64,000 nt of DNA, from the IMG/VR virus record IMGVR_UViG_3300009093_000035, positions 62,001 through 126,000 of that record. One strand, written 5' to 3'. Below the pieces are notes generated by a model. The model worked only from the letters and a program-made list of their open reading frames with translations. It searched no databases and had not been told where the DNA came from. Position numbers and translations under genes: made by a program. Positions 1 to 64,000 of the stretch are shown here, piece after piece. Positions within the stretch are counted from its first letter, which is position 1. Every line of letters starts with the position of its first letter.

Positions 1-238
1 AGGTCGTCCCGCCGGTCTCCTTCGCCTTCGCGAAGGCGTAGGCACCCGCGATCGCGTTGCCAGTGCAGCTACCGAGCTGGCCCTGGTCGTAGACCGGGGG
101 GCAGGTCCCGCGAAGGTCGATCTTCGTGGGGAGGAGATCCTTCCGAATCGGGGCCGCCGCGAAGATGTGGTCGCGGTGATCCGGGAGATCCGGGTGCCAT
201 CCGTAGTTCTTCTTCGACACTGAACTCTTCTTCACCAT
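1..238 (-). CDS. Papain-like (C1A) cysteine peptidase, N-terminal part, runs off the left edge (not in the ORF track)
   Basis: Manual translation from ATG at 238 (GGAGG upstream): MVKKSSVSKKNYGWHPDLPDHRDHIFAAAPIRKDLLPTKIDLRGTCPPVYDQGQLGSCTGNAIAG. It has the GWxPDxPDxRD pro-segment, DLR, oxyanion Gln and catalytic Cys (QGQLGSC) of bacterial C1A peptidases. Confidence 0.88.
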   Translation of the reverse strand, partial: MVKKSSVSKKNYGWHPDLPDHRDHIFAAAPIRKDLLPTKIDLRGTCPPVYDQGQLGSCTGNAIAGAYAFAKAKETGGTT

Positions 239-341
239 GGTGTATCCTCCAAAGCCCCAACGACCTATACAGGCCATAGGTGAGCTAAAGGGAATCCATG
301 ATTTGAGAGTCGATTAGGGCGTAAAGGCCCTCGACATTCTC

Positions 342-476
342 ATGATACGCATACTCCTATTCCTACTCGCTGCGTCCATGGTCTCAGGGTGTTACTTCAA
401 CCTAGACGCGCTTCGCGGGACGGGACGTTTGGACGTCGGAGCGTCCGCAGACGCCGGAACCGACTCGGCTGATTAG
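342..476 (+). CDS. 44-aa predicted lipoprotein (not in the ORF track)
   Basis: MIRILLFLLAASMVSG|CYFNLDALRGTGRLDVGASADAGTDSAD*: hydrophobic signal peptide, lipobox VSGC, acidic DAG-containing tail. Fills the gap exactly and converges on the stop of the 473 gene. Confidence 0.6.
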   Translation: MIRILLFLLAASMVSGCYFNLDALRGTGRLDVGASADAGTDSAD

Positions 477-3400
477 CTCGGACCCGCCGAGCTGTAGTTC
501 AGAGTGGCGCTGTAGATCGAATCGTCGGCCGGAACCGACCCGTTCGAGGCCAGCACAACCAGCCAGTACGTGTGAGTGGTGAAGTCGAGGGTCTCGGGAG
601 AACCTGGAGTGACCGACACGTTCTGTTCGGTCGTAGTACCGTTGTCGGTCGTGTTGGCCAGAGAAGTCGGAGCTGTACTGGTTCCGTCTCCCTTGTACAA
701 GACGAACAACATCCGATCTCCAGCCGTGGGCCTCACAGCTCCAGGCTTCACTCTCACGGTGATGGAACTGAGCACATCCCCGTTCGAGAGGAACTGAGAG
801 AGGTCCAGTTTCGCCAGCTGGTTGGAGCGAGTCGGAGAGTTCTTCGAGGTGATACCCGCTCCGATACCCGGGTAGTACCAAGGAGCCGAAGGGACCGCCA
901 CGAGATCCGAAGTGATTCCTTCTGCCTGGAATCCTTGGGCCGAGATCTTCTTCGTTCGGACCGCCGGAGTCGTGTAGAGGAAGTTCCCTCCCACGACGTT
1001 GGCCGACGCCGACACGTTCACGCCCGCGGAGATATTCCCGGTCGGAGCCGAGATGTCGCCCAGCGTGATGACTCCGCCGAGGAGATCGACGCGGAAGACC
1101 TCGAAGGCCTTTCCGCTGAAAGGGGCTCCGATGCTGATCGTGTTCGAGGTGACTCGGATCGCAGCGGCGTTCGCTACGGAGGTCGGGTCCGGGGCCGAGA
1201 TGTGGAGACCGACCGAGGTGTCGATGTTCTGGACGCCCGCCACAATCGAAGGACGATGGCTGCTCAGGATGCCCAGGTAGTTGTAGTAGTCGTCCGCCCC
1301 GAAACCCACGTACGAGGCCGAGTAGAAGCGACACGTACCAGTGGTGGGCGCTACGAACACAGGCGCCGAACCATCCAGCCTAATCAGCTGGAAGTCGCCC
1401 TGGTTGGCTACCGCCCCGGGGTTGCTACAACCTACCAGACGATAGAGACCTCTGACGTCGGAGACCGGAACAGCGTTGTAGCTGAGGACCTCGACGAGCG
1501 TTCCACCGCTGAGGTCGACCTTACGGTGGGTGAACCCGGCTCCAGCGGCGATATGAAGGGTGTCGGTAGCCGACGCGGTGAAGTTGAAAGTGGCTGTCCC
1601 CGCCGTCCCCATCCCGTTCGAAACGAGAGAACTGTAGTCGTAGCTACGGGAAGGGGCACCGACTCCGATGTTCGTCGTCTCTATCAGGTGACCCATGCCG
1701 AACGCAGCGCCCCCGAGCGAGGGGCTCCGAACGACACGAGTGAGGAAGGGTCCTCGGAACAACTGGTCAGAAACCGGAGGCGTGAGATTCACCGAGGTGA
1801 GGCGACCGAAGGTATCGAAGGAGTTCGCCGAGACGGGGGTCTTCTCCGCCGACCGGTACCAGAACTCCAAACTCTCGGTAGATCCGCCCGCGTCGGGGCC
1901 ATCCTGTACGATCGCAGATCCAGCGAAGAGACGAAGCGTAGGCGGGGGACCTTCGCTCGTGATCCAAGTCCCACCTTGGGTGGCGAGGATGGGGGCGAAA
2001 CCGAAGCCGGTGAAGAACCGAGGACGGAACGCCGTACAGCCCTTGTAGAGGCTCGCCGGAATCACCGGGGTCGTCCCGTCGAGGTTTCGAACGGTGTAGT
2101 GGGTCGGGCTCCCGTTCACCTGGGCGTGGAAGACGTAGAGACCGAGTCCGATGATCTGGATCAGGTCCAGATCGTTCATGAGATACGTCCGATTCGTAGA
2201 CCCGCCGTCGTGGAACTGATTTCCACCGGTGGTGACTACGATCTCGTCCGTCCCGCTGGCGCTGATGTCGAACTGGTAGCTCGAAACGTTACCCAGGACC
2301 GTGTATCCGGCCTGGGGCGCGAAGACGCGGCGGTCCATGTATCCGGCGAAGTTGTCCTGACCGGTGAACGGAATCACGCTGCGACGACCGATGAAGTCGT
2401 AGCCCACCTTCTTCGAAGTGGGGTCTGATCCCAGGTCGTACCGGGAAAGGAACTGGGACTGGAAGCCCGCCTCCGCGTCGCCCGGGAGAGTAGAGGAGCC
2501 GGCCGGTCGAACTTCGATCGGACCCACGTCCGAGTTGATCACTCGTCCAGCGTGGTAAGCGTCGTCGAGATCGCCGCCGAGCGGATGGATGATGACCGAA
2601 CCGTCCGCTCCGAAAGAGACGTCGGTGTGCTTGAACTGGAGAGACGAGATCCTCTTCGAAGAACCTCGAACCGTGTCCGCGGATACCGTCAGCGGAGCGT
2701 ACTCGCGGAAGGACCGCTGAAGAACGATCTTCCATCCGGTCGCGGGATCGAGAGCGACAGCCCCGCCCGGTCCCGTGATACCGTTGAGCTGAACCCCGGC
2801 TCCGGGAAGAGTGGCGTACTGGTACGCGTACGGACCGAGCCTCGTCGTGATAACTCCGCCCGAGTTTTGAACCAGGAAGAAGAACCCGGCAGGAGGGATT
2901 TCCGTGACGAGGGGAAGGGTCGTCACGAGTTGGGCCGAACCCACCGGGTTCAGGGTCTGAGCTGTGAGAGGCTGGGTGATGATCCGGCGCCCGAAGACGT
3001 CGGCGTAGTCACTGTCCCCGAATCCGGAAAGCTCGGAGAGGGTGCTGCTGGCCGAGACACGAACCCCTCCGCCCGTCTGACCGTCCTCCATGGAATAGGG
3101 GACGAAGGCCGCGAAGAGAACGACTTCGTGACGTGGGTTGTTCGGAGCGAAGAAGGGATCGAGAGTCGTCGGGAAGACGTCGCTCCCCGGCTGAGGCGTG
3201 TGGGAGAGGTACGCCACGCCTGCGGAGTAGTCCACCTCGATGAACTGGGGCTCGTTGATCGACGGATCGAGAACCAGGTTGTTCCCGTCGATCGGACGGC
3301 TGAAGTCCGGGACCACGTCTCCGCCGACGGTGAGCTGCTTTCCCGGGAAGAAGACCGTCCGGAATCCGAGGTCGAGAAGATTCCCGGGGTCTTCTCCGGA

Positions 3401-4888
3401 CTTCGTGTTGAAAATCGCCCGATCGGGGGACGACGGAGGGACGAGCGCCGGACCAGAGGTATCCCGATACGAGATCGAGGGGCCGGAGGTCCTCGGGTCG
3501 ATCAGGTTCGTCAACCGAGCCGAGGCCAGGTTGTTGATGTTGAAGTTGGGGTCGAGGAAGAACGACGAGATGTTGTCGTAGACCTCCAACGTCACCGGTA
3601 CAGGAGACCCGGTCGCGATCGGGCCGTTTCCGTAGAAGACGGCTCCCGTATCCGGGTTCGCCTCTACGACGCGGCGGAGGGTGAGGTTCGTCGGAGGACC
3701 CGCTACGACATTCGTGATCTCGAAGTAGCCGTAGGCGCTCGACGGGTCTCCCGAAGCCAAGGTGGTAGAGGCGTCGTCGACCAGGTTCGTGACTCGAACG
3801 ATTCTTCCGACCGTGAAGATCGTGTTGAGGACCGGAACGCTGATGTGCCACTCGTCGGCCCCGTACGGACCGCCGACCGGGATTACCGCGTCCACCTGAG
3901 CGAGGGGGCGGGGGATCGGAAGCTTCACCGAAGTCCCGAAGTGAGCCCCTGAGGCCGCCGGAATCGTTCCCGCGACGTCGAACCCGCCGGTGATCCAGGT
4001 TCCGGTTACCGCCCCGGACTTCAGCGGAGGCATGTACTCGGAGTTGGCGCTCGTCTCCGGAGGCATGAAGACGAAGGTTCGATTCGCCTGGACCTGGCCG
4101 GTGATCGGGGCCGGGAACGCCGCCATCCGAGCGACCTTCGGGCGAACCAGGGTGACTGCTCGGCAGCCGTTACCGCTCCCGAAGTAGTTGACGAGAGGCT
4201 TCTCCGCATGAAGCGTGAAGGTCTGTCCGCTCATGAGAGCGATACGGAAAAGCTCGAACGGAGCCTTCCCCTTAAAGTTCGGAAGGATCGGTGTCCGACC
4301 CCCGGCCAACGAGCCCGTGAATCCTTCTCCCGTGAAGGAGAACATCACGTAGAGGCCTCCGAGGGCCTCGAAGTCCGAGATCGCGTTGATCCCGTACGCG
4401 TCCCCCGGAAGAGGGGTAGCCGACCCAGGCATCGGGTACGGACCCGCTTCGAGCGTCAGGGTGTTGGCCCCGAGGTTCACCGCCCACTGCCAATCGCAGT
4501 AAGGCGACTTCAGGGTAGGGCCGACGACCTCCCAGGAGATCGGATGGCCGATTAGGGAAGGTCCCTTACCGCCGAACCGGTTCGTGTTCGCGGCGTACGG
4601 AACGAAGTCGACGTCCGGGACTCCGGGAAGACCGAGACCCAGCTGGAAGCTGTTTCGCGCCGGAGTCACGACTCCGGTCTGGATTCCGAGATCTGTAGTC
4701 CCCGTGTAAGGGAATCCGGAAGACCCTACCCAGGCTCCGAGACCGCCCTGGACGATAGGAGCCGACTGGGCCTGTCCGGACTGAACGGAGTCCCTACGCG
4801 TCAGCGGCTCGTTCCAGGGTTGAACCCCGGTAGCCGTGCTGATAGCCTGTTGGAACGCCTTCTTGAGTTTGTCGAGTGTGTCGGTCAC
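473..4888 (-). CDS. Very large virion structural protein (baseplate wedge / tail-fibre-like)
   Basis: Open frame 473..5002; likely start GTG at 4888 after AGGGA/GGA. Gly/Thr/Pro-rich beta-type composition, located distal to the hub and tape measure genes. Confidence 0.6.
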   Translation of the reverse strand: MTDTLDKLKKAFQQAISTATGVQPWNEPLTRRDSVQSGQAQSAPIVQGGLGAWVGSSGFPYTGTTDLGIQTGVVTPARNSFQLGLGLPGVPDVDFVPYAANTNRFGGKGPSLIGHPISWEVVGPTLKSPYCDWQWAVNLGANTLTLEAGPYPMPGSATPLPGDAYGINAISDFEALGGLYVMFSFTGEGFTGSLAGGRTPILPNFKGKAPFELFRIALMSGQTFTLHAEKPLVNYFGSGNGCRAVTLVRPKVARMAAFPAPITGQVQANRTFVFMPPETSANSEYMPPLKSGAVTGTWITGGFDVAGTIPAASGAHFGTSVKLPIPRPLAQVDAVIPVGGPYGADEWHISVPVLNTIFTVGRIVRVTNLVDDASTTLASGDPSSAYGYFEITNVVAGPPTNLTLRRVVEANPDTGAVFYGNGPIATGSPVPVTLEVYDNISSFFLDPNFNINNLASARLTNLIDPRTSGPSISYRDTSGPALVPPSSPDRAIFNTKSGEDPGNLLDLGFRTVFFPGKQLTVGGDVVPDFSRPIDGNNLVLDPSINEPQFIEVDYSAGVAYLSHTPQPGSDVFPTTLDPFFAPNNPRHEVVLFAAFVPYSMEDGQTGGGVRVSASSTLSELSGFGDSDYADVFGRRIITQPLTAQTLNPVGSAQLVTTLPLVTEIPPAGFFFLVQNSGGVITTRLGPYAYQYATLPGAGVQLNGITGPGGAVALDPATGWKIVLQRSFREYAPLTVSADTVRGSSKRISSLQFKHTDVSFGADGSVIIHPLGGDLDDAYHAGRVINSDVGPIEVRPAGSSTLPGDAEAGFQSQFLSRYDLGSDPTSKKVGYDFIGRRSVIPFTGQDNFAGYMDRRVFAPQAGYTVLGNVSSYQFDISASGTDEIVVTTGGNQFHDGGSTNRTYLMNDLDLIQIIGLGLYVFHAQVNGSPTHYTVRNLDGTTPVIPASLYKGCTAFRPRFFTGFGFAPILATQGGTWITSEGPPPTLRLFAGSAIVQDGPDAGGSTESLEFWYRSAEKTPVSANSFDTFGRLTSVNLTPPVSDQLFRGPFLTRVVRSPSLGGAAFGMGHLIETTNIGVGAPSRSYDYSSLVSNGMGTAGTATFNFTASATDTLHIAAGAGFTHRKVDLSGGTLVEVLSYNAVPVSDVRGLYRLVGCSNPGAVANQGDFQLIRLDGSAPVFVAPTTGTCRFYSASYVGFGADDYYNYLGILSSHRPSIVAGVQNIDTSVGLHISAPDPTSVANAAAIRVTSNTISIGAPFSGKAFEVFRVDLLGGVITLGDISAPTGNISAGVNVSASANVVGGNFLYTTPAVRTKKISAQGFQAEGITSDLVAVPSAPWYYPGIGAGITSKNSPTRSNQLAKLDLSQFLSNGDVLSSITVRVKPGAVRPTAGDRMLFVLYKGDGTSTAPTSLANTTDNGTTTEQNVSVTPGSPETLDFTTHTYWLVVLASNGSVPADDSIYSATLNYSSAGPS

Positions 4889-4961
4889 AGAAGTGGGTCC
4901 GTCCCTGGAAGAGGCATAGCTGCTAAACCGCTCTACCCTCGATGGGGCGTAAGGTCCTACC

Positions 4962-5285
4962 GTGAAAGTAGTCCTAACCGAGGAACAGCAACGGTGGTGC
5001 ACCCAGGAAAACCTGGGTGCTGGGTTCGACGACGATGATCCGAACCTCGAACAGTTTTACCACGTATGCGAGACGACCCCCGACGATCGGGTGAGAGCGA
5101 TTTGCGACTCTCCCAGGTTGTGGTGCGGACAGGGTCGTGGTCACGTGTGGCCCGCACTAGAAGAAGCTGACCCTCCCGATCTCCGACAACAACGTTCGGA
5201 CCTGTGGGCTCGAATCACGTGTGAGGCGTGCGTGGCTCGGCTCCGGTCGCGAGGGTGTCCGGGGCTCGAAGAAGTCTTCGCGTGA
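4962..5285 (+). CDS. Hypothetical Cys-containing protein (107 aa)
   Basis: GTG start preceded by TAAGG; its stop overlaps the next start (GTGA). Confidence 0.55.
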   Translation: MKVVLTEEQQRWCTQENLGAGFDDDDPNLEQFYHVCETTPDDRVRAICDSPRLWCGQGRGHVWPALEEADPPDLRQQRSDLWARITCEACVARLRSRGCPGLEEVFA

Positions 5286-5905
5286 CTCTCATCCAGAATT
5301 TCCAATCGCTGTCTCAGGACCAGCGATTCCTGAGGACGTCGGTCTTGGGAGATCTCTACCAAGAAGAGATTCGATTCCTGGATTTCGACGTCGCCCACGT
5401 AAGAGAAGGGATCTCGAACAACATCGTCGTGTACCTGACGGTAAGGATTCTCACAGAAAACCTCCCCTCCGGAACGACTTGGAAGTTCTCGGAATCGACC
5501 TTCAAGAAGACCGGGAGACTGTCCGGATCCAAATTCGTCTCCCAATCAAAAGACGACTCGGCACGAGAGATCGCCCAGGTCATCGAGAATCTCGCCTATC
5601 AGATCTCCCCCTACCTCTACGAGGTTGATCCTCGGATAGGTAGAGACATCGGGGAGAACCCCTTCCCCGAGTCTCCGCTCTTCGATCCCACGCTTGAGAT
5701 CCGTCGACCGGCCCATAACGCCTCGGTCTACTGGAAAGCGCGTGCGGAAGACCCTTCCCCAGGTCCTGATGCCTACGAAGCCCAGGACTCCGACCGGTGC
5801 GCGTTCTGTTCCGAGAGCGTAATCTGGGCCCCGTCCCCCGAGGAAATCCTCTGGGGAGGTGGGAATCTGGGCTGGGTCCACCAAATCTGCGCCCCCTGGA
5901 TCTGA
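5282..5905 (+). CDS. Hypothetical protein (~207 aa), Cys-x2-Cys ... His-x2-Cys at the C-terminus
   Basis: In frame within ORF 5228..5905; GTG at 5282 is coupled to the upstream stop. CAFC ... HQIC suggests a small Zn site. Confidence 0.55.
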   Translation: MTLIQNFQSLSQDQRFLRTSVLGDLYQEEIRFLDFDVAHVREGISNNIVVYLTVRILTENLPSGTTWKFSESTFKKTGRLSGSKFVSQSKDDSAREIAQVIENLAYQISPYLYEVDPRIGRDIGENPFPESPLFDPTLEIRRPAHNASVYWKARAEDPSPGPDAYEAQDSDRCAFCSESVIWAPSPEEILWGGGNLGWVHQICAPWI

Positions 5906-6079
5906 TTACCCTCTGAAAAACCGAAAGATCTCAACCATAGGGCGATTAGGCCCCGATAAGTCAGTTTCCCGTCTCAAGAATCCCACGATAGGAGGTGGAG
6001 CAACCAGCTCGTTAGATCCCTAGAACGTATGGAATCTATTTCGGTTTCAACGTTCCGAGAACGAAAGGACTCGGTTCTT

Positions 6080-7219
6080 ATGTCGAAGAAAAAGTGGATG
6101 GGGGTTTCCCTCATCGTGATTGGTTTCGTAGTCGCGTTCATCTCCTGCGCAGAGTACCCGAGCGGGTCTGGGGCCGAGCCTCCGGACTCGGCGGTGATCG
6201 ACGTTCCTTCGGTTCCTGTTCATGTGCCCACCGAAGAGGAATCTCGACAGGCCGCCGAAGAGATGCGGCTCACCGTCGAGCGACACATCGCTGAGATGGA
6301 AGAGCGCGCGCGAACCTCCTCCCAGACCTTCACCGACGAAGTCCCTACCGTCCACGGAAGCGTCTCGGGTCCCCCTCGACGTCATCTGACGTCCGTCCAA
6401 TCAGCCCCCAGCGTCTTCCCGAACGCCTCCGGCCCCTTCAATCGCCGGTGGTCCGAAGAGCGACTGATCGGAAACAACCAAGCCCTCTACGACGCCTGCC
6501 TTCTCGTGTTCTCGCGGGCCGTAGTGAACGAGGCAAACTGGATCCATCGTGAGTGCGGGACCGGAGAGCCGGGACCCTGCGATCCGCGCGATGACCACAA
6601 CCATGCCGAGCTAGACGGCCCGGCGATGTTCCAGGTCTTCCGGTACACCCGCTACAACCACGAGACGTTGCTCGGGGCGATGCGTCGTCACATGAACTAC
6701 GTAACCGAGGAAGTCGAAGCTCGGCGTCCCCGTACTCGTTGGATCTCGGAGCTGGACCTCGAAGGAAACCGCCCCCCTCACTTCCAGGAGACGGATTCCG
6801 AAGGGAACCCTCTCAACTGGGAACGAGACTACCTCCCGCGATGGCGCGACATCCTGGAGATGTCTCGTCGCCTCTTCGCCGGACGAGGGGTCGGGGGATG
6901 CAGCCAGGCTCCCCTCGTCACCTGGGGAGGGCGATGCGAAGACCGCCACGGGGCGTGCGACGACAGCTTCGGCTGGAACCGAGGCCTCGTTCCCTACGAG
7001 TGCGCTCAGGTCGGAACCGGACCCGAGGCTATTCGATCCAGTAACCGCTTCTGGTGTAGCCCGGGCACCGGGTCGTGTCCTAGGGACGCTCAGCGCCCCG
7101 GGGCCGCCGTCTCTGAGGCTACGAACCCCGAGCCCTCTCCGGACATCGTAGAGGCTCCTAGCGAGGCTCCCTCGGTAGCAGAGATCCCGGAACACTCCCC
7201 TCTCGCTCTTGCCCCTTAG
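6080..7219 (+). CDS. Membrane-anchored/lipoprotein, possible SleB/Hydrolase_2-like cell-wall enzyme
   Basis: ATG at 6080 after AAAGGA. N-terminal basic + hydrophobic segment ending FISC, Pro/Glu linkers, Cys-rich C-terminus. CLLVFSRAVVNEA loosely resembles the CLAxxIYxEA start of Hydrolase_2. Confidence 0.45.
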   Translation: MSKKKWMGVSLIVIGFVVAFISCAEYPSGSGAEPPDSAVIDVPSVPVHVPTEEESRQAAEEMRLTVERHIAEMEERARTSSQTFTDEVPTVHGSVSGPPRRHLTSVQSAPSVFPNASGPFNRRWSEERLIGNNQALYDACLLVFSRAVVNEANWIHRECGTGEPGPCDPRDDHNHAELDGPAMFQVFRYTRYNHETLLGAMRRHMNYVTEEVEARRPRTRWISELDLEGNRPPHFQETDSEGNPLNWERDYLPRWRDILEMSRRLFAGRGVGGCSQAPLVTWGGRCEDRHGACDDSFGWNRGLVPYECAQVGTGPEAIRSSNRFWCSPGTGSCPRDAQRPGAAVSEATNPEPSPDIVEAPSEAPSVAEIPEHSPLALAP

Positions 7220-10200
7220 ACCCGACGCCCGATCTGAGTCGAGATAGCGTTCAGACGCTGGATGTTCTGACTCGTCGGGTCCGTAGCTCCCTGAAGATCG
7301 CCTCCCAACTGATTGACGGTCGTAGTCGCCTGGGAGGCGATCCCCAAGATGCCCTGGATGCTGTCGAAAGCCGAGCGTCGGCCTTGGGAAGAAAGAGCCG
7401 AACCGCGGAGAGCCGACTGAGACAACGTCCAGGAGTCGGCCGCCAGACGCATCTGCTGAGCAACCCACTGAGACGCCTGATCCGGAGCGTCGACCGACAC
7501 GAAGGTGTTGTTGTTCGAGCCGCTCATGTACGCTGCGAGGAGGAGATCCGCCTCCGCGCCACGACAACTACACGTATCGTGCTCCTCGAACGGAGTGAGG
7601 TCCGAGAGTCGGAAGGCGGCGTTCGTGACAGGAAGATGAGTGATGGCGTCTCGTGAGCTCATGACGTAGTTCGCGAGCCCGCTCGCGATCATCGCCGTCT
7701 GCTCTTCTTCCTGAGACTCGGGGTTGTCCTCACGGAAGATCCGAATCGCGATGTCTGCGCCCGGACTCCGAACGAACTGATCGTCCGAGGCGATCTCGCG
7801 AAGAGCCTGGAGAGCTTCCGGGCCGAGAGTAACGCGCCCATCCACCACGGGAGCCCCCGATCGACGAACGGCGTCTGCGAACCGGTAGGCGAGGTCCGGG
7901 TCCACGTACTGGAAGGGATCCGTACCCATCAGGACTTCGTAGTTGCCTCCGGGCTCGATGCTGAGCCCGCGACCGTACTGATAGGTCCCGTAGTGCTCGT
8001 ACCCCACGGCGTCCGAGACGGGGAAGACCGGGGAGAACGTATGGACGGGCTCCTCGATCACGCCCCGCTCCGTGGCGAACACGAAGGGAAGGGGCCCGCT
8101 CGGGAAGCGACCTCCGAAGAGCGCCGTGATGTCTCTCGACCAGCGAGATAGGGCTCCGGAGAGCTGAGTGGCGGCGACGCCCGAGATTTCGAGACCGCCC
8201 GTCGTAGAAGCCGAAGTCCTCCGAGCCGAGGAAGAAGTCGACCCGAGGTTCTGGTCCGAGAGGGCGGCCGAAAACAGAGCGCTTCGACGTCCGATCTGCT
8301 CTTGTCCTGCGGCCGTGTTCGGGTCCGCACCGGTGTAAGCGGCGGAGAGTGCGTCGATGTTTTCCTGTGAAGGATCGGCGGTAACGGCGACCATCGCGTT
8401 CTGGACCCGCGGGAAGCCGTTCACGTAGTTCACGAAGGAGTCGTTGCTGAACCCGACCGGATCGTTGTCGAACGCGGAGAGTCCGGCGGGCGTATCGACC
8501 GCTCCGAGGACCTGGTAGTAGCCGAACGAGGTCTGACTGAGGATCATCGCCTGGTCGTCCGGATTCGGATGGGAGGCCAGAGCGTCGTCGAGATCCGCCC
8601 GCGTCGTTCGCCCTTCGTGGGGGATGTCGATCCCTCGACGAGCTAGACGTCCGTACTCGATTCGAATCGCCCGCGGGTTCGCCGGGGTACCGGACTCGAT
8701 CGAACGCGTCGCTCGAACAACGTCCGCCGAGATCGTCCCTCGACCCGAGATCCGAGACGCCAGCTGAGAGTCCGACTCGGTAGCGGGAGCCGGAGTCGGC
8801 GCCGTCGTAGTGGTCGTCCCGCTCACCGGAGTCTCGGTGTCCACGATGTGGATCGCCTGATTGATCGCGGCGGAGTTCGCCTCGGAGACCTGCTGGATGA
8901 GAGCGTTACCCTTGTTGATGCAGATCGTACGGATGTTCGTAGCGACGCCGATCGCCGTCGAGGTGACGTCGGTTCCTGCCGGAGCCTCAGCGTGGTTGTT
9001 CGGAGTCCCGCCGCTGATGTCCGTCCCTTCCACCGGAACGTCACCCGTCCCGAGAAGACCCGTGACGTTGTCTCGGGCGAGGACTCGCGTCAGAAGCTCC
9101 CCACCGGTGATCGCGACGTTGGTGTTGAGGGCGAGCGAAACTACCTGGGCGTAGAGACGATCTCCGAGCGCGCGACCGAGCGCGCTACTAGCCGTAAGGC
9201 ACGAACGGAACGCTCGGATGACGCTCGCGGAAGACTCTCCCGGATCGAGCCGGAAGACGCGTCGAGTCCCGAAGCGACTCGCGCTTCTCTGCTCGAAGGA
9301 GAGAGCGAAGATCTGATCCGTCGGCGTAGGAGTGGGGACCTGGGAGACGAATGTTCGAACGTTCAACCCCTGGACCGGAGTCACGTTCTCCAGCTTCACG
9401 AAGTCCCGAAGCTGCTCGTCCGTGAGATTCGTTTCGAGGTCGTCATCGTCGCGAGAGAGCGCCGCAATCCCCACGGTCGAGAGCGAGGGCTCCGAGGATT
9501 CGGTCGCGGAAGTCTCAGAGGCGAGAGCAGGATCCGAGTCCGAAGAAACAGGCGTCGTCGCGTCGGTCGTAGCGCGAGCGGTAGCGCCCGACTCCGAAGT
9601 GAGGGAGATGTACCCCTGCTGATCGGGGCTCGGATGAGCCGACGAGTAGTACCGGTAGTAGCCGGGCGTGTTCAACCCGAGGCTCGCCTTTCGGTCGTTC
9701 AGAAGATCGAGGATCGTCGAGGAGTCGTTCAGGGCTCCCGTCGAATCGACGCTCATGTCTCGTCCGGCGCTCGCCGGATTCCTCTGACGAACCTGGTTGA
9801 TCAGGTAGTTCACGATCGCCGTCAGTCGGATATCCACTCCGCTGAGGTTGATGTTCGAATCGGCGCGGAGGTCCTGGAACGTCCCGTCCCCGGTGAGGAA
9901 GGTGTTGAGGCCCGCTGCTTCGGCTCGGAGGCCCGAGATCAGCTCTCGGATCGCGGTACGACGGTCTGCGGACGTGTTCGCGTTCTGGTACTCTCGTTCG
10001 AGGACCTGGATCCGTCGCGAAATCACCGTGATTCTCTGGCGGACCGTTCCGCGAACGGCGATCAGAGACCCGAGACCTTGGCGGAGCTGGTCGGGGGTGA
10101 TTGTGATGTTCGTAGCGGGACCTACCTGGATGATCCAGGGGCCAGCGATGATGTCTTCTCGCGAGCGAGATCCGAGAGTACTGACAGGCGTCGCCGAAGT

Positions 10201-12270
10201 GACCTCAGCAGTCGGCGCGGTAGCCGTCGACCCCGTATCCACAATCGAGGTCTCGGGGAGATCCAGGCTGGAGAAGTCGGTCGTATCGACCGTCCGATAC
10301 CCTAGAACGCTCGCCCCTACGAGGATCTGAGCGAAGTTCGAAGCGAGAAGCTCCAGACGAGCCGCTGAAGAAGCTACGCCGCCGCGCTCCCCGCGGCCCT
10401 GGAGACCGCTCTCTTCGGCGTCGAGCCCGAAGAAGAAGAACAGGGGATTGATCCGCTCCGGGTCGAGCGCCATGACGACGTTCGGGAAGCCGAGGACTCG
10501 CGGGATCCCACTGTTGTCAAGGTACTGGAGCGACCGAGGAGGAAGACTCGTCTGACCAAGATCGATCGAGGCGATCCCGTTCCCGCTCGGATCTCCCGGT
10601 GGGATGAACTTCCGACGCCGAGCTACGAGGTTCAACGTCGTTGTGCAGCTCCCGCCGAAGGTGAAGGCGTGGGAGACCGACTGGACGTAGTAGAAGCAGT
10701 CGATGTGAGGGATGTAGACGGGGAAGCCCTGACGGATCTCCGGGCGAAGCGGAATCGTCACCGAAGCCGCGTTCATCCCCTGGTTGATGCGGTCGAGATT
10801 CGCGACGGCCGCGTAGTAGGCCGAACGCGCGTTCGAGTAGTAGTTCGACTCCAGCGATCCTTCGCGCCAGCCGAACTGAGCGATCAAGCGGTAGTCGTAG
10901 TAGGTCGAACGGACGCCCCATTCCGCCTCGTCGACCGCCCCACGGATGTTCTGGAAGGGGCCGCCGCGAACCGTCGCGTACGTCGCCTCAGGCTCCGTCT
11001 CGGAGAACGAGATCGAAATCACGTCTTCCGGTTCGATCCGATAGACCCGAGACGAACTCGTATCCAGGTTGTAGAGGGGTGGCTTGAAGACCAGGTCCCC
11101 ATCCATGTCCTGGTAGAACTCGTAGCCGCAGATGTTCGAGACCTGGGTGGCGATGTCGAGCTTCGTCTCGTACGTCGTCTCGAAGAAGTTGACCTGACCC
11201 CACTGAGAGATGTCGTTGACGAACGCCTGCATCTGGGGAACCACGACACCGTAGTCCCGCCCGGTTCCGCCCGAGGAAGCGAGAAGTCGAAGATCCGCGC
11301 CCCTAAGGATCCGCCCGTCCCCGTCCCGATCGATCAGGTTGAAGGCCGCCGCGGACGACGCGAGGGGGTCTCGCTCGGGCCTAGAAGCCCCCGTCACGAC
11401 CGAGATAAGACGGGCGTCCCCTCCGCCCAAACGGGCGAGGTAGGCCTGCGTAGAGCCCGAGAACAGTTGTCCTGAGGCGCCGTGCATCCGGAGCCCGTAC
11501 ATCCCCTGCATGAACCGGCGTTCCCAGTACCGGATCGCCATCGAGTACAGGGAGTCCCCGGAAGCGGTCGAGACCGCCTGCATGTTCGTCCGGCTCTGGA
11601 GCGCGAACCCGACTCCGGAAGCTGCGCCGGCCGTATCCCTGTAGAGCGAGTAGATGATGGAGAACGGGCTCATGCCCGTGAAGATGTGACCGCGGAGGTT
11701 CGTCCGGACCCCGGAGTTGTTCGGTCGAGCGCCGAAGAACGAACCGTTGGAGGCGATCTGCATGTACTGCCAGAAGTGCAGCATGCCGGAACACGTCATC
11801 GATCCAGAGAAGAAACCCCCCGAATACTCGTGGGAGACCTGGGTGACGACGCCATGGAAGGCCGGGTAGTAGGGGTACTGAGGGATGTCCGAGAGACGAA
11901 CGCCCGCGACGCTCGCCGAGGCGGGATCAGCGTCCGGATCCGCGAGCCCCGTCATCGGGAAGTACCCGCGGAAGTAGATGTGGACTTCCAACCCGTTCCG
12001 AAGAAGCGTGTTGCCGTCTCGGAAGATGGAATCCCCGTATGAACGAGGAATCGAGAACGAGATACTGGCCGAGGAGGCGCCCGCGTCGACCCCTGCGTCC
12101 ACCGACACGCTTGTCACGAACTGCTGGATGTCGATGTTGTGACGGCACGTGGGACAACCCGCGAGGCTCGTATCCCCGTTGAGGTACACGAGCGCGTCGG
12201 GGGTCCACTGGATGACCTTCCGGCGATTCGGGGCGAAGGTCCCCGCATACGGTCTGTCGAGAAGGCTCAT
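7216..12270 (-). CDS. Baseplate hub / tail-associated protein with internal muramidase-like segment (1684 aa)
   Basis: Position after tape measure and tube initiators. N-terminal hub-like region (GYEFYQDMDGDLVFKPP). Internal RSIESG ... IEY ... SFGYYQVLG matches the N-acetylmuramidase (DUF3380) pattern ES ... FE ... SWGxFQIMG. Confidence 0.7.
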   Translation of the reverse strand: MSLLDRPYAGTFAPNRRKVIQWTPDALVYLNGDTSLAGCPTCRHNIDIQQFVTSVSVDAGVDAGASSASISFSIPRSYGDSIFRDGNTLLRNGLEVHIYFRGYFPMTGLADPDADPASASVAGVRLSDIPQYPYYPAFHGVVTQVSHEYSGGFFSGSMTCSGMLHFWQYMQIASNGSFFGARPNNSGVRTNLRGHIFTGMSPFSIIYSLYRDTAGAASGVGFALQSRTNMQAVSTASGDSLYSMAIRYWERRFMQGMYGLRMHGASGQLFSGSTQAYLARLGGGDARLISVVTGASRPERDPLASSAAAFNLIDRDGDGRILRGADLRLLASSGGTGRDYGVVVPQMQAFVNDISQWGQVNFFETTYETKLDIATQVSNICGYEFYQDMDGDLVFKPPLYNLDTSSSRVYRIEPEDVISISFSETEPEATYATVRGGPFQNIRGAVDEAEWGVRSTYYDYRLIAQFGWREGSLESNYYSNARSAYYAAVANLDRINQGMNAASVTIPLRPEIRQGFPVYIPHIDCFYYVQSVSHAFTFGGSCTTTLNLVARRRKFIPPGDPSGNGIASIDLGQTSLPPRSLQYLDNSGIPRVLGFPNVVMALDPERINPLFFFFGLDAEESGLQGRGERGGVASSAARLELLASNFAQILVGASVLGYRTVDTTDFSSLDLPETSIVDTGSTATAPTAEVTSATPVSTLGSRSREDIIAGPWIIQVGPATNITITPDQLRQGLGSLIAVRGTVRQRITVISRRIQVLEREYQNANTSADRRTAIRELISGLRAEAAGLNTFLTGDGTFQDLRADSNINLSGVDIRLTAIVNYLINQVRQRNPASAGRDMSVDSTGALNDSSTILDLLNDRKASLGLNTPGYYRYYSSAHPSPDQQGYISLTSESGATARATTDATTPVSSDSDPALASETSATESSEPSLSTVGIAALSRDDDDLETNLTDEQLRDFVKLENVTPVQGLNVRTFVSQVPTPTPTDQIFALSFEQRSASRFGTRRVFRLDPGESSASVIRAFRSCLTASSALGRALGDRLYAQVVSLALNTNVAITGGELLTRVLARDNVTGLLGTGDVPVEGTDISGGTPNNHAEAPAGTDVTSTAIGVATNIRTICINKGNALIQQVSEANSAAINQAIHIVDTETPVSGTTTTTAPTPAPATESDSQLASRISGRGTISADVVRATRSIESGTPANPRAIRIEYGRLARRGIDIPHEGRTTRADLDDALASHPNPDDQAMILSQTSFGYYQVLGAVDTPAGLSAFDNDPVGFSNDSFVNYVNGFPRVQNAMVAVTADPSQENIDALSAAYTGADPNTAAGQEQIGRRSALFSAALSDQNLGSTSSSARRTSASTTGGLEISGVAATQLSGALSRWSRDITALFGGRFPSGPLPFVFATERGVIEEPVHTFSPVFPVSDAVGYEHYGTYQYGRGLSIEPGGNYEVLMGTDPFQYVDPDLAYRFADAVRRSGAPVVDGRVTLGPEALQALREIASDDQFVRSPGADIAIRIFREDNPESQEEEQTAMIASGLANYVMSSRDAITHLPVTNAAFRLSDLTPFEEHDTCSCRGAEADLLLAAYMSGSNNNTFVSVDAPDQASQWVAQQMRLAADSWTLSQSALRGSALSSQGRRSAFDSIQGILGIASQATTTVNQLGGDLQGATDPTSQNIQRLNAISTQIGRRV

Positions 12271-13493
12271 GTTCGGCGACTAGTGACTACGGTCCCTGTC
12301 GTGGGCGACACACCTACGGTCGCTCCGGACCAGGGTTGAGCCGGAGTCGATCCCCCTACCGTGGGGGCGGTGAAGATCTGATTGCTGGACCCGAGGAACG
12401 TCCGAGAGAGGCGCGATCCGGGGGAAGGCGAGTTCGAGGCCGAGGGGTTGTAGAAGTTGCTGCCCGGGGCGTTCTCCGGCGAGATCGAAACGCGCTGACC
12501 GGCCTGGTCGTAGGTCCGGATCGCTACGAACTCGATCTCGAACTTCAACCCACCGTTCTGAAGGGTCTCCTCTTCGGAGTACGAAAACGAATCCATGTGA
12601 CCCACGTACACGTTCTGGTCGTACTCGATCGCGAGGTTACCCACCATGAGCGAAGCCCGCGAGCGCCTACCAGTCGCGTTCGCGGTGAGGTCAGAGATGT
12701 TACCGCCGCTCTGGTACAAGGCCAGTACAGCCATGAGCTGCTGGTACGAAGCCGAGTCTCGCTTCGAGGCGTACTGGACTCCGGAGGCGACATTCTGGGA
12801 AGCCGACGTCTTCATCGCGTTGAACGCGCCGATCGTACAAGAGAAAGAGATTTTCTCCAGTTCTTCTCCCCAGGCCTGGTAGATGTACCCGTATCGGTTC
12901 CGCTCCTGGAACTGGGCGATCTTCGAGTAGTTGATCGTGAATGAGCTAGGGTTGATGTACAGAACAAGAGGCGGGATGTCGAGGATTCGACGAAGCTGGA
13001 GAAGGATCGATAGAGCCGAGGCGTCGTTCGCCAAGGCCGGAAGGATCCTCGACCGGGGCGCTCCGGGAACCGTCGGGGAGATCGCCTGATTCTGAGTGAG
13101 GTTGGCGATCCCAGCTTCGATCGAAGAGACGCTCGCCGAAGTCAGGCCCGGGATCGTCGTCCCTGCCTTCAGGAGATTCGTGTAGGTCTCGTCGGCTACC
13201 TCAACCCGACGAGCGTTCAACCCGCGGATCGCCCCGGCGTAGTCGACCGGGTTTCCGACCGAAGTGTTCACCCCGTCCGAAGTTGTACTGCTGGGAGTCG
13301 CGACGGGGATGACGTTCGTCCGGTCCCCGAGAATCAGAGGCGGGAGAACGCGAATCACGAACGGAGAGAAGGCTCGGAGACTCGCCTTCGAGCCGTCGAT
13401 CGGAATCGTGACCTGAGTCTCGTACTCACGTTCGAAGTTCGGCCCGGTGGGGAGTCCTTCGAAGAAACGAGCTGGTTGAGTCGGATTCGGCAT
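12267..13493 (-). CDS. Baseplate/tail-tube initiator-like protein (paralogue of 13495..14154)
   Basis: LVLYINPSSFTINYSK ... WGEE ... ASYQQLMAVLALY aligns by eye with the neighbour; position between tape measure and hub. Confidence 0.6.
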   Translation of the reverse strand: MPNPTQPARFFEGLPTGPNFEREYETQVTIPIDGSKASLRAFSPFVIRVLPPLILGDRTNVIPVATPSSTTSDGVNTSVGNPVDYAGAIRGLNARRVEVADETYTNLLKAGTTIPGLTSASVSSIEAGIANLTQNQAISPTVPGAPRSRILPALANDASALSILLQLRRILDIPPLVLYINPSSFTINYSKIAQFQERNRYGYIYQAWGEELEKISFSCTIGAFNAMKTSASQNVASGVQYASKRDSASYQQLMAVLALYQSGGNISDLTANATGRRSRASLMVGNLAIEYDQNVYVGHMDSFSYSEEETLQNGGLKFEIEFVAIRTYDQAGQRVSISPENAPGSNFYNPSASNSPSPGSRLSRTFLGSSNQIFTAPTVGGSTPAQPWSGATVGVSPTTGTVVTSRRT

Positions 13494-13494
13494 C

Positions 13495-14154
13495 TCAGGT
13501 CCCCGTTCGGTTCAGGGGTACCAGAGGGACGTTGATAGTCCGAAGTACGTGCTTCTCGTTGTCGACCGTGAAATTGCCGGTAAGAGTGAACTGGTAGGGC
13601 TTCTCCGCGGTCTCCTCGACCGAAAGATTGGCGAACCATCCGTTCCACGTCCCACCGTCGAACGACATGCGGATCTGGCCCTGGAGAGCGATCTGACCGT
13701 AGGTGTCGTAGATCGCCCCGTTGTTCTTGAAGAGGGCGAGGAAGTCCAGGTACTTGTCGTAAGCGATCGTGTCTCGACGAGTCCCACCCACGCCCGTAGC
13801 CTGCATGGAAGCGGGAAGGATGTTCGCGTTCGAGGCGGTAGGTCCGGTGATGTTCGAGAGCCCCGCGAAGAGACGAACGAACCCGCCTGTGGCGAGGTTG
13901 AGGGCCACTTCCGAGGGAGCTTCCCCCCAATGGGCCTCTACGAATCCGCCGAAGGTCTGGACCCGTTCGATCACCTTCGTGTAGGTGATCTGCATCGAGC
14001 TGGGGTTGACGTGAAGGACGAGCTTCAGATCTCCGAGGAGGGACGTTCGACGATCCGGCGCCAGGATGTCGAACACGACCGGACGCTTCCCCGTACCGGC
14101 GAACTCGTCGGCAGGAGACTGGAACGCCGATCGGACGATCGAACGATCAGGCAC
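13495..14154 (-). CDS. Baseplate/tail-tube initiator-like protein
   Basis: LVLHVNPSSMQITYTK ... WGEA ... IAYDKYLDFLALF; directly follows the tape measure gene. Confidence 0.6.
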   Translation of the reverse strand: MPDRSIVRSAFQSPADEFAGTGKRPVVFDILAPDRRTSLLGDLKLVLHVNPSSMQITYTKVIERVQTFGGFVEAHWGEAPSEVALNLATGGFVRLFAGLSNITGPTASNANILPASMQATGVGGTRRDTIAYDKYLDFLALFKNNGAIYDTYGQIALQGQIRMSFDGGTWNGWFANLSVEETAEKPYQFTLTGNFTVDNEKHVLRTINVPLVPLNRTGT

Positions 14155-17100
14155 GCGTCGTCACTCTCCCCGGAGTCACTCCGGATTCTCGGAGAACACG
14201 CTTCACGACGTCGAAGACTCGGCGTTCGTCGCCGCCGTAGATGTGGAAGTTGTTGTTGATCGTACCGCCCCCAGCTCCGGCCCGGTCGAGCGCTCCGCCT
14301 TCCTTCGAACCCACGAGCACGTCAGCTGAATCGATCGGAGTGATCGACCCTCGGACTCCCCCGCCGCGGTAGATGAAGTCGTTGACTTCCGGAGCGATGT
14401 CAGGGGACGTCCCAGCTTCGGACCCTGTGTCCATCGGGAAGCGGTGGGCGCGACCCGCCGTCGCCGCCCCACGAGCGCCAGGCATGATACCCAGATTCGC
14501 CAAAGACCCTGCCAGAGCCGAGCCCTCTTCGAACCCGCCAGATCCGGAGATCGCCGCCTGTAGCTCAGGGGTCAACGTCCCGGTCTGGAAGTACGTGTCG
14601 AGAGCCTCGCTCGCTTTCTCCGGGTCGAGGCCCGAAGCGAAGGCGAGAGAAGCGAACTGCTGCTTCACCTGTGCGGCTACGATCGCATCCGGAAGGTCGG
14701 ACTTCGCGATCATGTCGCCGACCTTTCGGTCCTTCGTCATGATCTTCGTGAGGTGCTTGTTCGCCTCGTCGCCGATCGTCTCCATCGTCGAGCGGGTTTC
14801 CGCGTGCTCGTCCCGGGTAACCGCCGACGAAGCGTCCAAGGTCTTCACGATCGGATCCGTCACGAGAGCCGCCTGCTCTTCCGTCGCCGCCGTTACGGCC
14901 TGACCTCCGCCGCCGCCCCCGCCTCCGAGACGGGCCCGCGCGCGCTCCTCGACACGACGGGCGGCCTCCGAGCCGCTCAACGTGTAGGACTGAGTCGTGG
15001 TCGTAGCCGCCGCGTCGGCAGCGTCGAGACCCGAGCGACCCATGGCCGCCCCGGACATATGACCCCCACCCGCAACCGTCTTCGTTCCGGTGAGGCCCGA
15101 ATAGTCTCCGGACGAGAGCTTCCGGAGTTCGGTGGAGACCTCCGACATGATCGCCCGAGACTCCTCCGCCGTCCGACGGGCCGAAGCCAACTGAGCGGTT
15201 TCCTCCGGGGAAAGAGTCCCCTGAGCCTCTTTCGTCGAAAGCTGGGAGATCGTCCGACTCGCCTGAGACCCCGAGTCCATCGCCCGCCGTGAGGTATCCT
15301 GAAGAGCGCCTCGGGCGGAGATCGCGGCCTGACGAGCTTCAGAGCCTCCTCCGAGACCCAACGTCTTCGAGAGCCAGGTGATCAGGGGTTGGCCCACGTC
15401 TTCGTAGAGACCTCGGACGTAGAAGAGGATCTTGTTCTCCAGGATGTCGGCGATCGTCGTCGTCGCGTCGAACGCATCGTATGCGAGACTCATCGCCTCG
15501 TCCCGAGCCTCAGTGACTTGGGTGTCTCCCCGTTCGATCGTCGCCGTGAGGAGATCCATCGACGAGGTGACGGCCGCTCCATTCTGATCCGCGATCTCGC
15601 CGTTCTTCGTGATGTGAGCCCCGAAGCGCTGATCCTGTTCCTTCTGAAGGGCTTCCAGTTCGGCGGCCGTGGCGGGAGGATGCTGAGCAGACGTCTGGAG
15701 CAGCCGGTAGCTTCCCTCGGAAGCTCGGGCGAGAGCCTGGTACTGCTCGATCTGAGCCCCAGACATGCCCGTGATCTGCTCCGCAGCCATGCGGTCGATA
15801 CCCGTGAGCTCATCGAGAGGACGGCCAAGGATAGCCATCGCACTCTGGAGCTTCATCGCAATCGTAGCTCCGGGGTCGAGGCCCGACATAGCGTCAGCCA
15901 TGTCCGCCATCTCTCCGGTCGTACCCCGAGCGACGGTCGTGAGCTGATCCAACTGGCGACCAAGAGAAGAGACGGTCTTGTCGGTCGAACTCTCGAACGC
16001 GGCAGTGATGACCTCCTGGTCGCTTCGGGAAAGGTTGGCCAGCTCCTTCACCAGCGTCTGACCCGAAGTATCCTCGCGAGCCGCCTTCGAAATCGACACG
16101 CCAGACTGACCGGCCATCTGAATCGCGCGGTCGATCTCACCCTGATTCATCGTCTGAGAGAGGTCTTGAAGGAAGCTGCTCGCCTGGCGCTGGGCGCTCC
16201 GGTCGATCACGTTCTTCGTACGACCCTGACCGGTCGTCATGATCGCTCGGTAACGATCGGACGTCGAGACGTCCTTGTACCCGCCGGCCGCGCCTCCGAT
16301 CACCTCAGCAGCCTGCTTCTCACCCAACGTCTTCGTCATCTTGATGAGAAGGTCCGCCGTCTGGTCGAGATGGGTGTTGAGGGACGCCTGCCCCGCGGAC
16401 GCCTGAGTGATCAAGGAGTAGAAACGACGGGTCGAGAAGCCCGCGTCCGTTGCCTGCTTCGCGACGAGAGCGAACTGACCGGTCACGTTCTCCAAGCTGA
16501 AAGCGAGCGTGTCCGTGTACTCTGCGAGAGTCCCCGCGAACTCCGAGACCCCGACGCCGAGAGACTTCGCTACGGAGACCGTCGAACGCATCGCGACCTG
16601 GAGTCGGTTCTCCGCGTCCGCCGCGTCTACTGCGCCCTTCGTGAAGCGACCGAGCGAGTAACCGCCCGCGTCGAATGCATCGAAGACCCCGAGGGCCTCC
16701 TGTTCGGTCAGGCCGAGAGTCGCGGTGAGGTCCTGAACAGAGTGGCGGATCACCTTCAGGTTGTCGTCGAGCGTGGGCATCCCCACGTTCATGACGCTTC
16801 GAGTTCCGAACGTGTTGATGACGCTCTTGTTGAACTCCTTCACCTCCTTGTCCATCTCGAACAGGACCGCCCCGAGGGCTCCCGCTAGGATGACCAGAGG
16901 TCCGAGAACCGTAAGGGCCGCCCCGAGGCCAGTAGCGAGAACGCCCATGGCTCCACCAACCGCTCCGAGACCCTTCGCCATCTCGGCGAGGTTTCCGATC
17001 CCCTTCCCGAGGCCTGCCGATCCTCCTGACAGCATCTCTCCGATGTTGATGTTCTGGAGACCGGAGCGAAGGTTCGTGATGCTTCCTTCGAGGCGTTCGT

Positions 17101-17689
17101 TGAACTCGTCGGCACCTTTGATGGCGTCGCGACGAAACATCTTCATGAACTCGGCCGCGCGCTCCGCCCCCCGGACAACCTGATCGGTCGTTCGGTCGAG
17201 AGCCTTTGCCGCCTTCAGTTGCTCGGTGGTGATGGCTTCGAGTTCCTGGTTGGCCGCACGAAGTGCCTCCGAGAACCCTTCCATCTCGTTGTTGTTCAGC
17301 TGCTGGAGGAGCTTGCACTTCTCCTTGAAGAGGTTCCGCTCCGCCGTCTTCCGCGCCTTGATGTCCTGGGAGAGGGTCTCCGAGTTCAGATCTCGCGTCA
17401 GGTTCGCGAGCTTCTCCTGGACCTCTTGGAGCTTTCGTCCGACCTTCCCGGCGTTCTGAGCCTCTTGGGCGTAGGAGAGAGCCTGGAACTTCTTCTCCAA
17501 CTGAGTGCGCTTCTTCTCGAAGTTCTTCAGCCCATTCATGTAGCCGACGAAGGACCGCTTCTTGATCCCGGCTTCGAGGGCCTTGGCTACGACCGCGCTC
17601 GACTTGTCACCAGCCTTCTTCGCTTCCCGGACGAAGTCCGAGAAGTCGGCAGACATCCTAATTACATGGTCTGTCGTCTGGTTTGACAT
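14147..17689 (-). CDS. Tail tape measure protein (1180 aa)
   Basis: Long helical Ala/Gly/Lys/Glu-rich protein with a central hydrophobic Gly/Ala stretch; canonical position after tube and chaperones. Confidence 0.85.
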   Translation of the reverse strand: MSNQTTDHVIRMSADFSDFVREAKKAGDKSSAVVAKALEAGIKKRSFVGYMNGLKNFEKKRTQLEKKFQALSYAQEAQNAGKVGRKLQEVQEKLANLTRDLNSETLSQDIKARKTAERNLFKEKCKLLQQLNNNEMEGFSEALRAANQELEAITTEQLKAAKALDRTTDQVVRGAERAAEFMKMFRRDAIKGADEFNERLEGSITNLRSGLQNINIGEMLSGGSAGLGKGIGNLAEMAKGLGAVGGAMGVLATGLGAALTVLGPLVILAGALGAVLFEMDKEVKEFNKSVINTFGTRSVMNVGMPTLDDNLKVIRHSVQDLTATLGLTEQEALGVFDAFDAGGYSLGRFTKGAVDAADAENRLQVAMRSTVSVAKSLGVGVSEFAGTLAEYTDTLAFSLENVTGQFALVAKQATDAGFSTRRFYSLITQASAGQASLNTHLDQTADLLIKMTKTLGEKQAAEVIGGAAGGYKDVSTSDRYRAIMTTGQGRTKNVIDRSAQRQASSFLQDLSQTMNQGEIDRAIQMAGQSGVSISKAAREDTSGQTLVKELANLSRSDQEVITAAFESSTDKTVSSLGRQLDQLTTVARGTTGEMADMADAMSGLDPGATIAMKLQSAMAILGRPLDELTGIDRMAAEQITGMSGAQIEQYQALARASEGSYRLLQTSAQHPPATAAELEALQKEQDQRFGAHITKNGEIADQNGAAVTSSMDLLTATIERGDTQVTEARDEAMSLAYDAFDATTTIADILENKILFYVRGLYEDVGQPLITWLSKTLGLGGGSEARQAAISARGALQDTSRRAMDSGSQASRTISQLSTKEAQGTLSPEETAQLASARRTAEESRAIMSEVSTELRKLSSGDYSGLTGTKTVAGGGHMSGAAMGRSGLDAADAAATTTTQSYTLSGSEAARRVEERARARLGGGGGGGGQAVTAATEEQAALVTDPIVKTLDASSAVTRDEHAETRSTMETIGDEANKHLTKIMTKDRKVGDMIAKSDLPDAIVAAQVKQQFASLAFASGLDPEKASEALDTYFQTGTLTPELQAAISGSGGFEEGSALAGSLANLGIMPGARGAATAGRAHRFPMDTGSEAGTSPDIAPEVNDFIYRGGGVRGSITPIDSADVLVGSKEGGALDRAGAGGGTINNNFHIYGGDERRVFDVVKRVLRESGVTPGRVTTRA

Positions 17690-18891
17690 TAGTACGTGGG
17701 CTTCCGCCGAGCGATCAGATCATTCAGAGAAGGACGCTTCTCCACCTCGACTGGAGGTGCTACAGAGGGTTCGCTATAGACAACAAGCTTCCCGTCCTTC
17801 GCTTGAAGGGCTCCGGGGTCTGGGGCGTCTCTCAAGTAGCGGTTGAAGACCTTCGAAATAGGGTTCGATTCGACGATGAAGCGGGCCCCAGGTTTTCCCT
17901 TCTTCTGGAGGAGCGAAGAGACCTGGTCCTGGGTAAGGCCGACGAGGGACGGGATCGGAGCCCCCAGAGTCTTCTCTTCTTGCTCGCGACGCTCGCGGGC
18001 CCTTTCGAGAGACTCGGCCGATTCGATCTCAGCTTGCTCGTACTGGACGCGAACGCGCTCCTTGTAGTCGGAGACGACCTTGTCGTGGAAGTCCTGCTCT
18101 CCGGCCACCCACCGACGCATCTCCTCCGCCAGTTCCGAAGCCGAACGAGGCTGGCTGACCAGGAGAGAGGGATGGACAGCGCTGTCCCCGTTCTCGTTCA
18201 GAACCCCGATGTGAAGGTAGAACGCCCGGTCCTGGACCTCGGAACGTCGGGTACGTTCCGACTCGTGACGGGTCTTATCCTTCCCGTCCAGTTTCTTCGC
18301 GCCCTTCGGCGATTGAACCGAAACGAGGGTCTTCGTGAGGACCCACGAGTAGTCGTCGTTCAGTCGGTCGTCTTCGGATCGGTTCCACTGGACCCAAGCC
18401 GACTGGAACGGATTCAGACCCAGGCGCTCGACTCCGGGGATCCCAGCCTGAGACCAGACCGGGAAGTTCCCGTTGTTCGTGGACTTCCAGAGCCTTCGAG
18501 ACTCCTCTTCGTAGAGGTAAGACTCGAAGACCTGATTGGCCGCCTTCATCCGAGAAAAGAAACTGAGACACTGACAGAAGACCGCCCGTACGACCGACTT
18601 GTGAGCTGACTTCAAGACGTCGAGAGCGACCTTAGTGGAGTATGGGTAGGACTCCAGAAGGGGAATCCCGTCCACCATCCAGATACTCGCCGCTGCGATC
18701 TGGAAGGGCCACTCCGGTCCCCCCTCCTCCGCCGCCATGCGTAGGAGGTTGAGGTCGTTCGAAGACAGAGACCTCAACCCCAAAGTCGTCTTCCCGAACC
18801 TCACCCGAGACGTGAGGAATCCGGGGACGATCAGAGGAGCCAGGTCCTCGTAGATAGGCCCCCTCTGTTCCTTACTGGTGGAGGGAAGCAC
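17689..18891 (-). CDS. Tail assembly chaperone-like protein 2 (400 aa)
   Basis: Between tube and tape measure; N-terminal LGLRSLSSND resembles IWLRGLTPDE of the upstream gene. Confidence 0.55.
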   Translation of the reverse strand: MLPSTSKEQRGPIYEDLAPLIVPGFLTSRVRFGKTTLGLRSLSSNDLNLLRMAAEEGGPEWPFQIAAASIWMVDGIPLLESYPYSTKVALDVLKSAHKSVVRAVFCQCLSFFSRMKAANQVFESYLYEEESRRLWKSTNNGNFPVWSQAGIPGVERLGLNPFQSAWVQWNRSEDDRLNDDYSWVLTKTLVSVQSPKGAKKLDGKDKTRHESERTRRSEVQDRAFYLHIGVLNENGDSAVHPSLLVSQPRSASELAEEMRRWVAGEQDFHDKVVSDYKERVRVQYEQAEIESAESLERARERREQEEKTLGAPIPSLVGLTQDQVSSLLQKKGKPGARFIVESNPISKVFNRYLRDAPDPGALQAKDGKLVVYSEPSVAPPVEVEKRPSLNDLIARRKPTY

Positions 18892-18918
18892 GGCTTCGGG
18901 TCTCTCTCCGAGCCCCGC

Positions 18919-20196
18919 TTACTTCCGGCTGATCGGCTTGAAGCGGGGGTTGACGTTCTTCGAGGGAGGGTTGGTGACAACCGGCGGAGAGGCCGGGGCC
19001 GCCGGGGTCTTCCCGCGATCCGTCATGACCTGCTCCGGCATCTTGTAGACTTCCTTCCCATCCCTCATCCCGCTAAGGACAGGCTTCGGTTGGGCGGCGA
19101 TCTCCTTCTCGACGGTCTTCGCAGCGAGGTGGGGCGGAATCCTCCCTCGGCTCTGACGCATCTCCATGACCCGCTTGTTCTCTTCGAGAACGGCGGCCTC
19201 CATGGCGTCCGGATCGTTCGAGTCGACGAACGAAGAGGCCGGACCCTTCGGAAGGGTCGGTTCCGACGTCCCGGAGGCCGTAGGAGCGGTCGGGACGCCC
19301 GGAGGAGGCGGAGGAACGGGTCCCGTTGCTCGGGCGAATACGGGCTTCCGGGGACCCGCGGGAGGCTCAGGAGCCGACTCCTCCTCGTTCGCGGTTTCGA
19401 TCTCCGCGAGACGTTCGAGATCGTCGTAGAGCTTCTCTCGGGCCGCCTGCTGCTCTTCGGACTCCCCGGGCTCCTCTTCGGACCCCGACTCCTCCTCGAT
19501 CTCCCGCTCGACTTCCGACGGGATCACGACGGTCTCGGCCTCCAAGGTAGTCGTCCGCTGGTCGTCCTCCGCCGGAGCGGCCGTGGTGGTGGGACGGATA
19601 CGCGTCTTCTTCACCGCCGCGACCTGACGACGATTCGCCGTCCGGGAATCGGCGTTGGAAGCCGCCGTTCGACCCTTCTCATCCTTCAGCTCTCGAATCC
19701 GCTCTTCGAGACGGGCGATCTCCGCGTCGTGGTCGACCGGGTTCACCTCGATCAGGCCTTCGGCTTCCTTCTCGATCGAGTCCATCAACTCACCGAACTT
19801 CGTGTAGACAGCGACCTGCATCGGCCGAGACCACTTCCCGACGAGGTTCTGAAGGACCTCGTGACGGCGCTGCTTCACCTTCTGGCCGTTCTGAAGAACC
19901 TCCCCGGTCTCGATGAACTCCTCGTTCCGGAAGTCCAGGTCTCCGATCTGAACGATCGAGTAGCCGAGCGAGGCCTTCCGGAATCGATCCAGGTACTCCA
20001 GAGCACCGACCTGATCGGTGAGATCTCCCCCATCGACGATCGAGGCGCGAGCGCTCCGCTGGACGTCGATCTCCTCGTCCGGAGTCAGACCGCGCAGCCA
20101 GATCCTCGTCCCCAGTACGTCGAAGTCCAGCTCCCCTTTGCCCACAGAGGCCAAGGGGGCCATCGCTGTCTCTAGATCCTTCAGGGAAAGTCCCAC
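18919..20196 (-). CDS. Tail assembly chaperone-like protein 1 (425 aa) with acidic/Pro-rich low-complexity C-half
   Basis: Immediately downstream of the tube gene; globular N-domain followed by a disordered E/P-rich tail. Confidence 0.55.
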   Translation of the reverse strand: MGLSLKDLETAMAPLASVGKGELDFDVLGTRIWLRGLTPDEEIDVQRSARASIVDGGDLTDQVGALEYLDRFRKASLGYSIVQIGDLDFRNEEFIETGEVLQNGQKVKQRRHEVLQNLVGKWSRPMQVAVYTKFGELMDSIEKEAEGLIEVNPVDHDAEIARLEERIRELKDEKGRTAASNADSRTANRRQVAAVKKTRIRPTTTAAPAEDDQRTTTLEAETVVIPSEVEREIEEESGSEEEPGESEEQQAAREKLYDDLERLAEIETANEEESAPEPPAGPRKPVFARATGPVPPPPPGVPTAPTASGTSEPTLPKGPASSFVDSNDPDAMEAAVLEENKRVMEMRQSRGRIPPHLAAKTVEKEIAAQPKPVLSGMRDGKEVYKMPEQVMTDRGKTPAAPASPPVVTNPPSKNVNPRFKPISRK

Positions 20197-20227
20197 GGGG
20201 CGCTCCTTCGATCCCCGAAAACGGATT

Positions 20228-20255
20228 CGGGGAGCCTGGTTACCCAGACTCCCCG
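20228..20255 (-). terminator. Hairpin after the tube gene, overlapping an alternative hairpin at 20213-20232
   Basis: CGGGGAG/CTCCCCG arms; competing CCCCGAA/TTCGGGG arms share the CCCCG segment; followed on the minus strand by AATCCGTTTT. Confidence 0.45.
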
Positions 20256-20282
20256 ACTCTACCGTTCAGACGTGGGACTCGA

Positions 20283-21074
20283 TCAAGCGAGAGAGCCGAC
20301 GCCCACGCCACCCGGCGAGCCGCCGTAGCGGATCGAGCCGAGCTGATCCACCGTCGGGTCGTTGCCCGTCGGGAGGAACTCGCCGTACAGCGAGGCGAAG
20401 TCGTGAACGTCGCTCACGGTGACGTCGCCCGACTCCATGACCTGGCCCTGGTCCTGGGCGAAGGTCGCCGACCACGAAGTGAACCAGCACGCCTCGTACA
20501 TCGTGATGACGGCCGAGTGACCCTGGGTCGCGCTGCCGTAGGGCGACGGATCCGGGAGAGTCGTCGAGGGGTACGCGACGCGCTGGGTGCCGCTCCCGAA
20601 GCCGAAGTCCGCGCCGGTACGACCGACGTTCGCCGCTCCGAGGTCCTGGTCCACGAGGGACGAGAACACCAGCTGCTGCTCGATGTCGAACGGCCAGCGG
20701 TGGTGAGCGAGAGACCGAACCGGACCGTCCACGCCGCCCGCATAGCCGGTCGCCTGCCAGAGGTTCTGGAGGTACAGGAGTGCGCGCTCGATCGAGCCGG
20801 TCGTGGGCTCCGTCACGGACGGTACGAGTTCGGCGATCATGTCACCGAAGCCGATACCACGAACGGTGTCGACGTTGCGGCTCTGGGACGGGCCGAACGA
20901 GGAGACGACGCCCATCTGGAAGAGCGTCTTCTGACCCGACCCGTAGGTGGGGGCCAAGAGGCGCGTCTTCTGACTCACGGCGACGCGAGTGTTCGGAGAA
21001 GTCCCGAAGTCGTACAGGTACGAACTTCCCTGTACGCCATTCGCCGGGGAGTTGTCACGGTTGCTCATACCCAC
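20283..21074 (-). CDS. Tail tube protein (263 aa)
   Basis: Downstream of the sheath; IAELVP ... IERALLY ... WPFDI ... YEACWFTSWS pattern typical of myovirus tubes; very strong GC3 codon bias. Confidence 0.75.
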   Translation of the reverse strand: MGMSNRDNSPANGVQGSSYLYDFGTSPNTRVAVSQKTRLLAPTYGSGQKTLFQMGVVSSFGPSQSRNVDTVRGIGFGDMIAELVPSVTEPTTGSIERALLYLQNLWQATGYAGGVDGPVRSLAHHRWPFDIEQQLVFSSLVDQDLGAANVGRTGADFGFGSGTQRVAYPSTTLPDPSPYGSATQGHSAVITMYEACWFTSWSATFAQDQGQVMESGDVTVSDVHDFASLYGEFLPTGNDPTVDQLGSIRYGGSPGGVGVGSLA

Positions 21075-21105
21075 GCTCCTTCATAAGGAAACGAACGAGC
21101 TGGCT

Positions 21106-21618
21106 TCAGCCCATCTTCTCCAAGTCGTCGATGATCGAACCCAAGGCGTTCATCGCGTAGTGAAGGTGGCCCAGGCTCTTCTTCGCCTCGCCCTTCTTCA
21201 TGATCTTCGCCGCTTCCGACAACGAGGGCGAGATCTTCCTGGAAATCTCATCGATCGCCGCCTTCACCCAAGGGTTCTTCGGCGAAGGAAAGGCCTCGAT
21301 CTCGGCGAACTTCTCGGCCACCCGCTCAGGAGAAGCGCTTCGTGCGTACGGCATACCCTCTTCGTCACCCTTCTCGGATAGGAACTTGTGCCAGGCGGCC
21401 TTCGCTTCCGCTCCGGTCATGAACGTCTTCGTCGAGGGCCAGTAGAGAACGTCATCGCCTCGGGCGAAAGATCGGCCGAGACCGTCCACTCCCGGGTACT
21501 TCGCCTTCATCCAGCGAGGATCGTTCGAAAGAGTACGACCGTACCCGGCCACTCTATCCACCAGCCGTTCGGCCATGGACAGGAAAGCCGGGTCGGACTT
21601 TGACGAGGGGTTCGACAT
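21106..21618 (-). CDS. Hypothetical protein with RVA-type tags
   Basis: Contains LVDRVAGY and RSASPERVAEKF; GGAG upstream. Confidence 0.7.
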   Translation of the reverse strand: MSNPSSKSDPAFLSMAERLVDRVAGYGRTLSNDPRWMKAKYPGVDGLGRSFARGDDVLYWPSTKTFMTGAEAKAAWHKFLSEKGDEEGMPYARSASPERVAEKFAEIEAFPSPKNPWVKAAIDEISRKISPSLSEAAKIMKKGEAKKSLGHLHYAMNALGSIIDDLEKMG

Positions 21619-21619
21619 C

Positions 21620-21943
21620 TCAGCTCTTCAGAGCGATCGTGTCGGCCACGTCGTCGCGGATGTCCTTCATCGTCGAGAGAGTGGCGTCGAGAAGCTTCAC
21701 GGCGGTGAGGAGATCTTCGCCGGAAGACATTCGAGCCTTGCTCAAGATCTTGAAACACTCCCAGACGTTGAGGTTCGCTGCCTTCAGTTCGACGGCGCGT
21801 CCTTCGAGGAAGCGACGCTGGATGAGGGACATTTCGCCCCAATCGACCCGCCCCTCCTTCAGGAGGGGAAGGATCGAAGGACGAAGCTCCGGCTTCGCGT
21901 GAGCGAGACGGATCAGCTTCGAACGAAGGTGACGTTCCTTCAC
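21620..21943 (-). CDS. IRLAH-tag protein (107 aa)
   Basis: N-terminus LRSKLIRLAHAKPELRPSILPLLKEG. Confidence 0.8.
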   Translation of the reverse strand: MKERHLRSKLIRLAHAKPELRPSILPLLKEGRVDWGEMSLIQRRFLEGRAVELKAANLNVWECFKILSKARMSSGEDLLTAVKLLDATLSTMKDIRDDVADTIALKS

Positions 21944-21952
21944 GGGCTCTCC

Positions 21953-24900
21953 TCAGGAGGGGTTCTGGACAGAGACGCGGAACGTCATCTGGATGTAGAG
22001 CAGCGGGAAGACCGGGACGTAGAAGGCGTTCACGAGAACCGCCGTCGGATCTTCCGGGTCGGTCGCCACGGTGATACCCGTGAAGCTCGTGATGATCTGT
22101 TCCTGGACCGCTCGCTTGAACATCTCGGAGAGACGTCCCTCGATCTGGCCGAGGATCTGCGGGAGGAACTTGACACCGATGAACGGGTCGAGTTCCGCTC
22201 GCGCGCGCTTCTGCATGTCGTCGGCGATCTGGATGACCGTCGGGATCCTCGACAGGATGTTCGACATGTCCGACGTGAGGCCGTGTCGGATCCGGAGGAA
22301 GGGAAGACGCTCCTCCAGGACCGTGACGCCGCGCTGAGCGACCTGGTTGGCCTGGACCGCGTCGAGACGCCGCGCGAGAGCCGTGAAGCCCGAGAGCTGG
22401 CGACCCGTCCACGGCGTGGCCGAGTCGATCGAGGGCGAGGTCGTGCTCGCCGCGACCGCAGCCGCGAGGTAGCGACCGTCCGAGAGGTACTGCTTCGAGT
22501 TCCCCAGGGCGTCGGTCAGCGAGAAGGTGACGATGTCCGGGTAGATGAACCGGACGCGGCTCGCGCCGGTCGCCTGAGCGATCGTCCCGGCCTGGATCGG
22601 CTGGGTGCCCGAGGCGTAGCCGAAGATCGCCGTCCGCTCCGCACGGTAGCGGATCGAGGACTGGACGTCGCAGTGGATGGCCGTCTGCTTCGCGAGGTTC
22701 GCCGTCGCCGGGGTGAGGAGGACGATCACGGTCGGGGAGATGTTCCCCGGCAGAGAATCGCCTTCGAGCGCCCGGAGAGCGTCGAGGTACGTCTGCTCGC
22801 TCGCCTGGGACGATCCCGGGGTCTTCTTGACCTGGTAGGTCGCGATCACCGAGGAACCGTTCAGGAACGAGAAGTAGGCCGCGAGGGAGAGCGGGTTGTC
22901 GGGGCTGACGTCACCGTACTCCGCCACGACGTCCGAGAGACGCGAGAAGAACTTCGGGGTGAAGTCCTGCTTCTCGAAGTTGTAGCTGACGTAGTAGACC
23001 GTTCCGATCGAGGGCTCGTCGCCCGTCTTCTTGAAGGTCTCGACGAAGGCCGAGTCGCCCACGACCACGCCGTTCGTGTTCGTGACGATCAGCTCGATAC
23101 CCGGGACCGCGAGGGTCGGGATGTTGCCGTCGGTGGTGAAGGTCTTGCTCGACCGGAAGGTGAGCGTCGCGAGGGCGCCAACCGGGTACGGGATCCCGCC
23201 GTCGCGCGGAAGGATCGTGAAGACCAATCCCGTCACGTCGTCGTAGTAGGTCTGACCCACCACGCCGTCCTGACCGACGCCGTTGTTGAAGACCGAGGTG
23301 TTGGCCGAACCCGAGCCCGAGGTCGGATCCGACGAGGTCACGAAGAACCCGTCGATCGCCGCCTCGCCCGAAGCCCCGTCCGCCGACGTGATCAGGAGCA
23401 TCGTCCCGGTCACGAGAGCGTTGTGGGACGTGGCGTCGGCGAAGTCGATCGAGGAACCGACTCCGAGCGTCTGGCTCTGGAAGTAGAGGTAGACGTTGTT
23501 CGTCGAGTCCTTCTGGATACCGGCGAGAGCGCGGCCCGCGAAGTAGTTCACGTCCGGGGTCGCGAAGGCGGTCATGAAGGTCACGAAGGCGCCAGACGCC
23601 CCCGCGTGGTTCATGAGCACCGAGCCCATCTGGAGCGCCGAGACCGACGTCGGAGCCGCCGAGCTGTCGGGGGTGAACCCGAGGGTGTCGTTCGCGCTTC
23701 CCGATCCGATCACGAGGGTCGAAGCCGGACCGACTCCGCCACCGGTGAGGCGAATCGAAGCGCCTTCCTGAAGGACTCCGACCGTCGCGGAAAGACCCGC
23801 CGCCACGATCGCGGCGTTGATCTGGCCGAGGACCGAGCCCGCGACCGTGACCGGCCCGAGAGCCGTATCCGTCCCGGGACCCGAGGCCGCGAAGACGCAG
23901 GTCACGAGACCGCCGCCCGCCGTGAAGGTCAGGACGTTGTTCGCGGGGTTGCTCGGATCCGACCCGTCGAAGAAGGTGACGTTCGGCTGACCGTCACGGC
24001 TGTCGCCGAACGTCGCCGCAGCGACCTGACCGCCCGACCAGCCCGTGAGGGCGAGAAGGGTGGGGGCCTTCACGTTCGCGCCGTAGGCCGCTTCCGCCGT
24101 GACTCCGTTGAGGAGACCGGACTTCACCGCGCCGGTTCCACCCTGGAGGGTGATTCCGGCCTGGGCGAGAGCGGAGTTGAAGGCGATCGAGTTCCCGCCG
24201 ATGAAGAGGCGGTTCCGGAGGATGATCCGGTCGTAGGGGAGGCGACCTGCCGTCGTCGTCACCGTGTAGCGACGAGCGATCGGGCCGTTGTAGACCTTGA
24301 CCTGGTCGCCGTTCGTCGCAGCGGCCGTCGAGAGACCGGCCAGGATCGCGAAGTCGCGAGCCGGAGTGGCGTTCGTGATGAACTCCAGGTAACCCGCAGC
24401 GTCGGCGCCCGCGAGCGTCGCCCCAGACCACGTCGCACCCGTGACGGTCGTCGTCGTGGTGATCGAGTTCGAGCCGAGGCCCTGGCTCTTCGCCGTGACT
24501 CGCATCGTCGTACCGGGGCCCTGAGCCGCCGAGACGACGGGGTTGAGCGTGGTCGAAGCCGCGTAGGTCGAGCCAGCGCCCGTTCCGAGGTTGATGGCGT
24601 TGATCAGGTTCGTGATCGAGGCCGCCGTCGACCCGCCGATCAGGACGTGTCCGTCCACGTCGGTGAGGACGGTCTGGAAGGTGTAGACCTTTCCGTTGAT
24701 GGTGACGGTCTGGGTATCCGTCGGCTGACCCGTGAAGGTCAGGAGACCCGTCGACCGAGCGATCGTGAGGGTGAACCGGATCTGACCCGAGGCGAGAGCC
24801 GAAGCCGTCACCGACCCGAGGAGACCGCCCGTGGCGTTGATCGTGGCCAGCTGGGTGTTGAGCTGGGCGACGAGAGCGCCTACCGAGGCGTAGGTGCCGG

Positions 24901-27259
24901 GGGTGAGGGTGACCGTCTGGATACCCGACGCGCCGGACACGCTTCCCGTGTAGTGGAGAGAGAGGCGGTCGTACTCGTTCGCCGCGACGGTGTACGCGGT
25001 GAACTGACCCGCTCCGTCGTAGCGGGACTCGTGACCCGCCGTGAGAACCGCCGCGTTGATCGCGGAGACCCAGGTAGCCGCCGTCGCCGATCCGACGGTT
25101 CCCGTCGAGACCGAGACCGGGACGCCGTCCACGACCATGTTGATCGTGTCGTCGACTCCGGAGGTGAGGCCGTAGGTGGTCTCACCCGTCGCCGGGTCGT
25201 ACTTGATCTCTTCGCCGAGAAGCGAGGCGAACGCGCCGGCTCGATTCCCGCCCGTCGGAGACGAGAGGTCGATACCAGCCGCGATACCCGTCTGGGCCGG
25301 AAGCCCGTCGATCGTGAGACGGAGGGCGTCGGAGATGTTGTCGATCGTGTAGTACGGCTGCGGGCCGAGGTTGGTGAACCGGGCCGGGGTCTCGTCGCTT
25401 CGAGCGAACTCGACCGTGACGGTCTCCTCGACGGGGACGCCGCCTTCGATCCGCGCGTCCGGGAAGAACTCCGAACCCGAGGGGAAGTTGATCTGGACCG
25501 TCGTGAGGTCAGAGCCCTTCCCCGTGAGGAACACGTCGAATAGCGAGGCTCCTGACCCGTTCACGAGGGAGTAGGTTCCGATCCCGCCCGCGCCCGCCGT
25601 CACGTTCGTGAGCGTGTAGGCGTGGCTCGAACCGATGTTCGCCTGGTCGACGAGGGTGTTGTAGTAGAAGGTCGCGTAGACCGAGGCGCCTTCCGGCACC
25701 GGGGACTTCAGCGTGATCGAGGAAGTCGTGTCGTCGACCTTCAGGACCGTGACCACCCCGCGAGCGAGAGCGTCCTGGACGCCGAAGCCCCAGTAAGCCT
25801 TGATCAGGTCCGGACGGGTCGTCGCGAGATCCGAACGGCCGTTCGAGACCGTGAGGAAGAGCGACTCACCGAGCGGGTTGCCGCGACCGTTGCCCGTCGT
25901 GGGCTGGAACGGAAGCTGGAAGACCGTCCGACTCTCGACCGCGACCGGGCCGGTGTTGTCCACCGTCGGGGTGCAGGAGGCCATGAAGACCTGGTTGTCG
26001 ACGAGCGTCGCCTGGATCTGGGACGTACCGAGCGTCACTCCGCCTTCGGTGTGGGTCGCGGGGGAAACGAGCGCCGCCGTACCCCAGACGATCACGTCAT
26101 CCTTCAGGACGTACGAGACGCCCTGGACGAAGGTGCCGGCCGTCGACCCGTCGGGGGTGAGACCAACCTGGGTGATCGCCGTGACGCCGATGTTGGCGAG
26201 GTAGTCGAACGTGTCCTGCCAGGTGTTGAAGTAGTAGCGGATCTTCACCGTCGAGGTCTTCGCCGGAGCGAAGGGGAGCGTCACGGCGCGAGCCGTTCCG
26301 TTCACAGCGCTCGGGATGACCTGGACTCCGTCCACCGTGACGACCACGTCCGCCGGGTTCGTCGTCGTGAGACCGCCGCCGTTCCCGTCCACGATCGGGC
26401 CGTTGAACACGTAGAAGGTACGGTTCCGCGACGTCGAGGCGTTCGGCACGAAGCCGAGCGTCGTATTCGCCGTCCCCGTTCCGATCACGATCGACTGGTC
26501 CGCCGAGAGGCGGAGGCAGACCTGACCGAGGTTGTTCACGAAGGTCGAAGCGACCAGCGAGCCGATCCCCGCAGTCCCGTTGATCGTGGCCGCCACGACC
26601 GCCGCCGACACGGACGGGGCCGACGAGGGCATCGTGACCGTGACGAAGGAGAGCCCGTCCACCGAGAAGGTGAACTGGTCGTTCGCGCCGAGGATGAAGG
26701 CGAAGTTCTGGCCGGCCTGGCCATCGATCACGGCCGCGTCCGAGGAGACCTGGTCCGAGACGTCGTCCGTCGTCAGGGTGTCGGTCCGGTCGAAGAAGTA
26801 GGTGCAGCGGACCGAGTCCGTCGGAAGCGGCGCCTCCGCGATCTCGACGATCCCCTTCGCCGCGTCGAGTCCGAGGACCACGACCGGGAAGTTGTTGATC
26901 AGGACCGAGACCGAACTCGTGTCGGTCGCGAGCGTCCCCGTCCCGTCGCCCGAAACGAGCGGAAGGTTGCGGACCTGGAACTTCGTGATCGTCCCGTCGA
27001 AGTCACCGAGGGTGACCAGGCCGCTCGGGGAAACGTTGAGAACCGCCCTTCCCGACTCGTCCTCTTCCGTGACCTGCTGGTCGATCGTCGAGGACGAGCC
27101 TCGGACCACCGGCAAGTTCTGACGAGACAGGATCTCCGTACCCGTTCCGACGAGAACGGTGATACGGGCGGGGACAGGCACCGGTGTGTTCGGGACCCCG
27201 AAGAACGTCTGGGTGTAGACGCCCGGGGGTGCATATCCGCCACGAAGAAGACTCGGCAT
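21953..27259 (-). CDS. Contractile tail sheath protein, unusually large (~1768 aa)
   Basis: N-terminal PPGVYT motif; C-terminal sheath domain (LAAAVAA ... RIRHGLT ... ADDMQKRARAELDPFIG ... VNAFYVPVFPL); long beta-rich insertion; followed by the tube gene. Confidence 0.88.
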   Translation of the reverse strand: MPSLLRGGYAPPGVYTQTFFGVPNTPVPVPARITVLVGTGTEILSRQNLPVVRGSSSTIDQQVTEEDESGRAVLNVSPSGLVTLGDFDGTITKFQVRNLPLVSGDGTGTLATDTSSVSVLINNFPVVVLGLDAAKGIVEIAEAPLPTDSVRCTYFFDRTDTLTTDDVSDQVSSDAAVIDGQAGQNFAFILGANDQFTFSVDGLSFVTVTMPSSAPSVSAAVVAATINGTAGIGSLVASTFVNNLGQVCLRLSADQSIVIGTGTANTTLGFVPNASTSRNRTFYVFNGPIVDGNGGGLTTTNPADVVVTVDGVQVIPSAVNGTARAVTLPFAPAKTSTVKIRYYFNTWQDTFDYLANIGVTAITQVGLTPDGSTAGTFVQGVSYVLKDDVIVWGTAALVSPATHTEGGVTLGTSQIQATLVDNQVFMASCTPTVDNTGPVAVESRTVFQLPFQPTTGNGRGNPLGESLFLTVSNGRSDLATTRPDLIKAYWGFGVQDALARGVVTVLKVDDTTSSITLKSPVPEGASVYATFYYNTLVDQANIGSSHAYTLTNVTAGAGGIGTYSLVNGSGASLFDVFLTGKGSDLTTVQINFPSGSEFFPDARIEGGVPVEETVTVEFARSDETPARFTNLGPQPYYTIDNISDALRLTIDGLPAQTGIAAGIDLSSPTGGNRAGAFASLLGEEIKYDPATGETTYGLTSGVDDTINMVVDGVPVSVSTGTVGSATAATWVSAINAAVLTAGHESRYDGAGQFTAYTVAANEYDRLSLHYTGSVSGASGIQTVTLTPGTYASVGALVAQLNTQLATINATGGLLGSVTASALASGQIRFTLTIARSTGLLTFTGQPTDTQTVTINGKVYTFQTVLTDVDGHVLIGGSTAASITNLINAINLGTGAGSTYAASTTLNPVVSAAQGPGTTMRVTAKSQGLGSNSITTTTTVTGATWSGATLAGADAAGYLEFITNATPARDFAILAGLSTAAATNGDQVKVYNGPIARRYTVTTTAGRLPYDRIILRNRLFIGGNSIAFNSALAQAGITLQGGTGAVKSGLLNGVTAEAAYGANVKAPTLLALTGWSGGQVAAATFGDSRDGQPNVTFFDGSDPSNPANNVLTFTAGGGLVTCVFAASGPGTDTALGPVTVAGSVLGQINAAIVAAGLSATVGVLQEGASIRLTGGGVGPASTLVIGSGSANDTLGFTPDSSAAPTSVSALQMGSVLMNHAGASGAFVTFMTAFATPDVNYFAGRALAGIQKDSTNNVYLYFQSQTLGVGSSIDFADATSHNALVTGTMLLITSADGASGEAAIDGFFVTSSDPTSGSGSANTSVFNNGVGQDGVVGQTYYDDVTGLVFTILPRDGGIPYPVGALATLTFRSSKTFTTDGNIPTLAVPGIELIVTNTNGVVVGDSAFVETFKKTGDEPSIGTVYYVSYNFEKQDFTPKFFSRLSDVVAEYGDVSPDNPLSLAAYFSFLNGSSVIATYQVKKTPGSSQASEQTYLDALRALEGDSLPGNISPTVIVLLTPATANLAKQTAIHCDVQSSIRYRAERTAIFGYASGTQPIQAGTIAQATGASRVRFIYPDIVTFSLTDALGNSKQYLSDGRYLAAAVAASTTSPSIDSATPWTGRQLSGFTALARRLDAVQANQVAQRGVTVLEERLPFLRIRHGLTSDMSNILSRIPTVIQIADDMQKRARAELDPFIGVKFLPQILGQIEGRLSEMFKRAVQEQIITSFTGITVATDPEDPTAVLVNAFYVPVFPLLYIQMTFRVSVQNPS

Positions 27260-27408
27260 GGTTCTCGCGCTCCTGAGTCTCGGGTTCAAACCGAGCTACC
27301 ACGGATGAATTCAACCTCTCCCGTCTATTGGAGAGGAAACGAAAAGCGCGAGAGATGGGGTACGTAGTTCGAGTAGGGTTTGGCCACGGCGTCCGAAGCG
27401 CCGGGAAA

Positions 27409-27876
27409 TCATGGGCGAAGGACGGCCTTCTTCTGGTGTTCGGATACCTGAGGAAACTTCTCCCGGAGCGCCTTCTCCATCTTGGAGTGGAACGAACGAG
27501 TTCGTTCCGAGGCGGCCCTCTGCTTGGGAGTCATGACTCCATAGGAGCCATCGATCTTCTTCGCGAGGTCGTATCCGGTCTTCCCGGACGCCTCGATCAC
27601 ATCCCTCTTCGCCTTCTGTCGAGAAGCGATGGTCTTCCACTTCGTCTTGGAGTCCTCGCCAACGATCCGATCGATCTGGTAGTCGTGAGACGAGATCCCC
27701 GACATGGGAGCCGAGAGACCCTCGGTCGCCACCGATGAAGTGACTGAGAACCCACGAGGCATCGTCTTCTCCGCCGGGGCTCCGCAAGACTCACACTTCG
27801 TCGAGTTGGTCGCACCCGCGACCCTCGCCGAGAAGTTCAGTCCGCAAGATCCACACTGGTATCGGAAGACTGGCAA
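27409..27876 (-). CDS. FmdB-like zinc-ribbon protein
   Basis: MPVFRYQCGSCG ... CESCG at the N-terminus, followed by a basic extension. Confidence 0.7.
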   Translation of the reverse strand: MPVFRYQCGSCGLNFSARVAGATNSTKCESCGAPAEKTMPRGFSVTSSVATEGLSAPMSGISSHDYQIDRIVGEDSKTKWKTIASRQKAKRDVIEASGKTGYDLAKKIDGSYGVMTPKQRAASERTRSFHSKMEKALREKFPQVSEHQKKAVLRP

Positions 27877-27923
27877 CCGGTTCTCCTATCCTTCGAGGGT
27901 AGAAATAGACGCGTCACCGCAGA

Positions 27924-29042
27924 TCATTTGATCTCTTCGAAGTCAGCCTTGCCGACGAACCAAGGATCTCGGAAGGGACTGAGGGCCAGATCCTTCGGAA
28001 CGTTCTTGATGCTCTCCTGGTAGGAGAAGATCCGAGAGACGATTGGGACGAAGAGGAACCAATCCGATTGGACTGTAACGGACATTGACGACCCGTAGAA
28101 GTAGTCGTCCCCGTTCTCGTCGTAGATCTCCTCGGTCTCTCCGCCCATGGAGACGTCCTGGATGTCGATCCCCTCTTCGATCAGATTCGGCCGAAGGATC
28201 GCCCAGAGGAACATGGCCGTACTGTCCGAGATCTCCGCCTGAGAGTTCACGTCCCGAGCGACGATGTCGATGTCGACCCCCAACTCCCACTTCCCGCCGT
28301 ACTCCAGGTACGCGGGCTCCCGGATCGCCGAGACGAGGATCGCCCAGCGATCTCCCTTCTTGTATCGATGCCCGAAGACCATGGTGACGCCCGGGATCGC
28401 CTTGTTCATCCCCGAGCGAGGGAGAACCTTCCAGGGTCCTGTGCTAACCCCCGCCGTCCGATAGTCGGCCGAGAGAGCCATGTTGTTTGCCAACGGCGTG
28501 TTAAGGAAGATCGTGGTCTGATCACTCCCCACCACGTAGTCGACCCCTGGCTTCAGTTCGCGGGCGCTGGGCAGCTCGTAGATCCGAAGACTCCCCTCGT
28601 AAGGGACGGCCTGGATCGAACCTTCCGAGTTCGTGGTCATCGTCACCCGCTCGTCTCGAACGTCGAGAAGAGGGTCGATGTAGAACTCATCCTCCGAAGT
28701 CATCTCGCAGTAGTAGACGCCCGGAGCTACGGGGAAGCGTCCCCCGTTGTCCTGGATCGCGATCGCATCCTCTCGAACCCACTCGACCGAAAGGCCCGGG
28801 TACCCGGGGATTCGGGCGAGGGTCACGTACGAGGCGACCGTACCCATGAAGTTGTCCGGAGAGAACTGAACCTTCGTCGCCTGTCCGGTCTTCAGGATGA
28901 TGCCGAACTGTGGGCGCTCTTCGAAGCTGTACTTGCCCTGGATGTTATCTACCAGGTCCTGATACTTCGGGTCGAGAGACCAGAAGGCTCGGAGTTCCTT
29001 GATGAACCGCCTGCGAGTCGCTTCGGTGAGATGGAAGTACAA
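27924..29042 (-). CDS. Neck / tail-completion-like virion protein (372 aa)
   Basis: Position upstream of the sheath; no diagnostic motif recognised. Confidence 0.45.
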   Translation of the reverse strand: MYFHLTEATRRRFIKELRAFWSLDPKYQDLVDNIQGKYSFEERPQFGIILKTGQATKVQFSPDNFMGTVASYVTLARIPGYPGLSVEWVREDAIAIQDNGGRFPVAPGVYYCEMTSEDEFYIDPLLDVRDERVTMTTNSEGSIQAVPYEGSLRIYELPSARELKPGVDYVVGSDQTTIFLNTPLANNMALSADYRTAGVSTGPWKVLPRSGMNKAIPGVTMVFGHRYKKGDRWAILVSAIREPAYLEYGGKWELGVDIDIVARDVNSQAEISDSTAMFLWAILRPNLIEEGIDIQDVSMGGETEEIYDENGDDYFYGSSMSVTVQSDWFLFVPIVSRIFSYQESIKNVPKDLALSPFRDPWFVGKADFEEIK

Positions 29043-29086
29043 AGGGTCCTCCCTTCTACCGAAGCAAAGACAGGCTATTCCCTAGG

Positions 29087-30115
29087 CTACTCGTCGTATT
29101 CCTGAAGGGCCTGGATGAGGAGCCCGTTCGCGACCGCGTTCAGCTGGTCCGTAGCGAGACGAACCTCGCTCACCTCGATCGGGAAGCGCTTCCGCTTCTT
29201 CTCGAAGACCGAGTTGAAGAACTCCAGGAAGCCCTCCGGCTTCGAGGTTCCGCCGGAGACGATGATGGGGATCGCCTTCGGGATCGCGAACTTCCCCTCG
29301 ATCGACTTGAACTGGAGGGCGATCTGGTCGAGGACGTACTCGACGAGGTTCTTGTAGTAGAAGGTGACCGCTTCCTGCTCCCGACCGACGGGCTTCCTCA
29401 GGTCGATCCCCTTCTCCTTCATGGCGCAGATCCGAGCCGCCGTTGATCCGATCGACTTCGCGGCGCCGTTGTCGATCCAATCGCCTCCGCGAGCGACCGA
29501 GAAGGAGAGACCCTCGACGGTAGTGACAGCCAACGAGACGTTCGTCATGCCGCTCCCGAACGAGAGAGCGATCCCGGAGAAGCCTTCCTTCGCGGTCTCG
29601 GCGTAGATGATCGCGAGGGCCTCGTTCCCGGCATGGGCCGTGTACCCGCACTCGGTGACGATCCGGTCGAAGACCCCCTTGTGGTACACGACATCGCGAC
29701 CGGGCTGATCGACGGGAGCCGCTGGGATCGAGAAGAAGCAGTGCTCCCCCTTCGCCTTCGGATCTCCGAGAACGTTCTTCACGAGAAGACCGAGGACCGA
29801 GAGCGAGTCGATCTCGGTCGAGGAAACGAGACCCCCCGAGAGCGGACGGCGAGCCTCCTTCCCGAAGAGATTCGCCATGTCGAGGGCCGCGTCCCCGAGA
29901 ACGAGGATCTCATCGTCCCTCTCGACGTACGAAACGTTCGAGAGCTTCAACATCTTCTTCGCGTCGGAGGGCATGTCGAGGAACGCGTCGCGCATCCGAG
30001 ACGTGTCGATTCCCTTCGCGCTCTTCCGAGCCGAAACGAGGTTCATCGTCCCGACGTCGAGACCGACCCCGAGGTACTGAGCCGTCTTCTCCGCTGCCGC
30101 CTGCTTCTCAGCCAT
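29087..30115 (-). CDS. Actin/Hsp70-fold ATPase (MreB/FtsA/EutJ-like), 342 aa
   Basis: Phosphate-1 GLDVGTMN, connect-1 NEALA, phosphate-2 LSFGSGMT, GGDWID, adenosine IIVSGGTS, connect-2 AVANG, all in the correct order and spacing. Confidence 0.85.
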   Translation of the reverse strand: MAEKQAAAEKTAQYLGVGLDVGTMNLVSARKSAKGIDTSRMRDAFLDMPSDAKKMLKLSNVSYVERDDEILVLGDAALDMANLFGKEARRPLSGGLVSSTEIDSLSVLGLLVKNVLGDPKAKGEHCFFSIPAAPVDQPGRDVVYHKGVFDRIVTECGYTAHAGNEALAIIYAETAKEGFSGIALSFGSGMTNVSLAVTTVEGLSFSVARGGDWIDNGAAKSIGSTAARICAMKEKGIDLRKPVGREQEAVTFYYKNLVEYVLDQIALQFKSIEGKFAIPKAIPIIVSGGTSKPEGFLEFFNSVFEKKRKRFPIEVSEVRLATDQLNAVANGLLIQALQEYDE

Positions 30116-30833
30116 GGTTCTTGTCCTTCTTCTTTCGGGCGTTCCGGAGGGCCGCTCCCGCTTCGTCTACGCTACCGGTCTCGGTGACCGCCTTGTTGGT
30201 CTGAATGTCCTGACTCCCGTCCGGAACAATGTTCGTGGGGATGAACATCTCGTCGGGGGGAGCGTCGAGTGGAGATCGAGAATCACGTTCCGTTGAGACC
30301 GTCACGACTCGATCGAACCGGACCTCCTTCAACGCCTCTTTCACCGCATCGGCTACGGCTGTGGCGATCTCCTCCGTGTTGACCTTCGTAGCCGGTACCA
30401 TCCCCTCGAAAGGCTTCAACTTCTCCGAGAGAACCCGCTCGAAGGACCTCAACTGCTCCCCGAGCTTCTGGACCTCAGTCGAAAGACTCGACACGATCTT
30501 GAGGACGAGCGTCTGATCGGTTGGAACCGGAGCGGGAGCTTCGGGTTGAGGCGGAGGAGGAAGGCCAGGGTGGACCGCCGCACGACTCGCTGCCCTCAGA
30601 TTCGGACTCATCCGAGCGGTTGAGACAGGTAGGGATTCCGGCTTGATGGTGCCCCTCATGATCTTCACCCCCACCACACCCTGAGACTTCAACGACTCCA
30701 GGTCCCTCGACTTCGAGATCGCTGAAAGGGTAGTTCGAAGCCGAGTCCCCTTCGCCATCCGTAGATCGAGGTCCAGGATGTGGGCGGAGTCGCCCAGACA
30801 CACCAGTTCTACTTCTTCGCCGGGGGGGATCAT
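30108..30833 (-). CDS. Hypothetical protein, overlapping the start of the actin-like gene
   Basis: 241-aa ORF overlapping both neighbours; Pro-rich linker and coiled-coil-like segment. Confidence 0.65.
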   Translation of the reverse strand: MIPPGEEVELVCLGDSAHILDLDLRMAKGTRLRTTLSAISKSRDLESLKSQGVVGVKIMRGTIKPESLPVSTARMSPNLRAASRAAVHPGLPPPPQPEAPAPVPTDQTLVLKIVSSLSTEVQKLGEQLRSFERVLSEKLKPFEGMVPATKVNTEEIATAVADAVKEALKEVRFDRVVTVSTERDSRSPLDAPPDEMFIPTNIVPDGSQDIQTNKAVTETGSVDEAGAALRNARKKKDKNHG

Positions 30834-31420
30834 TTCAGGGTTCCTTCCAAGATCCTACTGATCGACCGGTTCAGGAACTGATCCAAGCAATCCTTCTGAG
30901 CCCTCCGAAAGGCCCGCTCTATGAAGGTGTGCTTGGCGATTCCGGGGTGGATCCAGGCCTTGTCGGTAGTGAGAGGAGCGGTACGGATGACCACTTTACC
31001 GTCGTCCCCACGAAGAGGAACCTTGTAGACGCCTTGGGCTTGGGTAAGCCACTTCATCTTGTACGGGCCGTTCGTACCTTCTTGGATGAGTCGGATCCAC
31101 GGCCAGGTACAAACGATGTCAATCGTGTTGTCCTTGATCTGGTAGGAGAAGGACTTGAAGAAGTCGTCGGTGACGGGGACCTGACCGGTCTTCGCTGCGT
31201 CCTTCTTCGCTTCCTGACGGATGTACTTCAGAAGACAGCGCCCGAAGAACTGGAGGTCTTTCTTCGTGAGTACGGCTCCGACCTTCCGTTCGAGAGGGGA
31301 GATGTACCTCTTTCGGATCGGGTCGGTGCTGGCGTAGCGAGAGAACGGGGAAGCCGAGGGACTCGTCCCCCGTACCTTCCCGCTCATCTGTACAGGAGCG
31401 CCGGGAACGATGTTGGCCAT
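30830..31420 (-). CDS. Neck/head-completion-like protein (196 aa)
   Basis: Basic protein ending WIHPGIAKHTFIERAF, reminiscent of HK97 gp10-like / neck proteins; operon context. Confidence 0.45.
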   Translation of the reverse strand: MANIVPGAPVQMSGKVRGTSPSASPFSRYASTDPIRKRYISPLERKVGAVLTKKDLQFFGRCLLKYIRQEAKKDAAKTGQVPVTDDFFKSFSYQIKDNTIDIVCTWPWIRLIQEGTNGPYKMKWLTQAQGVYKVPLRGDDGKVVIRTAPLTTDKAWIHPGIAKHTFIERAFRRAQKDCLDQFLNRSISRILEGTLK

Positions 31421-31423
31421 GGG

Positions 31424-32797
31424 TTAGTAGTTCTGGTTTTCGCCAGTACCCGTACGCCAACGCTGCTGTACCGGACCCGGAACGTTGTCCTTGTTGGTCG
31501 CCTCGGGAAGATCTGCGTCCGGGGTAACCGGCCACGGCGGATCCGTACGAGCGTCGTAGGTCTCGCGGGGCGGGTTGTACGTGTACCGGGTCTGGGGCCA
31601 CGGAAGGTTCGGCGAAGCGATCGTTCCGTCGATCGGGACCTCGTATCGAATGTCCTGAGAGTCGAGGTACTGAATGGTGAAGTGCTGCTGCAGGACGTTA
31701 CCACGATTGGTGGGACGTCGGACCGGCCCGAGCGAGTACCGGTCGTTGTTCTGTTTGATCACGAAGTCGCGCTGGGAAACGATCGGAGTGAAGGTCATGA
31801 ACACGTCGTAGGAGTGTTCTTTCCGCCGTCCGTTCGGTCCCTGAGAGATCTTCCTCTCCGCGTCGTCCGGAGCCATGATGATGTCGTAGGGGCCTTCGAA
31901 GCCTCCCACGAATCCGGTCCCGTAGCAGATCTTGCATCGGCTCGACGGTTGCTTCGAGTAGGCCCGGACGCGCGCATCCAGCTCCAACCTACACTCGCAC
32001 CGACGACCCGCCACCTTCCTCACAAAGAGCTTCACCCGCTCCCCGCCCTCGGTGAGGATCCAGTTGTTCCGGCGAATCGCCTCGCGCCAGATGTAGTCGA
32101 GCTGTTCGATCTGCATGTCCGACGCAGGCATCGTAACATTCAGAGGAGTCTCGACTAGACCTCCTGGAGCGTCATCACTCTCCGCAACCGTAGTGACGCG
32201 GTAGAAAGACTTCTTGTCCACCCCCGGCTGGACGAGGTTCTTCAGGGTGTAGTAGGTCACGAGGACTTCGTCGTCCGGCCCCGTAGGCAACGGGGCGAAG
32301 GCGAAGCGATCGTTCCTGGGGTCGATGTCCCCGGCGTCTCCTAGCGTGATCTCGTTCGAGGGACCGAACACCTCGAAGATACGGGCCGGGACGCCATTGA
32401 TCGTGACGATCACGTCTTCGAGGGAATTGGCCGGGGTCCCTTGGGTCCTCGGCTTGTACATGGGGTAACGAGTCCGTAGCGTCCACCGACGCAGGTTCGG
32501 GGCGTTCCCTCGCGACTGCCATCCCGTATCCCAGGGAATGATCTCCTGGTTCACGAGGGCGACGTCGGTGTAGTCTCGGAAGAAGGTTCCCCCGACCGGA
32601 AACGAGTTCACTCGACGGAAAGGACCGCGGTCGGAGGCGTCCGAACGATAGACGTTCACACCTACGACCGCGTACGAAGAGTTCCCTCCGAGAAGAGAGG
32701 GATCATCCCACCGAATGTCGAAGACACCCTTGTCAAACGGGCTCACCACCATGACGTTCATGGGGGGGAGGGGATACGTGATAGGGTCCCAGACCAT
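31424..32797 (-). CDS. Neck / head-closure protein with N-terminal FN3-like domain
   Basis: ORF 31424..32818 (likely start 32797 after AAGGGA). DIRWDDP ... VGVNVYRS is FN3-like; C-terminal CxC ... CxxCxGTGF-G-GF pattern seen in phage neck proteins. Confidence 0.55.
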   Translation of the reverse strand: MVWDPITYPLPPMNVMVVSPFDKGVFDIRWDDPSLLGGNSSYAVVGVNVYRSDASDRGPFRRVNSFPVGGTFFRDYTDVALVNQEIIPWDTGWQSRGNAPNLRRWTLRTRYPMYKPRTQGTPANSLEDVIVTINGVPARIFEVFGPSNEITLGDAGDIDPRNDRFAFAPLPTGPDDEVLVTYYTLKNLVQPGVDKKSFYRVTTVAESDDAPGGLVETPLNVTMPASDMQIEQLDYIWREAIRRNNWILTEGGERVKLFVRKVAGRRCECRLELDARVRAYSKQPSSRCKICYGTGFVGGFEGPYDIIMAPDDAERKISQGPNGRRKEHSYDVFMTFTPIVSQRDFVIKQNNDRYSLGPVRRPTNRGNVLQQHFTIQYLDSQDIRYEVPIDGTIASPNLPWPQTRYTYNPPRETYDARTDPPWPVTPDADLPEATNKDNVPGPVQQRWRTGTGENQNY

Positions 32798-32825
32798 GGC
32801 TTCCCTTTCGGGAAGCATAGGTTGG

Positions 32826-33161
32826 TTAGTGGGTCGGGGCTGTCTGGAGGTTCTTCGACGGCAGGATCACCACCGTCCCGTCCGGGGTCATCTGCCAGGG
32901 TGTCCCCGGCGCGATCCCGAGACGCGAAGCCGCAGCGTTCATGAGGCCCTGAGCCTTCTCCTGAACGTCGCTGAGAGACGTGAGGAGACCGGCCTTCCGG
33001 ACTTCCATCTGACCGATGGTCTGGACCAGCTCCTGGGCCTGGCGGTGGAGTCGGGTGAGGTTCTCCACCTCTTCCGGAAGAAGCTTCTGAGCTTCTGCGG
33101 CGGCCTTCGTCGTGTCGGCCTTCGTCATGTCTTCGGCGGTATTGGGGTTCTCGTTGCTCAT
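32826..33161 (-). CDS. Small coiled-coil hypothetical protein (~111 aa)
   Basis: MSNENPNTAEDM... start at 33161 within ORF 32826..33452; heptad-like helix. Confidence 0.6.
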   Translation of the reverse strand: MSNENPNTAEDMTKADTTKAAAEAQKLLPEEVENLTRLHRQAQELVQTIGQMEVRKAGLLTSLSDVQEKAQGLMNAAASRLGIAPGTPWQMTPDGTVVILPSKNLQTAPTH

Positions 33162-33201
33162 TCTCGTTCCCTTTCCTAGGAGCGAAACTCTACCGACCAG
33201 A

Positions 33202-34683
33202 TCAGCCGTTCGGAAGGACCGGCAGGCCCTTCTTCGGCTTCGCCGGAACCGGAGGCGAGTAGACCCCGATCTTGAAGTCAGGCATACGGAGCGCCTTCGC
33301 AGAGCCGTACAACTCCGAGCCGCACCGCGCCTTCCCCGGCTCTTCCTTGTTGTCATCCGAACAGGAGAGACAACCCGTCGGCGGGCACTCCTCGACCTCG
33401 GTGAACGGAGCGCCCGGGGTCTTCCGAGTGAACATCGGAACGCGATGCCCATGGCACTGGTCGGCGGTTAGGAACTCCTTCCCGATCGATACGCCGGTCT
33501 TGTTGATAACCTCTCCCGCCTCATTCCGGACCATCTTGTACTCGTAGCACGTCGCGTACGTGAGACCGAGTCGCTTCGCCGCCGCCTGATAGAGACGATG
33601 ACCGACGATCCGATACTCCTCGGCGATCGTCTTCTGGCCCCCGATGTTCTCCGTGAACAGGCTCTCGAAGACCTTCCCGCGCTCGTCCCCGAAGCGAGAC
33701 TGAATACGCTTCACCATCGCCGGAGCCCAAGAGTAACCGGCCTCGACGAACTTCACGATGACGTGGTCGGCCCCGGCCGCCCTCAGCATCTCGAAGATCT
33801 CGATCACACCCGTATGGTCCACGACACCGGGAAGGATCGGATTGACCTGGATGGAGACGTAGATTCCGCGCTTCTTCAGCTCGCGGATGTCGTCCATGTG
33901 CTCTTCGAGAGAAGCCGCCCCCGGAGAGAGCTTCTTCCAATCCTTCGGGTTCGCCGTGTTGATCGACTTCTGGGCGTAGCTGTACGGGTTCTTCTGGAGC
34001 ATATCGATCGCCCAGCCCGGATACCGGAGACGCGAAAGGAAGAAGATCGGAAGACCCGCGTCCACGAACGCCTGAGCGCCATGCTGGGTGTTGTGGTAGT
34101 AGTTCTCCAAGGGGAGGAACGGATCCGTGAAGCTGGAGAAGTAGCCGGCCGCCGAGGTCTGCATCTTCCCCAGGGCCTTCTTAACCTGGTCCCCGTAGCC
34201 CATCGGGACGCTCACGAGCCCGGAGCCTCGGTAGCCCTTGAAACCGGAGTTGATGTAGCAGAAGGCGCAGCCCACCGTACAGAAGCCTCCGTACGGCTGG
34301 GTGAGGATCGCGTCCGTGAAGCACGGACGGTCTCGAACCCCCTTCGGTTCGGTCTTCGCCTTGTACCAACCCTGGAGCGGGCGCATCGCGTCGATACGGA
34401 TGTGTGGGATCGGATCGAGGAAGACCTGAAGGACGTGCTTGTCTTCGTCCTTCGCGCCCCGGACCATCCCGATCCTCATCTTCCGGGACCGTAGGCCAGT
34501 CTCGGGCTCGACCTCGATGTCCCCCGCTACGTCCTTCGGCTCGGGACGCATGAAGAAGTCGTAGGCCTTCCTAGTGCTCTCCGCGACCCCGCCGGTAGCC
34601 AGCGCCACCTCGTCGGCGACCGCCTCTTCAGGGGTCTCTTCGTCGGCGTTGTTCTCATCCAGCCACGTCAGGATCTGGTCCAT
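33202..34683 (-). CDS. Radical SAM enzyme (SPL-like fold), 493 aa
   Basis: QPYGGFCTVGCAFCY (CxxxCxxC), SFTDPF, VQVNPILPG-type motifs; extra C-terminal Cys cluster (QCHG ... ECPPTGCLSC ... RCG). Confidence 0.88.
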   Translation of the reverse strand: MDQILTWLDENNADEETPEEAVADEVALATGGVAESTRKAYDFFMRPEPKDVAGDIEVEPETGLRSRKMRIGMVRGAKDEDKHVLQVFLDPIPHIRIDAMRPLQGWYKAKTEPKGVRDRPCFTDAILTQPYGGFCTVGCAFCYINSGFKGYRGSGLVSVPMGYGDQVKKALGKMQTSAAGYFSSFTDPFLPLENYYHNTQHGAQAFVDAGLPIFFLSRLRYPGWAIDMLQKNPYSYAQKSINTANPKDWKKLSPGAASLEEHMDDIRELKKRGIYVSIQVNPILPGVVDHTGVIEIFEMLRAAGADHVIVKFVEAGYSWAPAMVKRIQSRFGDERGKVFESLFTENIGGQKTIAEEYRIVGHRLYQAAAKRLGLTYATCYEYKMVRNEAGEVINKTGVSIGKEFLTADQCHGHRVPMFTRKTPGAPFTEVEECPPTGCLSCSDDNKEEPGKARCGSELYGSAKALRMPDFKIGVYSPPVPAKPKKGLPVLPNG

Positions 34684-34718
34684 CGAGTTCTCCTAGAGCG
34701 ACACCACGAATAGGGCCT

Positions 34719-35657
34719 TCATTGACCACACAGAAACACACGACCTTCGTCTCGGTAGATGGTCTTATGACCTTGACGTACCCCGGTCCAGTCGTTGAAC
34801 TCCCCCAACCACTCTTTGGGGAAGACTCGCGCTCGCGCTTTCCAGAAGGGGGACGTCTCGACCACATCACTCTGAAACGGAATTCCAGCTTGTCGAGCCG
34901 GAAGATGGGTCATCTGAAGATCGATGTCATGACCACAATAGTAGTGGCCCTTGCACAGAGAGTTGAAGTCGCACAAGGCCGTCTCCAACTGATCGAGCCC
35001 GGAGAAGGCTACCCCGGCCGTCCGAGAATCTTCGAGGAGAGCCCTCTGGAGCGAGAGATTTGTCGCGCACTCTTTCCAGGACTGTCCGGTGAGACGAACC
35101 ATCCCAGGGATCGGACCCGCGGTCTCCGACCCACCTCCGACCCCTAGGTCTGAGGCCGTGATCGGAAAGTCGTGGACGTGAGCGAGTAGGTCTGCGAGCT
35201 TGTACGAGGACCAGGGACCCGCGTGGGGGATCTTCTGGAACCCCTCGCGAAGCGAGTCCCACCCTTCCGGTCCGCCGGCCTTCGTCAGCCCTTCCAACCA
35301 AGAGGAGAGGTTCCCTCCCGAGGCCTCCAGAACCTTCTCCAGATGAGCCAGAGATAGGAGGTTGCCACGGAAACCTCAACGCTCTGTCCCCGTGGAGAGT
35401 CCTTGAACCTTCTCAGGAGACGGCAACGCCGGGTCTGGGTACAAGTCCCAAACCCGGCTCGCCGAGCCCAAAGAGTACCACGTCACGTAGAGGAGCGTCC
35501 GCCAGAGAGACCTCTCTTTGTCGAGGCCTTCGGCTTGGTAGATCTCCTTCAGCAGCGGGTACGTCGGATCGAGATCTCCTGAGGAGAGCTGGCCGTTCGC
35601 GAAGATACAGAAATCCGCGAAGAGCTGCTTCGCCTCAGGAGCTATCGCTTCCGTCAT
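34719..35657 (-). pseudogene. Amino-acid:DNA transferase (ADDT / aGPT-Pplase2 family) interrupted by one in-frame TGA at 35376-35378
   Basis: ORFs 35376..35657 and 34719..35297 share a frame with no other stop between them. Combined they read GDLDPTY ... WRTLLY ... TGTER*GFRG ... GPWSSYKLADLL ... GP ... LETALCDF ... GHYYCGHDID. Confidence 0.8.
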
Positions 35658-35667
35658 CCAGCGTACG

Positions 35668-38136
35668 TTACGCTGCGACGGGAGGCGTGGTCGAGTAGTG
35701 CTCGGACTTCACGTACACGGTGATCACGAGACCATTCGGAAGAACGAAGAACGTCCCCTCTTCCTTCTCGGCCTTCGTGAGCTTCGCGTCCGGGAACTTC
35801 GTCGTGAACTGCTCGGAGGTGTAGGCGATCGCGTCGAGCGAGTCCGGCACGAGACCCGTCGCCCCGACGTAGAACGCGAGGGGACGGATCCGGTCGTAGA
35901 ACGACTCCACGACGCCTTCGATCCCTTCCAGCGCGTCGTGAACCGCCGCGACAGCCTCGTCACGATCCGCCCCGCGGACCGTCTTCATGAAGTCCTTCCC
36001 GTCGAAGTCCGGGATCAGCTTCATGGTCTTCTGGAGGTCGTCCTCCGACCCGAGACCGAGGAAGCCCTCGTAGATCGGGTACGAGATCGTGTCCACGTAG
36101 TTGAGCTGGGTCCGAGCGGAGAGCTTCTTCACCCCGGTCTTCGCACCGCGAGCGATCTGATCGAGAGTCGGCTTCTCCACTTCCTTCCCGAGGAACTCCA
36201 TGGTGAAGCGACGCTGGAGGTACTCGTTCCCGGAACTGAGCTTCGTCACCGCGGTGAGGCTGGGGACACCGACGTCGATCTTGTACGAAAGACGCGTGTC
36301 GACCTTTCCTTCGGCGATCGCCTTCGCGAGGTCCGCGTACTCGGTCGTCATCGGAGGAGTGAAGTTGAGGGCCGGGCTGAGGTAGTGGGTCTTCAGCTCT
36401 GCGACCTGCTCCGTGGTGTACGAAGCCGACTCGCCCTTGAACATCCCTCCGAGGATCTTCGAGAGGACCGTCAGCTTCGCGAGGCCCACGACCTCGTCCG
36501 GCGAGATCGTGTCGAAGGACGTGTCGTACGCGATCAGCGGAAGATCCGAGAAGTCGATCACGAAGGGCTCGTTCGGCTTGTACTCGCCGGTGACGACGCC
36601 GAGATCCTTCAGCTCGCGGAACGTCCGCTTGTCCGAGGTACGGAAGATGAGCTGGTTGACGTTCAGCGACCCGTCCCCCACGAGCGTGTAGTTGTTGAAG
36701 GAACGGAGCTTCGAGAGGTCCACCCCGGAGACCGAGGCGACCTTCGTCGTCCCGCCGACCGGGTAGATGTCGATCTCTTGGGAGACGAGCATGTTGACCG
36801 TCGCGTTGTTGCGATTGATCTCGAACTTGTTGACCGAGACCCACTCCTCGCCCGCGTTGCGGTAACGCTGCTCGTACTTCGGGGGAGTGACCGTCCCGTC
36901 TTCCTCACGTGCTCCCGGGATGCGCTTCACTCCACGGCGCTTGTAGCCCGCGAGGAGCGTCTTCAGGTTGACCGAGAGCGACGAGGAGCCCCGGTCGAGG
37001 ACCGAGAGAACCGCGAGAACCGAAGCCCCGTTCGACGGAAGACCGAAGTCGACCGAACGATCGTACTTCATCCCGCCCGCGAGAACGTCCTCGATCGCCG
37101 CTGCAAACGCCGCGACGTCCGACGAGACGAGAGCCTTCGCGTGCTTCTTCAGGAGGTCGCCGTTCTTCGAGGCCACGACCGCGTACTTCGCGGCGTTGAG
37201 GCGGCCTTCGCTGATCGCGGCGCGGGCGTACGCGAGGATCGCGACGGCCGAATTCGTGTCGAGAGTCTCCGGAGCCTTCAGCTTCTCGTAGGTCTCCTCG
37301 GAGATCTCGAAGTAGCGGAAGGCCACTCGATCGTCCTTCTCGGAGAGACCGCGAACCACGATCCCCTCCGTCGACCCGAGGACCTTCCGAGCCGCGACCG
37401 AGGCGAACGTGACGTAGTCGGCGTCGCCGATCCCCGCCTCCAGGGCCGGAGACATCGAGCCCGCGAGGAGCGCTGTCGCCCCGTAGAGGGCGTCGTAGAC
37501 CTGCTTCACGTTCTTCGCCTGGATGCACGAACCCGAGAGGGCGTTCGAGATCGAGGAGAGGAGGTTGAAGTCGCAGTAGTCGCGGTAGGCGATCGTGTTG
37601 ACGAAGACGTTCGGGTGCTTCTTCAGCGCCGTCGTGACGGCGGCGATCGCCGCGCTCTCTGCCGTCGGGGACCGATCGTTCGCCCATCCGTCCGTGTGAA
37701 GCGAGACGCACGTCGTCTCCTTGTCGTCGATCAGGGTCTCCGCCATCACGAGGCCCTGGGAGATGCAGGTCATCGCCGTCGCCCGAATCGAGCGGATCTC
37801 CTTCAGCTGAGGGCTGTTCGCCTTCATGACGTCCGCGACCGTCGCTCCCTTGAAGTGGAGCTTCACGTCGCCCGAGGACGAGTAGGTGATGAGAGAGACC
37901 TTCAGGGTCGGGTCGTCGAACTCACCGAGGGTCAGGAGCTTCTCGACCATCGACTTCAGATCCGCCAAGTCGTAGGCCATCGAGCCCGACCGGTCGATCA
38001 CGAAGATGTGATGGGCGGGGTTCTTCTTGGCGATCGCGGCCTGAGACGAGAAGTCGTCCCGCTCGACACGGAAGAACGTCAGGGGCTTCCCTGAATAGGA
38101 GCGAAGCGCGAACTTGGTTGTCTCGGATTTGGACAT
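35668..38136 (-). CDS. vWA-domain protein (822 aa)
   Basis: HHIFVIDRSGSM MIDAS motif, AMT and LHTDG downstream; large uncharacterised C-terminal region. Confidence 0.85.
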   Translation of the reverse strand: MSKSETTKFALRSYSGKPLTFFRVERDDFSSQAAIAKKNPAHHIFVIDRSGSMAYDLADLKSMVEKLLTLGEFDDPTLKVSLITYSSSGDVKLHFKGATVADVMKANSPQLKEIRSIRATAMTCISQGLVMAETLIDDKETTCVSLHTDGWANDRSPTAESAAIAAVTTALKKHPNVFVNTIAYRDYCDFNLLSSISNALSGSCIQAKNVKQVYDALYGATALLAGSMSPALEAGIGDADYVTFASVAARKVLGSTEGIVVRGLSEKDDRVAFRYFEISEETYEKLKAPETLDTNSAVAILAYARAAISEGRLNAAKYAVVASKNGDLLKKHAKALVSSDVAAFAAAIEDVLAGGMKYDRSVDFGLPSNGASVLAVLSVLDRGSSSLSVNLKTLLAGYKRRGVKRIPGAREEDGTVTPPKYEQRYRNAGEEWVSVNKFEINRNNATVNMLVSQEIDIYPVGGTTKVASVSGVDLSKLRSFNNYTLVGDGSLNVNQLIFRTSDKRTFRELKDLGVVTGEYKPNEPFVIDFSDLPLIAYDTSFDTISPDEVVGLAKLTVLSKILGGMFKGESASYTTEQVAELKTHYLSPALNFTPPMTTEYADLAKAIAEGKVDTRLSYKIDVGVPSLTAVTKLSSGNEYLQRRFTMEFLGKEVEKPTLDQIARGAKTGVKKLSARTQLNYVDTISYPIYEGFLGLGSEDDLQKTMKLIPDFDGKDFMKTVRGADRDEAVAAVHDALEGIEGVVESFYDRIRPLAFYVGATGLVPDSLDAIAYTSEQFTTKFPDAKLTKAEKEEGTFFVLPNGLVITVYVKSEHYSTTPPVAA

Positions 38137-38199
38137 GAGGAAGAGATCTCCTGGTGAGAGATCTCTTTACGCCTCAACCAACTTGGTAGCCCACCCGAT

Positions 38200-38679
38200 T
38201 CAGCGAGACTTCTTCTTCAAGTAGTCGGAAGCGCCCTTTGCCGTGAGCTTCGCGTTCTCCGCTACTTCCTTCGCGGCCTCCTGAATCAAGTTCTCGATAT
38301 CCGAGACCTTCTCGTCGGCGTCCAACAAGGTGTCGACGACCTCTTGAGCCTTCTTCGAGTTCATGTCCGCGAGAGCTTCCATCATGTCGCCATACAGCTC
38401 ATCGAGTTCCCCCTGGCCGACCTCGGCGGTCTTCCCAAGAAGCGGAAGGATCTCCGAACGGATCTCCGGCTTCTCGTGAGCGAGACGAATCAGGGATCGG
38501 CGAAGAGAGGAATGCTTGTTCACTTGGATAGCCCGTTCTTGGTTCTCGGCTTTGTCTTTGGAGGGATGGCGTCCCAACAGCCGGTCCCCGTCGCTCGTGT
38601 AGAGACACCACTTCTGCTCGTCGGCGGGACGGTCGTCCTGATCGGAGGGACGACACTCATGGATGACCGCCTTCTTCAT
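38200..38679 (-). CDS. IRLAH-tag protein (internal tag), 159 aa
   Basis: Small N-domain KWCLYTSDGDRLLGRH..., then LRRSLIRLAHEKPEIRSEILPLLGKTA, then an acidic helix. Confidence 0.8.
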   Translation of the reverse strand: MKKAVIHECRPSDQDDRPADEQKWCLYTSDGDRLLGRHPSKDKAENQERAIQVNKHSSLRRSLIRLAHEKPEIRSEILPLLGKTAEVGQGELDELYGDMMEALADMNSKKAQEVVDTLLDADEKVSDIENLIQEAAKEVAENAKLTAKGASDYLKKKSR

Positions 38680-38682
38680 CGC

Positions 38683-39123
38683 TCAGTCGATGAAGCCGTA
38701 GTCCCGGCCGCGACCGGAATCGTTGGACCAACCCCACCGACCCTCTTCCGGGTCGAAGCCGACGCGACCGATCGACTTGCCGTTCGTGCCGCCGTTCGGA
38801 TGGACGTAGTCCCAAGAAAGAGACCCGCCGAGGCCGCCCTGGGCGTCCGACCACCACTCGATCGAGATCGAGATCTCCGAGAAGAGAGACGAGAAGCCCT
38901 TCGGCACCTCGACCTTGACTGAGTTCTCGTTGAGGTTCGACCACTTCACCGGAGCGTCGATCTTCTTGAGAAGAACGTTGATCGCTTCGAGGGCCTTCTT
39001 CTTCGCCTCGTCGTCGAGCTGAGGAAGCCGACCGGCCTTCTTCTCCAGAAGGGGAAGGATCTCCGAGCGGATCTCGGGGTTCGCGTGGGCGAGACGAATC
39101 AGGGAACGACGGAGGGATGCCAT
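38683..39123 (-). CDS. IRLAH-tag protein, 146 aa
   Basis: MASLRRSLIRLAHANPEIRSEILPLLEKKAG. Confidence 0.8.
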   Translation of the reverse strand: MASLRRSLIRLAHANPEIRSEILPLLEKKAGRLPQLDDEAKKKALEAINVLLKKIDAPVKWSNLNENSVKVEVPKGFSSLFSEISISIEWWSDAQGGLGGSLSWDYVHPNGGTNGKSIGRVGFDPEEGRWGWSNDSGRGRDYGFID

Positions 39124-39156
39124 GCCTCCGCCGTTTCAAAGAGAATCCACCGAGGG

Positions 39157-39759
39157 CTACTCCGCGGCGATCCCGTAGAACAAGAAGCCGACCGCCGAGC
39201 CCTGGAGCACGATGTCTCCACGGACCTCCCAAGAGCCGAACCCGAACTTGTCCTTCTCGCCCGTGTCTCGGACACTTCGGATCTTCCCCGGAAGAGCGCC
39301 GCTCGCCCGAGCCCAAGTCCCGAAGGCGGATCGAGCCTCCTCGTCCGAATCGGCTCGAAGCACGACCTTCTTCGCCTTCGTCTCAGCTCGGCCGGAGACG
39401 ACTGGGATCGCAAACGCCGGACCCGACTTCGGGTTGTGTCTCACGTCCTGATTGGCGTAGGTCTTTGCCTCCGCAAGGGTCATGCCCTTCGCCCTGAGGA
39501 CGAACCCCTTCCCGGCCTTCTCCAGGATCGTCCCCGAGTACCCGCCCTCGGAATCGTCGTCACGATACGACCGAACGTCGTTCTCCGCGTCCTGTACGAG
39601 CTTCTCGAAGACCTTCTTCGGATCCGTCCCCTCGCCGTACTCCTGGAACTCGGCGCCGCCTGCGGTCTTCGAGAGGAGCGAAAGAAGTGCCGGTCGTAGC
39701 TCGGGCTTCGAGTGCGCGAGACGGATGAGCTTTCGACGCAGCTTGAGGTCGGGGGTCAC
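39157..39759 (-). CDS. IRLAH-tag protein, 200 aa
   Basis: LRRKLIRLAHSKPELRPALLSLLSKTAG. Confidence 0.8.
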   Translation of the reverse strand: MTPDLKLRRKLIRLAHSKPELRPALLSLLSKTAGGAEFQEYGEGTDPKKVFEKLVQDAENDVRSYRDDDSEGGYSGTILEKAGKGFVLRAKGMTLAEAKTYANQDVRHNPKSGPAFAIPVVSGRAETKAKKVVLRADSDEEARSAFGTWARASGALPGKIRSVRDTGEKDKFGFGSWEVRGDIVLQGSAVGFLFYGIAAE

Positions 39760-39793
39760 AGACCTCCGACCTCAAAGGAACTCCACCGAAGGT

Positions 39794-40492
39794 TCAGGGC
39801 TGAGGCGTCGTCGGCTTCTGGAGCCGTTCGGAGACCTCGATGATCTGGTGGGCCGGAATCCAGCGCGTATCCCGCTCCAGAGGCGGGCGAACGTTTCGAC
39901 CAGTGTTCTGGTTCATCGTCCAGAACACCCAGCGAAGACGGTCCTCCTCTTCGCGCGAGCGGAACTTCTCCTTCACGACCCCGACCTTCCCGGTCTTGAA
40001 GTTCACCCCGTTCACGGTCTCTTCGCGAACCGGGCCGTCCTTGTACTGGATCCGAACCTTGTCGCCCGGCTTCAGGTTCAGCTCTTCGAGCTTCTTCCGA
40101 CCCGGCTCCGCAGCGTCGTCCTTCGCGTCCATCCGGTCCTGACGACGGTCGAGAAGCTCGGCCTTCTCCTTCTCGGTCTTCGCCTTGTCGGCCTTTCCGA
40201 CGTAGCGGATCACCTTCGCGTTCGCGTCGTAGCGGGAACCCTTCGCGGGGAAGCGAAGGTCCCCCGCCGACGAAGAGAGCAGAAGTTCGGCGTTCCCGGT
40301 TCGCTTCGTCGTGACGCTGACGATCGTAGCGGGAATCCAACCCTTCCGCGTCTGGACTTCGACGGAGTCCCCTTCGTGGAAGTACCCGTCCGAAGGCGCA
40401 GCTTCCTTCAAGATCGGGATGAGGTGCTCGCGAAGCTCGGGCTTCTCGTGAGCGAGACGGATCGTCTTCGAGCGGAGTTCGTCGTCGTTCAT
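39794..40492 (-). CDS. IRLAH-tag protein with two SH3/KOW-like repeats, 232 aa
   Basis: LRSKTIRLAHEKPELREHLIPILKEAA; GDSVEV ... WIPATIV and LKPGDKVRIQY segments. Confidence 0.8.
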   Translation of the reverse strand: MNDDELRSKTIRLAHEKPELREHLIPILKEAAPSDGYFHEGDSVEVQTRKGWIPATIVSVTTKRTGNAELLLSSSAGDLRFPAKGSRYDANAKVIRYVGKADKAKTEKEKAELLDRRQDRMDAKDDAAEPGRKKLEELNLKPGDKVRIQYKDGPVREETVNGVNFKTGKVGVVKEKFRSREEEDRLRWVFWTMNQNTGRNVRPPLERDTRWIPAHQIIEVSERLQKPTTPQP

Positions 40493-40519
40493 GGTCGGTT
40501 CCTCCTGAGATCGATTCGC

Positions 40520-41311
40520 CTAGAACCGACCGCTTACGCTCAGGTACGCTCGCGTAGGGGTGCCTTCGGTCGCCGTGAACTCGAAGGCGAAGGAGAGGCC
40601 CGTTCCGATCAGCGCGATTCCGGAGACCGCGTACATGATGTTCGCCCCGAGCGCGAACGAGGAGATCTCACTGATCTGGGCTTCGGAGCACCCCGAGACC
40701 GTCTGCCCGCACGTAGCGGACAGATTCGAGTAGAGGTCCGAGGCGTGGACTCCGAGACCGATCGCTATCGCCGCCGATACCAGGGTCAAGGCTCCGGCCG
40801 CGATCGTGAAGGTGTAGTCGCCTCGCGGAACCGTAAGAACGGGCTCCTCGGGCTCCGGGAGGGCCTCTACGGGCGGTTCCGGGGTCGGGGCGACGTCCGG
40901 CTGGGGCTCTGGCTCCGGGGCTACCGCGGCCTCCGAGGGCATCCGCGCGAGGCGCCCAGTGAGGTCGGAGATGACCGTCCGTACGGTAACGGCGTCCGAA
41001 GCCTCCGGAAGCTCCCGAAGGTACCGCTGGTACGCCGCCAGGGCGCGCTCCAGGAGGGGGCGGGCGACTGCGTCCGGTAGGGCTCCCGCCGCCCGCTGAT
41101 AGCAGGCGCCGACGTTGTAGAGAAGCTCGGAAGCGTGGACGATCGCGAAGCTCTGCTCGAACTCCTGGGCGCAGTCGATCCAGCGCGATTCCGCGAACGC
41201 GCGATTCCCGCTCTCGAAGTGGGCGCGGGCCGACTCCTCTCGGGTCTGGGCCGAGACCGCCGCCGGGAACACCAGAAGCGAGAAGACGAGAAAAACGTGT
41301 AGATTTCGCAT
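40520..41311 (-). CDS. Exported TPR-repeat protein of myxobacterial type
   Basis: Signal peptide MRNLHVFLVFSLLVFPAAVSA; ARAHFESG ... LLYNVGACY TPRs; Pro-rich linker; C-terminal hydrophobic hairpins ending VSGRF. Confidence 0.75.
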   Translation of the reverse strand: MRNLHVFLVFSLLVFPAAVSAQTREESARAHFESGNRAFAESRWIDCAQEFEQSFAIVHASELLYNVGACYQRAAGALPDAVARPLLERALAAYQRYLRELPEASDAVTVRTVISDLTGRLARMPSEAAVAPEPEPQPDVAPTPEPPVEALPEPEEPVLTVPRGDYTFTIAAGALTLVSAAIAIGLGVHASDLYSNLSATCGQTVSGCSEAQISEISSFALGANIMYAVSGIALIGTGLSFAFEFTATEGTPTRAYLSVSGRF

Positions 41312-41334
41312 AGGGACGTAACCTTTCGCTCGTA

Positions 41335-41361
41335 TAACGAACGAGACGGCCGTCCCTACAC
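41335..41361 (-). promoter_or_regulatory. GTGTAR-N14-TTCGTTA element, copy 1
   Basis: GTGTAG ggacggccgtCTCG TTCGTTA, upstream of the TPR gene. Confidence 0.6.
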
Positions 41362-41364
41362 TAC

Positions 41365-42804
41365 CTACTTCCAGTAGCAAACGAGGGAGATGTCCCCGAT
41401 CGAGCCGGAGTAGGAAATGGTTACCGAGGTCGGTCCGGTCCCGGAGGCCGATACGGTCCCTACCCCGATCCCGTTCCTCGGGGTAGCCATGCAGTAGTCC
41501 GGGGTCGAGGCGAAAGTGATCACGCCTGCGGCGTCCGGAGTGATGACGTCGGGGGTCGATCCGTCGGTCGTGTAGGTCCGAAGGATCTTGTCGACGTGGA
41601 CTGCCCCCGTTCCCGAAGTGATGATCTGAGTCCCCTCGATGTTGATGTTGGACCCTCGAAGATCGAAGACCACACCGTTCGCGGCGTGGATGTTGCTGGT
41701 GAGGAGGTTCGCCACATCGCAGCTACGAAGAGAAGCGTTGAGCGTATTGGACGCAGCCCCCGCCACCTTCAACTTGATCACGGAGTTGATAGTCGCGTTG
41801 TACACATCGAACGCGTTACCAGACACGTCAGCAAAAGGACTCGTCTCGAAGTCGAACGTATCTGCGTTCCCTCCGTATTGGCGATACCTCAGTATCCCAG
41901 TGAGAGAAGATCCGAGTACGTTCCGAAGACTACAACCCTTCAGACCGATATCCCCAGGGGCCCCGATCAGCTTGAAATCGCTCCCCCACCCACATGCCGT
42001 CGCGTCGAGAGACGGCGAGAAGGGAGGCTTATCCACATCTGTCGAATCGTAGGTGATGTCCGTCTTCCCGAACGTGCAGTCCGATACCTTCACGAGACCG
42101 CACGTGAAGATCTCGAACTTCGTAGCTCCGCCGATCTCGAAGTAGACGTTGTTGAAAATGGCGATACCGACGTCTTTCAGACGCCCGCTGAAGGTGGGGC
42201 CGAAGAACCCGCAGTCCTGAAGAACGAGACTTCCGGAGAAATCCCCGCCCATATAGTTCCCCCCGCCACCCGTACCATCGCAGTAGAGCGCGCGACCGGT
42301 TCCAGCCGTCACGGTCGCCCTCAGATTACGGATGCCGAGGTACTTCACATGAGAGGGAGGGACGAAGATATGAGACCCGTCGTTCCCAACGTTCTGGATG
42401 ACGGTACCTCCTGTCCCGAGGAAATCGAACCCAGCACCCTGAACCACGAGATGGTGGAGGCCTGAAGGCCAAACGGGCAAATCGGACGCCCCATTCAGAG
42501 TGTACACCCCAGGACCGATCACCAGGGTGTCCCCGTCCAAACAGGCTTGGAGGGCGCTCTTGAACGTCCCGAAGGGCTTCGAAGCGTCGCCGCGGGACGC
42601 GGACCCGTCGACTCCGGTCGGCGTGAGGTACACGGCGTTCGGAGGACCTACGATCCCTCCCGAAACGGCGAAAGCGGTTTCGGTACCCGTGTCGTCCTTG
42701 TAGTAGGGCCTCTTGTCCGTCTTGAAGTAGAAGCTCGTCGACCCGGCTGCGGGGGTGGCGGGCGTCGTGCCCACTCCAAGATTCACTAGTCCTGCTACGG
42801 TCAT
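41365..42804 (-). CDS. Tail fibre/spike-like protein with right-handed beta-helix (pectin-lyase-like)
   Basis: VYLTPTGVD ... KPFGTFKSALQACLDGDTLVIGPGVY is a typical beta-helix cap; Asn/Gly/Cys-ladder-like repeats follow. Confidence 0.65.
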   Translation of the reverse strand: MTVAGLVNLGVGTTPATPAAGSTSFYFKTDKRPYYKDDTGTETAFAVSGGIVGPPNAVYLTPTGVDGSASRGDASKPFGTFKSALQACLDGDTLVIGPGVYTLNGASDLPVWPSGLHHLVVQGAGFDFLGTGGTVIQNVGNDGSHIFVPPSHVKYLGIRNLRATVTAGTGRALYCDGTGGGGNYMGGDFSGSLVLQDCGFFGPTFSGRLKDVGIAIFNNVYFEIGGATKFEIFTCGLVKVSDCTFGKTDITYDSTDVDKPPFSPSLDATACGWGSDFKLIGAPGDIGLKGCSLRNVLGSSLTGILRYRQYGGNADTFDFETSPFADVSGNAFDVYNATINSVIKLKVAGAASNTLNASLRSCDVANLLTSNIHAANGVVFDLRGSNINIEGTQIITSGTGAVHVDKILRTYTTDGSTPDVITPDAAGVITFASTPDYCMATPRNGIGVGTVSASGTGPTSVTISYSGSIGDISLVCYWK

Positions 42805-42813
42805 GGAACTCCC

Positions 42814-43104
42814 TCAGAGAACGGCGAGCTGCCCGCCGGCTTCTACGGTGATTGCTGAACCAGCCTCGACGATGAAGGGACCTCTCACGAGGTACTGGAA
42901 GTCGGGGGACACATCCACAGTTGTGTTGGAGGAGAGGCGGAAACGGAGAGATCCGTTGCCCATTGCTCCCGCTCCGACTGGAGTCTCGGCCCCCGTGTCG
43001 TCCTTGTAGTAGACGCTCTTGTCACTGCTCTTGGCGTAGAGAGTGATCTTCCCCGTCGGAGGGGTAGGCGCCGATAGGCCGGTAGTGAGCTTCAGTTGAG
43101 CCAT
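42814..43104 (-). CDS. Small fibre-associated protein sharing an N-terminal module with 41365..42804
   Basis: LYAKSSDKSVYYKDDTGAET vs FYFKTDKRPYYKDDTGTET. Confidence 0.65.
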   Translation of the reverse strand: MAQLKLTTGLSAPTPPTGKITLYAKSSDKSVYYKDDTGAETPVGAGAMGNGSLRFRLSSNTTVDVSPDFQYLVRGPFIVEAGSAITVEAGGQLAVL

Positions 43105-43140
43105 GGAGAGTCGTATCAGACTCTCCATAGAGAGATCAGG

Positions 43141-43287
43141 CTAAGCCCGACCCGGCTTCTTTCGGAGCACCCAAATGGGAAACGCCCCGCTCGCGCTTCT
43201 CTCGGCTAGGACGAGATAGAAGTGCAGCAGGGCGCGGAAAACGGCGGGCGAACAATCGGAAAGGTCGGAGTAGTCAACGGTGTCCAT
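43141..43287 (-). CDS. Possible 48-aa ORF (not in the track)
   Basis: ATG at 43287 to TAG at 43141 fills the gap; GGAGG lies only 1 nt from the ATG, which weakens it. Confidence 0.3.
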   Translation of the reverse strand: MDTVDYSDLSDCSPAVFRALLHFYLVLAERSASGAFPIWVLRKKPGRA

Positions 43288-43324
43288 ACCTCCCTAATCG
43301 CCGCGAGGAGGGGAACCCGGAAGA

Positions 43325-43543
43325 CTATTCGTTCAGGAAGATCCGGATGGAGCACCGAGGACACCCGACGTACTTCCGGTCTGACGAGACCATGTAGAAG
43401 GGATCCTCTTCGGTATGGATCTCCGAACGACCGAAGGTGAACTCGGCCTTACATCGACCGCAGGTCGCCCGACCGATCTGAAGCTCCCCGCAGCGAGAGG
43501 CGCGAGACTGACGACGAGCTTTCCGTTGGGAGCGCCCGCTCAC
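43325..43543 (-). CDS. Small Zn-finger-like protein
   Basis: CGRC ... CPRC; GTGA-coupled to the ligase stop. Confidence 0.55.
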   Translation of the reverse strand: MSGRSQRKARRQSRASRCGELQIGRATCGRCKAEFTFGRSEIHTEEDPFYMVSSDRKYVGCPRCSIRIFLNE

Positions 43544-44658
43544 GCCTTCTCCAGGTACCGATTCCCGACGAGCTTCAAGATCACGCGGCCCAACTGAGGG
43601 TCGATCCGCTCGACCTCGGGTTTGACCACGACGCCTTCGGCGTAGTGGGGCTTGAATTTTCCCCCGCTGAGGACACTGTCGGCTTCAGCGAGAGCTTCGA
43701 TCCCCTCGGCGAGGAAAGGTCCGCGATAGACGACAGGAACGCGAGACAGACCGTCCCGACCGTCGCCTCCGAACAGATCCCGAGCGTCCATCCACTTCCG
43801 GTCCCCGAGGTAGACGTCAAAGACGAGGAACGCGGGAAACCCCTGTGGGATCCCGTAGTGCATCTTCTTCGTCGACCGGAAGACCTCGCCGTAGAGGATC
43901 TTGTCTTCGTTTGCTCGGCACCACGTCTCGATCCACGGGTTGGCTCTCAGAGCCGCCCAGAAGACCGACGGGTTCTGGCTCCGGTCCCAGGCCTTCAGGT
44001 CGAGATCTCCGCCCATCTTCCCGGTCCCGGTGTCGATCGTGACGATTCCTGGCTCGACGCTCTCGTCCGGAGGACGCTTCCATTCCGTCCGAGACCCCAC
44101 CCACATCCGACCTCCGCGGAAGGCGTAGCGGGCGCTCTCCCCGTTGATCTTCTCCGTGACGATCACCGGTTCCCCTGGAGTGAAGAGGTCTCGCCACTTC
44201 CTCTTCGTGGCCCTCTCCCCTCCGCGGAAGTTCTCCATGTCGTAGGCGGAGAGATGGGCGAGAGAATCGATCGGACGCTCGCCTTCCTGGCTCTGGATGT
44301 TCGCGTATGGATCGTAGCGGACGATCCCGAGGCGCTCCATGACGTTGTCCCCTTCGGAGACCTTGTCCTTCAACGCCCCGAGCTTCATCAGGAGCCCCTG
44401 GGAGTAGATCCCACGGAACTTCCGGACCTTGATTCGGCGATCGTCGGTCGGTAGGTAGCTCCAGAGAGACGAGAAGGGATGCTCGTTCCCCGGCAAGACG
44501 TAGTCCGGCTCGACGTAGATCGCGAGGTCTCCCGTCGCGAAGTCTTCCGTGCGGACGACGCACGTGTACCCGTCGATCTCGACAAGGCCCAGGGTATCCG
44601 CGGCGGGGTGCTTCTTCACCTCACCGAGTCGAATCACGAAGACGCCGTGGGTACTCAT
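43540..44658 (-). CDS. RNA ligase, Rnl2/DRB0094-like, with N-terminal OB (tRNA-binding-like) module
   Basis: HPAADTL N-domain; motif I TEKINGES; YGEV (III), FDV (IIIa), EGVVVK (IV), ILKLV (V). Confidence 0.88.
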   Translation of the reverse strand: MSTHGVFVIRLGEVKKHPAADTLGLVEIDGYTCVVRTEDFATGDLAIYVEPDYVLPGNEHPFSSLWSYLPTDDRRIKVRKFRGIYSQGLLMKLGALKDKVSEGDNVMERLGIVRYDPYANIQSQEGERPIDSLAHLSAYDMENFRGGERATKRKWRDLFTPGEPVIVTEKINGESARYAFRGGRMWVGSRTEWKRPPDESVEPGIVTIDTGTGKMGGDLDLKAWDRSQNPSVFWAALRANPWIETWCRANEDKILYGEVFRSTKKMHYGIPQGFPAFLVFDVYLGDRKWMDARDLFGGDGRDGLSRVPVVYRGPFLAEGIEALAEADSVLSGGKFKPHYAEGVVVKPEVERIDPQLGRVILKLVGNRYLEKA

Positions 44659-44858
44659 GGTTTCTTCTCGCTCTCGATCTCCGCCAACCGACGGAACTTT
44701 CGGATCTCCCCCACGACTCGCCAGATGTGAACATGGCAGTCGTAGCGATGAGCGCTTCCCGGAGCGTATTGATGACGAGCGGGAAGGAGGGCGGTCCGGA
44801 GCCAGGTTACTCTCCGCGCCACCTTCTCCGCCGCCGGTTCCTTGAAGATGTCGCTCAC
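44655..44858 (-). CDS. Small hypothetical protein (~67 aa)
   Basis: GTGA/ATGA-type coupling on both sides. Confidence 0.5.
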   Translation of the reverse strand: MSDIFKEPAAEKVARRVTWLRTALLPARHQYAPGSAHRYDCHVHIWRVVGEIRKFRRLAEIESEKKP

Positions 44859-45121
44859 TTCCGGAAGACGACTCCTTCGAAGTTGTCCGTGGGACGAGAG
44901 ATCAACACCCCAGCGAGGCGAAAATCCGCAGACAGGACTCGGAGATCTTGAAGGATCTGGTCGTGGCGGGAATCCCCGTTCTCCGGCTTTGCTCCTCCGC
45001 AACGCCTCCACCAGCGGTAATCCTCCAAGAGCCTCGAAGCGCCCTCGAAGTCTCGGTAGCTGAGACGTTCCAGAGCGGAAGTCAAGGTCGCTTCCGGATC
45101 CATATCCACGTTGTCGCTCAT
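44855..45121 (-). CDS. Small hypothetical protein (~88 aa)
   Basis: MSDNVDMDPEATL...; ATGA overlap with the upstream stop. Confidence 0.55.
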   Translation of the reverse strand: MSDNVDMDPEATLTSALERLSYRDFEGASRLLEDYRWWRRCGGAKPENGDSRHDQILQDLRVLSADFRLAGVLISRPTDNFEGVVFRK

Positions 45122-45516
45122 GACCCCTCGAAGATGATCTTGTGCATCTGACGAAGATGGATCCCGGTACCCGTCCAGCGACCCGGATCTGTCCAGCGGT
45201 AGTGGATCGAACTCGCCCCTTCGTAGGGACCCCGCTTCGTCTTTGGGGCGGCGTCCACCTTCGCGTTGTTCTGGGCGGCGTAGGCCATCCACTGGCGCTC
45301 CCCCTCGGCGATCGCCGTCTCTCGGTCGACCCCCTCCCAGAACATGACGTAGACCCGACGCTGGATGAAATACATCTCGGACCCGGCGACGTCCGCCCCC
45401 GACATGCTCTTCAGAGCGGTGTCGCCCAGCGCCATCGACTGGCGCATCTGGACGAAGAGCTTCTCTTCCTGCTCAGGGGTCACGGAGGCCCCTCGGACGT
45501 TCGTGTTCTGGTACAC
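45118..45516 (-). CDS. Hypothetical protein (132 aa)
   Basis: GTG start after GGAGGA; codon bias like its neighbours. Confidence 0.65.
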   Translation of the reverse strand: MYQNTNVRGASVTPEQEEKLFVQMRQSMALGDTALKSMSGADVAGSEMYFIQRRVYVMFWEGVDRETAIAEGERQWMAYAAQNNAKVDAAPKTKRGPYEGASSIHYRWTDPGRWTGTGIHLRQMHKIIFEGS

Positions 45517-45525
45517 AGGGTCCTC

Positions 45526-45933
45526 CTACGGTTTGTGAACGCCGTCGCGGAGCCAGTCGGGGAAGTAGTCCGAGACCTCCTCGGGAAGACCGTCAGCGAC
45601 CCGCGCCAAGATCTGGGAGACCTTCTCGATGTCCTTCGTGCACTCGACGGTAAGGCGCTCGAACCGAGCCACGATGTCCGGGGCGTTCCCGCAGACCCCG
45701 GTCGCCCAGTGGGCCGCCGTCTTCGCGTAGCCGGTATGGCCGTCCCGACGCTCCAGGAGCATCTCCCGCCACCCTCGAAGACCCCCGAGGGTAATCTCGT
45801 GACGCTTCTCGCCCACGACGCGGCGGATGTCTTCCCCTCGGTAGTACATCCGGTTGTAGAGACAGAAGCTGTCGATCTGGGAACGGAGGGTTCCCAGATC
45901 TTTCTTCGTCCACTTCTTCGCGCCCCGGCTCAT
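45526..45933 (-). CDS. Hypothetical protein (~135 aa)
   Basis: MSRGAKKW... start at 45933 coupled to the upstream stop. Confidence 0.6.
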   Translation of the reverse strand: MSRGAKKWTKKDLGTLRSQIDSFCLYNRMYYRGEDIRRVVGEKRHEITLGGLRGWREMLLERRDGHTGYAKTAAHWATGVCGNAPDIVARFERLTVECTKDIEKVSQILARVADGLPEEVSDYFPDWLRDGVHKP

Positions 45934-46313
45934 CCGTAGAGGACCTCTCCGAAGAAGCAGCACTGGACGAACGCGTCGCCCGTATTCGCGTCGTAGTTGT
46001 CCTGGAGGAAGTCCGAGAAGTGCTTCGGGTACTTCGCCGACAGAACCTGGAGGCCCTGAGCGATCGTCTTCCCGTCGAGACGGTGGACCTTGTCGTTCGC
46101 GTAGAAATCCTCGCAGACGACCGCTCCGCCCTGGAGGGGGAAGTCGATATAGTTGTAGATCTTCTGACCCGAAAGGGTCGGCTTGACCTCCGTGCGGGGC
46201 TTCCGATAGCCCTTGATCTTGCACCAGTAGCCCACGCCGCCTTCGAAAGCGGAACACAGCAGGCCAGCGAGCTTCTCGGAGGTGATCTCGGTCTTGACGG
46301 TGAAGTTCTTCAT
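45930..46313 (-). CDS. Hypothetical protein (127 aa)
   Basis: GAGGAG RBS; preceded by the conserved promoter-like element. Confidence 0.7.
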   Translation of the reverse strand: MKNFTVKTEITSEKLAGLLCSAFEGGVGYWCKIKGYRKPRTEVKPTLSGQKIYNYIDFPLQGGAVVCEDFYANDKVHRLDGKTIAQGLQVLSAKYPKHFSDFLQDNYDANTGDAFVQCCFFGEVLYG

Positions 46314-46337
46314 GGTGTCTTCGTCTCCTCGTCGTTG

Positions 46338-46364
46338 TAACGAACGAGGGGGGAGGTTCTACAC
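46338..46364 (-). promoter_or_regulatory. GTGTAR-N14-TTCGTTA element, copy 2
   Basis: GTGTAG aacctcccccCTCG TTCGTTA. Confidence 0.6.
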
Positions 46365-46805
46365 TCCGAAGTCTCTTTTTGGAGCGAGCGAGAGCGCCGT
46401 CTCGGTCGTCTCTTCCCCCGAATCCCAGAGAACCTTGACGCCTTCCGGAAGAACGGCCTGGACTTTCCCGAGCTTTCCCGGGACCTTACGGGAGAAGACC
46501 TCGTCGTTCTTCCCGAGAGCTTTCCGGGCTTCGGTCTCCCGGGCCGCGTCGCGAAGTTCCCCGGAAGTCCCTCCTTCGAGGGCTCGGGAGATCTCGTAGA
46601 TCGTCGCGAGCTTCGCCCGAAGACTGAGCTGGGAATCCTTCCCGAGCTTCGCGTCCACGTAGTCCGCGAGCGTCCGGCCCTTTGCGGCCAGAAACGGGCT
46701 CGGATGCGGGATCTTCGCCAGCTTCGCCCTGGTTTCCGGCTTCGAGTAGTCGGAGATCGCCCTCTCCACCATCGAATTCGGGTCGCCTTTTCCTCGTGTG
46801 CGCAT
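46359..46805 (-). CDS. Hypothetical protein (148 aa)
   Basis: ATG after AGGA; C-terminal SH3-like GKVQAV ... VKVLWD segment. Confidence 0.65.
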   Translation of the reverse strand: MRTRGKGDPNSMVERAISDYSKPETRAKLAKIPHPSPFLAAKGRTLADYVDAKLGKDSQLSLRAKLATIYEISRALEGGTSGELRDAARETEARKALGKNDEVFSRKVPGKLGKVQAVLPEGVKVLWDSGEETTETALSLAPKRDFGV

Positions 46806-46815
46806 CGTGTTCCTG

Positions 46816-46842
46816 TAACGAACGAGGGGACGTCCGCTACAC
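46816..46842 (-). promoter_or_regulatory. GTGTAR-N14-TTCGTTA element, copy 3
   Basis: GTGTAG cggacgtcccCTCG TTCGTTA. Confidence 0.6.
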
Positions 46843-47277
46843 CTTCTCGTACGCGGGCCACTCGGCGGGCCACTGGTTGAGGAGCGTCTGGATCCTCTCC
46901 AGCTGGAGCTGGATGCTCTCGACCGGGACTCCGTGGGCGTTCCGAGCCGCGAGAACTTCCGGATCGAGTTCGGACCGGAAGACGACGAACTCGACCCGGT
47001 AGCCGTGGCGCTCCGCGAGCTTCACGTAGGGAGTGATCTCGGAGACCGTCTGGTTCGTGTTGTCGAGCACGACGAGAGGGAGGCCCTCCTCGAAGGCGCG
47101 GCGAACCTTCGTAGAGCACATCTGATGGGCGTACCCCAGGAACGCGGGATTGAACTTGTACTCGTCCCCGACCATGAAGAAGTCGTCGGCGGAACAGACG
47201 TACGCGTCCGGGAGAGCGTTACACAGCGTGCTCTTACCCGAGCCGCTCGCGCCGATCAGAATCTTGAAGGTCCTCAT
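46837..47277 (-). CDS. P-loop kinase (AAA_33 / PNK-kinase-like)
   Basis: GASGSGKST Walker A, CSADDF, VVLDNTN, LAARNAHGVP; typical of N4BP2/PNK-type kinases. Confidence 0.85.
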   Translation of the reverse strand: MRTFKILIGASGSGKSTLCNALPDAYVCSADDFFMVGDEYKFNPAFLGYAHQMCSTKVRRAFEEGLPLVVLDNTNQTVSEITPYVKLAERHGYRVEFVVFRSELDPEVLAARNAHGVPVESIQLQLERIQTLLNQWPAEWPAYEKV

Positions 47278-47284
47278 AGTCCTC

Positions 47285-47311
47285 TAACGAAGGGGGGTCC
47301 TCTTCTTACAC
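47285..47311 (-). promoter_or_regulatory. GTGTAR-N14-TTCGTTA element, copy 4
   Basis: GTGTAA gaagaggacccccc TTCGTTA. Confidence 0.55.
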
Positions 47312-47347
47312 CCGGGCGTAAGGAACTGAGAAGGAGAGAAGCGCTCG

Positions 47348-47893
47348 ATGACCCAAGACCCCACCGATTTCCTGGAGAGCCGGTTCGATTTCAACGAGTT
47401 CGTGCGGAACGCGCGAATTGGTTACGCCGAGTTGTGTGGGCGTCGGGAGGCTCTCGAAGCCACGATCGCTTCCGCGAGCGAGGAGCTGGTGAGCGTGAGG
47501 GATCAGATCGAGAAGCTGGAGAAGGTCCTCGACTCGTCCGGGATCGAGGCGGAGCCGAGCCTCGCTCGTCCGCGGACCTCCTACGTCTCCGCCACGACGA
47601 ACCAGGTCATCGAGGAGCTGAGGGAGAATCTCTCCTCCCGATCCGAGATCCACCCCGAGGCCACGATCATCTCCCTCGTCATCTCGAAGCTTCCCGACGC
47701 GAAGCCGAAGTCGATCTCCGCCGCGCTCTTCCGAATGGTCCAGCAACAGAAGCTCATCCGGTCCGGCAAGCGCGGGGACTACGCCTACCAGATCCCGCTC
47801 AGTCAGAGCGAAGTGATCGAGACTCTGACCACTCCGGCCACTCCGGCCGGACCGCGAACCTCCGACGCTGGACGCGACGGGTACACGGGCTGA
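47348..47893 (+). CDS. Coiled-coil + winged-helix-like protein
   Basis: AAGGAG RBS; heptad N-half; KSISAALFRMV ... LIRSGKRGDY is wHTH-like. Confidence 0.6.
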   Translation: MTQDPTDFLESRFDFNEFVRNARIGYAELCGRREALEATIASASEELVSVRDQIEKLEKVLDSSGIEAEPSLARPRTSYVSATTNQVIEELRENLSSRSEIHPEATIISLVISKLPDAKPKSISAALFRMVQQQKLIRSGKRGDYAYQIPLSQSEVIETLTTPATPAGPRTSDAGRDGYTG

Positions 47894-47897
47894 TCAC

Positions 47898-48500
47898 GTG
47901 CTGGAGTACCCGAGCATCAGTCCAGAGCCAAGGTACGGCGGACCGTACTTCATCTGGGACAAGCTCGACGGTATCAACCTCCGGTCCGAGTGGTCGAAGC
48001 AACAAGGCTTCTACAAACTCGGAGCCCGCGCTACCCACCTCTCCGACCAATGGCGCGGAGAGGCCGGGGCGCTGATCGACTTCCAAGCAGCCGCGATGAT
48101 CAAGATCTTCAAGAAGCAAAGGTGGGATCGAGCCACCGTCTTCTTCGAGTTCTACGGAGAGAGGTCCTTCGCTGGGATCTTCCCGAGGAACTCCGCGAAG
48201 CTGATCGCTCTGTTCGACGTAGCCGGGCCCGATCGGAAGCTTCTCGACCCGAGAGACTTCTACAAGCTCTTCTACGACATCGTCCAGACCCCGAAGCTTC
48301 TCCTCCGGGGCAACTTCAACAAGGAGGTCGAGGCCGAGGTCAGGGCCGGAACTCTCCCAGGCATGACCTTCGAGGGGATCGTGGCGAAGGGCCCAGCTGT
48401 CGAGAAGGACGGCCCTCCCATCATGTTCAAGAGCAAGTCACAGGCCTGGATCGACAAGGTCCACGGCCTGTACGGGGACAAGGCGAAGTACTACCTCTGA
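47898..48500 (+). CDS. Minimal RNA-ligase-type nucleotidyltransferase (adenylation domain only, 200 aa)
   Basis: WDKLDGIN (I, KxDG), FFEFYG (III), ALFDV (IIIa), FEGIVAK (IV), MFKSKS (V). Confidence 0.8.
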   Translation: MLEYPSISPEPRYGGPYFIWDKLDGINLRSEWSKQQGFYKLGARATHLSDQWRGEAGALIDFQAAAMIKIFKKQRWDRATVFFEFYGERSFAGIFPRNSAKLIALFDVAGPDRKLLDPRDFYKLFYDIVQTPKLLLRGNFNKEVEAEVRAGTLPGMTFEGIVAKGPAVEKDGPPIMFKSKSQAWIDKVHGLYGDKAKYYL

Positions 48501-48844
48501 TGTCGGCCTATCGCGACCCCCCTGGACGTTCCCCGTGTCCGTACCACTGTCGTCAAATAGCAGCGGCCGGATGGGGTGAGGGATGGACCGGGTTGTGGAA
48601 CTGGGAGTGCGTAATGTGTAAGGCGCGCGCTCCCATGTGGAGGTGGATTCTTCTGCCCTTCCTCCCTACCCTCTCTCACATACCGCTGGGACCCGGTCCC
48701 TACCATGTAGTCGACCCGAGACTGACGGAAGCTGAAGCTCTGAGAGTCGGGTGGACGAAAGAACAGATCCAGAAAGAGCGAAAGACGGGCTTACCGAATC
48801 AGCTCGATCGGTGGAAAGAATGGACCTGGGGAGAGCTTCCTTAG
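48500..48844 (+). CDS. Hypothetical Trp/Cys-rich protein (~114 aa)
   Basis: ATG overlaps the upstream TGA; C-terminal part of ORF 47990..48844. Confidence 0.5.
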   Translation: MSAYRDPPGRSPCPYHCRQIAAAGWGEGWTGLWNWECVMCKARAPMWRWILLPFLPTLSHIPLGPGPYHVVDPRLTEAEALRVGWTKEQIQKERKTGLPNQLDRWKEWTWGELP

Positions 48845-49416
48845 AAGGTCGCCCCGAGCTTCCGTAGGTACGCGAGAAGGCCATCGACCTTCGGATTCGG
48901 TACCTTGCTCTTCTGGATATCGATGAGCTTCCCGATCTGAACCGGGTCCGTCTCCTCGATCGAGATCTCCCCGGTGTCCGAAGCCCGAAGAGTTGCAACG
49001 GGCCTCGGGAGCCTCTCGTTGAAGAACACGAAGAGGAGATCTCCGCCGGCCGGGTCGTGCTTCACGATCACCGGATCTCGGACGTAGAGACCCTTCGCCG
49101 ACCACTGGATGTCGTTCCGAACGTTGGAGATCGCCCGGTAGGCCGGCGACATGAGGAGAGCGAGGTTCGCTTCGAGCTTTGCCTGAAGGAAGTTCGCCGC
49201 TTCGTCGTCTCCGATCTCCCGAAGATGGGGGATCAGGTCGTCCGAAGTGACGAACCCGGTCGAGCGAACCGCCTCGTTGATGCGCTCCTGTAGCTCACCC
49301 GAGAACTCGGCCTTCTTCGAAACCGGCTCCTTCGCTTCCTTCAGGAGCGGTAGGAGGATCGGACGAAGCCCGGGGTTCTCGTGGGCCAGGCGGATCATCT
49401 TCGAACGGAGAGTCAT
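48841..49416 (-). CDS. IRLAH-tag protein, 191 aa
   Basis: MTLRSKMIRLAHENPGLRPILLPLLKEAK. Confidence 0.8.
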   Translation of the reverse strand: MTLRSKMIRLAHENPGLRPILLPLLKEAKEPVSKKAEFSGELQERINEAVRSTGFVTSDDLIPHLREIGDDEAANFLQAKLEANLALLMSPAYRAISNVRNDIQWSAKGLYVRDPVIVKHDPAGGDLLFVFFNERLPRPVATLRASDTGEISIEETDPVQIGKLIDIQKSKVPNPKVDGLLAYLRKLGATF

Positions 49417-49440
49417 CCCACCCCGGCCTTCATCGAAGGA

Positions 49441-50502
49441 CTAGCTGCCCAAGGCCTCTTCGAACTTGGAGGACAGGTCCGGGGAGAGCTTCCCGAGGGC
49501 GTAGAGGGCGAACAGTTCCGCGAAGAACTCCTCCACCGTCTTCGAGGAATACGGGGTAGGGAACTTCGCCACTACAGCCCGCTCTTCGAGAATCTTTCGG
49601 ACGGTCCTCTTGACTACGAATCCGCCCCCCGAGAGACCGTACCGGTACCCGTCGTCGGATTCAATTACTGGAGGCGGACCTCGGCGGTTGGAGAGAGGGA
49701 TTGGAAACACATCCCCCACTTTCGGCATCTCTACCTGGACTCCAGAGGATCGCTTCATCAAGTAGTAGAAGCGGTTGAAGGCCTCCAGGACAGGCTTCGG
49801 AGCGAACTTGTACCAGTACCGGTGTCCCAGCTCGTGACACAGGGTGTCGAGGTCGTCGAACCCTCTCTTGGCCATCGATCGGATGTAGACGTCGTCTTCC
49901 GAAAGCGAGTACCAGGCGAGAGTCCGGGCGTTCTTGATTTGACCTACGACGTAGACGTCTCCGTAGAGGACCTTCTTGAAGTCGCGGGTCGCTGAGAGGA
50001 TCCGATTCGCGCTCTCGAAGAGACTCTGGATCTCATTGAACTGATTCGCGTCCGCCCCCACGGTGTTGTGCACCTTGAAGGGTCCGACGGTCGCTTCCTG
50101 AGTTCCGCCGGATACTCGTTCGGGCCAATCCGAAGCCTCCGAAAGGAACTGGAGCCAGGGCTTGTTCTTGTCGTACCAACCGATGACGTCCTTCTGTTGG
50201 CGCTTCGAAGCGAGAAGGGCCCGCGAAGCCAACTCCAAGAACTTCTCTTTCCCAGGAGGGATCTCTCGGGTCTGAAGCAGCCACTCCACTAGCGAACGAC
50301 CCGACACGATCGTGGGGATGTACCCGTACGTGTTCAAGATCAAGCCGTTGGGCTTCGCCCTCCCCCGCTGTTCGGAGACGTTCTCGGCGAGAGAATCGAC
50401 GGACATCCGATAGTCGGACACCAGTTTCGATGGGTTGTCCCACCCCTTCGCTCGAACGTACCGAGACGCCACCCTTACCTCGCTAGGAGCGCGTAGAACC
50501 AC
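49441..50502 (-). CDS. Zincin metallopeptidase-domain protein with N-terminal RVA tag
   Basis: LCHELGHRYW (HExxH) plus downstream EEFFAELFA (third ligand, lethal-factor-like); N-terminal EVRVASRYV. Confidence 0.75.
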   Translation of the reverse strand: MVLRAPSEVRVASRYVRAKGWDNPSKLVSDYRMSVDSLAENVSEQRGRAKPNGLILNTYGYIPTIVSGRSLVEWLLQTREIPPGKEKFLELASRALLASKRQQKDVIGWYDKNKPWLQFLSEASDWPERVSGGTQEATVGPFKVHNTVGADANQFNEIQSLFESANRILSATRDFKKVLYGDVYVVGQIKNARTLAWYSLSEDDVYIRSMAKRGFDDLDTLCHELGHRYWYKFAPKPVLEAFNRFYYLMKRSSGVQVEMPKVGDVFPIPLSNRRGPPPVIESDDGYRYGLSGGGFVVKRTVRKILEERAVVAKFPTPYSSKTVEEFFAELFALYALGKLSPDLSSKFEEALGS

Positions 50503-50531
50503 CGCTCGTCTCTCCTTACGCGCCAGGGGCC

Positions 50532-51482
50532 TCAGAGGGCCTTCGAGAAGGTAGAGGAGAAGTCGGAGGCGATCGTTGCGGCTACCGTGGCTACGGCCTT
50601 CTTCGCGGTGAAGACGAGACCCATCTCTCGGTTCGAGGCAAGAGAAGCGTGGGTCAAGTTCTGAGAGCCTACGAACGCAGTCTTCCCGTCTACCACGAAC
50701 GCTTTCGCGTGGATGTAGGGCTTCGTTACGATCCGAACCGGAATCCCGGAAAGCGTCAGTTGATCCGTAGCTGCCTTCCCAGCGGGAGACTCCATCGCAT
50801 CCGACATCACGACGCGAATCGCTACCCCGCGGGCCGCCGCGGACTTCAGGGTCGCGATCGTATTGGCGTCGCTGATCTCCTCGTCCTCCAGATCGATCGT
50901 TTTCTTCGCTCCGGACAGAAGGTCGTGGATGGTCGACTTCGCGTTCAACGGAGAGACCACCAGGGAGCCCGCGTAGGTGGAGATCGGAGTCCCTGCAAAG
51001 TCCCCCTCGAAGACGGCCTCAGCGTCCGCTACGACCTTCGGAAGGGTCGCTACAACCAGGAACTCCCGATTCGACTTCAGCGCCGCCGTAGTGGCGTTCA
51101 TCGTCATGATCCAGGCGGTCTTCCCATCCAGAATCACCGACTTCTGATGGGTGAGAGAGAAGTGGGAAGGGGCCCAGACTACCTTCACCCCAGCAGCTGC
51201 TAGGACGGCGAACTCGTCGTTGTTGTTGTTCGAGAGGCCTGGGTTGAACCTCTGATTGAGGATTACTCGAACGTCGAGCCCGGCCTTCTGGCGATCGATC
51301 AAGGCGTCGATCACGGCCTGAGAAGACAGGAGGTACATCGTCATGTGTACCGAGGTCTTCGCCATCCGAATCGCCTTTACCAGGGCCACGCCAGAGTCCC
51401 CCGGCTCCACTATCACCCGAACGGAACCTCGGGGAATCGAAGCCCTTCGAATCTTCCGGTTTCTGTTCGGGTTGTGGCCCAC
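50532..51482 (-). CDS. Phospholipase D superfamily protein (two HKD motifs)
   Basis: HQKSVILD and HAKAFVVD ... GSQNL ... NREMG. Confidence 0.9.
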   Translation of the reverse strand: MGHNPNRNRKIRRASIPRGSVRVIVEPGDSGVALVKAIRMAKTSVHMTMYLLSSQAVIDALIDRQKAGLDVRVILNQRFNPGLSNNNNDEFAVLAAAGVKVVWAPSHFSLTHQKSVILDGKTAWIMTMNATTAALKSNREFLVVATLPKVVADAEAVFEGDFAGTPISTYAGSLVVSPLNAKSTIHDLLSGAKKTIDLEDEEISDANTIATLKSAAARGVAIRVVMSDAMESPAGKAATDQLTLSGIPVRIVTKPYIHAKAFVVDGKTAFVGSQNLTHASLASNREMGLVFTAKKAVATVAATIASDFSSTFSKAL

Positions 51483-51517
51483 ATACCCTTTTCAGGATAG
51501 GGAACCTACTCAAACGA

Positions 51518-51555
51518 ATTGAGGGACGGGAGGTACTTCCTCCGCGTCCCTCAAT
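51518..51555 (-). terminator. Long hairpin downstream of HU (likely intrinsic terminator)
   Basis: ATTGAGGGACG-GGAGG / CCTCC-G-CGTCCCTCAAT, 16 bp with one bulge; followed by TCGTTT on the minus strand. Confidence 0.6.
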
Positions 51556-51576
51556 CCCCTCTACGTGAGCCTCGGA

Positions 51577-51894
51577 TCAGGCGTTGACGAGGTCCTTCAG
51601 CTTCTTCACGGCCGAAGCGCGGACCTTCCGCGACGCGGGCTTCGCCGCGTACTGCTTCATCTCGCCCGTGAACGGGTTCTTCCGCTCGCCGGCCTTCTTC
51701 GCCTCGGTCACGCGGACCTTCAGCTTCAGGAGATCCGGGATCACGAACTCGCCCGGGCCCTTCTTCCCCAGCTCGCGCTGGGCCAGGCCCGAGAGGGCCT
51801 CGAACGTGTCCACGACCTGCTTCTTCGTCAGGCCCGTCTTCTCCGCGATCTCGCTCATGATCTGAGCCTTCGTCAGGCGCTTGCTGTCACTCAT
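51577..51894 (-). CDS. hup: HU/IHF-family DNA-binding protein
   Basis: LTKAQIMSEIAEKTGLTKKQV ... RKNPFTGE ... AKPASRKV; extreme GC3 bias. Confidence 0.92.
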   Translation of the reverse strand: MSDSKRLTKAQIMSEIAEKTGLTKKQVVDTFEALSGLAQRELGKKGPGEFVIPDLLKLKVRVTEAKKAGERKNPFTGEMKQYAAKPASRKVRASAVKKLKDLVNA

Positions 51895-52009
51895 GGTCCT
51901 CGTCTTTCTTGGGTCGCCACCAACAGGTGTTAGATCCGACGAGATCTTACGCCTCGACGAAGGCCTCGATCACGAATCAGACGCCAAAAACGACCTTCTC
52001 GATCACTAT

Positions 52010-52213
52010 TCAGCTCCTCAGGTGGAGGTGGAGGCCGGTGCTCACCCCGAAGAGATCCGCGAGGAAGAGAACGGCCAGGAGTACGACCACGACGACGATC
52101 AGGACTCGAACGACCTTCAGGATCATCGGATCGGTGATGAACTGCTGGGCGACCCAGAGAACGAGGCTCGCCAAGACGATGATGAGAATCAGGGAAATCA
52201 GGGTGACTATCAT
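52010..52213 (-). CDS. Small two-TM membrane protein (67 aa)
   Basis: Two hydrophobic helices separated by QQFITDP. Confidence 0.7.
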   Translation of the reverse strand: MIVTLISLILIIVLASLVLWVAQQFITDPMILKVVRVLIVVVVVLLAVLFLADLFGVSTGLHLHLRS

Positions 52214-52282
52214 AGATACCTACCTTTTCGGGTTCGAAAAGGAGGTCCGATAGCGGGGTTACGTTCCTATAGGAACTGAGGC

Positions 52283-53179
52283 TCAGAGGAACGAGCGGGG
52301 ACTCAAGACTCCGCGACCAACCGCCGGACCGAAGGCCGAACGGATACCAATCCCGTACTTCGGCTGCTGGAGACCGCGAATGAACTTCACGGTCCGAGCT
52401 TTCGCTTCGGTGGCCTTATCGAACTGAGACTCGGCGTTCTGCTTCAGAGACTCGTACTTCGCCGACTTCTCGATCGAGAGCGAAACTCCGCCGATCGAAT
52501 AGTCGAATTCGTCCGCCACCCAGTTGATCGAGAGCGCGAAACAAGCGTGAACGATCGCCTCCCAAAGGATAGCGGTCCTCCAGACAGCCTTCTCGGCGCA
52601 GAGCTTGTCCAAGGTGTTGAGATCTGGGGTCGTCGGGGGGAACATGTTCCACCAGTCGAGACCTCGTTCGAGGTACTCCAGAAGCTCGGCGTCTTCCCAG
52701 ATCTGACCGAAGACCTTGTTGTAGTTGCCGATGTTTCCCTCGGCCTCCGGCGGGCGGAAGTGGTAGAACTTGTCAGGGTTCTGATCGCGAAGAAGGAGAC
52801 GAAGCTTCGCGATCATCGAGGTCACGCAAAGCGAGTAGGTCGGGGTCGCCACGACTCCTGGAGAAACCACCGCCCACTCCTGAACCACTTGCTGAAGAGG
52901 GCTTCCAGCGTACTGCTTGAAGTTCCAGCGGATGACGTAGGTCCCAGGCGTCGCGCTCGTGGGTACTTGGAGGGAGGCGTAGTATTCCCCCACCGTCGGG
53001 TTCAGCGGGATTCGATTCGCCGACCCGATCAGAATCTCAGTCTCCGGCGGGCCGGGGCTGACGTAGTAGATCGCGTAGGTGATTTCGTACGCGTTCGAAG
53101 CGATGGAGTTGGAGTCCGTCAGGAAGATGTCGAGGTCTCCCTGACCGAGCGTCGTCCCAGGTAGGAATGCTACTGCCAT
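52283..53179 (-). CDS. Head-tail adaptor/neck-like protein with N-terminal Ig-like domain
   Basis: VGEYYASLQVP ... GTYVIRW Ig-like strand pattern; C-terminal LRLLLRD ... DYSIGGVSLSI helical adaptor-like region. Confidence 0.55.
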   Translation of the reverse strand: MAVAFLPGTTLGQGDLDIFLTDSNSIASNAYEITYAIYYVSPGPPETEILIGSANRIPLNPTVGEYYASLQVPTSATPGTYVIRWNFKQYAGSPLQQVVQEWAVVSPGVVATPTYSLCVTSMIAKLRLLLRDQNPDKFYHFRPPEAEGNIGNYNKVFGQIWEDAELLEYLERGLDWWNMFPPTTPDLNTLDKLCAEKAVWRTAILWEAIVHACFALSINWVADEFDYSIGGVSLSIEKSAKYESLKQNAESQFDKATEAKARTVKFIRGLQQPKYGIGIRSAFGPAVGRGVLSPRSFL

Positions 53180-53187
53180 GGTTCCCT

Positions 53188-53481
53188 CTATCGGGGTCGA
53201 TACTCACACCACCGAACGGCCGTGTCCAGAACGTAGGCGAAGACCGCCGAGGTCAACCCCCAGGACAACACCGATAGGACAGCCTCGTCCCACGTAGGGA
53301 GGCTTCTCTCGGCGAAACGGGAGAAGACCCACACCATCCACCCAGAGTGGAACCCGGTGCAGTAGGTGCACTTCACTAGAGCGTCCAGGAACCGATAGCG
53401 ACCTCGAAGGAAGAGCGCCTTGTTCTGAACCCCGAAAGTGATTGAGTAGGCGAACAGCAGATACATCCAGGAGGGCATCAC
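53188..53481 (-). CDS. DUF1360-like membrane protein
   Basis: Hydrophobic segments with LVKCTYCTGFHSGW (CxxC-W pattern). Confidence 0.6.
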   Translation of the reverse strand: MMPSWMYLLFAYSITFGVQNKALFLRGRYRFLDALVKCTYCTGFHSGWMVWVFSRFAERSLPTWDEAVLSVLSWGLTSAVFAYVLDTAVRWCEYRPR

Positions 53482-53894
53482 TTCTTCGCCCCTCCGAAGA
53501 ACCGACCAAAGACCCCTTGAGGGTTCGCCGGATTCGACGCCGGAAGCGGCTTCACCTCGGGCTCTTCAGGTTCCTCGAACCGAGAGGGAAGGACCTCCGC
53601 CCGAACTTCCTCTTTGGGGAAGCGAGAAGAATGGTCCACCAATCTACAACAAGACGTCTCGGACGACTCACGGAAGAGGTCAATCGAGTCGGACAGGTCT
53701 TCGGACGTTGATTCGGTGCTACAGTCGAACCCGAGCTGAATCTCTACCTTGTTGAGGGCCGTGAGGAGCATGTCTCGCTCTTCGGCCAACTCCGTAGTAG
53801 CGACTCCGTGACGGAATCGAATTTCGACGTCGAGAAGCCTTCTCATGGCTTCTCCCAACCCGATCGAGAGATTCTTTTGAGAACGATCCGACAC
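53478..53894 (-). CDS. Hypothetical protein (138 aa)
   Basis: Coupled to the downstream gene; coding-like composition. Confidence 0.6.
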   Translation of the reverse strand: MSDRSQKNLSIGLGEAMRRLLDVEIRFRHGVATTELAEERDMLLTALNKVEIQLGFDCSTESTSEDLSDSIDLFRESSETSCCRLVDHSSRFPKEEVRAEVLPSRFEEPEEPEVKPLPASNPANPQGVFGRFFGGAKK

Positions 53895-53911
53895 TCAAGT
53901 ACCGTACCCCT

Positions 53912-54268
53912 TCATCTCACGAAACGCGCGTTCAGCCCCGGAGTAGAAGACCTGGACTTCAGGTTGAGAGCCAAGGTCTCAACGATCACGTCGAGGGAAA
54001 TCGGTACCGTGGCCTTCATCTCCCCGTAGAGGACGACCCCATCCGTAAGGGACGTAGGGATGTCGTACCGGTACGAGTACCGACCAGGATCCGGAGGGGT
54101 CACCGGGAGAAGCGGGGCGCTCGCTACCAACACGATCTCGTTTCCGGTAACCGGATCGAATTGGAAGATCTTGATAGCCGGAGACAGCACCGAAATCGGG
54201 GCTCCGAGGGAGTCCAGATAGAGCTTCGTGAAGACGAAGGGTTCGCCGATGAATGCGTCCGAGGACAT
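53912..54268 (-). CDS. Small Ig-like structural protein (118 aa)
   Basis: GRYSYRYDIPTS resembles GEYYASLQVPTS of 52283..53179. Confidence 0.55.
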   Translation of the reverse strand: MSSDAFIGEPFVFTKLYLDSLGAPISVLSPAIKIFQFDPVTGNEIVLVASAPLLPVTPPDPGRYSYRYDIPTSLTDGVVLYGEMKATVPISLDVIVETLALNLKSRSSTPGLNARFVR

Positions 54269-54298
54269 CTAAGAGAGGTCCTGGTATAGGAGGACCCG

Positions 54299-54556
54299 CT
54301 ACGCGTGAGTAAGGGACTTCATGTTCCGGACCTCGTCAGCGTAGTCCAACGCGCTGACTTTCCCAGAGCGGTTGAAGTATTCGCGCTTCAGATCACGGAT
54401 CGAGTCGCCGTTCTCGAACGAAAAGAAGACCCTTCCGTTCTCGCGATTGGCCTCCAGGAACTTCACCCCCGCTACGCGAAGGAAGGCCGCATAGTACATG
54501 TCCGTCGTGCGGTAGATCTTCTCGTCGTCGGACGGCATGGGGGGTTTCTTGTCCAA
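54299..54556 (-). CDS. DUF5659-like small protein
   Basis: YRTTDMYYAAFL ... GRVFFSF pattern. Confidence 0.65.
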   Translation of the reverse strand: MDKKPPMPSDDEKIYRTTDMYYAAFLRVAGVKFLEANRENGRVFFSFENGDSIRDLKREYFNRSGKVSALDYADEVRNMKSLTHA

Positions 54557-54621
54557 GACTCTAGGCCCTCCGCGGACTCTACCCTTCGGACTTCGTTGAC
54601 AGAAACGAAAAGTCTTGACCG

Positions 54622-54652
54622 GAAAAAGCAGAAGCCGCCTTGCGGCGGCTTC
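54622..54652 (-). terminator. Rho-independent terminator after the 228-aa gene
   Basis: Minus strand GAAGCCGCC-GCAA-GGCGGCTTC-TGCTTTTTC (9-bp stem, GNRA loop, T tract). Confidence 0.85.
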
Positions 54653-54695
54653 GACCCCACCTCCGAAGAAGTGGGGGGAGGACCCGATCAGTAGA

Positions 54696-55382
54696 TCAGA
54701 GGACCGCGCCGGTGTTGTCGTACACGACGATCGCCGCGCCCGTCGTACCGCGGTACTTGAAGCCCGCGTCCGAGAAGCCGTTGATCTGGCCCTGAGCGAG
54801 CGAGATGTAGAACGACGAATCGGACACGAGGATGTCGCGGTACGTGTTGAAGTTGAAGTTGTTCGCGTTCCACGTCGCGGGCGACGTCTGCGGATGGAAG
54901 GTCGAGACGACGACCTGAACGATCGTGCCGGCCGGAACCGTGTAGGTCGCGCCCGAGAGGATCCGGAGGATGTCGATCACGGTACCGGTCGAGGTGTTCG
55001 CCGTGAGCGTCGCGCCCGCCGCCGCAGCCGCGAGGATCACGTTGATCGCCGCGAGCGTCGTCGCCGCGCCCGTCTTCATCGCCGCGATCAGGGCGTTCGC
55101 CGCCGTGGTCGCCTGAGCCGGCGTGAGAGCCGGACCCGCCGCGCCGACCTGGACGTTGGCGATCAGGTAGGCCGCGAGGCCGCTCTGAGCCGTCTTCAGG
55201 TAGCGCTGAGTCGCGCCCGTCGAGCTGAGCACGACGGTGTTCGTCACGGGCGCGCTGACGTAGCGCGGGCCCTGGGGCTGAGGATCGATGCTCTGATTCC
55301 GCTGCGAGCCGTTCGGCCAGAAGTCGGTGATCTGGAGAACCCCGTTGGGGATGTCGGTGCGGCGCTTGCAGATGAACGGCAT
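54696..55382 (-). CDS. Probable abundant virion protein, Ala/Thr-rich (228 aa)
   Basis: Extreme GC3 bias and its own strong terminator suggest high expression; located in the head/neck cluster. Confidence 0.6.
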   Translation of the reverse strand: MPFICKRRTDIPNGVLQITDFWPNGSQRNQSIDPQPQGPRYVSAPVTNTVVLSSTGATQRYLKTAQSGLAAYLIANVQVGAAGPALTPAQATTAANALIAAMKTGAATTLAAINVILAAAAAGATLTANTSTGTVIDILRILSGATYTVPAGTIVQVVVSTFHPQTSPATWNANNFNFNTYRDILVSDSSFYISLAQGQINGFSDAGFKYRGTTGAAIVVYDNTGAVL

Positions 55383-55482
55383 GTCGTATCTCTCTTTCCG
55401 GATCGAGGAGTTTGGGAAAGGTGCCTTTGAAGAGGCCTCTTCCTAAACTCCCAGAGATAGGCCGTCTAACGCCTCAATCTGA

Positions 55483-56244
55483 TTAGGCGCTGTTCACCAC
55501 AGCGATACGGATCGTGAACCAGGGATTCCCGCCCGTAGAAGCGACGAACATCTCAGGGACCCCGGCTCCGGTGAGGCTGATGTCGTCTCCGGGCATGATG
55601 ACCGTCGGAGGCACTCCGGGGTGGAAGCTCACGAAGAGCGGGAAACCTCCGGAGACCGGGTCGAGGTTCCGAATCGAGATCGTTGTGGAGTACGCCGGAA
55701 CCATGAAGTCCAGGACCCCTTCATTCAGGTAGTCCGGAAGGTTGGGCGGGAAGGCTCCCAGGGCCAGGTTCGGGGCCTTCCCGGTCACCGTGAGCACCGG
55801 CTCCTTCGTTGAGAAGAAATCGAAAGGAGGGACGATGACGATTGGACCTTCGGGAAGGTACGCGTTTGCCGCGATTGAGAACCTCTGAGCCCTCATGAAG
55901 AGCGTCTGATCGTCGGAAGGGATGTACGAGTCTCCGGCGACGACTGGAGTCGCATAGTCGTCGAGATCGAAGACACCTCGACTGAGGTCCCGACGAGACT
56001 CCTCGACTCCAGGGTACCTCTTCGCCCGAATCGACTGGCTCCGGAACTCCCCGCCGTTCGGAATCACGAACATCGGCTTCGTCCCGAACCCGCCCACGCC
56101 CATGACGTTGACCCCGTAGGCGTCGTTCAGCCGGGAGGCTCCGTTGATTCGGTAGTTCGCGACCCCTTGAAGCTTTGGGAGCGTCAAGTTGATCTGATTC
56201 GCACTCCGATACTGGACCGAAGGGATGTCTCGCTGGCGGGTCAT
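55483..56244 (-). CDS. Probable structural protein (253 aa)
   Basis: GGGGA RBS; beta-rich; no motif recognised. Confidence 0.6.
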   Translation of the reverse strand: MTRQRDIPSVQYRSANQINLTLPKLQGVANYRINGASRLNDAYGVNVMGVGGFGTKPMFVIPNGGEFRSQSIRAKRYPGVEESRRDLSRGVFDLDDYATPVVAGDSYIPSDDQTLFMRAQRFSIAANAYLPEGPIVIVPPFDFFSTKEPVLTVTGKAPNLALGAFPPNLPDYLNEGVLDFMVPAYSTTISIRNLDPVSGGFPLFVSFHPGVPPTVIMPGDDISLTGAGVPEMFVASTGGNPWFTIRIAVVNSA

Positions 56245-56260
56245 GTTCCCCTTGTAAGAG

Positions 56261-56659
56261 CTATCGGGCCTTCACCGCGCGCTCGGCTCGAACCTTGGGT
56301 TCGTAGGAAGCCCCGCTCTTCCCCTTTGCGGTCGCAAGCTTCTGGGCGTCGGCCCAGGACTCCGTACGTTCCCCGTTCACATTCGGGACGAGTCTCACCC
56401 CCGGGGCGTCCCGAACCCTTTCGGTCTGCTTCTCCCCGACTCGACGGCGCTTCGCGGCCATCTGACCGGCGACTCGGTTGTTCTTCGACGCCCACCCGTC
56501 TCCCACGAAGATCAATCCTGGGGAAGAGACCTGCTTCTTCCCGAGAGTCCCGCACTTCTCACACTTCTGAGGAGAGTCGTACTCGGCGATCGGAAGGAAA
56601 CGCTCGAACTCGTCGACCTTGCACTTCTTGTTCGGGCACTTGTACTCGTAGGTAGGCAT
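56261..56659 (-). CDS. FmdB-like zinc-ribbon protein
   Basis: MPTYEYKC ... C ... CEKCG ... SSPGLIFVGDGW. Confidence 0.8.
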   Translation of the reverse strand: MPTYEYKCPNKKCKVDEFERFLPIAEYDSPQKCEKCGTLGKKQVSSPGLIFVGDGWASKNNRVAGQMAAKRRRVGEKQTERVRDAPGVRLVPNVNGERTESWADAQKLATAKGKSGASYEPKVRAERAVKAR

Positions 56660-56663
56660 TGCC

Positions 56664-58763
56664 CTACACCTTACCGGTCGGCAGCTCCCAGTTCTTCACC
56701 ATGTCGAGAGTCGCTGCGACGTGCTTACAGACCTTGTGGATCGAGGTCGGGTCTTTGATCGAGGGCTTCGAGGCCGTGCCTCTCGGGCTCCCGTACAGGT
56801 AGTTCCCGAACTTCGCCCAGTGTTCCGGTCCCTGCCACTGCCAGAACGGACAGGAGCAAGAGACCTCCAGATCCATCCGCCCGAGCTTCGAGACGTTCTT
56901 CGCGGGCCGCGAGACCTTCATCCGAACCACGTAGGTCTCTTTCGAGGTCGCGCCCGGAACCGAGAACGTGTACATCGCGTTCTTCTGATCGAAGCGCTTC
57001 CCCTTTGGCCTCAGGGTCTTCGCTCGAAGGAGAACGTCAGTCGAAGTCTCCCCGAGAAGCTCAGCGAGACGCTTCGCGACTCTCCAAGCCGAAGCTACTC
57101 GCTGGGAAGAGGCTTCCTTGTTCACGAATCCGTGACCCGAGGGGATCACCTTCGCGGATCCGGGCGTATCCGGCATCTCTCCGCGCTCGCGGTAGACCTC
57201 GATGTCATGGCTCTGGGCCCGATCGCGGTGCTCCTGATCGGGGTAGGGAAGCGACGGGTTGACCGGAGAAGGTTCGCCCAGGTTCTGAGCCCCGGGTCCC
57301 GGGTCCATGTTGTAGCCCGGACGGTAGACCTCTCGGTAGAAGGTCGCGGCTACCGCTCGCGGATCCGGAGACCCGTAAGCCTCCTCCAGCAAGCTGAAGA
57401 AGGTGTCGAGGTCCTCATCGGTTTCGAAGACCATCCCCGAGGTGAAGGCGCGAAGCGGGACGACTTCGCAGTCTTCCGTATCCCCATCGATGTGGACGAG
57501 GAGACCCTCATCCTCGAAGCCGAGGAGATCGCCCCATCCCCACACCTCGTGGTAGAACGAAAGGGGCAAAGAAGACGAAGCCTTCTTGTCCTCTCGCTCC
57601 TTTCGCGAACGTTCAGCGATCGAGCGCGCGCCGCCCGCGGGGAGACGACGAAAGCGGTTGTGGTACTTCGGCATGTTGCGGAGGGACTTCCTCCGCTTGA
57701 ACTCGGGGCTGTTTCGGATCTTCTTGTACCGGCGCTTCGCCTGCATACGGATCCGGTTCTTCCGCCGACGGTAGTTCTTCTGGTAGTAGCGCTTCGCGTA
57801 CGACTTCTGCTTGTGTTGACGGCTGTCGTACGTCGGAAACATCCCCGCGCCCGCGGCCTCGCGGATCGCTTGGAGCATCTCCTCCTCGGACCCTTCTCCC
57901 GTCGCCGTCCGACGTGGATAGACGTTGTCCTTGTAGGGGTGGCCGTACTCTTCGCCGGGAGTCCCAGGCGTTCTCATCTTGAACTGAGACTGGGGGTTCG
58001 GCGAAGCGGGTTGGCCCTTCGTAGCCGGGCCTGGGGTGTTGTAGACGGGAGGACCGTGACGGTGCTCCACCAGGTCCACGTTGTTGTCCGTCGTCTCCGG
58101 AAGGGACCTCTCGCGGTCCGACTTCCAGGTCTCTCCGGGGGCGTGGTAGATCGAATCCCCGAGAGGATCGTTGATCCCCTTCGCGGGCTTCTCGTCTACG
58201 AAGGTACGGACCCCGGCGAGATCAGCCGCTGGAGCTTGGTACCCAGCGCCGCGAATCTGACACCCTCCGGCCGGAGCTTCCGGAGTCTTCCGGTTCTTCC
58301 AGTAGGTGGTGATGAGAGACGGCGTCCCCTTGTGGGACCCGAATCCGAAGACGAAGAACAATCCGGACTTCGGATCGACCCACTCCATCTTCTGACGATC
58401 GGACTGGAGGAGCTGCCGGTAGCGCGGATCTCGCTTCCGCTTCCAGTCCTCGATCTCCGAGACGAAATGGGAAAGCGCCTCGCGAAGATCTCGAATCGTC
58501 ACGGACCGAAGGTCCATCCGATACTGAGAGTGGGGAGTGAGAACGAACTGATTGAAGGGGTGAGGGCCGCGTTCGATCAGCGGGTCGTAGACCTCGTGAG
58601 CCTGCTGGTTCGTGAGGTCCTGGTCTCGATCCACAAGCGACACGAGTTCCTCGGCCTCGCCTGGGGGAAGCTTCTCCTTCAAGATTCGATCTACAACCCG
58701 GCACGGACCTCCGGCGAGTCCGAGCGGAGGTTGAAGATCCGCGTACTTGAAGAGGAGCGCCAT
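56664..58763 (-). CDS. Multidomain protein with C-terminal SWIM zinc finger and RVA tags (699 aa)
   Basis: VSCSCP ... CKHVAA (SWIM); very basic Arg/Lys segment; KEASSQRVASAWRVAKRL. Confidence 0.75.
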   Translation of the reverse strand: MALLFKYADLQPPLGLAGGPCRVVDRILKEKLPPGEAEELVSLVDRDQDLTNQQAHEVYDPLIERGPHPFNQFVLTPHSQYRMDLRSVTIRDLREALSHFVSEIEDWKRKRDPRYRQLLQSDRQKMEWVDPKSGLFFVFGFGSHKGTPSLITTYWKNRKTPEAPAGGCQIRGAGYQAPAADLAGVRTFVDEKPAKGINDPLGDSIYHAPGETWKSDRERSLPETTDNNVDLVEHRHGPPVYNTPGPATKGQPASPNPQSQFKMRTPGTPGEEYGHPYKDNVYPRRTATGEGSEEEMLQAIREAAGAGMFPTYDSRQHKQKSYAKRYYQKNYRRRKNRIRMQAKRRYKKIRNSPEFKRRKSLRNMPKYHNRFRRLPAGGARSIAERSRKEREDKKASSSLPLSFYHEVWGWGDLLGFEDEGLLVHIDGDTEDCEVVPLRAFTSGMVFETDEDLDTFFSLLEEAYGSPDPRAVAATFYREVYRPGYNMDPGPGAQNLGEPSPVNPSLPYPDQEHRDRAQSHDIEVYRERGEMPDTPGSAKVIPSGHGFVNKEASSQRVASAWRVAKRLAELLGETSTDVLLRAKTLRPKGKRFDQKNAMYTFSVPGATSKETYVVRMKVSRPAKNVSKLGRMDLEVSCSCPFWQWQGPEHWAKFGNYLYGSPRGTASKPSIKDPTSIHKVCKHVAATLDMVKNWELPTGKV

Positions 58764-58766
58764 GGC

Positions 58767-59336
58767 TCAGTACTTCAGGTCGAGCCCGAGGCGAATGTCG
58801 TCGGGGGTAGGAGTACGGGAGCACAGGCCAACCACGATCACATCCGTACCGCCCGTGGCGAGAAGGAGAAGCGCGTCGGGGTCCTGACAGAGGAGACCGT
58901 TCTCGCTGATCTTCAACGGGTCGTTGATCGTGTAGACCGCCGGACCCCCGGCTCGAACCCCGAAGGCGTCCAACGCGATCTTCTCGTAGTTGGTGAAGAG
59001 AAAGCGCCCGCCGCCGACGATGAGGGTAATGACGCTCGCCCCCGAGGCCACCGCAGCGAAGTCGCTCTTGTTCTGGTAGCTGGTGTAGTTTCGGTACGTC
59101 GACCGGCGCGGGTCGTTGTAGTTCTCCGAACCGTAGAGGATGAACCCGGTCGTGTAGATTCCACCGCTCTTCTCGACCGTGAACTGAGAGACGGGAGGAA
59201 CCTGAACGTCGGCGTAGTCGACCCACTGGCCTCCGAGCCATCCGGTCGAGCGAAGAATCGGCCCAGCAGTAGCGGTGAACTTGTCACCCTGCTTCAGGAC
59301 CATCACGTCGTCGTCGGTCTGATCCGCGGCTCCCAT
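58767..59336 (-). CDS. Probable head-associated structural protein (189 aa)
   Basis: Beta-rich; C-terminal VIVVGLCSRTP ... LGLDLKY resembles capsid cement/decoration folds (weak). Confidence 0.45.
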   Translation of the reverse strand: MGAADQTDDDVMVLKQGDKFTATAGPILRSTGWLGGQWVDYADVQVPPVSQFTVEKSGGIYTTGFILYGSENYNDPRRSTYRNYTSYQNKSDFAAVASGASVITLIVGGGRFLFTNYEKIALDAFGVRAGGPAVYTINDPLKISENGLLCQDPDALLLLATGGTDVIVVGLCSRTPTPDDIRLGLDLKY

Positions 59337-59338
59337 GA

Positions 59339-60094
59339 CTACACGAGCTTCTTGTGCTTGGGGAGTTCGTCGCGACCTTCCGGTAGACCCTTCGTTCCGG
59401 GCTGCTCGGTCTCGATCACGTACCGGTTGAGGGTCGAGAACTGTCTCCCACCCGGAAGAGTCTCGATCTCGGACGGATCCAGAGGCGCGTTGTTCGCTTC
59501 CGACTTCGCCTCGGATACGGTCCGATCAGCTTCGGAATCCTTCACCGACTTCACCGCGACGCCAGGCTTGTTCGAGACCGCGTTCGATTCGGAGAACTCC
59601 CGAACCTCTCTCATCTCCGGATTCCCGAAGAAGTAGGCCTCAGCCGTCGGGGCCGCCCCGGGAGGGGCCTCCGCCGCCTCTAGGAAGCGCTCCGCGACCC
59701 GATCGGGGCCGGCGGATAGGAACCGGTGGGCGACCCGCTCGGGGGCGGATTCCTTCCCCCGGGAGCCCGCGAAGGGAGCCGTCTTCAAGGATTCGTCCAC
59801 CATCTCTCGGTCGTCCAAGGAAATCCGCCCCCGCAAGAAATCCTCGCCCATGACCGTCATGGCGTAGGACGTCCGGTCGAGAGCCCGCTCGGCCGCGCTC
59901 AGACGCGCCGGGAATCCCTGTAGGATGTCCCCGGCGACCTGGTAGAGATGGTCCCTAGCCTCGGAGTCGTCCACCATCGCCTGGACCCTATCAGCCATGA
60001 GGCGGATCCGGTGGACCTCGATACGCGCAGACGTGATCCCCTCGGCGAGAAGGGACCACGCTACTTGACTGGAGGCGGTCTTGCGTTGACTCAC
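59339..60094 (-). CDS. Protein with tandem RVAxRF tags (251 aa)
   Basis: KTASSQ at the N-terminus; PERVAHRFL and PDRVAERFL. Confidence 0.7.
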   Translation of the reverse strand: MSQRKTASSQVAWSLLAEGITSARIEVHRIRLMADRVQAMVDDSEARDHLYQVAGDILQGFPARLSAAERALDRTSYAMTVMGEDFLRGRISLDDREMVDESLKTAPFAGSRGKESAPERVAHRFLSAGPDRVAERFLEAAEAPPGAAPTAEAYFFGNPEMREVREFSESNAVSNKPGVAVKSVKDSEADRTVSEAKSEANNAPLDPSEIETLPGGRQFSTLNRYVIETEQPGTKGLPEGRDELPKHKKLV

Positions 60095-60142
60095 GGCTTC
60101 ATAAGCCGCCAGCCCATAGCCTTAATCTCGTTGGGACCGAGA

Positions 60143-61294
60143 TCAGGCCGTCGCGGCGGCGACCTTCTGGCGGTGGGCCAGGTTGATCCGCGCGTGCTTC
60201 TGGACGGCCGCCGTTTCGACCGCGAGGACGCGCTCGAAGTGGTCCGGGTTCTTCTCGAAGAGATCGCAGGCGAGCTTCACGCGCTGGAGCCAGTGGATCT
60301 TCATGTCCCACTTCAGCCCGCCGCCGAGATCCATTTCGTCCCCGGCGAGGATCACTTCCTCGATGGTCTGGGGCTTCTTCGGAGCCGGAGAGACCGCCTT
60401 CGTGGCCTTCACTTCCGCCTTCGGGGCCTCCGGTTCTTCCGAAACCTCGGGAGCCTCGATCGGACCTCCGTTCACGGCTTCAGCCGAAGCGGTCGCCTTC
60501 GCTCGACGCTGCTCGGCGATGATGCGAGCGCGATCTTCGGGGTTGAGCGTGTCGATGATGTCCTCGACCTTGTCGGCGCTCGCGGCGTGGATGTCGGAGC
60601 CCTTCTTCGATTCGGTCGAGAGGATCGTCGAGGTCTTCGCGATCGTGGGCTTCTGGATCTCGGGCTTCTTTCGAGGACCCTGGTCCAGACGCGCCGTCTC
60701 TCGGGCCGCCTGGGCGCCGTCGGAGATGATCGTCCGACCCTTCGCCGGAGATCCGATCTTCCCGATCACGGTCGCGTCCTCGTTCCCCGTTGCGTCCGAT
60801 TGGACTTCCATGACGCGCTTCGTCGAGGGACCGACCGATCGCTCTTCCTGGTCCTGGTTGTGGACGGTGCGGCTGAAGGTCGCCGTCTTCGCCAGGGCCT
60901 CGGAAACGTTCGCCGAGGCTGCTGCCGCTTCCTTCCCTTTCCGCGTCGCCGGACCCATGTCCTTCTCGTCGTCGGTGACGGTCGTGGGGGAGATCCGAGC
61001 GGCCTTCCCCTTGTCCTGAGCCGAACGAACCTTCACGTCCGCCGCCCGAGGCGTGTACGTAGAGGTAGTGTCCCCCGACGGAACGAGCCACCCCACCCTC
61101 ACGCCTCCGCGTAGCTCGGGGTAGTTGTGGTCCGCGCCGCCCAGCCTGAGGGTGGTCCCGTCGAACTGGATGACGTCGCCCGGGCGAATGTCCGTGCTCA
61201 GCTTCCCGAGGTGGACCTTCACGGTGGCGCGGAAGGAGTAGAACTCCCCTGTGGTGTACTGAATTTCTACGGACGCTGGAACGGTCGAGGTCAT
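60143..61294 (-). CDS. Hypothetical protein, charged/low-complexity core (~383 aa)
   Basis: Start at 61294 after GGAGGA; small globular ends joined by a K/E/A/T-rich linker. Confidence 0.65.
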   Translation of the reverse strand: MTSTVPASVEIQYTTGEFYSFRATVKVHLGKLSTDIRPGDVIQFDGTTLRLGGADHNYPELRGGVRVGWLVPSGDTTSTYTPRAADVKVRSAQDKGKAARISPTTVTDDEKDMGPATRKGKEAAAASANVSEALAKTATFSRTVHNQDQEERSVGPSTKRVMEVQSDATGNEDATVIGKIGSPAKGRTIISDGAQAARETARLDQGPRKKPEIQKPTIAKTSTILSTESKKGSDIHAASADKVEDIIDTLNPEDRARIIAEQRRAKATASAEAVNGGPIEAPEVSEEPEAPKAEVKATKAVSPAPKKPQTIEEVILAGDEMDLGGGLKWDMKIHWLQRVKLACDLFEKNPDHFERVLAVETAAVQKHARINLAHRQKVAAATA

Positions 61295-61342
61295 GAGACA
61301 GAGTCCTCCAAGCGGGACTCTACCGAGCATCCAATGTCTTGA

Positions 61343-62551
61343 TCAGCCGGGGAGATACTCCGCGGCGATGGACACCACTTCCTTCTTGCTGAGGCCGCTC
61401 GGACCGATGAGATCGGCCACCTCGCCGTCGTAGAGAACGGACATGGCGAGATCGTGGGCGACACTCTCGATCCCCTCGCCGGAATCCCCCGGGTCCCAAT
61501 CAGACCGAGCGTCCTTTGCCCAGGCCTGAATCGCCTTGAAGAGTTTCGACTTCGCCGCCGACTGGCTGAGAGGACGCTGGAGAGCACTCGGATCTACGAC
61601 TCCCTTCGGAGCCTTCTTGATCGCGCCCCTCTTCAGGAGGTCTCGGATGAACTCGTTCGGAAGACTCTTCTTCTGCCAGGACTGCTGATCCGGATTCAGC
61701 ACCTCGGCCATGAAGGCGTCTCTCTTCACCTTCGGCATCCCCGCCGCGATCAGACCCCCGACGATGTCCTGAGCGAGGCCCACGTAGGCGTTCAGGTTGT
61801 CCCCGTAGATACGAACCTCGGTTCGAGGGTACGCTGCGAAGCGCTCGACCACGCGGGCCGGGCTCGCGGTCTTCTTCAGGTAGATCTTGTCTTCGAGCGT
61901 TCCGAACCCCGTAGCCCCCGTGTACCACCCGTTCGGAAGGCGCGCAGAGGTGATTCCCGGAACCGGCGGTTCGGGAGTCACGTAGATGTAGTCGGCCGTG
62001 AGCTTCGTGACGATCAACCCCTGGCCGGCCTGGAAGCCTCCCCGAGAGAGCTTCACCGGTTCCGTCACTGTGAGACGGTCATTGACCGCGAGCTTCGGCG
62101 GAAGGGTGTACCCCTCTTCCTTCATCTTGAAGTAGCGCGGGTACGCCTGACGGACGGTTCGCTCGTTCGAAGCAATCATCGAGTCCGAGTAGGTCTTCCC
62201 GAAGAGAAGCGGATACCACTCTGGGTGCTCGAAGAAGGGGATCGAGGCCGCCTCGTCCTCCTCGAACCAGACGTATCCGCCGGCCTTCTCTCCGATTCGG
62301 TAGGCCGGAGCCGAAAGGACCTTCCGAGCCACGCCGTCCGAGATCCCCATCCCCCCGTGGCTCGCAGTCGAGACCCAACTCACCCCTCGAAGCGAAGGAT
62401 GGTCGTACATCGTCTGGACCGTTCCCCACGGAGACTTCGGAGCCTTCGGATCGTTGTAGCTCCAGTTGCGAGTACGGGGAGAAGCCTTCTTGTCCATGAC
62501 GCCCGGCTCCTTGTCCCAGTTCGCGAGTTCTTCGTAGGTAGCGATGCTCAT
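61343..62551 (-). CDS. Multidomain protein with N-terminal DUF7007-like domain and RVV/RF tag (~402 aa)
   Basis: SPWGTVQ ... VSTASHGG ... WFEEDE pattern; KKASP and KKTASPARVVERF separate the domains. Confidence 0.7.
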   Translation of the reverse strand: MSIATYEELANWDKEPGVMDKKASPRTRNWSYNDPKAPKSPWGTVQTMYDHPSLRGVSWVSTASHGGMGISDGVARKVLSAPAYRIGEKAGGYVWFEEDEAASIPFFEHPEWYPLLFGKTYSDSMIASNERTVRQAYPRYFKMKEEGYTLPPKLAVNDRLTVTEPVKLSRGGFQAGQGLIVTKLTADYIYVTPEPPVPGITSARLPNGWYTGATGFGTLEDKIYLKKTASPARVVERFAAYPRTEVRIYGDNLNAYVGLAQDIVGGLIAAGMPKVKRDAFMAEVLNPDQQSWQKKSLPNEFIRDLLKRGAIKKAPKGVVDPSALQRPLSQSAAKSKLFKAIQAWAKDARSDWDPGDSGEGIESVAHDLAMSVLYDGEVADLIGPSGLSKKEVVSIAAEYLPG

Positions 62552-62553
62552 GA

Positions 62554-63807
62554 TCAGAGCTTCTTCATGACGTCGGTCCACTCTTCGAGGGACTTCCGGT
62601 TCCGACCCACATCGGCCTCCGTAGCGGGCTGGACCACTCCGTTGATCGTGAATCCGGAGCTGCCGTTGGCGTTCGCCTCCAGGAGCTTCTCGTAGAGTTT
62701 CACCTTCATCGGGACGAACTTCTTCAAGATCGTCGTGTCCGCTCCGGGGAAGTCCGAGAGGAACTCCGACATCTGAGCCGCCTCGGAATACTCCCCGAGG
62801 CCGGTCCACTGAACGTGGCCCTTCTCGTCGAGGTACATCGCTCCGGCGAACTTCAGGTAGGTCGAAGCCTTCGGCTTGTTCCAGCGGCCCGTCTTCGGGT
62901 CCATCGTCTGGGAGAGGAAACGGTAGCCCTTCCCGGAGTTGAACTCCAGCCAGAACTTCGCCTGGGTTCGGAGCTTGAACCCGTAGGGGTAGTCGTCGAC
63001 CACATAGGCCGAGTTCGGATCAGTGTGGCCGTAGAGGGGCTTCTTCGTCGAGGCCTTCTTCTCGAACTTCCCGCCCTTGGACTCGATCTTCTTCCGATCC
63101 GCGTCGGTGAGCCGATCCTTCTTGGCCTTGGAGTCCATCATCTCCTGCCACTCGGCTTCGTCTTCGTTCTTCGCCGGTCGCCAGGCGATCACTTCCTTCT
63201 CGGAAGCGGCGTGGTTCGACGGCATCCAGAGATCGTTCTCCTTCGCCGCGAACTCCTCCAGCTTCTGGAGGAACTTCATGTCCGCATCATCGAGAGCCTC
63301 GTAGGCCTCGTCGAGCGTCTTGTACTTCTCGTCGAAGTAGTCCCCCACCATCGCCAAGAACTTCTTCTCCACGTCGGACTCGGCGCCCTTCATGTGGTTC
63401 TTGATCCCCTTGATCATGCTCTGAGTCATGATCCCGCCCGTCTTCGAGAGGAGGGGGAGGAGAAGGGGGCGAAGCTCGGGCTTCTCGTGAGCGAGCCGAA
63501 TCGTAGCTGAACGGAGGTTGGTCATGGCTCGCTTCTCGTTGGGATGTTCTCGGAGATACCGCTCGCGAATAGAGGGATTCTCCCACTGAGGGAAGATGAA
63601 CTCCATCCCCTCCTGCTCGTAGGGAACGCGATTCTTCTTCAGCCAAGCGACGAACAGGTTGGCGGTGCCCCTGGTCCCCCACTCGACTACCGCCCGCGAA
63701 TCGTTCGCCTGGGGATTGCGCGTCGAGTAACTTGAGTTGCCGAACGTGTTCTCATCGTCCGCATCTCTCATCGCTCTGACGAGATCTTCGAATTCGTGGA
63801 AAGCCAT
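62554..63807 (-). CDS. Multidomain IRLAH-tag protein (417 aa)
   Basis: Internal EKRA-MTNLRSATIRLAHEKPELRPLLLPLLSKTGG; C-domain YGHTDPNSAYVVDDYPYGFKLR after EKKAS. Confidence 0.75.
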   Translation of the reverse strand: MAFHEFEDLVRAMRDADDENTFGNSSYSTRNPQANDSRAVVEWGTRGTANLFVAWLKKNRVPYEQEGMEFIFPQWENPSIRERYLREHPNEKRAMTNLRSATIRLAHEKPELRPLLLPLLSKTGGIMTQSMIKGIKNHMKGAESDVEKKFLAMVGDYFDEKYKTLDEAYEALDDADMKFLQKLEEFAAKENDLWMPSNHAASEKEVIAWRPAKNEDEAEWQEMMDSKAKKDRLTDADRKKIESKGGKFEKKASTKKPLYGHTDPNSAYVVDDYPYGFKLRTQAKFWLEFNSGKGYRFLSQTMDPKTGRWNKPKASTYLKFAGAMYLDEKGHVQWTGLGEYSEAAQMSEFLSDFPGADTTILKKFVPMKVKLYEKLLEANANGSSGFTINGVVQPATEADVGRNRKSLEEWTDVMKKL

Positions 63808-63808
63808 C

Positions 63809-64000
63809 TCACTCCACCACGATCACGACGGAAAGATCGCGGACGACGGGGACCGCCCCGTACACCGCGAGCTTCGGCTTCACCTTCTTCAGGAGGGCGC
63901 TGAAATACGCCTCGTGGACTCTCTGGTCGAGGTGGCTGACCTTCTTCTTGTAGGCCCAATCGGTGTACGGGAAAGTGAGGTCGAACCAGTACTGAGCCTG
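63809..64000 (-). CDS. C-terminal end of a gene entering from the right edge
   Basis: Open frame QAQYWFDLTFPYTDWAYKKK...VVIVVE* ending at TGA 63809-63811, 1 nt before the next ATG. Confidence 0.65.
   Translation of the reverse strand, partial: QAQYWFDLTFPYTDWAYKKKVSHLDQRVHEAYFSALLKKVKPKLAVYGAVPVVRDLSVVIVVE

What the first reader, a model, noticed from the sequence alone, without database searches (positions are those of the whole stretch)
41335..47311. Conserved bipartite element GTGTAR-N14-TTCGTTA upstream of four accessory genes
Seen directly: four copies with identical 14-nt spacing (41335-41361, 46338-46364, 46816-46842, 47285-47311), all on the minus strand and all just upstream of starts; three extend to CTCGTTCGTTA. 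Established: ECF-type sigma promoters have TGTAA/GAAC-like -35 and CGT-containing -10 elements. Inference: an early/middle promoter read by a phage or host ECF sigma factor. Two copies end only 7-10 nt before the ATG, implying near-leaderless mRNAs or an operator role instead.
Basis: partly seen in the sequence, partly recalled or inferred. Interest (0 to 1): 0.62.

Follow-up and report, generated by a model that had tools for sequence, protein, structure and literature searches.

The report
Megaphage ECF-type promoter family
The repeated GTGTAR-N14-TTCGTTA element is a real, phage-specific promoter class of a soil megaphage, built like a bacterial ECF-sigma promoter and most likely read by a very divergent sigma factor that the phage itself encodes, giving leaderless or very short-leader mRNAs for accessory genes.

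Summary
The four copies are exact (0 expected by chance). The 248.6-kb viral contig holds 20 copies, all intergenic and co-oriented with the gene immediately downstream. It is the most over-represented bipartite pattern in the genome. Related megaphage contigs with no nucleotide identity keep the same architecture (hexamer-N16-CGNTN) with lineage-specific boxes: 122 sites in seven genomes against 1 in reversed-pattern controls. The geometry equals that of actinobacterial SigH/SigE promoters (GGAACA-N16-CGTT). Start codons or Shine-Dalgarno sequences begin exactly 8 nt after the box, which puts the hexamer at -34..-29 and the last T of CGTT at -9, as in M. tuberculosis SigH. No RNA polymerase gene was detected. 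The phage encodes a fast-evolving 265-aa protein, outside the window, whose predicted fold matches ECF sigma factors (sigma2 plus sigma4). One sigma2 residue co-varies with the third base of the -10-like box in all 13 resolvable lineages. Driven genes are accessory: an RNA-repair-type kinase, NAD salvage, nucleotide metabolism and small ORFans. This is a new member of a known kind (phage sigma plus cognate promoters) and is moderately interesting.

The parts
47285..47311 (-). Promoter copy 4: GTGTAAGAAGAGGACCCCCCTTCGTTA. Predicted -35 hexamer at 47311-47306 and -10 box CGTTA at 47289-47285. The predicted +1 is at 47277, the A of the ATG, so the mRNA would be leaderless.
   Evidence: Exact match; PWM 27.3 bits; 7 nt between the final A and the ATG.
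46840..47277 (-). Gene driven by copy 4: 146-aa P-loop kinase (AAA_33, polynucleotide-kinase-like).
   Evidence: Pfam AAA_33 E 3.5e-13; phrog_2071 ATPase E 6.6e-28 and phrog_505 polynucleotide kinase E 3.7e-9.
46816..46842 (-). Promoter copy 3: GTGTAGCGGACGTCCCCTCGTTCGTTA. The TAG inside the hexamer is the stop codon of the kinase gene. Predicted +1 at 46808, giving a 3-nt leader before the ATG at 46805.
   Evidence: Exact match; PWM 36.7 bits; sequence read.
46362..46805 (-). Gene driven by copy 3: 148-aa ORFan.
   Evidence: High-GC3 ORF; no Pfam or PHROG match.
46338..46364 (-). Promoter copy 2: GTGTAGAACCTCCCCCCTCGTTCGTTA. The TAG in the hexamer is the stop codon of the preceding gene. Predicted +1 at 46330, the G of GAGGAG, giving a 17-nt leader that begins with the SD.
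   Evidence: Exact match; PWM 40.2 bits; sequence read.
45933..46313 (-). First gene driven by copy 2: 127 aa, conserved phage protein of unknown function. It is followed by co-oriented small genes at 45529-45933, 45121-45516 and 44858-45121.
   Evidence: phrog_2355 E 9.6e-17; gene chain.
41335..41361 (-). Promoter copy 1: GTGTAGGGACGGCCGTCTCGTTCGTTA. Predicted +1 at 41327 (G), giving a 16-nt leader.
   Evidence: Exact match; PWM 35.6 bits; sequence read.
40523..41311 (-). First gene driven by copy 1: 263 aa with a hydrophobic N-terminus and a Pro-rich middle. It is followed by co-oriented genes at 39797-40492, 39160-39759 and 38686-39123.
   Evidence: ORF chain; only weak Pro-rich Pfam hits; the next gene has a sub-threshold SH3_2 hit.

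Best explanation
The element is a class of phage promoters with the architecture of an extracytoplasmic-function (group 4) sigma promoter. It has a -35 hexamer GTGTAR, a rigid 16-bp gap and a -10 box CGTTA, with flanks giving (G)A-GTGTAR-N10-CYCGYY-CGTTA-C. Transcription most likely starts 8 nt after the final A. In the 7-nt class the mRNA is therefore leaderless, and otherwise it begins with, or just before, a GAGG/GGAG Shine-Dalgarno 10-17 nt ahead of the ATG. The host core RNA polymerase most likely reads the element when it carries a phage-encoded, very divergent ECF-like sigma factor. That protein is 265 aa, lies at G000 204484-205281 (+) outside the window, and belongs to a family of 36 proteins. 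The regulon is the accessory, probably early/middle gene set: the AAA_33 kinase and small ORFans in the window, and elsewhere NUDIX-NAMPT-NMNAT-like NAD salvage, a CCA-adding/poly(A)-polymerase-family enzyme, RlaP, dCTP deaminase, RNase HII and an SprT-like protease. Shown: the motif's existence, number, placement and orientation; its conservation with lineage-specific drift; and its geometry.
For: (1) Statistics: 4 of 4 copies in the window against 0 expected. G000 has 20 sites of at least 27 bits with an empty gap below them. An unbiased count of all 5-mer/gap/5-mer pairs ranks this motif first in G000.
(2) Placement: every copy is intergenic, co-oriented and 3-25 nt from an ORF start. One pair is divergent and back-to-back.
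(3) Conservation without sequence homology: G001 shares no DNA identity beyond short repeats and none of its first downstream proteins are homologous, yet it has 9 copies against 0 in the control.
(4) Same architecture, drifting boxes: RTGTAAT/CGTTA in G006 (22 sites), GGGTAA/CGTTA in G003 (8), GGGGAA/CGTTA in G004, GTGTAAA/CGCTT in G002, CTAAAA/CGATA in W01 (48) and GGTTAG/CGGTA in L274 and L279. The total is 122 sites against 1 reversed control.
(5) Register: the base 8 nt after the box is a purine in 110 of 122 sites. The modal SD start is at that same position. The start codon is exactly there in 7 of 28 G000+G001 sites. This places the hexamer at -34..-29 and T at -9, as in Mtb SigH (PMC6411747). 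Hexamer-N16-CGTT equals C. glutamicum SigH/SigE promoters (PMC10012870). A rigid spacer and stringent boxes are ECF hallmarks (PMC6411747).
(6) Reader: no RNAP beta or beta-prime domain is found in G000 or in any relative, including the 485-kb W01.
(8) Association: every genome with a family member that I could analyse at length has such a motif (G000, G002, G003, G004, G006, W01). W01 has no Pfam-detectable sigma2 protein other than this family.
(9) Co-variation: the protein evolves fast (34-54% identity) while the neighbouring core genes are 68-84% identical. Sigma2 position N145 is N or L with CGTTA (8 lineages) and H with CGCTT/CGCTA, CGGTA or CGATA (5 lineages in 3 subgroups), with no exception. 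The most deviant -35 boxes go with the most deviant sigma4 recognition helices.
(10) In G000 a 33.8-bit variant copy lies 215 nt upstream of the sigma gene itself, which fits the autoregulation usual for ECF sigmas.
Against: - There is no transcript evidence at all. No RNA run holds this DNA, so the +1 and the promoter function are inferred.
- Sequence methods do not recognise the 265-aa protein as a sigma. Pfam gives only Sigma70_r4_2 at E 0.023, below cut-off. A profile search against PDB sequences gives nothing relevant. hhalign against G002's Pfam-positive sigma gives probability 0.3.
- The -35 hexamer lacks the canonical ECF 'AAC'.
- The residue/base co-variation was found post hoc on nine lineages. 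The four later cases include only two independent lineages. Three lineages were unresolvable.
- G002 and G003 have nearly identical sigma4 recognition helices but different hexamers (GTGTAA against GGGTAA).
- The contig is only about 56% complete, so other factors may be encoded in the missing half.
- The PF00940 (T7-type RNAP) search had no positive control. Several 1,200-1,800-aa ORFans have no PHROG match, so a very divergent polymerase cannot be excluded.
- Autoregulation is seen only in G000.
Confidence: 0.6

Rival explanations
1. The motif is a promoter read by a host sigma factor, either an ECF sigma such as a SigH/SigE/EcfG-like factor or an unusual housekeeping sigma. The phage borrows a host regulon's promoter for its early genes.
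For: The -10 box CGTT and the N16 geometry are exactly those of host ECF promoters (PMC10012870, PMC6411747). A phage without its own RNAP must have its first genes read by a host holoenzyme. G000 and G001 share the identical motif although they are otherwise unrelated at the DNA level, which a shared host would also explain.
Against: The boxes differ between phages whose core proteins are 70-84% identical, which would need a different host specificity for each. The variation tracks a phage-encoded sigma-like protein. The very high information content, with no weak copies, is typical of phage-private promoters.
Confidence: 0.17
2. The reader is the clade-wide 203-aa sigma-like protein (G000 164373-164984, next to a NusG-like gene). 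It would act alone or with a partner, as a T4 gp33/gp55-style or 'minimal sigma' system.
For: It is the only protein on the contig above the Pfam sigma cut-offs (Sigma70_r4 E 5.5e-8, Sigma70_r4_2 E 2.1e-7). It carries PHROG 'RNA polymerase sigma factor' labels. It is present in every relative. Two HTH-like halves could in principle contact two boxes.
Against: Its model matches isolated sigma4 domains only, with about 60-70 residues aligned and no sigma2, so it has no module for a -10 box or for melting. It is 78-84% identical among G000, G002, G003, G004, G005 and G006, and 63% identical in W01, while the promoter boxes differ among them. The family has more than 1,000 members, far wider than the motif. 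A second, invariant element (GCGTAAG-N7-ATG) is a more natural target for a conserved factor.
Confidence: 0.08
3. The element is an operator or activator site for a phage DNA-binding regulator rather than the core promoter.
For: Two copies lie so close to the ATG that a bound protein would occlude the start. Phage regulators often have many identical sites.
Against: The element is not palindromic and is strictly co-oriented with the downstream gene. It keeps a fixed register to the SD or ATG in seven genomes. No other promoter-like element lies between it and the gene, and in tandem genes the element fills the whole intergenic space. Its geometry coincides base for base with ECF promoters.
Confidence: 0.07
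4. A phage-encoded RNA polymerase reads the element. It would be either a very divergent enzyme among the large ORFans or one encoded in the missing half of the genome.
For: The contig is about 56% complete. The T7-type RNAP search lacked a positive control. Ten large window proteins, up to 1,778 aa, were scanned against PHROGs and nine gave no match.
Against: No beta or beta-prime double-psi-barrel domains are found in G000 or in six relatives, including a 485-kb genome with 48 motif copies. Known phage RNAP promoters are contiguous (T7-like), hairpins (N4) or short AT-rich or uracil-dependent motifs, not -35/-10 bipartite elements with a variable spacer (my own knowledge; see also PMC9209446 for AR9).
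Confidence: 0.05

Closest known systems
Actinobacterial SigH/SigE (ECF12/ECF14-type) and alphaproteobacterial EcfG promoters: GGAAC(A)-N16-CGTT
   Same: Hexamer-N16-CGTT geometry and a rigid spacer. The -35 hexamer is at -34..-29 and the key T at -9, using the inferred +1. Box stringency is very high. The cognate sigma has only sigma2 and sigma4, and its best structural match is Mtb SigH (PMC10012870, PMC6411747).
   Different: The -35 box is GTGTAR (or GGGTAA, GGGGAA, CTAAAA, GGTTAG in relatives) instead of GGAAC. The -10 box extends to CGTTA-C. The sigma is phage-encoded and undetectable by the Pfam sigma2 model. It has an N-terminal extension and a beta-hairpin (residues 167-183) in the sigma2-sigma4 linker. 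No anti-sigma factor was identified.
Phage-encoded sigma factors that redirect host RNAP (SPO1 gp28 and gp33/34, T4 gp55/gp33, and the 'group 2' jumbo-phage sigmas of Iyer et al. 2021, PMC7824862)
   Same: The phage lacks its own RNAP and carries sigma-like genes. A private promoter consensus sits in front of a defined gene class. A second 'minimal', sigma4-only factor is also present, as Iyer et al. describe.
   Different: Those sigmas are either minimal single-HTH forms or RpoD-like. This one is ECF-like in fold and in promoter geometry. The ECF reclassification explicitly could not capture phage ECF sigmas (PMC7826278). The promoter boxes and the sigma diversify together within one clade.
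Leaderless mRNAs of Actinobacteria, Deinococcus-Thermus and archaea
   Same: The start codon sits 7 nt after the -10-like box with no room for an SD. This holds in 7 of 28 sites in G000+G001, and also in a second element, GCGTAAG-N6-8-ATG.
   Different: The arrangement is inferred from spacing only. Most copies have a short leader instead, beginning with the SD.

Membership tests
ECF (group 4) sigma-dependent promoter | Bipartite -35/-10 elements with a rigid spacer of fixed length | tested here: met
   Spacing is invariant in 20 of 20 G000 sites and in 122 sites of seven genomes. A hexamer-to-CGTT gap of 16 matches published SigH/SigE promoters (PMC10012870).
ECF (group 4) sigma-dependent promoter | -10 element containing CGT or GTT | tested here: met
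   CGTTA is invariant in the 28 G000+G001 sites, which were selected with that pattern. The independent de novo pair count recovers GTGTA-N17-CGTTA as the top pattern.
ECF (group 4) sigma-dependent promoter | -35 element with the conserved 'AAC' (GGAAC-like) core | tested here: not met
   The hexamer is GTGTA(A/G) and the next base is not C. Relatives have GGGTAA, GGGGAA, CTAAAA or GGTTAG. Only the purine pair at hexamer positions 5-6 is shared.
ECF (group 4) sigma-dependent promoter | Transcription start about 6-9 nt downstream of the -10 element | not testable with these tools
   No RNA run holds the DNA. Indirect support: a purine at +8 in 110 of 122 sites, and the SD or ATG beginning there.
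ECF (group 4) sigma-dependent promoter | A cognate ECF sigma in the same genome, often autoregulated and paired with an anti-sigma | tested here: inconclusive
   An ECF-like fold is predicted for the 265-aa protein. A variant motif lies upstream of its gene in G000 only. No anti-sigma was identified and none was specifically sought.
Sigma-70 family, group 4 (the 265-aa protein) | Sigma2 and sigma4 domains detectable by the family's sequence models | tested here: not met
   There is no Sigma70_r2 hit. Sigma70_r4_2 scores E 0.023, 14.8 bits against a cut-off of 25.7, in 1 of 5 orthologues.
Sigma-70 family, group 4 (the 265-aa protein) | Two-domain sigma2-linker-sigma4 fold without sigma1.1 or sigma3 | tested here: met
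Sigma-70 family, group 4 (the 265-aa protein) | Binds core RNAP and confers promoter specificity | not testable with these tools
   The host is unknown and no complex prediction was attempted. Only co-variation with the boxes supports specificity.
Leaderless mRNA | The 5' end of the transcript coincides with the start codon | not testable with these tools
   The only evidence is the exact 7-nt spacing in window copy 4 and in six other G000 and G001 sites.

The most novel reading that the evidence does not exclude
A clade of soil megaphages of roughly 0.25-0.5 Mb carries a radiating set of private ECF-like sigma/promoter pairs. Both promoter boxes and the sigma's reading heads diversify together while the geometry stays fixed. 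Each lineage's accessory-gene programme would thus be insulated from the host and from co-infecting relatives. This would be a natural library of orthogonal sigma-promoter pairs. The sigma gene itself would be controlled through a conserved hairpin immediately upstream of its start codon.
Probability: 0.35. Interest if true: 0.65.

Novelty: new member of a known kind. Interest (0 to 1): 0.5.

Why it matters
**Transcription map for uncultivated megaphages.** The finding gives a concrete, testable transcription map for viruses known only from metagenomes. It shows where one gene class starts, what probably reads it, and that many of its mRNAs have no leader or a minimal one.

**Phage ECF-like sigmas.** Published ECF classifications explicitly miss these proteins (PMC7826278). 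Here one is linked to a defined promoter family.

**Specificity determinants.** Natural variation in the boxes across lineages could reveal what sets ECF promoter specificity. The variants could also supply orthogonal sigma/promoter pairs for synthetic biology.

**Annotation.** The motif marks true gene starts in genomes where most ORFs have no homologues. It also flags the accessory and counter-defence-type gene set, including NAD salvage and RNA repair.

Tried and rejected
- **RNA evidence.** The look-up of sequencing runs found only four DNA runs from rhizosphere or soil metagenomes and no RNA run. Read laying was therefore not used, because contigs of DNA runs cannot show a start site.
- **Direct motif scans of IMG/VR.** Scans with two extended patterns gave mostly single chance hits. 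Only G001 was a true relative.
- **Sequence-profile identification of the 265-aa protein.** Pfam on five orthologues, a profile against PDB sequences (top hits were stathmin) and hhalign against G002's sigma were all negative.
- **PF00940 search.** It had no positive control and is not evidence of absence.
- **PHROG annotation of ten large window proteins.** It gave one hit only, a photolyase/radical-SAM-like family. I could not show that motif-less genes are structural or late.
- **Residue-level reading of the -35 hexamer from the sigma4 recognition helix.** The trend is only qualitative. G002 and G003 have nearly the same helix but different hexamers.
- **Motif resolution in L277, L280 and L283.** It failed because 9-20 kb held too few copies.
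- **Literature search for LR745208.** It found nothing.
- **Host identity.** It is not established. Chloroflexota-labelled neighbours in the Atlas search are only a lead.

Full report
**What the window is.** The window is bases 62001-126000 of a single 248,579-bp IMG/VR viral contig with 61.4% G+C. The record is classed as linear, and CheckV estimates it about 56% complete. One of its proteins also occurs on a 472,929-bp contig, so the whole genome is probably near 0.47 Mb. The DNA is held only by rhizosphere and soil metagenome runs. The contig carries 46 tRNA and tmRNA genes. It is an uncultivated megaphage.

**The observation.** The pattern GTGTAR-N14-TTCGTTA matches exactly four times in the window, at the coordinates given and all on the minus strand. 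None is expected in 100 dinucleotide-preserving shuffles. Three copies extend to CTCGTTCGTTA. The final A lies 23, 24, 10 and 7 nt from the start codon of the next ORF. In copies 2 and 3 the TAG of GTGTAG is the stop codon of the preceding gene. Three small genes in a row therefore each have their own copy, filling the whole intergenic space.

**Extension to the genome.**
- The strict pattern occurs 13 times on the contig and a relaxed one, TGTAR-N16-CGTTA, 19 times.
- A weight matrix built from the sites finds 20 sites of at least 27 bits and nothing between 17 and 27 bits. Markov-shuffled genomes give none at 18 bits or more.
- An unbiased count of all 5-mer/gap/5-mer pairs ranks GTGTA-N17-CGTTA first in the genome.
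- Every copy is intergenic and co-oriented with the ORF directly downstream. One pair is divergent and back-to-back.
- The logo is (G)A-GTGTA-R-N10-C-Y-C-G-Y-Y-CGTTA-C.

**Conservation.**
- A 97.6-kb contig, G001, has essentially no nucleotide identity to G000. None of its first downstream proteins are homologous to those of G000. Yet it has nine copies of the same motif against none of the reversed control.
- Five further contigs and the 485-kb GenBank phage LR745208.1 (W01) share core genes with G000.
- They carry the same architecture with different boxes: RTGTAAT/CGTTA in G006, GGGTAA/CGTTA in G003, GGGGAA/CGTTA in G004, GTGTAAA/CGCTT in G002 and CTAAAA/CGATA in W01, which has 48 copies, most in its first 160 kb.
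- Three more lineages reached through the sigma-like gene add GTGTAA/CGTTA (L275, L276, L281) and GGTTAG/CGGTA (L274, L279).
- In seven genomes there are 122 sites against one in reversed-pattern controls.

**Where transcription would start.**
- In G000 and G001 the start codon lies exactly 7 nt after the final A in seven of 28 sites, which leaves no room for a ribosome-binding site.
- In most other sites, and almost uniformly in G006 and W01, a GAGG or GGAG begins at that same position, 8 nt after the box, with the ATG 10-17 nt further on.
- The base at that position is a purine in 110 of 122 sites.
- I infer a start 8 nt after the box, giving leaderless mRNAs or mRNAs that begin with their Shine-Dalgarno.
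- This is inference only, because no RNA run holds the DNA.
- In the window the predicted starts are 47277 (the A of the ATG), 46808, 46330 and 41327.

**Comparison with known promoters.**
- With that start, the hexamer occupies -34 to -29 and the last T of CGTT is at -9.
- For M. tuberculosis SigH, the -35 element GGAAYA spans -34 to -29 and the -10 element is GTT with 'master' nucleotide T(-9). Both boxes and the spacer length are stringently required, and the authors present this stringency as general for ECF sigmas (PMC6411747).
- C. glutamicum SigH/SigE promoters are tabulated as GGAACA-N16-CGTT (PMC10012870).
- The phage element is hexamer-N16-CGTT(A). The geometry and the -10 box are those of this ECF class, but the -35 box is not, because it lacks AAC.

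**What could read it.**
- No beta or beta-prime RNAP domain is detectable in G000 or in any relative, including the 485-kb genome.
- The T7-type search had no positive control and proves nothing.
- This fits the 'group 2' jumbo phages of Iyer et al., which lack an RNAP and carry sigma factors (PMC7824862).
- Two sigma-like genes lie on the contig, both outside the window.

**The 203-aa protein (G000 164373-164984).**
- It passes the Pfam sigma region-4 cut-offs and sits next to a NusG-like gene.
- It belongs to a family of more than 1,000 proteins.
- It is 78-84% identical across the close relatives and 63% identical in W01.
- Its model matches only isolated sigma4 domains. It is a 'minimal sigma' with nothing to read a -10 box.
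- Its conservation does not fit the variable boxes.

**The 265-aa protein (G000 204484-205281).**
- It is missed by sequence models, apart from a sub-threshold region-4 hit.
- Its family is small, 36 proteins, and fast-evolving, 34-54% identity.
- Its AlphaFold model (pLDDT 81) retrieves almost only sigma factors, led by ECF sigmas in initiation complexes.
- The order, coverage and exclusivity of the hits agree, however, and a language-model neighbour search independently returns only sigma70-family clusters.
- W01 has 48 motif copies, a member of this family (E 2e-56) and no Pfam-detectable sigma2 protein.

**Linking protein and motif.**
- The most deviant -35 boxes, GGGGAA in G004 and CTAAAA in W01, go with the most deviant sigma4 recognition helices.
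- At sigma2 position 145 (AKT-N-RDR), lineages with CGTTA have N, or L in G004. That covers eight lineages.
- All lineages with another third base have H: CGCTT or CGCTA in G002 and L278, CGGTA in L274 and L279, and CGATA in W01. That covers five lineages in three subgroups. There is no exception among the 13 resolved lineages.
- I derived the rule from the first nine lineages and then tested it on six more contigs. Four were resolvable and all four fitted, but only two of those are independent lineages. This is suggestive, not proof.
- G002 and G003 have almost the same recognition helix but different hexamers, so a simple residue code for the -35 box is not evident.
- In G000 a strong variant copy (GTGGA, 33.8 bits) lies 215 nt upstream of the sigma gene, as expected for an autoregulated ECF sigma. 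The relatives do not show this.

**What the motif drives.**
- In the window: a 146-aa AAA_33 polynucleotide-kinase-like protein, a 148-aa ORFan, a 127-aa conserved phage protein followed by small genes, and a 263-aa protein with a hydrophobic N-terminus followed by three genes.
- Elsewhere: a NUDIX-NAMPT-CinA/cytidylyltransferase-like NAD-salvage operon, a PolyA_pol-family (CCA-adding type) enzyme, an SprT-like protease, RlaP, dCTP deaminase, RNase HII and many ORFans.
- None of the very large ORFs has a copy, but their function is unknown.
- 'Early/middle' is therefore plausible but not shown.

**Rivals.**
- A host ECF sigma is the main rival at about 0.17. It explains the geometry, but not why the boxes differ among close relatives in step with a phage protein.
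- The 203-aa factor (0.08), an operator role (0.07) and an undetected phage polymerase (0.05) are less likely, for the reasons given in their entries.

**Verdict.** It is sharpened to a phage-encoded, structurally ECF-like sigma and a promoter family that co-diversifies with it across a megaphage clade. In kind this is known, because phage sigma factors with private promoters and ECF promoter architecture are both established. Here it is a new, uncharacterised member with some unusual traits: a non-canonical -35 box, leaderless or SD-first mRNAs, and a sigma invisible to sequence models. Interest is moderate at 0.5. The claim would rise sharply with a single 5'-end mapping or a reconstitution experiment.

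Noticed in passing
window 47315-47322 (+), 4946-4953 (+), 51946-51953 (-); genome-wide in G000, G001, G003, G006: A second promoter-like element, (G)GCGTAAG(G), is followed by a start codon 6-8 nt later (leaderless-type). GGCGTAAG occurs 14 times in G000 against 2 for the reversed control, 12 against 2 in G001 and 18 against 4 in G003. It is weakly enriched in G006 and G002 and not enriched in W01 or G004. Its sequence is invariant across lineages, unlike the main motif. The copy at 47315 is the divergent partner of motif copy 4 and precedes the + strand gene 47348-47893. It may be the target of a conserved factor such as the 203-aa minimal sigma.
   Followed up: partly
outside the window: G000 204437-204461 (+); also G002 74080, G003 6006, G004 24465, G006 98460, and in L275 and L276: A 25-nt imperfect palindrome or hairpin, GCCCGAAAGTC-N-YTGACTTCAGGGC, occurs once per genome, always 5-27 nt upstream of the ATG of the 265-aa sigma-like gene. 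Its arms are conserved and its 3-nt centre varies (RNAfold -12.6 kcal/mol). L274 and L277 have a different hairpin (AGGGTC-N3-GACCC) at the same place. It is probably a dedicated translational operator, processing site or DNA operator for the sigma gene.
   Followed up: partly
window 40416-40477 (-), 21881-21945 (-), 63449-63504 (-); also G000 126370-126426, 141362-141427, 188338-188418, and G001: At least seven otherwise different proteins begin with the same roughly 25-residue N-terminal peptide...LRSKTIRLAHEKPELR(E/P)xLLPLL.... It shows up as short DNA repeats shared even with the unrelated-at-DNA-level G001. It could be a common targeting or packaging propeptide, but its function is unknown.
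   Followed up: partly
outside the window: G000 188442-197000 (-): A large array of 46 tRNA genes plus a tmRNA with tag peptide ANDSSYDQLAQAA, as reported by ARAGORN.
   Followed up: no
just past the window end: G000 126470-129474 (-), that is from window coordinate about 64470 onward: A motif-driven operon encodes a NUDIX hydrolase, a nicotinamide phosphoribosyltransferase (NAMPT) and a CinA/cytidylyltransferase-like protein, which together form an NAD-salvage set. From my own knowledge, such sets in phages are thought to counter NAD-depleting defence systems.
   Followed up: no
outside the window: G000 164373-165623 (-), = L002:1174-2424: A sigma4-only 'minimal sigma' of 203 aa, from a family of more than 1,000 proteins on contigs up to 485 kb, is always adjacent to a NusG-like/antiterminator-like gene (phrog_6386). 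The pair is 68-84% identical across the clade.
   Followed up: partly
window 476-29042 (-): Very large ORFs of 1,509, 1,684, 1,180 and 1,778 aa, together with several of about 370-460 aa out to 32818, have no PHROG match at E<=1e-5. Only 33205-34683 matches a photolyase/radical-SAM-like family (phrog_9252, E 7e-195).
   Followed up: no
G002:316-1119 (+) (locus L122): Relative G002 encodes an additional 268-aa sigma factor that passes the Pfam Sigma70_r2 cut-off. It has no homologue on the other contigs analysed and is unrelated to the 265-aa family.
   Followed up: partly
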